The notes beneath the pieces are model-generated. The model ran no database searches and was not told where the DNA came from. It saw only the letters and a list, made by a program, of their open reading frames with translations. Both the position numbers and the translations under genes were made by a program. This document shows positions 1 to 64,000 of a stretch of DNA of 64,000 nucleotides, in pieces. This DNA comes from Zygnema circumcarinatum SAG 698-1b. Taxonomy: Eukaryota > Plantae > Zygnematophyceae. Each line of letters begins with the position of its first letter. The stretch's first letter is position 1. The stretch is taken from contig CM074804.1 of the NCBI GenBank assembly GCA_037447605.1, positions 682,001 through 746,000 on the forward strand, given 5' to 3'.

Positions 1-254
1 GTCGGACAACTACCAAATTAAAGTAGATGGATTAAACAAAAATAAATCAAAAAGACTCCTTTTCACAGATTTTGCCCATCAGGTGATTGTTTGGCCTAAA
101 TATACATCAGCAAATACAAAAGATATTCCCCATAAGTCTTTTAAAGCATTGACTTGTGTGGTCAGCTCCCTAAGCCATGCTGACGAAGAGATAGACGATT
201 GGCAGACAAAGTTCGAATCTATTCGCAAGAAAGTGCAAAATGGTTGCAAAGAAT

Positions 255-1570
255 CACCTGAAATACAAGCAGAGTGATAATGACCAGCTGCTACAGCTAT
301 GGATGGCGGTAAACCTGCCACCTTCACAGGCACCTGCGGAACAACAACAGCACGAGTAGAACATGGCTATTGTCAAAAACATGAAACACTAACAAGAAGA
401 GTGAATTGGGAAACTTGTTAAAAAGGACCGAAAGTAAATCTGGCAACCATGAAAAGGGTTGACGATCCTAGCGCGACTTTCAAGCTCAGAGGCTCCTCAG
501 GGTTTTGACAGAATACAATGGGATTGAGAGAGACCAAAGGAAAACGTGGTATCATGTTTCCATTTGGTGATATTCACATGGTGAGCATGGATTGTACCAC
601 TGCAAAGGGAGTGGAGGGAGGGAGGCCAAGCTGTCCGCAGTCGTTCAGCCCCATTGCATGCACACTCCCATCACCTACTCTGTCAAGCCCCCCAAAACCG
701 TGAAAACTCGTGAAGGGACCAAGGAAGAGAAACACATTTTGCCCTATGGGTGTTTAGACTCTCAACAGATCAATGAAAAGAGCACTTCACTGCAGCAAAG
801 AAGAAGACACACTAACAACGATTCGACTAACAACTTAGGCGATATCACAAAATCAAGACAAAGACGAATGAATTGGTAAGAGGTTCTTGCAGTAGTATGC
901 ATGTGTGTTTTTGTGTACGCATGTGCATACATATACAGAATTTAGGTATGCGTGTGCTGTGGGTTGTGATGTAAAGGTGCTTCAAGAAGTGCATGTTTGA
1001 CCACAAACCAACTCAAAAACATAAACACGTGATTGAGAAAACCTCACCACTAAGAACCAAAGTGTGTGCTCCTCCACATGCAACTTCCAAGGGCTCCCTG
1101 CCGTCAAATTCACTACACACGCTCGGCACTTGGCGCGAAGTTAAGGGCTTCCCCAGGCCTAGCCGTCCAAAATCGCCATTCCCCCAAACCACCATGGATC
1201 GCTTGGATGATTTCTCCTCCCTTTCGCTCTTACTGCAGAAACTCCGAAAGCTCTGCAATCCTCCTCCACCCCCTCCATGCAAGGAAGCACCGGGAATCGT
1301 TTTGAAAATGTCTCCAAGGTGTGCCTTTCTGTTCCATTTTGAAACCATCAAGTAGACATCTAACCCTAACCCTAATTCTGCTCCACCAGATCGTACAGTT
1401 TGACGTCTTGAGCCTGCACACTCGTGCAAGCAGCCATCATGGACAGCTGCTAGCGGTTGCTGCTGCATGTATCCCTTGTGCCACGAGCCCTGCTGCTGCA
1501 TCGTCAGCTGCGCCCTCTGCAGAATTGCGCGAGCTTGCCGCCGCCATGAAGGAGCTATGGCAGCTGCCAT
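255..1570 (-). CDS. RCC1-repeat (RUG/UVR8-like) protein, probably mitochondrial; spliced, 3' part runs off the left edge
   Basis: Exons at about 1570-1044, 675-597 and 333-255 give RCC1 repeats: VWGNGDFGRLGLG...VACGGAHTLVLSG | DGSVHAMGLNDCGQLG | VAAGHYHSACISG. An RSFCS presequence-like motif precedes the repeats. The start codon is uncertain. Confidence 0.8.
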
Positions 1571-1894
1571 TCCCTCTGCTGTTGCAGAGACCTGCCTCCC
1601 TAAAGAGACCTGCTCTCCAACCCTAATGCCACTCGCAAGCTACCGCATGGCCCAGTGCTGTAATCCCACTCCTCATCTATCTACAAGACTTGAATAACCC
1701 AGAACATGAGCTGGCCCTGAGAAAGAGACGTCACATCAGTCATGGCTCTCCGAGCACCTGCACACATCACATATCCCTTTGTTCGGAATTTGGAAAAGTG
1801 AATGTCAGAGTTTATCATCGCGAACATGTGCAGCTTTTCTTCCTCAGGTCCTCCTTTCTGACCTTTGGGCTATTCGTGGTTTCCCAAACCAATA

Positions 1895-2051
1895 GGGGGT
1901 GTCAGACTTAAAAAATTTCAGTACGCGTGTTCGTAAGTTTGACATCAGAACGAGTACTCCAGTATAATCGCGATCCTCCTGCGGCGGAGTACTTTCGTAA
2001 CCTTTTTTTTCGTAACGCTTTTCGTAAGATTTTGTTAAGTCTGACATCCCC
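1895..2051. mobile_element. MITE (157 bp), TA-flanked, Tc1/mariner-type by TSD
   Basis: 17-bp terminal inverted repeats GGGG(G/A)TGTCAGACTTAA with one mismatch. TA lies on both sides (1893-94, 2052-53). No coding capacity. Confidence 0.7.
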
Positions 2052-2646
2052 TAATGCCAAAGCTTTTCGTGTTCTCCATTGTGAACCTACTTCAGCATCA
2101 CCAATGAAACTACGCCACGTGTCCAAATAGTACACGTGGAGAGATCCTAATGGGAGTGCCGACATCTACAAAAAAAAAAAAAAAAAACATTTTAAAATTT
2201 TGAATTGCGCCCCACACAGCTGTGCACACGTGGCACGTTCAGTTTGCTGAGCCGCGTTCTCTTCTACATGCGTCACAGTTACCGTTATGTTTCGCGTTCC
2301 AGTGTTCCTTGAAGCTAGTTCCGTTCCAATACTTCAGCGCTACGGGCTGCCCGTAGAGCTCAAAAAGTTCGAAAGTTTGAGTTTGGTTGCCCCCCTTTCG
2401 GGGGCCCTCGCCCTCGGGCCCTTTCCCGCCACTTCTCCCTCCCTGTCGCTCTCTTCGCCGTCTCCCCTCCCTCCCTCGTTTGATCCCTCCCTCTCTCCCG
2501 CCCTCCCTACATCCCTCCCTCGCTGTAGCCCTCCTTCCTTCTCTCCCTACCCGCTCCCTCTCGACCTCCCTCCCCCCCCCCGTCCCTCCCTCCCTCCCTC
2601 CCTCCCTCCCTCCCTCCCTCCCCCCCCTCCTCCCCGGGTGGCTGGC

Positions 2647-5498
2647 ATGGACTTCCCCGTGTTCGATCTCGGCCCCGTCCTCCCCCTCCTCGAGGCGGGC
2701 CGCAGCGCCTCCCCCGGCTCTGACCCCTCCTGCGCGTACCCTGAGCCTTTTCTCCGCACGTGCGAGGAAGTGGCAAGGTGCCTCCTGGAGACACGTGTCG
2801 CCGTGGTCCGCGACCCGCGCTGTGTCGCTGCTCAGAACGACGCATTCCTGGACATGATGGAGCGCTACTTTGCGCAGGAAGATTCCAAGAAGCTGCAGGA
2901 GGCCTACCCGGAGCTGCATTACCAGGTGCCCATTTCTTGAATTGGGTCCTTTTGTGCGCCTCTGTGGGGGGCTCTGTTTGGGGACATATGGGAGAGGGGG
3001 GGGAGGGGGAGCAGGTTTAAGGAGACGCATTAAACCATAACCCATGGCATTGCGACCAAAATATTTTATTGCACTTTTGGGCTTAAAGTTTTAGAGGCCT
3101 ACTTACATCCCCTTCGCTTTCTGGGCTGCAGGTCGGAGTGACCCCTGAGGGCCACGAGGTGCCCCGCGCCGCCATGGATGCGGAGCTCCAAAAAGAGATT
3201 TCCCGCCAGGCGGCGGAGCACAGAGCTCATCTCCCGAAGGGGGCCGACCGCAAGTGGCGCTTTATGTGGAGAGTGGGAACGCGCTCGCTGAATACCAAAT
3301 TCAAGGTATAGTTAGTTATGGGATCATTACTGAATGAAGCTCAATGTGATTGATAAGCTAAATTGATGAATTAAATTGTTTAAATTGGTCTACAGTGATT
3401 GGGTTAGAATTGATCAAAATGAATGAAAACGGAGTAAATATGCACTGACTGATTGATGAATCGTGCAGGAGCTGAATGCAGAGCCTGTTATTCCTGAGGG
3501 CTTCCCGGAATGGAAGGCCGTAATGGATGGATGGGGAGAAACAATGGTGGCAGCAGTGGAGGTAGGCGCCTCTGTTTCTTGTTTATTCTGCATCGCATCT
3601 GTTCAGCAATTTGACTTGAACACTGCTTGCAAGCAATGCGTTCCCGGATGCCTCTTTTTCCGGTTTCTGGCACTAAAGGTCTACTCTTTGTTAAGGATAA
3701 GGGATGGATGTGGCAGGCCACAGTGAATGCCTATGAAGTAGTCGACTGCATTAGTTCGCAAGCGTGAACAATGAATTGAAATATTATTTTCTTTTTTAAC
3801 TTATGTGTGCAGGCTGTTGCAGAAATGGCAGCCATAGGCTTCAAGCTGCCGCAGGATGCATTCACCTCTCGGATGAAAAACGTGAGGCTCTGAGATTCAC
3901 TCTCGAAACATCAGTAGAACCTCTACTTGCTTGAAACTCACCCATATTACCTTGCAACTTGGAGTACTAACCTATCCTGCAGGGTTCTTAGGATAAGTGA
4001 ACCAGGGAGATTCAGAAGATTCCCAAATATTTTGATTCTGATTAAGTTAAGGAGGGTGGGGCGTATGATCAGGGCCCTCACCTGCTGGCGCCGACTGGCA
4101 GCGACTTGGACCGCTATGGAGAGCAAGGCACCATCTTCGCGGGCTATCACTATGACTTCAACCTCCTCACAATCCATGGCCGAAGCCGCTTCCCGGGACT
4201 CTTCATTTGGCTCAAAGACGGGCGTAAAGTCGCGGTTCATGTTCCTGAGGGTTGTCTGCTGGTGCAGGCAGGCAAGCAGGTGACTTTCTTCCCTTTAACA
4301 AAGTGAATGGGAAAGGCTTTGTTCGAGTTTTTCTTGAGTTTTCGTGGTTAGAAGGGATTGGGGCATCAAGAAGATTGAAGGTTTGTAGGGCGTATAGAGC
4401 ATCCAGCACAGCTGCGCTGCATGCAACATGCAACATGCTCGCTTGCAGGCTGGAATCTTTAGGGATGGTGGGTTCTAAAAATAAATCCTCAAAAGATTCT
4501 TGGGTAAGCTGCGGCCTGTGCTGCCCCTTGTAGATTTTTTATGCAGAAGTGAAAATCAATTTGGAGCTTGCCCATGAATGCGACTGACTCCGTAATGAGT
4601 TTTTGGCATGTTTTTTGAGTTTGCAGCAAGCTATAGCTGTTTACTGATGAGTATTGGCTGGTCGGTGCAGATGGAATGGCTGACAGGTGGAGAGTGTGGT
4701 GCTGGAATGCACGAAGTGGTAGTGACTGAGAAGACTCTCAAAGCGGTGGAAACTGCGCGGAAGGAGGGCCGCAGCCTATGGCGCGTTTCATCAACGGTGA
4801 GGCAGCCATGGCCCTTTCCTCCATTTCCTCGTACACTTCCTTGTTGAATTATTGCAAAAGAGCTGCCTGTACTTTTCCCCCACCTTGAGGGAGGGTTGAA
4901 CCCAGAACCATGAGGGTAGGTTGCAATTTGGACATGTCAAGCCCCACTGTGCATAGACGAACAGTTTTTTTTGTAGTTCCCAGTTGCATTGTTAACTTGG
5001 ATGCCTGAGATTCAGAGTATGTTTAGGTACGTGCACTTGTCGGCGTTAAATTGACCCATTCTTCTGTGTGAACAAAGGAGATGCTGGCTGGGTATACATG
5101 CATTTTTTGACAAAGAATGAAGGCGATCGTCTATCCTTGTCCAGCAAGTGTAGTGGATGGATGGATGGAATAGCTGGATTCACTATCAGGCCATTATGCC
5201 CCCTGCTGTTTTTGCTGATGGAGGATGGCAAGAAAACAGTCAGTTTGTCCCTGGATTAAAAGGGCTTAGTCCGTCGAAAGTGGCTTAATGAAATTCAATA
5301 CTAAGACTTGAGGGTGCTCTATTGCAGCTTTTTGCGCATGTGGCATCAGATGCTGTCCTTGAACCCCTCGGACACTTTGCGGAGTCAGCATTGGCACAAA
5401 AGTATCCACCCACACTGGCAGGGAACTTTGCGGAGGCAGAATTGTCTGCAATTGACTTAAAGAAGAAGCGGATTTCGCCAATCAAATCTCTGAATTAA
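2647..5498 (+). CDS. 2-oxoglutarate/Fe(II)-dependent oxygenase (spliced)
   Basis: MDFPVFDLGP... start. Exons give PEGFPEWKAVMDGWG, GPHLLAPTGSDL...FAGYHYDFNLLTIHGRSRFPGL (HxD), GMHEVVVT (distal His) and WRVSST. Last exon LFAHVASDAVLEPLGHF...SLN* ends at 5498. Confidence 0.85.
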
Positions 5499-6388
5499 AT
5501 AAAAATGGGTGTGCCCCTGCTTCGTGAAGAAGATCTGGGAGAGATTTCGACAATTATTGAACATCTGCGGAGGTTGGAACGACGGAAGCTGTTTGAAAAG
5601 TCTCAGCACGGGCGAAGGGTGAAGTTCTATTCACTTCCATTGTATGTTAGTTCGAATAATATTTTTTCCTTTTCTTATGATCGATGTGTACAGATTCAGT
5701 CAGGTCACATGCTGTAGCAGTGAACTCGAGGCGTGGAGATGATACCGTTGCTGAGTGGGTGGGGGGAGAGGGGGAGAGACAGAGGGCGAGAGGGAGAGGG
5801 AGAGGGAGAGAGAAAAGGGGGGCGGGGAGGGAACGAGGAGTGGTTGTACAGAGTATGTGTTAAGCATTCAGGTCAAGGCGATAGAATTTGAAGCGAGTGG
5901 GAGAGAGACAGAGTTAGGGAATTAGGGGATCCTTTCTGGAAATAGTTCCATCAACTTTTTCAAAAAGTATATTTCTGTGTGTACAAGGTGTCCAGATAAG
6001 CGCCGTTTGACATCACCATCACATTTCAATGGAATACAAAAGAGGTGCATTTTTTTGACAAAAAATCGATTCTATCAACCAAATATTTCGCAATAATAGA
6101 TGAAGGCTCGCCTATGCAGGATTTCTTGTTTCCTTGTTATTTCTTGCTTTCTTGGGTCCACCTGCAGGCCCTCCCTCTGCTTGAGTTCGAGCAGAGTCGT
6201 GCAGTCCTCAGCTTGTAGGCGCGCCACTTCCACCAGCGCCAGGTCCACCTGCACGGCAGATCCACCCGGGTGGATCCGGAGCAACTGCGCAAGGGTGTGG
6301 ATCCCCACAGAGGGGAATGCCGGCTCGGCTGTGCCTCTCACAGAACGGCTTAAAGGGAATGGGACCTCACTATTCAACCTACGTGTCG

Positions 6389-6582
6389 GTGGTTCCCCGT
6401 GCTGCTTGTGGCCATGTACATTTGATGGCCTCGCCATCGGGAGATCAATGCCACTTCCTTTCTCTCTTAAAGGGAATCCTTGCAATGTGTGGCGTTGGGA
6501 TACGAGGAAGAGGGAAAATGGCATTGACTTCACGATGGCGAGGCCATCAAATGTACATGGACAAAAGCAGCATGGGAACCAC
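6389..6582. repeat. Imperfect fold-back (about 78-bp arms) made of two CRE-tail-like modules
   Basis: 6389-6466 (GTGGTTCC...CCATGTACATTTGATGGCCTCGCCATCG..GATCAATGCCA) is the approximate reverse complement of 6505-6582. Both arms match the 3' UTR of the elements at 7.5 and 52.6 kb. Confidence 0.75.
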
Positions 6583-6869
6583 GAGGAACTATGCACAAGG
6601 ATAAGAGGCGTACATTTAGGCTATTACTGTAACTAAAAAGTGGGACGCGGGCAGCCCTGAAATGTTTACTGCTGCTGTGTGCGCGACGCAAGCGTCCGCG
6701 ATTGGGCCGCGAGCTGTGGTGTGGCCTAAACTGATGGGTCGTGCGCCTACCTCGTCTACAATGTGCATCGAACCGTAGGGATTGACACGTGGCGCCATCG
6801 CCGTGGGGGAATGGTTGCGTGAGGTGCACGTGACGTGATGTGACGTACGCGCCAAAGGGGGGCTGCACC

Positions 6870-7118
6870 TGGTCGTGTTCGCGGCGGAGGACCGGAAAGA
6901 ATTTCAGCTGCCCGACTGACGCTCGCTCAATCGCGGACGGACACGGCAGCCGAAAACTTTTCGGGCCATGGGTTGGACCAACCATTGGAATGGTTGCGAT
7001 TTGCAAACCGTTGATTCCCGATCCAACCAACCATTGGATCCAATGGTTGCAATAATTGGCAATGGTTGGCTGGGTGACCAGCCAATGGTTGCAAACATTG
7101 GCAATGGTTGGGTGGGTC
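6870..7118 (+). repeat. Dispersed repeat, copy A (CCATTGG/CCAATGG palindrome-rich)
   Basis: Highly similar to 14996-15263 (AGGACCGGAAAGAATTTCAGCTGCCC...AACCATTGGATCCAATGGTT...). Confidence 0.8.
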
Positions 7119-7492
7119 GAGAATCAATTGTCCAATGGTTGTCATTGGCATTGGTTGGCTGAGTAGCCAGTCAATGCTTACAACCAAATTGCTAACCATA
7201 AACCCCTAAACCATCATCATAATCATCATCATCAAATGAAAAAGCATGCCACAAAGAGGCATACAAGTATACAACAGAAAAAAAAAATCAAAAATCGTCC
7301 AAAAGGATGGCATTTTAAGTCAATTCAAGCACGTGCAAAGCATTTCATTTTTAGGGTTTGTCAATTTTTTTCTTTTTCCAACTGCCGTCCGCGGACTTCA
7401 CTTTTTTCGCATCTCGTTGCATCACATCACGGTCCCAAACATACTTGTCTCGTCGTATGTTGCCGTGACCAATCATTTTGCTTCACGTGTTC

Positions 7493-8355
7493 AAACTTTC
7501 ATTGAACTCGCGATGGCGAGGCCATCAAATGTACATGGACAAAGGCAAAATGTGGAACCACGAAGGACTGGTCACAAAGGACCGAAACACAATAAAACGA
7601 AGCTAGGAGCGGAAAATTACGTCTAGGCACAACAACGCAGCCCTAGAAGCAGCCGCGAAGGTCACCGATGTGAGGCACGTCGCGAGGAGGGAGCGGCAGA
7701 AGTCCACCAACACGATCACCAACAACCGCGAAGACGCTAAAGAAGCGAGAAGCTTGGTGTAACGCTGTGCGCGGCGTAAAATACGCTGCCGTATAAAAGG
7801 TAGCCAAGACGCCGGAGGAGGGCTTCCGGGGCCGTGCATCTCGAAGGAGTGATGGGCGCACTGGCAAAGGAAGGTGTCCAAACAGGTGTCGAGGCAGCCA
7901 AAAATCTCAATAGCCATAGGAACAAACTCGTCGGCCGCATGCACTGGCGAAGGAAGGTGTCCAAACGGGTGTCGAGGCAGCCAAAAATCTCAATAGCCAT
8001 AGGAATAAACTCGTCGGCCGCATCACGAGGAGCATATCGCGCTCACTGCGAAGGGCGCGCTCGTAACGGCCACGCCTTCGCTGTGATGTGTTGCCGCGTG
8101 ACAATAAATCGCGACGGGTTGGATCGGCCAACACAATATCCCCAAAAATGCGCCGGGCACCATCCATAAGAGCCAAATCAGGGCGAACTCCGCGCTCGCC
8201 ACGAATAGTCGGCCGTGGGGACACTAGGTGGCTCGGCTCCCGTCGCACAAGGTAGTTAGCTTCTTGAGCCACCGCAGCAATCGCATCGCGCACAACATTA
8301 TGAGCCAAAATGCGTTCGCCCCCATGTGCGCATCGAAGAAGATGAACGCCCTCCA
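7493..8355 (-). mobile_element. 5'-truncated CRE-like non-LTR retrotransposon (restriction-like endonuclease end), decayed
   Basis: Translation gives HLLRC...AHNVVRD, RPDLALMD...GDIV (PD-D/E core) and FVPMAIEIFG. An 83-bp internal tandem duplication (7858-7940/7941-8023) breaks the frame. The direct repeat ACGTGTT(C) at 7485 and 8356 is a candidate TSD. Confidence 0.8.
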
Positions 8356-9318
8356 ACGTGTTCCATCCTTATACTTTGTAGACGCGCGCGATTCGTACAT
8401 TTCAAATCACCATCCGTACACCCGACGAAAAAAGGTCTGTATCTATTCTACAAAAGTATGAAACAGCATAAATCGCTAAAAAATCCTTTGTAATCGCTGC
8501 CCGGCGAAAAAGTCACTGTTTTTAGAAAAAAAAGTGACTGTAAATAGTACTTTTGACTTCTGTAGGGATCAATGTCGGTGCCGTACACCTCCTTAAGACC
8601 GTACAGTGTGGTACAAAAAGGTTCTATGTGAGAATTGCGTCGAAGCTAACGGGAACTGTCACATCGACGCGTTTATACGCCATAGAACGGAGGAGAACCG
8701 TACGTCGGTGGCAGAGTTCGTTCAGATTAGGGTTTGGTCCGTATGGATTGTGGTTTTCCAGAATCAGCACTTGCCGTTTGTTGCGTAACCTGCAGGTAGC
8801 ATTGTATTCGCCTGTAGGCATGTACTAGTTTTGAACTCGCACTTTTTCAGAGATTAAACCCTAAAACTCGACCATGATTGATTTTGGATTTTGATACTTT
8901 CTCAGAATCAGTACTTGTCTTTTGTTTGTACAGAACAGTAGAGCCATGTGTGCGCTGAGACACATGTACCAGTTTCGAATTCCCTTGTTTTCGGATCAAA
9001 ATCCAGAAACCCTAATTTCTTGAAACTCTAAAACCCTGAACCCTAATTTCTTGGAACCCTAAAATCTCTGATTGAAACTCTAAAACCCTGAACCCTAATT
9101 TCTTGGACCCCTCACAATTTGATTTTCGCCTGAAGACCAAAGCCATACCCGAAAGTTCGAGAAACGCAATGCACAAAACTAAATGAACAAGAACCTAAAA
9201 CTTTTAACCGAACCAAAATCTCAAGACTCAAATCCTGAACCCTGCACCATGTAAAACCTCTGCAACCCTAATCCGCCACTGAACCCTAATCCGCCTCTGA
9301 GGCTGCCACGTGTCAACA

Positions 9319-9870
9319 ATGGCGCCTCCCTCCCCCTCTCCTCTCCCCCTCCATCGCTCCCTCTCCTTCTCCCTCCTCCTCCCCATCCTCCTCCTCCTCG
9401 CAGCCATGGCGCCTCTTCGAGCAGACGGCAGCCATGGCCAAAGCTCGAGAAGCTCCAGGAAGGCGGGTAGCAACAACTGGGCCGTTCTATGCTGCACTTC
9501 TCGCAGTTGGTGAGAAATTTGTTACATTTGCATTTTGAAGGTTGTTCATTGTGCACATCATCATCTTCTATTCAATGTGTTGTACATGCATGCCATGCAT
9601 GCATGCAACCGCATTCGCATTGTCATTGTTCTTTTCTTGTTATTTGATTTGTATTTTTTTCGGTCGGCCAGGTTCAACTACCGCCACATCGCCAACACTC
9701 TCTCCATTTACAGGTCTGACATCGCTCCATGCGCGAACTCTCCCCTAATGAGGGGAAGGTTGGGATCAACTTCTCGCATGCTAACTTTTAAGACATACAA
9801 AAGCTGTTTTAGAGTAAGGACATGTTGTGCAAAATTATCACAAGGAAAAGGCTGAGATTGATTTCCCTCA

Positions 9871-9917
<47 letters not shown>

Positions 9918-12900
9918 CTCTCCCACTCCCTCTCTCTCTCTTGACTGCTTTGGCACTTCGTTTTGGTTTGGAGAATATCCCATTCAATGGATGTCCATTT
10001 ATCGCCTCCTCTTCAGGACAGAAAATCTTCGTCTCAAGCTGAACCACGAAAGGAAGAATCAAGCCTGATTCAAAAACCGGTCTAATAACTCAAGCAAGGT
10101 CAAAGTAAAATCTAAGTTCTTATGTCCAAGATTTATGTCCTTCTTCTTTCCTTGCTTTTGTACCGATGATGTTAAGTGTCTGCATGTGATACAGAACCGT
10201 ACGGCGCTTAGGTATTCCGGATGACCACATCATCCTCATGCTGCCGGATGACATGGCATGCAACCCCAGGAATCCCTACCCCTCTCAAGTGTTCAACAGC
10301 TTGGATCATAAGTTGAACTTGTACGGTGACAATGTGGAGGTGTGTGGGCCATCATCCACTGGTTTAACTCCTCTAGTGGACCTTGAGTCCACCTTGATTC
10401 TGAACCGCTCAGTTTAACTCCTCTAGTGGACCTTGAGTCCCGCACTCTCTCTCGCTCTCATCAGAACCCGTACTGCCTATGCCTCTAACCTTATATGAAA
10501 AGAAGTATCCATTTCGATTTCTACTTTCTCTTCCTTGATACTTTAATGGGACTTTTTGTGTAGTTTTGTTTCCCTATAAGAGTGAACCCTTAACTAAACC
10601 CTAAACCCTAAACCCTAAACCCTAACCCTAAACTCGATAGTATTCAAGTCTTGATGTTGTGCGGCATGTTGGACGAGTTTGCAGGTCGACTACCGCGGGG
10701 CTGAAGTGAGTGTCGAAAACGTTCTTAGGGTTTTGACGGGTCGCCATCATCCCTTGGTTCCGCGCTCAAAGCGACTCCTCAGCGATGCGAGCAGCCGAGT
10801 GCTGGTCTACATGGCGGGCCATGGAGGGGATGAGTTTCTCAAATTTCAGGTGAGGATGGAGGTGTGTAATATTGCGGGACTCATGGAGGGGGATGAAGGA
10901 CAAAATGTATTCTTGTGATGTAAGGGCTTTCGAGGAAGTTGGAAAGAAGAAAGTGTGGGCTGTGATTGTTTGGAATCTTGTCAAACGTGAGAGTGTGAGA
11001 GGGATATATGTGATGTTGCTGTTGGGGCTATGTGGAGAGGAGGGAGGGAGAGAGAGGGAGAGGGAGGAGAGTGGGAGGAGGTGGCGGCAGGGGAAGAGAG
11101 AAGGAGCCTCTCGGAGGGAGGAGAGGAGGGGAGAGTAGGGCAAAGATAGTGGGAAGCGAGCAGCATATATGGGAGAGGGAGAGGAGGGGAGGAGAGAGGA
11201 ATAGACACAAAAGAGTTCCCCGTCTCTCTTATAATAGAAACCAATCTCTCTCTGAAATAATCTCCCTGAATTTTCAACACCATGCTGCTCTGTGATTGGT
11301 CGATTGGCCCGTTGCAGGATACGGAGGAAATTCAAAGCCAGGACTTTGCAGATGCGTTCCATGAAATGCATCAAAAGCAACGGTGAGTCGAACTGATCAA
11401 AAAGCAACTGTTTTTTCTCCTTTACTTTGTTCCCCACACTTTTCCTTTCCAATCTAGGCATCAGCCCTTCGAATTACTCTCTCTCTCTCCTCGCTCTTCC
11501 TTCTTCCCTCTCTCTCTGTCCTCTCTCTCTCTCTGCTCATACATGTGGAAAGATATATATTTTTTTTAGTTTTTCTGAAAGGAAGAGCCCTGTTTATTTA
11601 CCGCCTTTACCACCACTTCTGCAGTTATGGCAGTTTGCTCCTAATGGTGGACACGTGTCAAGCTGCCACCCTCCATTCGCGGGTAAGCTGCAACGGCGTT
11701 CCTTGTGCAAAATCTATTCAAACCTGTTCGCTTCATTTTAGTGAACTGCCTCACAGGCAAGGAAACAAGAGACTGAAACTGACCTGGAACGGAACTGAAA
11801 CGAACAGGACAAAAAGGAAACTGAACGGAGAAGAACCACATGTGACCTGCAAGTGTGGCATTTTGCAGCTCTACTCTCCGGGAGTGCTCGCTATCACTAG
11901 CAGCTTAAAGAAGGAGAACTCCTACGCCTATCAGACCGACGTGCAGGTCATCCAGATGACACGTCACGCCCCCTCCTCTCTCTCCCTCCCTTCGTCCCTT
12001 CCTCTCTCCCTCCCTTCGTCTCTTCCTCCCTCTCTCCCTCCCTTTGTCCCTTACTCCCTCTCTCCCTCCCTTCGTCTCTTCCTCCCTCACTCCCTCCCTT
12101 TGTCCCTTCCTTCCTCTCTCCCTCCATTCGTCCCTTCCTCTCTCCCTTCCTTCATCCCGGGACGTATATCCAGTTCTCACATTACACGGACTTTTAAGGA
12201 AGCGTAGATCTGTGTCAGATCTTGAGGGCTTCTGTAACAAAATAGTTTGTTTGCTTCCACGCTTTGTCGATTTGGCAGCAGTTTTCCATGTTCAAAATTC
12301 CTCTGTTCCGTTCCGTTGAACTCCTCGCACGGATGCAGGTTGGCGTTTCCTTGGTCGACCGCTTCACATATTACACATTGCAATTTTTTGAGACCTTCGA
12401 TGGTCACAGCAACGCCTCTCTTGGGAGGTGAGTAAACTCTTAATCATCTTACAATAAATGAAGCCTTTTGTATTTCTAGTAGATCCTGAACCCGACACTC
12501 TAAACCCTAGTTCGTCCATCCCTTCACTCGGAAACCTCAACTCTGACCCCTAAACGCTTTATTGTAAAGCCTAAACCTAAAGAAAAGACAAGTTCCATTG
12601 CGGAGGGGCAGCTTGTTCCGGTCCTTGGATGCGACTCTCCTTATGTCGACTCCTAATTATAGGGCTGACTTGTTCCCACGACCGATGGATGAGGTACAAT
12701 GAACCTCAATCTCTCTCTCTCCCTCCCTCTCTCTCTCGCTCTCTCTCTCTCTCTCCTTCCTCCCTTCTCTCTCCCTCTCTCCCTCCCTCTCTCTCTCTCT
12801 CCTTTCTCCCTTCTCTCTCTCTCTCTCTCATACAACTAGAACTGGTGATTTATGGGCTTGGTCCCACGCAGGTGCCGGTAACGGAGTTTTTTGGCTCCGT

Positions 12901-13264
12901 GATGCGCGTCCACCACACAGAGGCTCCGTTCTCCAGCTTTGTGGGGCGACTGGACAAGGCTTCCGCTCCGTTGACAAACCACGAGGAGGAGGTTTTAGGG
13001 TTCAGTGTCGGGGAGGAAGAAGGGGAACCGGGAGACAGGACAAAACCCACACTTTCAAGTGCAGGCATAGTGAGGGAGGAAGGGAGTGAACTTGGGGAGA
13101 GGGTTCAGCAAGTGAACGATGGCCTCAGGGTTGGTGTGGGTGGGGATTTGAATGGAAGGGGTAAGCAAGCGGTAGGGTTCAGGGACCCGATGTTGGTGGC
13201 AGCCATGGTTGGCGTGGGCATAGTGCTTGTGGTCTCCTCCAGGAAGACAATTCGATCGACTTAA
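9319..13264 (+). CDS. GPI8: GPI-anchor transamidase catalytic subunit (C13 peptidase family), spliced
   Basis: Signal peptide, then [63 protein letters not shown] (catalytic His), [10 protein letters not shown] (catalytic Cys) and [11 protein letters not shown]-terminal TM helix. Confidence 0.93.
10594..10633 (+). repeat. Interstitial plant-type telomeric repeat (TAAACCC)n in a GPI8 intron
   Basis: Four perfect TAAACCC units, one TAACCC and a partial unit. Confidence 0.8.
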
Positions 13265-13391
13265 GGGGTCTCCCTCTCTCCCTCTCTCTCTCTCTCTCTC
13301 ACTGTGCTCTCATAAGCACCTCGAACCCTTGAATACTTGAGAATACCTAGTCACTCGTTACTGGCTCCGAGAGAGAGCTGGAGAGAGAGCT

Positions 13392-14130
13392 CCATTTAAG
13401 CAGGTGGGTCAAAGAAGGTTTGAGCGATCGGGCTTTGACCTAAAAGAATTGATGTATGAGACTTTCTTTCTGTTTAGGGGATGTGTGATTTTGCAGCCAG
13501 TTGTCCTTATCTTCTAAGCTGCTGCTGTTGCTGCAGGTCTATCTTCATGCCATGGTTCGAGATGCTCATGGACGCAAAATGTCGAAATCGCTTGGCAATG
13601 TGATCGACCCTCTAGAAGTGATCTATGGTATCACTTTGCCGGAATTGCATGCGAAGTTGGAGTCTGGAAATCTCGACCCGAGGGAGGTGGAAAAAGCAAA
13701 GGCCGGACAAACAGAAGATTTTCCCCAGGGAATTGCTGAATGCGGCTGCGACGCACTCAGATTCGCATTGGTTTCATATACTGCACAGGTGAGTGGGAGA
13801 TGGCTTCCTGCAGGAAGGAAAGGTGCATCATCACACCTCATCCTGAGAAGGTTGGAAAGCAGCTCTTGAAAATTATCCGGCAAGGCCGAACCCTTAGAAG
13901 CTAGTTTCTCTGTTTCGCATGCTTACGTGTCAGTTATTTATTTCATGCATATGCTATGTTCCATGCTCTTTTCACATGACGCTGTATCTGTGAGAAGTCA
14001 TCGTTGGTTTTCTCCATGCGTGCAGGCTGTCAACATTAATCTCGATATTCTCCGTACCGGCTACCGCTTGTGGTGCAACAAGCTCTAGAATGCTATTCGC
14101 TTCGCAATGATCAACCTCGGCCGTGACTTT
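13392..14130 (+). pseudogene. Inverted partial duplicate of ValRS (KMSKS exon plus flanking introns)
   Basis: Reverse complement of about 18462-19214. The KMSKS exon translates identically. The next exon has a net one-codon loss and CTA TGG changed to CTC TAG (stop). Confidence 0.92.
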
Positions 14131-14573
14131 GGGAGGGGGCAAGGTGGTAAAGGAGAAGCAGGACCGCCCTTTTGCTCACAAGGGCTACCATATGTATATT
14201 TTTGTCCTCTCTCAACTATTGTATTATTAATCTTCTTTTATTACTATCTTTCGCTCTCTCACTCCCTTCGTATCACCGTCTCACTACTAAAAAAAAAAAA
14301 AAAACTAAAACCCTTGCACAATCAATTTTTTACCTTGCACCTCTCTCTTCAACCTCCACCATCCCCTTCTCACCCTCTCTCACACACAATGATATCCTAT
14401 TTTCTCTCTCACTAGACTCCCCACCTCCCTTTCCCACTCCCTCCTACACTCCCTCTCCCTCTCCCACTCCCACACTCCCTCTCCCTCTCACACTCCCTCG
14501 CCTTCTCACTATCGCCCTCGCTCCCCCTCGAGTTCATTCCGCGCCCCCCGGTTTATAGCCAGGGCTAGCCCGC

Positions 14574-14990
14574 CCACGTGGCGTCGCATGTCGCGCTCGC
14601 CCACGTGGCGTCGCATGTCGCGCTCGCCCACGTGGCGTCGCATGTCGCGCTCGCCCACGTGGCGTCGCATGTCGCGCTCGCCTACGTGGTGTCGCATGTC
14701 GCGCTCGCCCACGTGGCGTCGCATGTCACGCCCGCCCACGTGGCGTCGCATGTCGCGCTCGCCTACGTGGCGTCGCATGTCGCGCTCGCCCACGTGGCGT
14801 CGCATGTCGCGCTCGCCCACGTGGCGTCGCATGTCGCGCTCGCCTACGTGGTGTCGCATGTCGCGCTCGCCCACGTGGCGTCGCATGTCGCGCCCGCCCA
14901 CGTGGCGTAGAAAGTCGCGCTCGCCTACGTGGCGTCGCATGTCGCGCTCGCCCACGTGGCGTCGCATGTCGCGCCCGCCTACGTGGCGTC
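14574..14990 (+). repeat. 27-bp minisatellite, about 15 units (CCACGTGGCGTCGCATGTCGCGCTCGC)
   Basis: Direct tandem units with variants such as C(C/T)ACGTGG. It produces the 9-aa repeat ORFs (MSRSPTWRR) in the ORF track. Confidence 0.92.
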
Positions 14991-14995
14991 GCATG

Positions 14996-15263
14996 GTCGT
15001 ACTCGCGGCGAGGGAGGACCGGAAAGAATTTCAGCTGCCCGGCTGACGCTCGCCCAATCGCGGACAGACACGGCAGCCGAAAACATTTCGGGCCATGGGT
15101 CGGACGGGCCATGGGTTGGACCAACCATTGGAATGGTTGCGATTTGCAAACCGTTGATTCCCGATCCAACCAACCATTGGATCCAATGGTTGCAATAATT
15201 GGCAATTGTTGGCTGCGTAACCAGCCAATGGTTGCAAACGTTGGCAATGATTGGGTTGGTCGT
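14996..15263 (+). repeat. Dispersed repeat, copy B
   Basis: Homologous to 6870-7118, with an extra CGGACGGGCCATGGGT-like duplication. Confidence 0.8.
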
Positions 15264-15671
15264 GAATGAACGGTCTAATGGTTGATGGTCCCGAGCTCAC
15301 CTCCTCTCTTGAAAGGGGAGGTGAGGCGACAGTGAGGCTTTGAGAGGGCAGGTTTGCAGGCTCCAACTTGACTTACGAACATGCATACAGGCTTTTTTTT
15401 CCTTTTTTGGTCTCGAGTTTGTGTTTAATTCACTCTTAGCTAATCGCAAATAGCCTTACTGTATATCATCCACATGCAGTCAGTGTACGACATCGGATTG
15501 AAAACTGGATGGGAAAAGCCTATGGCAGGTGACAGTGTTGCTTCGACGGCTTCGTTTTTCACACATTCAGGTTCCAACATGTCAAATATTTCTTAGTGTT
15601 CAGTAAGCTGGCCTACTTGCAGTTTATGGTTGTTTGGCGAAATAATCAATAAAGGACGACAAATGCCATCA

Positions 15672-15848
15672 TGGAGAAAGTACAAAAAGCACTTCTTCAT
15701 ATTGAGCAGTGCAGGGAAGCCAATCAATCTATTCTAGGTACAGAAACGAGCAGAAGCTTGCTGGGCTTCTGGAATACTGCAAGCCACCCTCTCATTAGTG
15801 GAGAAAGTAGGAGATAAGATACGCTTTATTCGAGCTGGCCAGCATCAG
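15672..15848 (+). pseudogene. Frameshifted exon fragment of MON1/SAND (Rab7 GEF subunit)
   Basis: [18 protein letters not shown](4-nt duplication)-YSRYRNEQKLAG-(frameshift)-GILQATLSLVEKVGDKIRFIRAGQHQ|GT. This matches the plant MON1 segment as I recall it ([49 protein letters not shown]...AGNHQV). Confidence 0.75.
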
Positions 15849-15920
15849 GTGCGTACCGTTGAAGAAAAGTTTCAATTCGTGTGATACGTAAGTCAAAATG
15901 CGACTTTGTGAGCTAAAGTT

Positions 15921-23892
<7,972 letters not shown>

Positions 23893-24812
23893 ATTCTGTA
23901 AATTATGGCAAGCTCTTCAGCATGTATACTCGTATACAAGTATGCTTGAGACAAGAATAAATTCTTGATATACGATCGATGTGAAAGCATTTTCTTTGTG
24001 CTCACAAGCTCTCACTGAGTGCTCCGAACCCTCTGCAAACTGGTTGTCTAAATGCTGAAGTTCTTTTTATTGCGATAAAAGTGTTTCTGCGACACAGCTA
24101 TCGAACACAGCTGCTTTCATTATATATCTTCAACGGGATGCACAACTCCCTTACATCACAGAAATGCTGTTGCTCGATTACCTCCTTGAACCTCCAATCC
24201 TGTTCAAGCAGTTTATATATTGCAGCGAAATGCAGACCATACAATCTCTGCCATCAGCAAGATGACTGACCTTCGTTGCACGAGCCTGCCTGCCTGCCTG
24301 CCTGCTTGCCTGCTTTGAATCCTCAGAAGCTCAGACGTCCGCCTGTAGGCCGGGATAATGCTGTTCAAAATTTATTCTGACCAATAATTAAGCTCAGAAG
24401 CAGAAACCTTACCCCCCCCTCACTTTAGCGAGGACGGCTGCACGAGTAGGCCAAGCAGCTCCAACGCAGTGAGCACGCAGGCAGCGCGAGCAGCAGGTTC
24501 TCCAAGGAGCCTTCGCCAGTCGAGAGTCGGTCGGGTTCAGAGCCCGCGGTGAGCGCGTGCATGTGCACGCGCCGTCCCGTTGCAGTTTGCAACTTTTTCC
24601 ATGTTCACCAACCGTTTTCGAGCGACACATGGACAAGGGTGATGATGGCATAAACATCCCGTTATGGAAAACGGGTTCGCCGTTCGAACAGAACTGTATC
24701 CATATGTCCAGTTAGTTCCCTTAAACTGCCATTTTCCCCCTACAGACGTCTCATGTTGAGATACAGTACTTGTGTGGCTTTTTACTTTCGTCCGTGGGTC
24801 GTTTGCGAGCGA

Positions 24813-24885
24813 TTCCTCGTGGTTCCCCAAGTTGTTGTTGTCCATGTGCATGTGATGGCATCGCCATCGTGAGATTGACGCCAAA
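24813..24885 (+). repeat. Isolated, diverged copy of the CRE 3' tail module
   Basis: TTCCTCGTGGTTCCCC...TGTCCATGTGCATGTGATGGCATCGCCATCGTGAG aligns with the reverse complement of 6505-6590. Confidence 0.7.
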
Positions 24886-26424
24886 TTCACGTTGACCTCG
24901 TTGGTCAACAAGCCGTAGAGTCTAAAGCTTGTGGATGGACCTTGCAACCAAGTGAGGAAGGTTGGATGTAGACTTTACAAAAATGAAATGCTTCCCTTTT
25001 CGTCTCGTCAAGTGCCTTGTAACTACCACTTGAGCCAGTAAAGCCTAAACTACGCCATAGCAATCCCTTATTTGGTGGGTTCATAAAGCATTGAATGATG
25101 AATTTGAGAATAGCGTTCCAAGAAAACCAAAAGTTGTAATGAATTGAATCCAAGGTAGGGACTGGCTGCGCCAGAGAACCTGCAAGATAGCCCGCACCGA
25201 CGGGACTCTGCCTCCACACTCGGCCTTCAAGTTGTTCCTGTCTCTCTAGAGCATGTTGGTCCTTCGCCTTGTGGGCGATGGCGTTCTCCGATGCCCACTC
25301 ACAATGGTGGCGCCACCTCATGCCTTAAGGCACAAGTTGTGTCCTCTTCCAAGCCTCACACGCCATGGTTCAGCGTGACTGTTAACTTGTGTGACGTGTT
25401 CGTGTCAACCGTGAAGCAAGGTGCTAGTGCTGTTTAACAGGTAGGTATACCGCCAGTTGAAGGCAATGGAAAGCTCCATGGTTGGTTTGTGAGAACTACA
25501 ACGTTGAATGGTTAAGGCGATGATTTGAGTACGACAAGCTCAATATGAAAAGTGGAATATAGTCTTCCAGTCGCCACAGTCCAAGGGTTGGGCATGATGA
25601 AAAACTGATAACTTTTGTCAAACTGTAGGCCTCTCCGTAGCGTGCGTTTCCATGCTTTAAACTTTGTTCCAGTTTCTTGGTGAACATGGAACTCCGGCCC
25701 AGGCCGCCTAAAGTTCGCTTGGCGCCGTCCGCCCGCGAGGGCCAACTTGAGGGCGGGGGAGGCCGCGCGTGGCGCAAGGACAGCCGGCCACGTGCAGCCA
25801 CAACGCAGCATCCGGCGTATGAAGGCCAGAGGGGCTCTTGCCAAAGTTTCCCCAAAGAGCCTCGTCGAATGGCGACTCGCCACGTGCACACTCGGCCCCA
25901 CGTGGCGAATAGGGCGCAGAAGCAGAGGCCCGCTCACGCCCTCCCCTTTTTGCGACCCGACTTGTCGTCTGCCCGAGTCCATGCGATGGCATCTCCACCG
26001 TCGGATCAAATCCTGCTATCTAGAGACACAGCGCTAGGCGGCGCACATGTACCATACGGACCGTACGATTGAAAAATGGCGGTACACGCACATAGTAGGT
26101 GCACGAATGTGACGCACAGGCATGTCCCGTGGGCCCCAGACGCGGCCCGTGCGGCAAAACGATGTTGGCGGTTACCGGTGCGGCAGGTGGGCCCTGCAGG
26201 GGGCCAACAGAGGCCTGTCGTATGCGTAAGCCATTCCGCGGAAGGCACGTGGCAGGGACTCGTTCTTTCTGGATCCGATCAGGGTCGTGGTTTTGTCGGC
26301 AAATCATTGCCCGGGTAATGGCCGCCAGGGCGGGCGACAAAAGCATTAACTATGGGAATACTTTTGTCGTTTCCCGCGTGTTTCTCGTTTTGTTATTTTC
26401 CGACTTTCGAGGGATTTCACAAGT

Positions 26425-26720
26425 CCGACCATTAGACCAACCATTCAACTAGTTGACAACCATTGGCGACGGATGGAAACAACCATTCGAATGGTTCGAA
26501 AACAGTGGATGCCAATGGCTGGCAACCATTCGACTGGTTTGGATCCATTGGATCCAATGCTTGCCAACCAGTCGACTAGTTGCGAACCATTGGTGCCGGA
26601 CAGAAACAACCATTCAACTGGTTCGGAACCAGTGGATGCCAATGGTTGGCAACCATTACACGTCCGACCATTGCCATCCAATGGTTGTCCAATAGTTGCC
26701 GATCCGATGGTCCGACCTGT
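26425..26720. repeat. ACCATT/AATGGT palindrome-rich array with an internal duplication (about 126-bp period)
   Basis: Many AACCATT/AATGGTT motifs. GAAACAACCATTC...GTGGATGCCAATGG.TGGCAACCATT occurs twice. The array is related at motif level to the 6.9 and 15 kb repeats. Confidence 0.65.
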
Positions 26721-27655
26721 GAAGGATTGGACGTACCCGCCGGTCCTGACTAAGCATGGAACTCGCTTCACCGTTGGTAAGTTGAACAGCTACGCCGTTA
26801 GATCTCGCCCACATAAATCCGCTATCAGATTCCTTCCAGATCATTGCTCTATTACATTGAACTTTTGTCGTTTCTGTCGATCGTGCCAAAGCCAGACGGT
26901 GGGTGCACACCACAGCCGGCCAAACCGGGCGCCAGGTGTACCGATATTTGTCGTTTGACGAAACGGCGCAGAGGCTGAACAGTACGGCAGTCACTGTATA
27001 AGACAATTCCGTACATTTTACAAAAAGCCAAACAACCGACCAGCAGGAACTTGGCGACTTCGGCGTTCGGCAGTTCGGCGTCTTGCGGCAGTTGGCCGGT
27101 CCAGAAATGTCCAAATTTGTCGCGTAGCAGGCCGGCCTGGCGTGCCGCAGTCGGGGTTACCCGCCAGCTTCGCGGCCTCTCGAAAACGTGCCACCGATAT
27201 CGTCCGTACGCCTCAATCCGTCCAAGCCGGCCGCCAGGATTCTCCGGTCACCGAATTTCGTACAGATTTCGTACACCTTGAGGTGAAATAATCGTACGGC
27301 CGACAGAATCCGGCCTTTGATCCCACCACTGTCCGTACATCGTGTTCGCGACAAGGGACCAGTCCGTACGCCCAGCTAGCCGTACAATAAACCTGTCCCG
27401 GACGCGCCAAAAACGGTCGTCGCGGAGCGGACGGAAATTGGCGCGGACGGCCAAACGGCGCGTAACGGCCGCGTGTCCGTACGGCGCGGCCTTCAAAGAG
27501 GGGGGCGTGGGAAAGTCCGGCGACAGCACGTCGGCGACGCGGAGGCTGCGAGGGAGAGGGGGTGCGAGGGAGAGAGAGGGAGAGCGAGGGAGAGGGAGGG
27601 AGGAGGGAGAGGGAGGGGAGAGGGAGAGGGTGGGAAAGAGGGGACGGGAGCAGAC

Positions 27656-30397
27656 ATGGCTGCTGCTGCTGGTACAGCAGTGAGACTACGGGGCGTACTG
27701 TACGGAGCCTTCCTCCTGGTTCTTTTTCCAGCCTTCTGCGAGGCAGCAGCAGCAGGACTCGGAGTTGCGGAGTACCTTCGCGGCCATGGCGGGCGGAGGC
27801 TGCTGCAGGAGACGGAAAGGGATGAGAAGTCGTGGCGATGGGTCTCCAACATGCAGGAGCTTCTCAAGCAGGGGGACGCGGTGGTAGTGGAGGACCACAA
27901 GAAAGAGGTACGCGGCCGCCTCTCCGCTGCTTAAGTCCCGCAAGCCTTCGAATTTCGTGTCCTTCCGGCCATACTGCCTCTCTCTCTCTCTCCTCCTCCA
28001 AGTGACACGTGTGCCAGGTCCTGACGTGGCAGGAGCTGATTCGGCACATTTGGCGCATGCGGTGGGTCTGGCCGTCGCTGGCGCAGCCCAGCGCGGCCAT
28101 TCAGATGTGCGCGGGGACAGGTGGCAGCGGCTCACTCGTGCAGGGCATGGTGCTGCTCAACGGGAAGCAGGCGCGCCTAACAGGTCCAACGCTTTCCTTG
28201 CTTCAACGCTCCGCCCTTAAAGGCTTTTACGCTCTAGCGCAGAATTAAGCAGGTCTTTGGTCCCTTCAAGCTTGAATTATGCTTATGGAATTGGAAGAGG
28301 AGGGAGAACCGGGGGGTGAGTGGGAGGCTGAAGCGGTATGGGGAGAGATGAATGGGCGCAGTGCTTGAAGCGGAGCTCCTCCATAACATTGACCCGGAGG
28401 GCTACAAAGAGCTCGAGTCTGCGCCATCCACTATCAACTTGCTCGCCTTCCTCGAATCCGCCGGTTCCATAAGACAGTCGCAGTGGCATGTATGTCACAC
28501 CCCTCCTCCCCTTTCTCCCTCTGCCCATCCTCCCTCCCTCCCTCCCTCCCTCCCTCCCTCCCTCCACTCTCTCGCTCTCTTTCGTTCCCTCTTTCTCTCT
28601 TAGTAGATAGATAGAGGGAGAGGGGGGTAGACCCCAGACTTCGCCTGCGCAGCGGCCTGATATTCCTTTCTGTTGGGAGCTTGCGGCAGGGTTGGGGCGT
28701 GGCTCTGATGGAGGAAGCAGTACAGAAAATGTCTCTCACCTGTCGCATATACGGAGGTGTGCACTCCCTCCAACTGCGCTTCTCCGCTGCTGAAACAACA
28801 AATGAATGAAAGTGGATTCTGCATGATATTGCGGAAGATGACATGCTAAATGTGCTGCTTTTTCTGCATGTGCCTGCCTATTCTGTGAGTGCAGGACATG
28901 ACCCGGCTGCGAGATCTGATGGCCCTCCCCTCTATGAGACGAAAGCAGCAATCGTCTTCCCCATGGACTTGTCCAGCTCCTACTACTTCAACATTCGCTG
29001 CCCCCTAGAGGGAGAGGAAGAGTTCTTCAAACTGCCAGATTTCCAGGTAAGAAGGAGAAAAAAAAACAAAAATGTACGACGAGTAGAAGACAGAGAAATA
29101 GAGCGAGAATAGAACGTGGACGTAGAAGACCTATGTCTATCGATAACCTGAACTCACCCACCCCTCTCTCTCTCTCTCCCATGTTTGCTTGTGCTTCCTT
29201 AGGTGGAACTGGTCCTTCGAGACTCCCCTAACTCCGTCCTCCATTTGGAGCCCGTCCCTATCTGCCGCGAAACTGCCGTACGGCCCTTTGCAGTCCCAAG
29301 GAAGAGGAGACTTCACATTCGCGACGAGGAGGGTTTGCAGCCCCTGCCTGCTCTCAGCTATGGGAGTGGTCCGGCGGATCAGGAAGTTGGTCTGAATGTG
29401 AAGACTTCTGCATCTAGTGAAGGAAGCAGCGACTCCACACTCGCCATCTGCATCCGCGCATACCATGAGCACGGTCTCTTTTCGGCTGGGTGAGTCATTC
29501 TAAAGCATCTTGGGCAGTGGGAAAAGGGATAAAGGAAAGGGGAGAATTTGAAGGTATGAGTTGTGGGGAATCTGTTGAGTTGATGGACAGTGACAAGGAG
29601 GGGGAGAGAAGTACTGAGTTGTACATTGTGGTGGAGTTGATGTTATAGCAGACAGGGGACGCACAGCAGAGAGAAGCTGTGGGAGTTTTTGGACTACCAT
29701 CTGCTTATCGGTGTTTCTCGCTTTTATTTCTACGACCGTTATGGAACAGATATGCAGAAGGTGCTGCAGGTAAGGCTGGAGAATTAAACCACACAACTTG
29801 GAAGAAGGCATACCCGTGAACTTGCTGTCTTTCTTTTGAATGACTGCAACTCACTGTTTGTGATGAGGTGGTCTTTTTTGCAGCCATACATTGATCGCGG
29901 TGTGATCATCTTGGTCCCCTTCCCCACCTGGTCGGAAGTCTTTTACCGAAAAGAGTTGTATTACAACAACTCCATAACTCCTTACGAGTGAGTTGGCCTT
30001 ACTTCTGGCCAAGCAGCTCTCTCTTCTCGCACACTCCGAACCGTGATTGAGGAGACACCCCTTATTGGCCCACTTCATCTCTTTGGATGAGAGAGGGTTC
30101 GAAACCAAGACGCCTAACTCTGATACCTTTTTCCCTTGTTTTCTTTGTTACGCAGTTTTCCTGCAGCCTATGATCAAGTCATCAATTACGAGCACTGCCT
30201 GATGCAGGTAAGAGCACAGCACAGTCGCTCCTACTCGCATTCTGCTTTGCGGGAGTGCCCATATTGTTGCCAATCTGAAATCTGAGCCGTCGATCTTACT
30301 TGAGAAACGACAAACTTGTGTTGATGCAGGGCCGGCGAAACAATGACACCTGGATGGCCTTCCTGGACACGGATGAATTCATGCAGGTGGGCAACAA

Positions 30398-30444
<47 letters not shown>

Positions 30445-31594
30445 CCACAATCTCTCTTTCTCTCTCCTCCTCTCCAGCAGCTGCTACTTGACCTTCCAAA
30501 CTTAGTCTTCACTGATTATTTCTCCTGTCGTACGTTGCGTGTTCAGTATTCATCACAGACGGCGGGGAGACTTCCTGCTGTGTTCGATGAAATTGCGGAA
30601 CGCCATGCACAGAAGAACCGCGGACAGGTGCCCGTTGAGATATCTATGCAACGTTTCAACTTTCTTGGAGCAAACGGAACTTCAGAGCTCGTGTTAGACA
30701 GATGCACATCCCGCTGCGAAAGCCCCATTCCGGTATGCATCTCTGCATTTCTTCCTTCATCCTTCATCCATCTCCGCTTCCAAGGATAAGGCGGCACCAG
30801 TTTCTGCCCTGATCTACTAGCAGAGATTGCTTGCAGAAGGACACTGACAGAAAATGTGGTTTTTTGCAGCAACTATATTTCCGAGGTGGGGAGATCGATC
30901 CATGGCGGAAGCCTGGTTTGAAGAACAAAATTGCTCTGCAACCGAAGCTCGCTCTCGGAGAACAAGTGTGGATTCACCAGACTGCGTGCGTGTCTGAACT
31001 TACAACTGAAACTGGAACTGAAACTGAAACTGAAACTTTGAAATATCTACTGGGAGTCCTGTGAGCCAATGCTGCTGCTTCTTGGGAATAGAAAGTTTTT
31101 TTTGGTATTTTGAATCGAACGCTTCCAGTAAGGGCATGGACTTATCATCTGAACCTTATTTTGATGCAGCGGCGTTCTGCCCTCGCGAATGAAGGCTACT
31201 CCTGATCCCGAAGTGCTGAGAGTTAATCATTACCGCTCTACTCCCCAAAACATGTACATGACAGAAAAAGAGGGTCGCTGGAACACCCCCTGCACAAAGG
31301 TTTGTCCCTCAGCTTTCCTTAAAGCTACGACGCAAAGGAGACTGTCTTCGCTTTCAAACATGAAGATGTTGACTGCTTGAATTTAGGGTTTGTTGCTTAT
31401 AAGTTGTTTTGAGGTTTTCTTTGCAGCGGCACAATCCGACAAAGCCTGATTATAACTTCGTGGAAGATACATCCCTATTGTGGGCTGCCAAGCAGCTGGA
31501 AATCTGCTTGCAACCCCAAGCCTGCAGGAAGTTCAGCAATGCAGTCTGCGGCAACCTTTGCACAAAGCTTCACCGAGAGGTTGAGTCACATTAG
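27656..31594 (+). CDS. GT92/DUF23-like glycosyltransferase, spliced
   Basis: N-terminal signal/TM segment, LAICIRA, LWEFLDYHLLIGVSRFYFYDR, DQVINYEHCL, WMAFLDTDEF (DxD), VWIH and RVNHY. Last exon ends ...EVESH*. Confidence 0.75.
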
Positions 31595-32819
31595 TCAGAA
31601 GAGCTGCTGCGAGTCAGAAACTGCTGCGAGTCGCTTGCATTGTAGAAATTGGAATAAAATTTCAGTAATCACTTCTTGGTAGCGGGATTAGGTAGAAAGA
31701 TCAAGCTAGATTGATCAGCGGGAAGAGTGGGAGAGAATGCACTCTCCCTTGGGAGCGAGATAACATTCGGGTTTATTTTTGAAACAGCGAAGGACCTGTG
31801 AAGAGTTTAGGAAAAAGACGCTCCGCCAAACGTTAGGCGATAGTGCATTTACGTAAATATTACGTTAGGATGAGGGTACAGACTTAGTGAGATAACGTTA
31901 GAGTTCTAGAGGAATTCCTTTTTTCTTTAACGTTTCTTGTATTTGGCACTATTGGTCCAAGCACAAACGTTAGTGAATTGAGTGGGAGGATGTGTAATCA
32001 GTGACGCTGCTGAGCGAATAACTAACAAAAACTGTAACTGCAAACCTCAAGTCATGATTCGGGAGTTTTGAAAAACTGGCTATTCTATAATATTCGCTAT
32101 CCTTCCTTCTTATCTTCCTGTAATGATGATTGATAGAAGAGCACTGCTACAGAATACACCGCTATCGCCCTCCCTGCAAAGCCGAGCCGTAGCGCCGCCA
32201 TGGCCACTGCCCTGCGGCTTCTACCTCCGGCCAGCACAGGAAGGAACCACCGCTCTATGTAACTCGTCCGCTCTGTAATGTCGTTACCAGTCGCTGCTTC
32301 TATGACGGGAATTTCTCCGTCATCATTTACGGGATTGTCGGAGGTCCAGAGAAACACAGTAGAACAGGAAATACTGTACCGAAAATTACGGACGAAGTCA
32401 GAAGCATTTTCGACCGTCCGATGCGAGCAGTCCCCGAAGGCATTGGCCCGATGTACAGTATTTTTTTTTTTTTTTGGTACTGTACAGCATTGTATGACAG
32501 GCGCAGAAAGGACAACGCGTTCGTACATTAGCGTCGCCCTTAACAACAGCGCTGTTCAACTGCGGCAGTTCTGTCTGTCGCCGAGCGTTGCCCAGTCACG
32601 ACACGCCACGTAACTCACGGAACCGCGTGTTTGATGTACCATTGGACCAACCGTTGGACCAGCCGTTGGTCCAATGGTTCGGCCAGCCAGCCAGCCAGTC
32701 TGCTGCGTGCCTTCGTGGGCAGGAGAGGAGAGGGTCAAGGTGGAAGCTCAAGGCTGGCCGTTTGAAGCCAGAATTGGAATAGGAAGGCAGGGGCTCGTCC
32801 AGGAGGAGCAGGAGTAGCC

Positions 32820-35469
32820 ATGGCGGCTTCGTTGACCGTCCAATGCTCAATGACCTCCTCTGCAATTCAGCCTTCGTTTCCCCCGAGGACGCCTGGCTTC
32901 CGCCTCTCGCCGCAGCGCTCTCCTGCTGCGCTCATCGGAACCTTTGTGTCTGCAGGAACTCAACAATCAGGTCGTGCATTCGCTTCAACCATAAGACGCG
33001 CAGTTATAACGTGCCATGGCTCTGAAAGCCATTCAGGCAAGCCGGTCCCTCACTCGCATAGTCATAGTCATAGCCACAGTCATCCACAGCAAGTGGGCAA
33101 CGTTCCGTTGTCAGCGCAGAATAATGCTGAGCACGTGGAGATAATGCATGCGCGTGACGCAAACCTTGATTCTGAGAATGGGCAACGCAATCAGCATAAG
33201 GAAATGCGCAAAAACTCTATCGTGCAACTGGAAATAACTCATACTCACAAGTCACATGCACACGAGCTTCATCTTCATCTTCGTCACCCCAATATGCAGA
33301 AGGCAATGTCAGAAAAAGGCTCGTCGGAGGCATCAGCTGGTTCTTATGAGGGCAACGGCAATGGACATCATCATCGTCATCATGACCATGATCATCAACA
33401 TATGCATGACCATCACCATCACGCCCATCACGACGATCAGGACATTGAACGCCACAGCCACTCCCACAGTCATCTTCACAAGCATTCAAACGAGGTTCCC
33501 TCAAAAAACAATTCATCCGATTCAGAAGGCAAGCACGGGCACGGAAGTCTCGAACCAGGCAGCAGAAATACCCAAAAACATAATGGAGGCTCCATTACCT
33601 TCGCAGTCTCCAGTCAGTGGCGGCCGAGGAATGAGCCCATGGAACGAGGAGCTGGTGCTGGAAAGGTGCTCTTTGTGGATGCTTACACGGCAGGTGTAGC
33701 CGGAGACATGATGGTGGCTGCTCTCCTGGACCTCGGTGTTCCATGGGAGGTCCTTGCCGACGGACTGCAGCACTTAGGGCTCGGAAAATGCCGCTGTGAG
33801 GTTATTCCGACAGAGCGTTCCGCCATTGTAGCAACCCGGTGAGCAAGGTTCCCCCTTTTTTTGTTTCTTTTAGAAGTTTCACATTAGAAACAGAGGCTTG
33901 AATCTCAAAAATTGGCTGCAAGAGTGCCTGCAATATTGAGCAGCTACGGGCTGGTTTACTTAAATCTTTAGCTCCGTTAGAAGGTTGACTCGGGGAGATC
34001 TTTCCAGATTTGGTCGCCACATACTCTCTACTTTTTGGATTCAGGATGTTTAAGTATTAGACGTGTCCCACACATCGTAAATGGATTGGGACAAGTTTAA
34101 GTTGTTGCCTTGCAATGTGAGGATATGGTAAAGTCGAGTAATGCCTTAGGATAATTAAAGGGACCTTTGGTGTCTTTAAACGAAGCTACAGCCGTAGTAA
34201 TATGTTCTGAGAGACCTTCCTTCAAGAAGTATTGCCTCCTGTATTCTTAAGCATGACTGATCTGGTATTCTGTGGTCTGCAACGGTGTATTTTTTTGCAT
34301 ACTAAGTCAGTTCATGGTTGTATGGTGGCTCTATGCCGGCCAGAATCTTGAGCTGCTTGTTGCCGCGAGGCACTTTTCACGTGTGGCAGGTTCATAGTGA
34401 AAGAAGACTCACCGCAGCCTTTTCGTGACTATTCTGTTATTCAGCAGATGCTGGAACATTCTGGACTGCCAGCAAGCGCCCGTGGCATAAGTGAGAAGGC
34501 CTTCCGACTTTTGGCAGAGGCAGAGGCTGCAGTGCATGGAGTGGACGTCGACTCAGTGCATTTCCACGAGGTGATCCTCACTTGTTTGTATTTACTGCTT
34601 TCGAAAAACTTCCCCTTGTTATCTTAGCTTCTACAATCATTTCTTTTGTTTATTGGGATGCCAAACGATTTCCGTCTCCGAATTAAGAACTTGCAAGTGG
34701 TAACGTGTGGAGTGTCCAAATTCGCTGGTGTACGTAAAATGGGATGTTCTTGACCGTAGGAAGTTCCATGGTCTTGCATTTGGCAGCGCTTCATTTAGCG
34801 TTACCTCTATGCTTCAAGCGAAGTAGTGTATAGTCAGTGAGAGCTCAAGTTTGCGTGTGATTCTCGTCCAGACTTGAAGGTACAGCCGCATGTGAACGAC
34901 CTCTTGTCTGTTGTGTGTGTAGGTGGGAGCGGTAGACTCCATTATTGACATTGTGGCTGCTTCACTTGGCCTTGCCTACATTGGAGCATCTCGTATTGTC
35001 GTATCTCCCCTTCCCATAGGCCGAGGCATCATTCGAGGAGCAGCACATGGGCCCCTACCCTCCCCTGCACCTGCCACTCTTGGCATCATCTGCAGGTGAT
35101 GATGACCCTCGTTCTCCCTTCTATCTGTAGCATCCTTTCGTAAGCTCCTCTCACGAACATCTTCAAACGTATAAACCTAACAGTTTTTCGTCCGATTTCG
35201 ATTGGCTATTAGGGTTTGACAGTCAGCATTCAGGACTGATTGAATTGGGAGTAACTGAATATATGGGCAGGTGTCAACTGCCCACCTTTGATGCAAGGGG
35301 GGAGGGAGAGCTTGTCACTCCCACGGGAGCGTGCATTGTTGGAGCGGTCGCTGAGGAAGCGAGCGCATGGTGTTCTATGCGCCCCCTAAGGACTTCCTAT
35401 GGGGCTGGAACCAAAGTCCGAGTGGATCGACCTAATTTACTGCGCCTTGTATTGGGGGATCCGCTTTAA
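32820..35469 (+). CDS. larC: LarC-family (DUF111) nickel-pincer cofactor Ni-insertase homolog, N-terminal (LarC1-like) part only, with predicted plastid transit peptide and His-rich extension
   Basis: Exons 32820-33838, 34390-34570, 34923-35095 and 35271-35469 splice in frame through GT-AG introns. Motifs: LFVDAYTAGVAGDMMVAALLDLG, FRLLAEAEAAVHG..VDSVHFHEVGAVDSIIDIV, AHGPLPSPAPAT, GEGELVTPTGA, YGAGT and RPNLLRLVLG. Confidence 0.9.
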
Positions 35470-36716
35470 AAAAAAAAAACTGAATAGCGGAGGTTAGGGG
35501 GGTGGGAAAGCTTAGAGTCATGGGCTCCGAGGGCTGGCAAGGTCAGGTATTGTATTGAGGAGTCGCCGATTTGGCACTTAGGCGTAATGTATCATGTTTC
35601 TATCGTGGACCAGGGACTCCGGGAAAGTGGAGTTTTCGTTTGGAAGCTCTGAGCTTCGGTACAAAGAGGCCTTTGCCTGTGTGGAACTCCCCCTTTCCAA
35701 GAGGCAGGTTCGGGAGTTTGGAAGTGTTTCGGGGCTACTCAATCTCTCTTGTGGAAGTTGAATATATTGAATGATGAAGGCAGTCCGTCGTTAGCGCTTG
35801 CCAGCCCCTTCTCCTTATGAACTTGCCCGTCGCATTGTTTGGAGTTTGTGGCAGTTCACGTCATGACCATGCGGTGTTGACATGGAGTGACATAAATGTA
35901 TGCATGCATGCATGTCATGACGCACTACACGCATGACCTCATCAATCCATCCACCCATCCTCCGTACCACGCTCGTACGGTCGGTCACAGTCACAGAGCG
36001 CCTGCGCCTGCCGGCTGCCCACCGAACATTTCCCGACGCGCGCACCTGATGCAGTCCGTACTGATTCGTACGATACCGTACTGCGAACTTCTGGTCAAAG
36101 GTCCAACATCCCCCTCCCAGCGGCCCGCGGACTTACCAATAGAAACCCGCCACGTCAGCCAATGTAACACGTGACGATTTCCCATTGGATCATGGTCGAG
36201 CGGCCTGGCGCCGTTGCCCCTCCCTTCCTCCCCTGGCGGCGGCCCTGCGCACTGGCGGCCAGGCGCTAGGCACAGACCGTACATTGTCGGCAAGTCACAC
36301 GTGTGGAGTACAAGGCATGTACGGACGGGAACCAGCTGGCCTGACGGCGGCTCGCACCTCCCGCTCAGGCTTCCCTCTCTCGCAAAACAGCTTGCAGCCC
36401 CTCGCTCCCTGCCTCCCTCCCTCCCTCCCTCCCTCCCTCCCTCTTGAAAAAACAGTGAAGATCGCTGCGCTTTCCGGTGCATTGAGGCTTTATTCGCGCT
36501 CGTGACAGGGATCAAATCAAAATCCTTTGACCAAATATTTCGCTTGCTTCGCGTTGCAGTCACAACTCTGTCGCATTCCTTCGTTTGAATGGTTGCAGCT
36601 GCTGGAGACACTGCAAGACCTAATCATGCGGAGACCCTGAGCGCTTGCAAGCTCTATCAGCAACCCTCAGATGATCACTTTACGGCTTCAGGAGCATCAG
36701 CGGCGGCGCTTCTGTG

Positions 36717-39700
36717 ATGCTTTTGCTGCTGGATTGTGCAGATCCTCCTCCTGAGACCCCAAAATTTCCTGAAACTCGAACTAGCAGTATGAGCAACCTC
36801 CCCTCTCCCACTGGGCGGAGCAGAGACATTCGATCCCGCAGCAAGCTGACCCCGCAGGAGCGCTACCAAAGCGGATCAGACGATGAGGGAGGCCTCGGAA
36901 GCTGGACGAGCTCCAAGTCCTGGCGGAAAGGAAAGGCGCGAAAGAAGCTCATGTCGTGCCTGGGCTTAGCTCTCCTTCTTATTGCAAATGCAGCTGTATG
37001 GCTGCGTGTTTTCCGTCCTTCCTATGGCGGGGGAGGGAAGAATGAAGCGCAAGTGCATCACGTTGTGCGAGCAGAAATTCATACGGAATACGCATCACAG
37101 GATTATCAGCTTCACATTTTAGTGTTCGCAGATTTCAATTTCATGTCTGCAGATGAGCTGCCCAATGGCTGGGAGCTTTCTGCGGGAAGCACTGGGGCGG
37201 CTGGCGTTAGCAACACTTCATCAGATCCGTTTGCAAGGTGGGAGAAGGCGCTGGATGACGTCATGCTTTCCTTGATGAGCGCAGAATATGAAGGGGATCG
37301 CGTCAGCTTGACAGTTGTCGCCTGGTCGAGCGATGCACTCGGGAAGGAGAGAATGAGAGAGAAGTTGGAGAAGATTGTATGGATCAGTGGGCCAAAACGA
37401 GTGCTTTTAGGGGACAGCCTCCAGTCCTTCCCGTCTTCGAAGCTATGGTGGCCCTCCTCTCCTTCAGAGCAAGCTTTCTTCTTGAGTCTGCGATCGCGGG
37501 TGATGCCGGAGTTTTATGAGCATCTCAAGAAGTCGGTGATGAAGTCTATGGCGGCGTCGGATTCGGGGTCTCCTACATTGTATGGAATCAGCTTGCTGCC
37601 TTTGTGGCTGCTGGGATCAGGTGAGTGTTTGCCCTCATACACACAAAACTGTGTTCCTTATTGATCACCGTTGTCACCTCTCGTTGTAGTGTGCGCGTCT
37701 CCTGATTAGTACGTTCCAAGTTCGCTTCAAATGTTTTGGAATTAGCCTTGAGGATGACAATGTTCTAGCGCCGTGATTTTTTGAAAAAGGGAGTGTAATC
37801 GAAATGACCTAGATTTGCGCGCGGACTGCTGCCAACGCATTTTTTTCAGCATTTCTTGGAATCCCAATTGTTGTCGCTTCCCGATTAAAAGTAGGTTAAA
37901 GCTAAGTCTGGGTGGTTACAAAGAGGACTTGAACAGGCCAAATATTAGCCTATCAGTAACAATACTTTAGTCTTCCGTGAAAAGCAGGTGCCAAGGGAAT
38001 AACTTAGTAGAGCTGGAATAAAGCTGCATTTAACGGAAGTCGATTATAGTTTGTTGGTAAATGCCGTGTCAAATTTAAATTATAGAGAGGTTCCTTCCCT
38101 ACAATGGAGGTACTTAAATCTAATTTGTGCTTGACGCTTGTTCTACATTGGACAAGACTCATATGACAAGTATAAAAGTCAGCAAATCGATATAAGCGAT
38201 CTTCACTACTGTTGGTATTGTGTGATCATTTTTTTCACTTCATAACGAAATCGAAAAAAATTCTATATGTAACTGGTCAGTTTGGATACCAACATGTGAC
38301 ACACGGTTTTGCTGCAGGCATGAAGCTAGAGGAAGCTTCGAAAATGTCACTTCGTCGAGAAATGGGGCACGAATGCCAGCTTGTTTTTGGAACACACTGG
38401 CAGGAGCTTGTACAGTGGCAAAAATACACATTTCAGCCTCCACCTCCCCCTCCAGCAGATGATAGCAGGAAGCCATGGAAACCTATGAAAGTGTATGAGT
38501 TCAATCAAGTCTGTGAAATGAGCTGGCAGGCGGCTCTCACTTCTCTCATGCAGGCAAAAGGGGCATTCAATTTGTTCAAAGGCGCTGTTGATGGCAAACT
38601 TCTTTGCAAGTACGAAGCATCAGGGGCTAAAAAGGCAGCGATGGAAGAAATCGATAGTAGTAGTAAAGCGAGCAAGGTAAGTCGCAAGGAAAATGCCGGA
38701 AGAGAAGAGAGAAGTGATGAGAAGGTGGCAGAGATTAGTGAAGGTCACGAAAGTGAAGGAGAGAAAGGAGGGGATGGCGGAGAAGATGCTGACGCGAAGA
38801 GAAGGCGGCAGAGGAGAAAGCTGCAGCAGGAGGAGAACACGGAGTCTGCAAGTTCTCATTGGCTGACAGAGGTTCCACAGTTCAATTTGTGTGGCAAAAA
38901 GATAAGGGGAGGAACCCTTGCAACAGATAAGTCGGAGCTGAAGAAACTGATGGCAAAGATCCAGGTGCGCTACAGCGGAGATAAACTGGCCCCCCTCCAA
39001 ACAGTTCATCCTAATTAAACACGCTTTGAGAAGGATTATAAACAAGGGTCAAGTCAAGGGTGGATCTCAGTCCTTACTGCCTACGCTGAGATGCTCACTT
39101 TCTGGGAATGGCTTGCAGCAGGAAAGATGGCAAAGACTTGATAAGTTGATATTGATATTGACTGCAATGATGTATATCCTCTTCTTGGACTAGAGATATT
39201 GTGGTTCTTAGAGTCTATAGCATCTGAATGCTATGCTTGACAGATGAAACAATGATCAAGATCTTTTCATGGCAGCAGGGTCACAATGGTTTGGGCCGAA
39301 TGTGAATACACACATAAGCATTGTCTTGAGACAACGACTTAATCTGGCTGAATATTATAGAATTGAAGTCTTAGTCAATTTTTTGTAATTATGTATCGAG
39401 GCTTGTAATTGATACATTCATATTGCCGTAGTTCTTCAGGTTACCATGAGGCTTATGTTTGTCGATCGGCCTTTGGCTATTTTTCTCCGGTTCTATGGTC
39501 CGAGCAGGTGCAACATTCTGTGATTGCCGTAATGACAAGTGCGGGCTTCGATGATATGCTGGAAAATTGGCTCTGTTTTATTTCTGAACTGGGCATAGAA
39601 AACTACTTCATCATTTCTGATTCCTTGGAGCAAGCTACCAGCCTCTCCAAGCGCGGGCATTCTGCCTTTTACTTGCAACTACCTCAAAGTGGAAGTGGAA

Positions 39701-42433
39701 GTTTAGACTACGGCACGATTGGGTACAAGCAGGTGAGATCAGGGTTTCCAAATCGTGGATTTTAGAGCTGAGCGTCATTACCCAGTTTTTGAAGTTGTCA
39801 ACCATGTGATAAGTCAGAACTCTGGTTTATGTAACTTAATAGTACTGAAGGAACATTCCAAACACTTCTGAACTTCCGTCATTGAAGCAATGTTCTATGC
39901 TTGAAGCTCAAACCTTGTGCTTGGTGCTTTGTGCTCAACCCTGATGCCTACAACTTTTATGAAGTCTGAGAAACCCTAAAATCGTGTCTGTTGGGAGGTG
40001 GGTGGGGTTAACAGTTCATATTAGAAAGAACCCGAATGGTGCAGACCATCCTGCAATTGGGGTACAATGTTCTGCTGGCGGATGTGGATGCAGTCTGGCT
40101 CAGCGATCCCTTTGTTCACATGAAGAGCTCCAAAATTGACATATATGCACAGGTATTCCGCTCGTTCTGTCGTACTGCAATGCGTATTCCGTTTTACAGT
40201 ATCAGGTATTAAGAAGGGGAGGTGAAAATTTGATAATCTTTATTCCGATGTGTCGTGCTTGCTGTTGAAAGCTTTGGGATCTTAACATCACGAGAGACAC
40301 GAACAAATGTGCAGTGAAGGTGGAAGGCGAGTAGTCGTTTAATTTAAGAGTTTGCTCCATTGGTGAGGAATGGGATGGAATTGAGAAGTGGCTTTGCAGC
40401 AGCGTTGCCTGCAAAGGAAATCTCATACTGTCCTCAACTATAAGCTCTAGTTTTATGTATAGGCTAGGATGACCAGAGATGGGACGTTATATATATGTTA
40501 CTGTAACCTCTCTCCTCTCTCTGATCTCTCTCTTCGCCCGTTTTTCTTCTCCATCTCTTTCTTCGCATGTTTCATGTGGCCTTAATTCTCTTTAGTTAGA
40601 ATCGGGCGATTAGAGCCCAAGAAACTCTGGAAACTCTGGACTAAATGAAAGCCTTCCTCACGGAATTTGATGAATGGAGTGCAGCTGGAGGATAAGGGCT
40701 TTTTGTGCGGAGGGTTCCTTTATTTGCGGAGCACAAAGAAAGTGGTTAACATGTGGAACACCGTAAGCTGCACTTCCTTGAATCCAAAAGCCTCAATGTG
40801 GGTGGGAACGAGTGAGAGAGAGAGAGAGAAGAGTCGAGAGAGGGAGGGGAGGGGGGACGAAAGTGCTGCGTGTATTCACTTTCCCTAATCCACTGTCCTG
40901 TCTGTCTAACTGTCTGAGGTTGCTGGTTTCCTTAAGCCTCTGGGCTAGGATACAATCCTAGTAGTTTTTTTTTTTTTTTAAATGTGAAGGAGACATCCAC
41001 CTAGTTGAGATTTATCGTTCTTGACTGTGTCTCTTCTGTCTATTGTGGGGTTCTGGCATAGCGATGCTTTTATATCGACCGAAAAAAGTGATAGCCGTCT
41101 TTTCTACCCGTTGTTGAAGTTCAGGATGGAATTGACCTACACAATGGCACCTATGTGGGCAGGTGACCGCGATGTTTGAGAAGACGGTGAAAAAAATGGA
41201 GGCCGAAGCACCCACGAAGAAACCTGAGGAGGTTAAAGATTGGTTGAAAGTAAGGGCCCCCCTTTCTCGCTGTGGAAACTAGGTTCAAAAGCGAAGGCTG
41301 GGAGTTCTAGGTTAGGAAGGACAACTTTTCAGCTCTGCCCTGTCACACCATGCGATGGCTTCACCTCTCCCTCCTCCATGGCCCTCTCCCTCCCTCTCTT
41401 CCCCCATCCTTCCCCACCGACCAAGGAAATTGCCAACTCTAGAGTTCTGAAACATCAAATTGATCAACATTCACCCAAGAAATGTTGACCTTAATTTGCG
41501 TCCCAGAGGCTCTTAAAATTCTATCCTGCAAGTGATCCACAGCACATTTTTTGCCGCTCTTTCATCGTGTCCTCTAACCTTGTTAAATCAGCCTTCTAAT
41601 CTTATTTTTGAGGAATAGCTTTGCAGCCCTAACTGGGGGCATAGTGCGTGTATGCCAGTAACAACTTGAAAGTACAAAAGTTTGATTTCTCATCATTTTT
41701 TTTCTTTCACTGCTACAGCATTACGAGCACCTTCACGAGCAGCGCTACCTCAATTACATCGTAGGGAGGAAAGACAGCGACATTGTGGTGAAGGGTCTCG
41801 ATCAAAACCTCTTCCCAAATGGGAGGCATTATTTCGCGAGACAGAAACCGCAGAAGGCGGGAATAAATCCGGTGGTGATACACAACAATTACATTGTTGG
41901 AAAGCAGGTGAGGAAATATGTCTAGTTGGGGGGCTCTCTCTCCCATTCCTGTCCTCTGACGCTTGAAACGTCCTGCCTCCCTCTATCTGTCCACTCTCCC
42001 CGTGAGGCCCCGTCTCCTTCTCTAAGCCACTCGCTCTCGTTTGGCGAATGCGTTCAAAAGACGTCATAAAGCTATTGAGCTGGATTTAAAGCCTTCAATT
42101 CTGAATTTTACATTCAGGGAAGAAAGAGAGGAGCATATACCTGAACTGGCCATCTCTCTGAGATGGATAGTTGTCTCTAGTTGAAGGAGAAAATGGTGGA
42201 GAGTTCGAATGATTAGAAAAAAGTTCTCTGGAAGTTAAATGTTTTCATGATTTCTCACGTTCCTTCGTGATTGTGTGCAGAACAAAACGAGAAGGTTCGT
42301 GGAGACTGGGCTCTGGCGGATCGACCCCGTGAAGAAAAAATGTCTCTGCCTCAGCTGCCGAGCCAAACCAACAGCAGGAGAAACAGAGGTTTTGGGGGGG
42401 GGGAGGGAGAGAGGGAAGGAGGGAGACAGATAG
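36717..42433 (+). CDS. Type II membrane two-domain protein: degenerate GT-like domain plus C-terminal nucleotide-diphospho-sugar transferase (GT77-type) domain
   Basis: TM segment LGLALLLIANAAVWL. C-terminal exons give MLENWLCFISELGIENY, LGYNVLLADVDAVWLSDPF (DxD), LCGGFLYLRST, LDQNLFPNG, VVIHNNYIVGK and KTRRFVETGLW. The start may be 36789. Confidence 0.75.
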
Positions 42434-43865
42434 GTGAGGCGATAAGATGCGAGAGAGCTTTCTTCAAGCAGCCGCAAGGTGCCCGGGAAGCAGGTGCTGC
42501 CAAAAGGGCAGCCATGCCGCCGTCCACGAATGGTGGTTTTTCTTCTCAAATGTGTACAGCTTCCTCAGCGATTTATTTTATTGGTTGACGGTTTTCCATG
42601 TAGACTTAGTTAGGGTGGGCTCTCTCTTAGGGGCCCGAAAGCGGAGTGGACCCCCAGTGCATATAGTCAGAGCCAGTAGAAGGGGCGAGCTTTCAGCGCA
42701 ACTCATGCCAAGTTGACGAGAAGAGGGACGAGCCTTTTCTTCTCAATAGGGGGCAGATAGTAGTGAATAAATTATGTGCTTTTCTCCAAAAATTGGATGT
42801 CTGGAAAGGTCCATTTCCTTCGGCTCCTTTCTAGTAGGGGGTTCCAGACTTTGGAGAAACACATTTTTGGAATTTCAACCAGTACACGCTTTCTCGAGTA
42901 GGTAGTAAATGCGAGATACAAAGTACTTCCTACAAAGCAGATTCCATATGGTTTTTGAGTCTGAACACCCCCCACTGAATTTACTGTGAACTCAAAAAAG
43001 CCCTGAAATGCTAAAACCACTCAGTGGGAACCGGAACCAAACTGAACTTTGATTTTTCTGGGGTCCAATTACCAGACAAGGGATACTGCCAAGAGCGTCG
43101 TCCAATGGCAATCTGCGACTTGTAGGAAGCCGAATACTAGCAGATCAAATTTAGGAGAAAGCCCATATGTGATTCAGGTTCAACCTTGAAATGCCTTGGC
43201 TTTTTTCAAAATTTTCATCCATTCCCACACCATTCCCACTTACTCCACATGAGGAAAAGAAAAAAATGCAAAAGAATTGCCGCTAAAACGCTTTCAAAGA
43301 ACAACGCCACTAAGCAAACACTGCGTGGAAAGGCCCATAGTGAAGCCCTATTATCGTACAACAGACAGATTTGCTACTCACACCAGCACCCTCCCTGTTC
43401 AGTATCTAAATGAGCCCTCAACCCTAGTGGAAATGATTCCTGAAGGGTGATAGTCGTTGTCTCCATCAATTTCTCCGCCTCCCCCATCCTTCCATCGTTC
43501 ATCTCCTCATAAAGGGAACCCTGACTTCCACTACCTACGAACCACTACTAACTTTTCAAAATCGCCTTATGACAAATACATGATGATACATTGACTACCG
43601 TTCTTGGAAAATTCCGACTGATTGTCCCACTGAGCATGAATCGCTGGTGGACGACAGCTTCACTGTGATCCTCCTTTATTAATCCGCAGCTCCACTACTG
43701 ACTGCCGGTACCTATCTCAGTCCATTCTGCCTCATGCCTTTCATAGCACAACTTTTTCCTCAGAGCATCCGTCCGCGAAGTCCGACTACATCAAGAAGAC
43801 TCTTCTCACACATATTCCCATTATCTACAAATCCTCGAATATGCACTGAGAGACCTCCTCTCCCT

Positions 43866-45907
43866 TCATCCTGCAAGGAGCACTTTGGCATGCTGCCCAG
43901 GTTTGAAAGTTTCCTCCACTGCCACTTTGTACTCCGAAAGGTTGAACACTTTTCCAACGGGGGGCACCATCACTCCCGCCTGCAGCAGTCCCATAACTTG
44001 TCTCCCTAAGGCAGCTTTCTCTTCTACAGTTCCATGCTTTCCTTCCAACCAACGTGCAAGAGAAAATCCCTCAAGCCGTACACCTCTGCATTGCACGAGG
44101 AAGCCACAACTTTTCCATGAATATCATAAATGTTGTCGTCTGAAAACTAGAGACAACACTTCGTATATCAATTCCAAAGCTAGCAGGGCCTCCTGCATTC
44201 ATTCTCTTCAAACCTAGGGGGCTACAGCATACACTCCATTCGGCTGAAGAAACTTCACCTGTGAAGCAAGTCTGCACTTCCAACCGTGACATCCGGTCCT
44301 CCAAGCCATCCGTAAAGCATAACGGTTCCTTGTTTCCTCACACACCGTGCAAGAAGGGCGCTCATGGTTGGCCCACCAACTGGATCCACCGCCGCATAGG
44401 CGCCCCTCCCACCTGTTATTTCCATAACTCTAGTTGACGTGTCCTCATCTTCAAAAGGGATCACCTGAAAGGTCGCGTTTGAGCATATCAATAAGCCAAA
44501 GCAGCAAACTGGGTTGTAAGTTCAGAATCGATGCTTAACTAATCTCCTTTTCTGCATAGGTGAGGGGCATTCATGGACCGATCAGCATCCTCTGTCATAT
44601 TCTTGGCATCATTCTTAGCTACTACGACAAGGATGTTTTCCTCAGCACTCTATTGATTACTAAAGTGGCACTCTAGCTGTTATAACCTTGCAGACTGTTT
44701 GGTTTACCTCATCTGCTCCCAGGGCGACAAGCTCAGCCACGAGTCGGTCACTCCGCCTCCGAATCAAGTTGATGGTTTTGAGTCCCTGGCTGTGGGCATA
44801 CTGAATGAGCTGCCGGCCCAGCGCCAAACCTGCTGCTGATTGGAGGAGATACCCTCCCTTTGGAACTTGTAGCATCTGCAAATGGTAAAATAAGCAGAAA
44901 TGGTTCAACAACGGAAGTAATCCACAATGGTGCAAAATATAAGGTTAGAGATTTTTTTAAGTTCAAACATGGTATGGAAAATTTTCCGCGCTGACAAGCC
45001 TTCACCTCTGAAGCCGGTACAAACGCATGGAATGCATGTGCCTGCATGCAAACTTCAGCAAGCCCTGGCTTTAAAGACTATACCAAAAATCCGTAGCGAT
45101 AGAAACTATGTGGCCCTGAGAGCTTTATGAAAGTAGAGACTTCTGAGTATCAACTCAATATAATATACGACATCGCTACAAAAAGAATGCTGCGAAGCAG
45201 CCTACATGGAAGAGTGCACAGAGGGAAATGTAGAGCAAGAATAAAAGTAGCCGCTTACATCCAGTAGCCCACAAATGGTCCAGGGGTTCACCACCGATTG
45301 CGCTGCCACCTCATCAGAAATGTCACCTGGAACCAACAACAGCTCAGCTTCATTCACTTTCACATATTCCTGCCAGGAGCCCTCTCCCTGCAGAGCACTT
45401 CTCAGGAGAATTGGAACTACTCTGTCTCCCACCTGCAAATATGACGAAAGAACCTCTTCGAATGTCGGTTCACTGCTTGCAAAACAAGGGCGAAGGGCTG
45501 TGCAAAAGGCACCAAACCAGTTTTCCATTCCAGTTCGTTCCAAAAATGCCAGACACCCAAAAGGAAAGAGATTAAGTACTCACCCTAACAGATGTCACAT
45601 TGCTCCCAACAGCTTCCACGGTCCCCATCCCTTCCTCTCCCGGAGTCAGTGGCCGTCTCTCTGAAGCCTCCCTGATGCTGGAACCGATTCGAAGGACGTC
45701 AGCAGCACTGACAGGGCGGCAGAGAAGACGAACAAGGACCTCCTCCTTCTCCAACTCCCCCGGTTTATCCTTTTGGTCATTCAAGAAACATCTGTCGACA
45801 GCAGCCCGCCATGGATCCTCCCCTGCCTGCTCTATCGAGGAACACCCCAATAGTTCCTCCATGGAAGCCTTCAGATGGACCTGCACTGCGCGCTGCCGAG
45901 ACGCCAT
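43866..45907 (-). CDS. MDR-superfamily NAD(P)H enoyl/quinone oxidoreductase (Zn-independent, ETR-like), spliced
   Basis: EVLVRLLCRPVSAADV, PGEEGMGTVEAVG, VGDRVVP, GSWQEYV, VNPWTICGLL, LLQSAAGLALGRQLIQ, LGADE, AAVDPVGG, GTVMLYG and KVLL. Confidence 0.88.
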
Positions 45908-46059
45908 GGCTGGCAGACCCGAGCTCGGGGGGCGGGCAGACGGGGGGGGGGCAAAGCGGCTCTGCAGCAAACCGAGTTTTTGATGAAAAACCAGAATCTG
46001 AAAGCTGAGTTTGGAATCTAGACGGGGGTACAAATGGACGAGACAAATACCTGCTTAAG

Positions 46060-46408
46060 CCGTTGGATCCGCCGTTCGATTGAATCAACTTGAACCGTTA
46101 GATCTGCGATCGTGCGGCGATAGATGACTTCACTGGATAATATGCAGTTGAGCCATTTGCTTTGAAGGAGGAGTGTGCACCGTTGGATACGACATCCCTG
46201 TGCCGTTCGATTGAATGTACCTTTCCCGTTAGATCCAGCTCACTTGCACCGTTGGATTTTTGTTTTCCTTTCAGCCGTTCGATTGGGTCATCCTGGGTCG
46301 TTCGATCAAACCAACCTACACCGTTGGATGTACTGCAATCTTGCCGCTCTGTCGTCCGATGAAAATTACAAAACCACCGTTGGATGCGACACTTTCCCGC
46401 CGTTAGAT
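46060..46408. promoter_or_regulatory. Array of 11 co-oriented CCGTT(G/A/C)GAT motifs (MSA-like; reverse strand AACGG core)
   Basis: Copies start at 46060, 46072, 46095, 46180, 46203, 46226, 46249, 46275, 46321, 46377 and 46400. Function is inferred from similarity to the MYB3R-bound MSA element. Confidence 0.55.
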
Positions 46409-48186
46409 GCAGTCTTTCGAACCTAAAAATTTCGATTCTAAATCCGCCAATCGTTTGCTTCCACGTAGCCTATAGACTCGATACGCTCTTCTCTATGTTC
46501 CGTTTCATGTGAGCAGCGTTGAACTGAACATGGAGCTTTACGAGCGTCCGAGCGAAGCACTGGCCGCCAGCCTCACGCTGATGACGTGGCACTTCGCACG
46601 TGTGGTTCCAGACTGTGCTGACGCGGCAGCACCACGTCAGCCCCTCCTGCTGCCAGCGCCTCCTTCCCTGCTCCTCATCCTCCCCCTCCAGCAGCAGCAG
46701 CAGCAGGAGCTGCCGTGGCGCGCCTTGGAGCAGACGCAAGGGCCGAGCTATAGAGGACTTGTGGGGCCCATTCGGCACTCGTTTGCAAGGGGCTGTAGCG
46801 GTTGTCTGCTTGGAGGAGAGGGCGCGGAGGAGGGGTTCAGAAGTGACAGGGTTTGGAGGGAATCTTGACCATCTTAGAGAGAGGCTTGAAAGGGGCTTTT
46901 TTAGGTGCAGGACATACAGACGCGTGGATTGGACTCTGTTTGGATTGGTGAGTGGGGAGAGGGGAGGGAGAGCGAGGCACTGGAGGATGAGCTGGTCAAT
47001 TGTAATGAGAGAGAAGTATCCATGGCAGTTTTTTAGACAGAATTGAATGGAAGGGAAGGAGCGCATGGAGAATGAATTTTGGCTCAAATTGATTGGCCCT
47101 ATTCATGTAATTAAAAAATGCGATAGAAGAAAGCGTTGAGGAACTTTATGTGGCTACTCACTTGGCCTCCACGTCCTTGGTTCAATTGCTTTGTGCTTTC
47201 AAACTACACATTTTCCACCTCTTCATTGTTTCGACTGGTCTGTAAGGCGTAGTAATCGCGTAGCATTCAAATTTGTTGGCATAATTTGCAATGGTTCGGC
47301 CGCTTAAATATGTTCTCTTCACTTGTTTACTTTTTGAAGTTGTTGAAAGCGTTCTTTCATCCTTCAGTCGTTGCTTGGATGTTGCCAGCTTGCATGGCCC
47401 GCTTGCAACAGTAAGGAAAGTCTTGAAAAGCCGTGTTTGTCATCTGAAGGATTTTTTTAAATTATTTATTTTCACAATTGTCGCAATCGCGAAAAGCAGA
47501 GCAAAGTAGGTCTTTTTACGGTCCATTCCATTAATGCGTCAAATTTTCAACTGCTCAATTAAAGAGGTCGCAAAGCTGCTTCCCGTTGCGTGGAAGCCTA
47601 TGAGACCACAAGACTTATTTGTACAGTGCACCTTCTTTCTTGTAGGCGGCATTTGCATTAATTTGCGTGTGGTGCCTGCGTCGATATAAGTCTTGTTTAA
47701 ACCAAGGACCTGCAGTTACAATGTTTTGTATTTGGCTATTTTTGGTTACTTGGGATTCTGAAAAAGCTGGATTGCTCGTTATGTTTAGAAAGTTAAATGT
47801 CTCATTAGTTACACTGGCTCGGGCTTAGGCAGCATCTTATTGCATTCAGGTTTTTTGGATAGGACGGTCCTTTAGCTTGCAGCAGTCATATCTGTAAATG
47901 TTTATTTCTTGCCAACAACGTGTTTACACAAGCGTGGGAATAGCCAGCATACTACAACATTTCGTGGTTAAAGCGCACACTTGGACTCATTTAATGTTTT
48001 TGTGGCCAATCGAATGTTAAGTCGCGGAAAACTCACACTGGTTTTTTATGTTTGGCGTGAAGCTAAATGAAGGGTTTCATAAGAAATGTTTTTTTTTTTT
48101 TGTTTTGTTCCAGAGGTGGCCAGGAAGCTTGGTGACAAGACTGCCTTAGTGCAGTTAAGCGAGCGAGAAACCAGTTTTTCCAAATC

Positions 48187-51100
48187 ATGTCGGAATCTAC
48201 GCAGGAGGGCTTTTTGACCGAGCATCAGCGTGAGGTATTTGATGCAGTGGCACAGGACCGTGAGCCCGTTAAGGAAGCCACTGGACCTCGACCTCGCATT
48301 GAGCACGCAACTAAGCATGCACCTGTTTTCAGCAAGCATCATCATGTGATTGCACCGAAGCAGGAAAGGAGGTCACATACAGTAAAGAATGGGCGGCCCA
48401 AGAAAGGTCAGCAAGAAGCAGAACGATTTATTTTTGGACTGCGGCACTCGTTGTGTCTTGCATCTCATTGAAAGTTAAAATCATTGTCGTTGTAGAACCC
48501 TGAACGCTGAATTCTAGGTTTTGGCATAGATTGAGTGATTGTCGCAGTTGATCATTGGGTTCTCACTGTACCACACTTGAGTCATTCAGAACATTACCCT
48601 TTTTTTTGCCTTGAATTCAAGGTCTTCCTTTAGTCCTGGTCTTGAGCATGTGTTTGGATGTCTTGCCTCTCGTTCTCACATTCAAAATGTTGAAGTTAAG
48701 ATTTTTTTTTTCTGGTTGGGATCTATGTCAGCAGGTGGAGGTGGAGGAAGGGGGACTTGGGGCAATCCACTCATCCCCTATACCGATTATGACAATTCTG
48801 ACCCGAGGGATCCAAACTACGATGACGGATTGGTGAGTGCTAGCCACTCTGTAATTTCAGTGACGCAGTCACTCCAGTAGCTCACTGTTTTTGCAGTTGA
48901 TTGATGCCATTCAAGCTGTTGGACTGAATGCGGGTAGAGTCTCAAAGATGACGAGATCCTTACTAGGCTAGTTGCACATGCATTAACACAATGCTAGCAT
49001 GTGCAGGGGTCGTACTTGACGCAGTTTTTGTTGGAGACTGTGTTCTTTACAGGAGTCCTACGAACTGCTGGGAGCCCCCTTAGCAGAGTCAGTAGAGGAA
49101 TATAAGGCAAGGGTTGTTGCTGTTTTGGAGGAATACTTTGATTCAGGAGATATACCAACGGCTGCTGCTGATCTCACTGACCTGGGCTCCGCTAGTTATC
49201 ACCATTATTTCATAAAGAGGTTAATCTCTCTTGCTCTCGATCGCCATGATCGTGAGAAGGAGATGGCCGCGTCTCTCCTCTCAGCGCTTTACGTTGATGT
49301 TATTCAGCCAGAACAGGTGTCAAAAGGTTTTTCTCGCTTACTAGAATCTGTGGAGGACTTGGAGATAGACTGTCCTGATGCTGCCGACGTTGTTGCTCTA
49401 TTCCTAGCACGAGCTGTGGTGGATGACATTCTGCCTCCTTCCTTTCTGTCGAAGACGAAGAAAGACTTCCCTGAAGAGTCAAAGGGTGCAGCAGTGATAC
49501 ATATGGCAGAATCCCATTTAGCTACCCCACATCACGCAGAGAGAATAGAGAGGGCTTGGGGAGGAATAGGAAAGCCCACAGTAGAGGGTGCCAAGACCAA
49601 AATTGTACAACTATTGAAGGAATACGTAGTCAGCGGTGACACTGCAGAGGCTTGCCGCTGCATTCGTGAGCTAAATCTGCCATTCTTCCATCATGAGGTG
49701 GGTACGGTGACCTGATGTGATGTTGTTTGTACTATAGTGCTGATTCAGACGCATTGGCAAGTTTCAGATGGGCAGGTCAGCAGTTGTGTCCGCATAAACT
49801 CGTTTTGTTAGGGCTTTCAAACCTTCTGCAACATACATACCGAGAATTCTGTGGTCCGGCTCAGTTTTCAGCAATAAATGCCAATATATAGGTTTATGTC
49901 AGCATCTAGAGCGAACACGACATGTAGTATATGGAGAGTAGGAGAGGATGCAAGTTTTCGTCTATCCTATCTAACATCGGAGTTGACAATTGTTATATCT
50001 TGTTTCCTTTGTGCAGGTGGTGAAGAAGGCTCTGACGATGGCTATGGATGAGCGGGACAGTGGTGAAAATCAATTGTTGAGGCTTCTGAAAGAAACTGCG
50101 GAAGAGGGACTGGTTTCCATCAATCAAATGACGAAGGGGTTTAGCAGGTTGTTCGATGCAATCGATGACCTTGTACTAGATATTCCAAATGCAAGAGAGC
50201 TTCTGCAAAACTATGTGGCTAGAGCCACAGCAGAGGGATGGTTGGGGCACACATTCGCGGACAATGTCTCAAAGGAGTTGGTGGCTGCCGAATTATCAGC
50301 GCATCTATCTGAGGCGAAGACTTTACAGAGCTACAAGCAGAAATCAACGGAAATAGTCCTGGAATTTTTTGAGAGTGGTGACGTAGGTGAAGTTTCACGC
50401 AGCTTAGAGGAGCTAGCATTTCCAGACCTGCTCCATTTGTTCGTGAAAAAACTGATCACACTGGCAATGGATCGCAAAAACCGTGAAAAGGAAATGGCCT
50501 CAGGGTTATTGTCATCTCTTTACCCGGAAGTCCTGCCAGTTGATCAGGTTGAAGCAGCTTGCACTAATTTGCTGAATTCAGTGGACGATCTCGCTTTAGA
50601 CATACCGCATGCAGCTGATGAACTTGCTCTGTTCATATCCCGAGCAGTAGTGGATGATATTTTGGCGCCTCTCTATTTGACTTGGGCTCGTGAAGCCTTT
50701 AGTGAGGGCGGTCTTGCAGCCAGTGTGGTGCGCGCAGCGCAGGCCATGCTAGGGGCACGTCATGCAGGAGAGAGAATTCTTCGCTGCTGGGGGGGGGCAT
50801 CAGGGAGGACAGTCGATGATGCAAAGGAGAAGATCGCCCGGTTGTTGGAAGAGTTCGAAACGGGAGGCGAGATGGCTGAAGCTTGCCAGTGCATGAGGGA
50901 CTTAGATCTCCCATTTTTTCACCATGAGGTAAGGCATGAGGCATAAGAAAGCAGTTTTGGATAGCAGAGCTGCGGTATGGTTGTCGGTAGTTGTTGAAGT
51001 TGCATGTTCAGTTCATCAATGCAGGTCGGATGGATGCATGGGTGCAAGCTAATGCATGGACATTGATATCTCTTCACAGATGGTTGCAGTAGCACCCTGC

Positions 51101-51559
51101 CTGATAGATGGTCTGGCACGTCATCAGCTTCAAAAAAAAAAGAAGAAGAAGAAGAAGGCATAGAGAATATTCATCTGTATCAGAATGAATTGCACGCTAA
51201 AAAGTCTCCAATGTCATCTTGACTTGCTGCACCAATCGACTGCATGTTTGCAGATTGTAAAAAAGGCACTGGTTATGGCGATGGAGAAGCAGACCGACCG
51301 TCCTTTGTTGTTATTGCAAGAATGCTCAAACGAGAGCCTGATTAGCACAAGCCAAATGAGTAAAGGATTTGCCCGAGTTCAAGATGCCTTGGCCGACCTT
51401 GAGCTCGATATACCTGACGCAAGAAACAGGTTCAAGACTTATGTCAAGCAGGCAAAGGAGGGAGGTTGGCTGCCGCCCGCATTCGAGGTGGACTTGAAGG
51501 AACATGTGCCGTCAGAGAGTATGGGGGAAGGTCTGGATAATGGAAGAGGGGGAGATTAG
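48187..51559 (+). CDS. MA3-domain translation regulatory factor (PDCD4/MRF-like, four MA3 domains)
   Basis: Repeated EEYFDSGD, KRLISLALDRHDREKEMAAS, LALFLARAVVDDILPP and ACRCIRELNLPFFHHEVVKKAL. N-terminal RSHTVKNGRPKKGGGGGRGTWG and DPRDPNYD. Confidence 0.93.
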
Positions 51560-52615
51560 GAGGAACTAAAGCATGTAGCGAAGTGTAAGTAGAGCAGGGA
51601 ATGAGTTTAGAGCCGGCTTTTGGGGGAGTAAGGGTATAGGCGGTTGACCGGAGGCTCTTCTTTCTCTCTCTCTCTTCTCTCTCTCCCTGCAGCCTGTACT
51701 TGTGGGAGAGGCTTTCATGTTATCGGGCCGAACTCGAACAGGACTTCACTCATATCTGCCTCAGAAGAACTATAAGGGAAGGGTGATGCAGGCTTGAGGG
51801 GGTGCGTTCTGAATCTCAATGAGGCATTTGTACAAATCGTTTTGAAGCCAAGTGAAGCTCGAAATCTTGTGACTCTCGGAACTTAGTCAGGCTAGTGGGG
51901 ATGCTCGGCTGCTGCAATTGATCACCTTTCAAACCCCTTTCTGCTCGTGTTGTCTGCATGAAGGTATGGGAAGCTAATGGGATGTGGGGCATTTGAACTG
52001 CATGCAGAATTGACCGCTGCTTGCCGACTGTAAGGGTTATGTCTCGTTCGTACTTCTCAATGAAGGAACATGTGTTGTTTATTCATAAACTACAGCCCTT
52101 TGAATCGCGTACGACATAGAATGAAGCTTGGTAAAGTCGTTGACTATATAGAAAGACCTGCAGGTTGATAGCTCTGTCACAGTAGGCGGTTTGTCATCCT
52201 CTACATCTGTGGTTGTGGTAGCCTGTCCATTAGTAACACTCGAAGCGCAAAAAACACCCTAACATGAAACAAAAATTCCCTTCACTGAGGAGAACAACAC
52301 AGACTTCTCGTCCTCACCCCTTAGCGACAATTCGCTCACCTACATTTCCTCCCCTTGACAGTATCCGGAGTGCCGTTAGAATCGTATGGACCCTCACACC
52401 TTCTGTACTTAGTTCGAAAACCGGAATCGAAATTCCTCACACCCTCCTTAATCCCAACACACCCAGTAGGGGGGCTCATTCTCAGCTTTCGCAATTCAGA
52501 TTCTAAAACAGCTCCTTCCTGTTCATAACTCAGATCTTCACCCGAAAACAATATGGAGTTCGAGTTTGCTCTCGAAGGGTGCGTTTTCATAGTTCAACTT
52601 CATCGAAGAAAAACG

Positions 52616-53309
52616 CAAACTTTCATTGAACTCGCGATGGCCTCGCCATCAAATTTACATGGATAAAGGCAAAATGTGGAACCACGAAGGACTGGTCACA
52701 AAGGACCGAAACACAATAAAACGAAGCTAGGAGCGGAAAACTACGCCTAGGCACAACAACGCAGCCCTAGAAGCAGCCGCGAAGGTCACCGATGTGAGGC
52801 ACGTCGCGAGGAGGGAGCGGCGGAAGTCCACCAACACGGTCACCAACAACTGCAGCACGCCGAAGTAGCGTAGAAGCGAGGCAACGCTGAAGGGCGACGG
52901 AAATACGTTGTCGATAAAAGGTAGCCAAGATCGCCGGAGGAGGGCTTCCGGGGCCGTGCATCTCGAAAGAGCGATGGGCGCACTGGCGAAGGAAGGTATC
53001 CAAACGGGTGTCGAGGCAGCCAAAAATCTCAATAGCCATAGGAACAAACTCGTCGGCTGCATCACGGTGAGCATATGCACGCTCCTTGCGAAGGGCCGCA
53101 TCGCGAGCAGCCACGCCTTCATGATGTGCTGCACGTGACAATAAATCGCGACGGGTTGGATCGGCCAACACAATATCCCCAAAAATACGCCGGGCACCAT
53201 CCATAAGAGCCAAATCAGGGCGAACTCCGCGCTCGCCACGAATAGTCGGCCGTGGGGACACCAGGTGGCTCGGCTCCCGTCGCACAAGGTAGTTAGCTTC
53301 TTGAGCCAC
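52616..53309 (-). mobile_element. 5'-truncated CRE-like non-LTR retrotransposon, RLE C-terminus in an open frame
   Basis: RPDLALMDGARRIFGDIV...RKERAY...FVPMAIEIFG...FYRQRISVALQR*. Close homolog of 7493-8355 with the same 3' UTR and end point. Confidence 0.82.
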
Positions 53310-53388
53310 TGAAGCCACCACTTCATCCATTTAGTTGAATGTAAAAGCCCTGAGAGCCCCGCCCTGAGCTCTGTGCAGACCGGCAGCC

Positions 53389-55688
53389 ATGGCTGCCCTG
53401 CCCGCGGTCCCGCAGAGCGTCAGTTTCGTGCCCTCCGCCATGGCGGAAGCGGCGGACGCCTTCCAGCGCGATGGCGCTGTGTGCATACGTGGAGCTTTCT
53501 CTCGCAGCCAGCTGGCGCTGCTTGCACAAGGTGCGGAACTGCAATTAGGCTTTCGCTTTCCGACTCCCTCTATCTCTCCTCCCAAGCGACTGCCTTTATT
53601 CTTTGTGACTCCTTCACTCGCTTCAGCCCTGCCGCTAGCGTGATTCCTCCTCTGCCCCCGCTCTTTCCTCACTCCCCCTTCTCGCACTTTCTCTCTCTCT
53701 CTCTCTCACTCTCCCTCCCTCTATCTCTCTCCCATTCTCTCCGTGCTTCCCCGATCCGCTGCTTTTGTGGTCCTACAAACGTCTCCTTACACTTTTCCCC
53801 TTTCTTTTGCGCCCTTTACATCCTTTCGATTTCCTTTATCCTCCCCTCCCCGCCCCAGCTCGTCCTCCCCTTTCCCACTCTTGCAATTTTCTCCTTCATC
53901 CATGAGGCTGGGAGCATAATGGTGCGTAATGCGGGACATGTGGCAGGCATAGAAGCGAGCATGGCCAGTCCTTCAGTGCACGCTCAGTTTCTCCGCGGAG
54001 AAAGTGGTAAGGGCCGCTTCTTCAACGACTACTGCAACTGGAGAAGGTGATTTTTTGCTACGGTTGGAAGCGGCTCTTCTCAGTCTTTGGGCAAGGATTG
54101 GCAGTCTGTTGGGACGCAAGTTGATTCTTTTTCGACGGAAGGTACATTTTTAGGGTTTCTGGGATGCTGGTAAATGATGGTATGAGGGTCTTTGTGACAT
54201 GAAACGGGGCACTCCACGTTCAATCAGGATTTGCCTTAGACGAAGGAGTCACCTTTGGTATGTTTCTTCAGTTGGCTTCACGCTGCAGTCAAAAAATCGG
54301 GAATAGTCTTACGACAATTGCGCGATATGCGTATTGCTTTCTTTGTATTATCAACATTCATGAATCTTTCACGCCTTTTGATTCGCAGCATCCCTTCCTT
54401 TAAAGACTTTGTTCACAATTCACAGGCTGCTCAGCTAGCAGCAGCGCTCATGAAGTCCAAAAAGGCCATCTTCTATCACGAACGTAAGCCCAACTCCTTT
54501 CCTTTTCTCTATCGCTTGAATCCCAACTTTTAGTCCTCTAAAATCTGTACACCTGATTGTTGGTACGCCAAAATATTTTTTGCAGATGTTTTAGTGAAGG
54601 AGGCAGACGCGCACAAAGCCACCCCTTGGCACCATGATCAGTCGTACTATCCGGTGGATGGTGACCAGTTGTGTTCCTTTTGGATACCAGTCGATCCCGT
54701 CTCTCTTCAAACATCCCTTCAGTTTGTGCGTGGGTCCCACACGTGGGGGTGGTTCATTCCTCGCATGTTTGCAGACTCAGTGGGCTATGACCAGGCACGT
54801 CTCACACCTTTGCCAGGTGCTCACTCTCACTTTCTCCCTTTCTTTAGTCAGTGTCAGAGGCAGAGCTGTCCTGTGGTGTAGTGGCAACACACTACGGCAA
54901 GCATCCGTAGATTCCGGGTTCAAATCCCGGCTGGACCACTTTCAGTCTGTTTTTCTGCAGAATAAAATGAGTTTTTTTCTGGGGAATGGTGCGCTAAAGG
55001 AGCAGACACGTTGTTGATCTCCTTCTCTCTTCCTCACGATTTAAAATTCCCAGCTTCTGAACGTTTTCAGTTCCAAAATCACGTAAATAAAAACTTGTAG
55101 TACGGTATTATAAAAGGAGTTACTGTTTTCATCATAAGCTGTTACTCTTCGGATTCCTTGAATGAAAACTTCAAGCAGGGGCCTTCTTGTCATGAAAGCT
55201 AGGCAGATTTATCGGTAAGAAGCATGTGTTTTTAGGGGGGGGGAGGGGTAGCCGGGGAAATGCAGAGGGAAGCCGACCATTGAGTGAGTATAAGCCGGTT
55301 CCCGATGTGGAAGCTCAGAGGGGTCAGCTTGAGGTGAGGGCCGCAAAGGGCATTCCTTGCATATTATTGAGTTTATGCAATATGGGATTTTAAGGCCTTA
55401 AGAAATTGGAGGTTCACACGGCATGGCAGTTCATCGCCAATCCTCTTCCTCCAGTTTCTGTGTTTAATCACTTGATATTTCCATTGCAGAGAGGGAATAC
55501 TCGTAATGTGTCAGTTTAGCCCTCTTGGAGAGGCCAACCTTAAGTCGCTGAGTGGCTACCAATGGACTTCTTTTGTTTGAGCGTGGCAGTTCTTGAGTTG
55601 GGGTCTCGAACTTGGAGATGTTATCGCCTTCCATGGCCGAGCACTGCACGCCGCCTCAGGGAACAGGTGAATAGGATGGCTGTGCTAA

Positions 55689-55742
<54 letters not shown>

Positions 55743-56325
55743 GCGCGCGCGCTCCCTTTCCCCCTCCCTCCCTCCGTCTTTAACCTCTACCTTCTGTGCG
55801 GGGCTTGCAGTTCACAGACATCTCGACGTGTGGTCTCTTTCAGGTTCCCTCTTTGAACCCAGCTGAATGCCTAATTCAACTGATTGCATGAGTCTATCCC
55901 CACCATGTTGAAGGTGTTTAGGCCATCATCAATAATGCACTGTGAATGTTTCCCTGAATCAATAATTTCTGTACCAATTCCAAGCAGAGAGCATGTAGCT
56001 AAGAATTCGGCCTTCTGCAAATTGTGTACAACTTTTTACCGTACAGGGACATCTAGTCGTCGGTATCAAAAATTGTTTCTAATTGACAAAAGCCTATAAC
56101 TTCTTTAGGCTAACTTTCTTTAGGAGTTCCCTTGCAGGCTGTTAAACATGATAAGTCGAAGGTTAGAAAGAGTAATCCCTGATTGAGTGAATGCTGGGTT
56201 GCAGGTGGGCAGGTGACGATGCTCGCTTTGCTGCAAGGCCATGGCTGGTGTCTCCTCCAATCACAGGCGGCCTCCTCCCAGGAGACTCTCTGGCATGTGA
56301 GGAGTTCCCTGTCATTCAGTCGTGA
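53389..56325 (+). CDS. Phytanoyl-CoA dioxygenase (PhyH)-family Fe(II)/2OG enzyme, spliced
   Basis: FQRDGAVCIRGAF, GRFFNDYCNWRR, TPWHHDQSYY (HxD), CSFWIPVDPV, LQFVRGSH, LELGDVIAFHGRALHAA (distal His) and RRVVSFRWAGDDARF. Stop at 56325. Confidence 0.85.
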
Positions 56326-56594
56326 AAATTGAAGAACGTATCTTGATCCTCCGAAGAACGGAGGGTCAACATAGAGCAGCAATGTCCTCGTATTCTACAG
56401 TTGGCAGTGTGATGACAGTTAGTAGTAGCAGTAGCAGTAGCAATGAAGATGCAGTGAACCAACTCACAGGAGGGCCAGCCTTGCGATCGTTCAACGCACA
56501 TAAAAAGCAGAGAACGAGCTCATCGCCAAGGAGAGCTACAATTGCGAGCCGCCTTTCCAATGGCGCTATAAAAGGGTTAATTATTGGTTTTATG

Positions 56595-56712
56595 ATGGCT
56601 CCATTGGCTTCTGTGAGCACATAACTGGGTAGACAGTTGCAAGCGTATGTGTAATGGCTCCATTGGCTTTTGTGAGCACATGACTGTGTAGACAGTTGCA
56701 AGTGTATGTGTA
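56595..56712 (+). repeat. Two-copy 59-bp tandem duplication
   Basis: ATGGCTCCATTGGCTT.TGTGAGCACAT.ACTG.GTAGACAGTTGCAAG.GTATGTGTA starts at 56595 and 56654. Confidence 0.85.
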
Positions 56713-56887
56713 ACGGCACCACGGTCGGCGCTCCTCCACACCACACCCTTGTCCCTCTGACATGTGGAATGTATTCGTCGTATGGTCGCATGGCACTTAC
56801 TAATGTTACCAATGGTTGTACCAATGGTTGTACTAATGGTTATGGTTATGGTTTTTCTTGTACCAATTGTTATTATCACTATGTTAT

Positions 56888-58014
56888 GGAGAACTATATA
56901 CCGCCCCCCTTTTTTGGTTATCCCGCCACTGTTTTTTTGAAATCCGACCCTCCCATTTCGGCTATTCTGCCCCCCTCCCCCATTTTGGATATTTCGGGAG
57001 GAGATCGCCCCCCTGTTTTGAATATTTCTTTCCCGCGCCTCCCGTCCTCTCCCCGCCCCTCCCCTGCCCTCCGCCTCCCCTTCCCTTCCCTTCCCTGCGC
57101 TCCCCTCCCGTCCTCTCCCCTCCCCTCCCCTGCCCTCCCCCTCCCCTTCCCTTCCCTTCCCTTCCCTTCCTCTTTCTCAGAAAGAAAGTGAAAGAGAGTG
57201 AGAGAGAGAGAGAGCNNNNNNNNNNCCTTCTTCCTCTCGGTTTGCGATTTTTTCTATATTTAGGAACTTTTTATTCTCTTTTTATCCTTTTTCTTTTGGT
57301 GGGTGTGAAGCTCTGTCATGATGTAATGGTTGGCTTGCTTGCTTGCTTTGTCTTCTCTCTCTCTCTCTCGTTCTCTCTCTCTCTCTCTCCTCTGCTCTCT
57401 CTCCTCTAGTCTTTCTCTCTCCTACTCTCTCTCCTCTGCTCATTCTCTCTTTCGCCTTTGCTCTCTCCTGTGCACTCTCCTCTAGTCTCTCTCTCCTTTG
57501 CTCTCACTCTACTCACTCTCTCTCTCTCCTTTGCTCTCTCCTGTAGTCTCTCTCTCCTCTTCTCTCACTCCTCTGCTCTTTCTCTCTCCTCTATACACTC
57601 TCTCCTCGGCTCTCGCTCCTTTGCTCTCTCTCTCTCTTCTCTCTCCTTTGCTCTCTCCTGTAGTCTCTCTCCTCTGCTCTCACTCTGCTCTCTCTCTCTC
57701 TCACTCTCTTTCACTTTCTTTCTGAGAAAGAGGAAGGGAAGGGAAGGGAAGGGAAGGGGAGGGGGAGGGCAGGGGAGGGGAGGGGAGAGGACGGGAGGGG
57801 AGGGCAGGGAAGGGAAGGGAAGGGGAGGCGGAGGGCAGGGGAGGGGCGGGGAGAGGACGGGAGGCGCGGGAAAGAAATATTCAAAACAGGGGGGCGATCT
57901 CCTCCCGAAATATCCAAAATGGGGGAGGGGGGCAGAATAGCCGAAATGGGAGGGTCGGATTTCAAAAAAACAGTGGTGGGATAACCAAAAAAGGGGGGCG
58001 GTATATAGTTCTCC
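56888..58014. mobile_element. Non-autonomous Mutator-like element (MULE)
   Basis: About 328-bp near-perfect TIRs (56888-57215 and 57687-58014) starting GGAGAACTATATACC. Identical 9-bp TSD CTATGTTAT at 56879-56887 and 58015-58023. The interior is CT-rich low-complexity sequence. Confidence 0.88.
57216..57225. other. Assembly gap (10 N)
   Basis: Run of N inside the MULE. Confidence 1.
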
Positions 58015-58308
58015 CTATGTTATAATTCTTATTGTATTTTCTTTCATGGAGCCGCGCGTCACTCAACCCCACAACTCCAGATTCTCGAATTCTGGACTCC
58101 AACGCTGCGCCCCTTCAGCTGTAGTTCCCAATTTGTGAACTCCCTCCCCAAATTGACCGCCGAGAACAGTTCGCAACATAGAACAGCCCGAGATAGTCAA
58201 GTAACAAAGAAACAGAACGGAACTGCAAGGAATCATGTTCCACGCTCCGTTAAACGGTGACACGGAAGCGTCACATGGACTCTTGCTTCTGGTGCAGGGG
58301 CAGGTTGC

Positions 58309-58320
58309 TTTGGCGCCAAA
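58309..58320. promoter_or_regulatory. Palindromic E2F-consensus site TTTGGCGCCAAA upstream of the RecQ gene
   Basis: Matches TTTSSCGC on both strands and lies about 410 bp before the RecQ ATG. Confidence 0.45.
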
Positions 58321-58729
58321 ACAAAAGGGGCTGGTTTAAACGACTGCTGCAGGTGAGCCTCAAGCGGAAGAAATACGCTCTGTCTTGACAATGGAGGGCT
58401 GTGATCTCTCCCGGATGTGCTCGTCAAGCTGCCATTGTATGAATCTGAGAGCATCAAATGCTGGATGCTACTTATCCCTGAGCGGCTTCAACTGCTTTTT
58501 CGGAAAAGCTTGAAGAGATTCGTCAGGTGCGTTTGTAATGGTCGCGGACGCATTGAAGCGGCAATGAACGGCAGGATTGTACTGATCGAGGTATTTGAAT
58601 CTTCCCAAGCCCCATGCTTCTCAATTCAGAGACTCTTTTCCGCCTTTCCAGCTGTCCCAATGGACAGCACCGTCAAAAACGTAAAGATTTTTTCTTCAAT
58701 TTGAAGTCTGTATCGTACTGATATGCAGA

Positions 58730-64000
<5,271 letters not shown>

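Follow-up and report, generated by a model that had tools for sequence, protein, structure and literature searches.

A spliced and expressed gene for a LarC1-only homologue in the nuclear genome of a streptophyte green alga

Results

Gene structure and expression

The window (the whole 64-kb stretch of DNA that was analysed) contains, on its + strand, a gene for a LarC homologue that is divided among four exons; all of the features given below are on this strand. Splicing of the window DNA at GT-AG borders yields a 1572-nt ORF, ending in a TAA stop, that encodes a protein of 523 amino acids. In this splice model, exon 1 (32820-33838) has three parts: positions 32820..33014 encode residues 1-65, an organelle-presequence-like leader ending in VITC; positions 33015..33629 encode residues 66-270, a His-rich, low-complexity stretch that is a putative nickel-binding or storage region; and positions 33630..33838 encode residues 271-340 (the last codon by its first two bases), the start of the LarC1 module including the AGDM loop with the equivalent of D15 (LarC1 residues are numbered as in Moorella thermoacetica). 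Exon 2 (34390..34570) carries the equivalents of R71, E104, H108, H116, H118 and E119 (in QPFRDY, AEAEAAVHG and VHFHE), exon 3 (34923..35095) those of D124, D128 and H160 (GAVDSIIDIV and AAHGPLPSPAPAT), and exon 4 (35271..35469) the end of LarC1, with the E187 equivalent in GELVTPTGA, the segment DRPNLLRLVLGDPL and the TAA stop. The introns all have GT..AG ends and are of 551 nt (intron 1, 33839..34389, phase 2), 352 nt (intron 2, 34571..34922, phase 0) and 175 nt (intron 3, 35096..35270, phase 2).

RNA contigs from four runs in three studies are joined precisely at the predicted sites, with 551, 352 and 175 nt left out, and one contig of 1933 nt covers positions 32723-35733 with all three introns removed. 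The RNA depth was 50-156 in the exons, whereas it was 4-14 in the introns. From the RNA contig starts at 32691 (X1), 32723 (X3) and 32727 (X2), the minimum extent of the 5′ UTR is 32691..32819, and one X4 contig extends upstream of 32600. The 3′ UTR has a minimum extent of 35470..35800, as RNA contigs run unspliced to at least 35800, and contains neither another splice joint nor LarC2 coding sequence. The four GT-AG exons proposed in a preliminary description of this DNA are therefore borne out by an intact reading frame and exact RNA junctions, and the LarC motifs named there are all present (AGVAGDMMVAALLDLG, HFHEVGAVDSIIDIV, HGPLPSPAPAT and GELVTPTGA).

The neighbouring genes are eukaryotic; the ORFs around the LarC1 gene had no Pfam match, and lar-type clustering was absent among them. 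The earlier argument against bacterial contamination is upheld by the RNA junctions, by three intron positions that are shared with the Closterium gene, by orthologues on eukaryotic contigs, and by the eukaryotic neighbours. These results confirm that the gene is a genuine LarC homologue, that it belongs to the nuclear genome of a eukaryote, and that it is expressed as spliced RNA.

Domain content and the absence of LarC2

LarC of M. thermoacetica and of Lactiplantibacillus plantarum is a CTP-dependent nickel cyclometallase (PDB 12bi-12bl; PMC13510736), and in the cryo-EM model of 2026 CMPylation of the substrate is assigned to LarC2 and nickel insertion to LarC1 (PMC13510736). The CTP-binding, CMPylating domain LarC2 corresponds to positions ~235-375 of the Pfam profile PF01969 and to the NCBIfam model NF052512. 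The exons were scored singly against PF01969 (DUF111; profile length 375, gathering score 22.1 bits), and it was found that exons 1 to 4 scored 35.7, 49.3, 55.1 and 48.3 bits, each above the gathering score and with a sum of 188 bits, which is a sum over exons and not a score of the joined protein. The match is far beyond chance. The four exons match profile positions 2-56, 63-118, 120-173 and 181-234, and align to residues 17-76, 83-137, 138-191 and 196-254 of the 12bi chain, respectively. Only positions 2-234 of 375 are covered, and because the profile match ends at position 234, the gene encodes LarC1 and no LarC2; the C terminus of the protein lies at the point where the LarC1-LarC2 linker starts in bacteria. 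With the NCBIfam LarC1 model TIGR00299.2, single exons 3 and 4 scored 55.4 and 47.3 bits, and the orthologues P0001, P0037, P0040 and P0048 scored 170-182 bits against this equivalog model (cutoff 90). The LarC2 model NF052512 had no match in the algal orthologues, whereas the bacterial relative P0004 does match it.

A search of the 64-kb window by tblastn with the LarC2 parts of 11 bacterial LarCs gave no match at E < 0.5, and LarC2 was likewise not found in four algal loci, the stretches searched about three of the other algal genes measuring 10-20 kb. A downstream LarC2 exon, a frameshift, and a readthrough were each considered and ruled out, by the lack of any match in tblastn for LarC queries, whether full-length or C-terminal, by RNA contigs that are unspliced beyond the stop, and by stops in all three frames at most about 10 codons after an A12 run. 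A truncated gene model was ruled out by the same endpoint in at least 29 orthologues, four named algae among them. A standalone LarC2 was sought with residues 285-436 of P0004 as the query, and none of the 56 LarC2-sized matches had a eukaryotic label; three of these, on long contigs, were inspected and are bacterial and adjoin LarC1. This search is weak evidence against an algal LarC2, being bounded by a length window and shared words that a diverged or fused copy could escape. The Mesostigma and Mesotaenium proteomes were included in the database used.

Of the earlier identification as LarC, the homology to LarC1 stands, over PF01969 positions 2-234, and the complete CTP-dependent cyclometallase does not, LarC2 being absent. 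Judged from its sequence, the protein is the LarC1 (nickel-insertion) module only, a LarC of half size. An AlphaFold2 model of residues 40-302 of the orthologue P0040 had a pLDDT of 95.5, and a Foldseek search with it against the PDB (entries to April 2026) gave no match at E ≤ 0.001; this null result is uninformative because the LarC cryo-EM entries are younger than the library and the LarC1 fold has been called unique (PMC13510736). In the ESM Atlas, queried with algal LarC1 and with a bacterial LarB, all clusters obtained were of bacterial LarC and LarB.

Active-site residues

In M. thermoacetica LarC, alanine at D15, R71, E104, H108, H118, E119, D124, D128, H160 or E187 markedly reduced or nearly abolished activity, and substitution of H116 had a moderate effect (PMC13510736). 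In the alignment to 12bi, all 11 of these residues are present in the window protein, comprising the His cluster (H108, H116, H118 and H160) and the pocket (D15, R71, E104, E119, D124, D128 and E187). The 10 residues of strong effect show no variation among the 32 algal sequences, apart from one truncated row that has a gap at D15; H116 is conserved in 29 of the 32. By its residues, the LarC1 module thus appears complete and catalytically intact.

The leader and the His-rich stretch

The claim of an acid-free N terminus rich in S, T, A and R and ending in VITC proved correct in composition: the first D or E of the protein is residue 69, VITC occupies residues 62-65, and residues 1-65 consist of 15% S, 14% A, 11% T (26% S plus T), 9% R and 9% P (6 Pro), with a net charge of +6. 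The VITC|H junction is similar to a (V/I)-x-(A/C) processing site. In composition, this N terminus looks like a transit peptide. Acid-free, basic leaders are also present in Mantoniella, Mesostigma and several metagenomic orthologues. Counting against an import leader, two gene calls of metagenomic orthologues begin directly within the His-rich stretch. The leader is probably of an organelle-import type, directed to the plastid, and may alternatively be mitochondrial.

Of the 205 residues at 66-270, 42 are His (20%), and they form runs that include HSHSHSHSHSH and HHHRHHDHDHQHMHDHHHHAHH. A His-rich stretch is found at the same position in the algal orthologues, being still larger in Mesostigma, and in Myxococcota LarCs; the sequence itself is unconserved. 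Its composition suggests that it probably captures or stores Ni2+.

A green-algal family and its bacterial relatives

The window protein belongs with at least 31 green-algal proteins (including those of Mantoniella, Mesostigma, Mesotaenium and two Closterium) that carry N-terminal extensions and end at the same point to within 0-24 residues. The family end is a ...RPNLLRLVLG motif followed by a tail of 0-24 residues, and the window protein stops 3 residues past LVLG; 29 algal rows have at most 30 residues beyond the aligned LarC1 end. The shared endpoint indicates that the LarC1-only form is not a truncation artefact. In the tree, all 32 algal rows fall into a single clade (SH-aLRT 99), where the window protein groups with Mesotaenium (90) and then with Closterium (94). 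Small clade-specific insertions lie beside the AGDM and AHG loops, and metagenomic members are on eukaryotic contigs with genes for actin, Aquarius, clathrin light chain and kinases. As judged from these sequences, the family is old, being present in Chlorophyta and Streptophyta and predating their split. The searchable literature yielded no paper on an algal or plastid LarC or on a LarC1-only form.

Among bacterial proteins, the nearest relatives come from Polyangiaceae and Myxococcales; they are LarCs of full length with 50-56% identity over LarC1, and the algal clade is nested inside Myxococcota-type bacterial LarCs in the tree. As to a cyanobacterial or other origin, a question raised in the preliminary description, the free tree gave the Myxococcota-type placement, with the cyanobacteria outside of a 65-row clade that contains the algae (SH-aLRT 99). 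In an AU test of the algae and three cyanobacteria as one clade, p was 0.44, which does not formally reject a cyanobacterial (endosymbiotic) origin. What speaks for a Myxococcota-type LarC as the source is the N-terminal architecture: common to the algal and Myxococcota-type proteins (Polyangiaceae L001 and L002, Myxococcales L005, P0004 and P0061) are a His/Asp-rich N-terminal leader and a PLxRGAGxGKxLFxDA extension ahead of the first strand. The Myxococcota-type LarC keeps LarC2 (a median of 158 residues past LarC1), whereas the algal form does not, and the bacterial proteins have no import leader and no introns. At least one of these genes adjoins LarB: in L005, LarB (NF033503, 265 bits) is directly upstream of LarC, which argues for a true NPN gene as the ancestor.

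Discussion

The explanation that we favour, and to which we assign about an even chance, is that the gene encodes an expressed nuclear LarC1-only enzyme with an organelle leader and a nickel-holding His-rich stretch that performs nickel insertion toward an NPN-type cofactor. The gene structure, expression, domain content, residue conservation and family distribution in this proposal were established directly; the nickel binding, substrate, compartment and rest of the pathway we infer. The old green-algal family would derive from a bacterial LarC of the Myxococcota type, its CTP-binding LarC2 domain having been lost. The leader would direct LarC1 into an organelle, probably the plastid, where the His-rich stretch would probably capture or store Ni2+ and nickel insertion by LarC1 would turn a thiocarboxylated pyridinium nucleotide into an NPN-type cofactor. 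The product of a separate gene may perform the activation step of LarC2 in trans, or a substrate that is already a dinucleotide may make this step unnecessary.

There are precedents for function without a fused LarC2 in the natural split LarC1/LarC2 genes and in the conversion of P2TAD. LarC1 and LarC2 of L. plantarum are separate ORFs (PMC13510736), and LarC converts the AMP-dinucleotide analogue P2TAD, an adenine-dinucleotide pincer cofactor being known to exist (PMC13510736, PMC13524815). In bacteria, LarC activity depends on the integrity of the linker and LarC2, and this, together with the absence of LarC2 in our searches, counts against a nickel-pincer explanation. On balance, a nickel-pincer pathway in the alga seems plausible. 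A CTP-independent, LarC2-less plastid route in green algae, ranging from prasinophytes to the streptophytes related to land plants, in which LarC1 metalates a P2TAD/NPAD-type dinucleotide or is itself activated by an unrelated partner, and which feeds a novel nickel-pincer enzyme of photosynthetic eukaryotes, seems to us quite improbable.

It is possible, though we doubt it, that the protein is a repurposed metallochaperone that makes no pincer cofactor and serves as a buffer or in delivery of nickel or another divalent metal, for example in urease maturation or organellar metal homeostasis. Long His-rich segments occur on other metal-delivery proteins, UreE, HypB, SlyD and the N terminus of plant UreG being His-rich nickel chaperones, and to our knowledge plants lack UreE and use the His-rich UreG. 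The very large His-rich stretch of the algal protein fits such a role, as does the finding of neither LarC2 nor another Lar gene at the examined loci. However, a simple chaperone would need neither the whole acidic substrate pocket nor the proposed nucleophile, and D15, R71, E104, E119, D124, D128 and E187 are invariant in the 32 algal sequences across the chlorophyte-streptophyte split. Furthermore, an organelle-type leader would be poorly compatible with a cytosolic urease, and the His-rich stretch was already present in the Myxococcota ancestors, which have LarB and LarC2. We take the algal protein not to be homologous to UreE, HypB, SlyD or UreG, and its His-rich segment sits on a LarC1 catalytic module.

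A canonical split enzyme, in which LarC is CTP-dependent, LarC2 is in a separate nuclear gene, LarB, LarE and a LarA-type enzyme are present and the mechanism is not new, is in our judgement unlikely. Short LarC1 ORFs in bacteria always have a separate LarC2 ORF, as in L. plantarum, so function in trans would be natural, and an algal LarC2 could have escaped our search if it is diverged or fused. In the split systems of bacteria and archaea (L011, L037, L039, L046, L087-L089 and L. plantarum), LarC1 is, as in the alga, a separate polypeptide, there of ~240-390 residues, but the LarC2 ORF is always within about 1-2 kb, often together with LarB, whereas none is detectable near the algal genes, over the 64 kb and the 10-20 kb regions searched. 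No standalone match bore a eukaryotic label, though the two algal proteomes were covered, and with 55% identity between the algal LarC1 and its bacterial kin, a co-inherited LarC2 should be detectable. An assembly fragment of bacterial DNA or a functionless, truncated pseudogene, which the bacterial origin of the gene and the missing C-terminal third of the ancestral protein might suggest, is refuted as far as sequence data go and hardly credible, given three spliceosomal introns removed in well-covered RNA and shared in position with Closterium, an intact frame, eukaryotic neighbours, a common endpoint in at least 31 orthologues, and invariant key residues.

Compared to the LarCs of M. thermoacetica and L. 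plantarum, the algal protein is homologous over the whole length of LarC1 (the four exons correspond to chain residues 17-254) and keeps the His cluster and acidic pocket, whereas it lacks the linker, LarC2, the CTP site and the LarC2 hexamer core. It has in addition ~270 N-terminal residues (leader and His-rich stretch) and is encoded by an intron-bearing eukaryotic gene. In place of H53, H70, H72 and H226 of M. thermoacetica LarC, it has S, F, D and R.

Almost all known examples of nickel-pincer chemistry are prokaryotic, and we know of few nickel-dependent processes established in the plant lineage. An expressed, conserved LarC1 with an intact active site argues that green algae keep an unsought nickel-insertion reaction, possibly in the plastid, and the family-wide half-size form is a hint that the plant lineage has a nickel-cofactor step not yet studied. 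LarA homologues in eukaryotes have been reported only in the GntE branch, the named example being the oomycete Phytophthora (PMC11770544), and this counts against the explanation that we favour. LarAH15/GntE of Phytophthora nicotianae is likewise a bacterial-type NPN-related gene in a eukaryote, but these published cases are LarA homologues of unicellular heterotrophs (PMC11770544), in contrast to the green-algal LarC1 described here. The LarC2-less family is a natural experiment on the separability of the LarC half-reactions, and a LarC1 able to function by itself, in trans, or with a dinucleotide as substrate would provide a direct test of that separation.

No land-plant orthologue was among the best database matches, which suggests that land plants have lost the family; this apparent loss would make the LarC1-only family a marker of metabolic change at terrestrialization. 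The moss DUF111 plus DJ-1 protein PpGLYIII6 (PMC8170915) was considered and is not an orthologue, having by eye a LarC2-like segment. The PpGLYIII6 gene is on an unplaced scaffold and may be a contaminant.

Gene Structure and Transcription

The gene on the forward strand was found to consist of four exons, at 32820-33838, 34390-34570, 34923-35095 and 35271-35469, which are separated by introns of 551, 352 and 175 nt (each GT...AG) and give a spliced frame of 1572 nt with 523 codons and a TAA stop. Each exon singly exceeds the Pfam gathering score of 22.1 bits for PF01969 (Ni_insertion, formerly DUF111), and the matches run in order, with 35.7, 49.3, 55.1 and 48.3 bits at profile positions 2-56, 63-118, 120-173 and 181-234 of 375, respectively. 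In public RNA runs of the same organism (four runs from three studies), contig joints at the predicted sites skip exactly 551, 352 and 175 nt, and a single 1933-nt contig spans 32723-35733 with all three introns removed. Therefore, the four-exon gene proposed in the preliminary description, which had called for both the profile search and the RNA-seq check, was confirmed by an open frame and by exact RNA junctions. Read depth was 50-156 over the exons versus 4-14 over the introns, a profile of RNA plus some pre-mRNA. The transcript starts near 32691-32727 and continues unspliced for at least 330 nt beyond the stop codon.

A 41-nt near-palindrome at 32638-32678 (20-nt arms, 90% complementary, 1-nt spacer), with CCAAT motifs on both strands, precedes the 5′ ends of the RNA contigs by 13-50 nt and could act as a promoter element of the LarC1 gene. 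A 47-codon ATG ORF at 32674-32817 stops 3 nt short of the LarC1 start and would count as an upstream ORF only if transcription started further upstream; one contig of RNA run X4 extends upstream of 32600. A T16 run at 32461-32476 precedes the start codon by about 350 nt, and an A12 run at 35468-35479 begins inside the stop codon; no read differences were reported at this A12 run in the RNA data. Two extra acceptors within exon 2, at 34445 and 34448 (skipping 606 and 609 nt), were seen in run X1 only; use of either would break the reading frame, and with just 29 nt on the contig sides these acceptors could reflect assembly errors or rare unproductive isoforms. Neighboring eukaryotic genes encode a class I aminoacyl-tRNA synthetase (tRNA-synt_1 and Anticodon_1 exons, 18009-19779, reverse strand) and an MA3-domain protein (49990-50946, forward strand), and the ORFs directly flanking the LarC1 gene (e.g., 36714-37664) gave no Pfam match.

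The Protein Contains LarC1 and Lacks LarC2

Because the PF01969 match ends at profile position 234 of 375, the gene encodes only the N-terminal LarC1 half, which in full-length bacterial homologues is followed by about 158 more residues (LarC2). No LarC2 was found in the 64-kb window, queried with whole bacterial homologues and with their C-terminal parts. A frameshift extension as in L. plantarum was excluded, as all three frames stop within about 10 codons after the A12 run. The algal orthologues scored 170-182 bits on the NCBIfam LarC1 equivalog TIGR00299.2 (cutoff 90) and did not match the LarC2 model NF052512, in contrast to the bacterial relative P0004. The protein should thus be classed as a LarC1-only variant, and not as a complete CTP-dependent LarC. 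We are nearly certain that the gene is genuine and functional and that it belongs to a conserved algal family of LarC1-only genes.

Conservation of the Active Site

In the cryo-EM study of M. thermoacetica LarC (2026), LarC2 CMPylates P2TMN, and LarC1 inserts nickel by means of a histidine cluster and an adjoining acidic pocket, in which E104 is the proposed nucleophile (PMC13510736). Alanine at H108, H118 or H160 nearly abolished activity, alanine at D15, R71, E104, E119, D124, D128 or E187 markedly reduced it, and H116A left about 60% (PMC13510736). Exon-by-exon alignment to the deposited chain 12bi (chain index = native number + 18) placed all 11 of these residues in the Zygnema protein; the less critical or weakly conserved positions H53, H70, H72 and H226 are occupied by S, F, D and R. 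None of the 11 residues varies among 32 algal sequences, apart from H116 (kept in 29/32) and D15, where one truncated row has a gap. Such conservation points to a substrate-binding catalytic module rather than a mere metal-binding scaffold. A structure model of the algal orthologue P0040, which is about 60% identical to the Zygnema protein, had a pLDDT of 95.5, and a Foldseek search with it against a PDB copy older than the LarC cryo-EM entries returned nothing useful.

A Green-Algal LarC1-Only Family

Many database proteins, retrieved with single exons or orthologues as queries, have the same layout: the N terminus is extended, in most cases by a His-rich stretch, and the LarC1 domain ends a few residues past RPNLLRLVLG. 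These include proteins of Mantoniella antarctica, Mesostigma viride (559 aa, with a very long HSHSH-type region), Mesotaenium endlicherianum and two Closterium strains, the remainder being from marine and other metagenomes. Three metagenomic members that we examined lie on eukaryotic contigs beside actin, Aquarius, clathrin light chain, LIM and kinase genes, with no lar genes nearby. On one marine picoeukaryote contig (L081), a glyoxalase-II-like gene (HAGH_C, 7270-8481) is found two genes upstream of LarC1; the glyoxalase II reaction yields D-lactate, the substrate class of LarA enzymes, and this single case may be due to chance. A 450-aa metagenomic gene call (P0017) has a Hist_deacetyl region (PF00850) immediately before LarC1 and may represent neighboring genes that the gene caller merged into one.

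Maximum-likelihood analysis of 138 LarC1 domains united all 32 algal rows in a single clade (SH-aLRT 99). Within it the Zygnema sequence grouped first with Mesotaenium (90) and next with Closterium (94), the pattern expected under vertical descent in streptophytes. The Closterium gene has introns at the same three positions. No land-plant orthologue was present among the best 120 and best 150 matches of two large database searches. The only plant "DUF111" report found, the moss protein PpGLYIII6 (Physcomitrella Pp3s30_990), published as "DUF111 + DJ-1_PfpI" (PMC8170915 supplement), was rejected as an orthologue: by eye, it has a LarC2-like segment (…NLDDSSPEW…MKKSRPG…) and not LarC1, joined to DJ-1. 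Its scaffold is unplaced, and bacterial contamination or a fused gene model could account for it.

A few algal proteomes carry automatic annotations of LarC homologues (the UniRef label of the Mantoniella protein is "LarC family"), and Lar genes are present in some unicellular eukaryotes (PMC11770544). Our literature search found no paper on LarC in green algae, on LarC1-only proteins of eukaryotes or on a connection with the plastid.

Origin of the Algal Gene

The preliminary description had left the choice between a cyanobacterial and another bacterial origin to a phylogeny. The algal clade was nested among full-length bacterial LarCs (enclosing branches SH-aLRT 95-99), in a clade that includes Polyangiaceae and Myxococcales, whose LarCs are 50-56% identical to those of the algae; the LarCs of cyanobacteria, with 40-44% identity, fell outside it. 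A His/Asp-rich leader at the N terminus and the extension PLxRGAGxGKxLFxDA are common to the algal and Myxococcota-type proteins and missing in the cyanobacterial ones. In the Myxococcales relative L005, LarB (NF033503, 265 bits) ends where LarC begins, and therefore the ancestral gene appears to have been a genuine NPN-biosynthesis gene. A tree constraining the algae and three cyanobacteria together was not rejected in an AU test (p = 0.44), and so a Myxococcota-like donor, the nearest type in the tree, is favored but not proven.

Possible Function

It is slightly favored, in our view, that the algal protein still serves pincer-cofactor synthesis, in which the LarC1 pocket would bind a thiocarboxylated pyridinium nucleotide and make the Ni-C bond. 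The LarC2 function might be bypassed if the substrate is already a dinucleotide; the AMP analogue P2TAD is converted by LarC, and a pincer cofactor of the adenine-dinucleotide type is known (PMC13510736, PMC13524815). Alternatively, it might be supplied in trans by a separate protein.

A nickel chaperone or buffer without pincer chemistry would fit the huge histidine content and the absence of any detected partner, but it leaves the invariant acidic pocket unexplained, and we consider it doubtful. An ordinary split enzyme with LarC2 encoded elsewhere in the genome seems slightly less probable again: LarC1 and LarC2 are often separate genes in bacteria, always within 1-2 kb of one another, but a database search for standalone LarC2 returned bacterial proteins only. 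Among such bacterial loci, L089 (6001-8681) has the order LarC2, an unknown 273-aa ORF, LarB (AIRC) and LarC1, and in L087 and L088 the LarC1 and LarC2 ORFs overlap by 4 nt beside histidine-biosynthesis genes. Contamination or a pseudogene is highly improbable given the RNA evidence, the introns shared with Closterium and the conservation, which substantiate the earlier argument against a bacterial contaminant.

N-Terminal Leader and Histidine-Rich Stretch

The acid-free N terminus ending in VITC was also recovered as described, with VITC at residues 62-65 and the first acidic residue at position 69. This leader would send the protein into an organelle, more likely the plastid than the mitochondrion to judge by its composition, which is rich in Ser/Thr/Pro and free of acidic residues; we lean a little toward the LarC1-only protein acting in the plastid. 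There are 42 histidines within residues 66-270, a stretch that may gather Ni2+. In two LarC1-only relatives from Logan contigs, P0041 and P0046, the His-rich stretch is C-terminal and not N-terminal, which suggests that this module may be needed and its position free.
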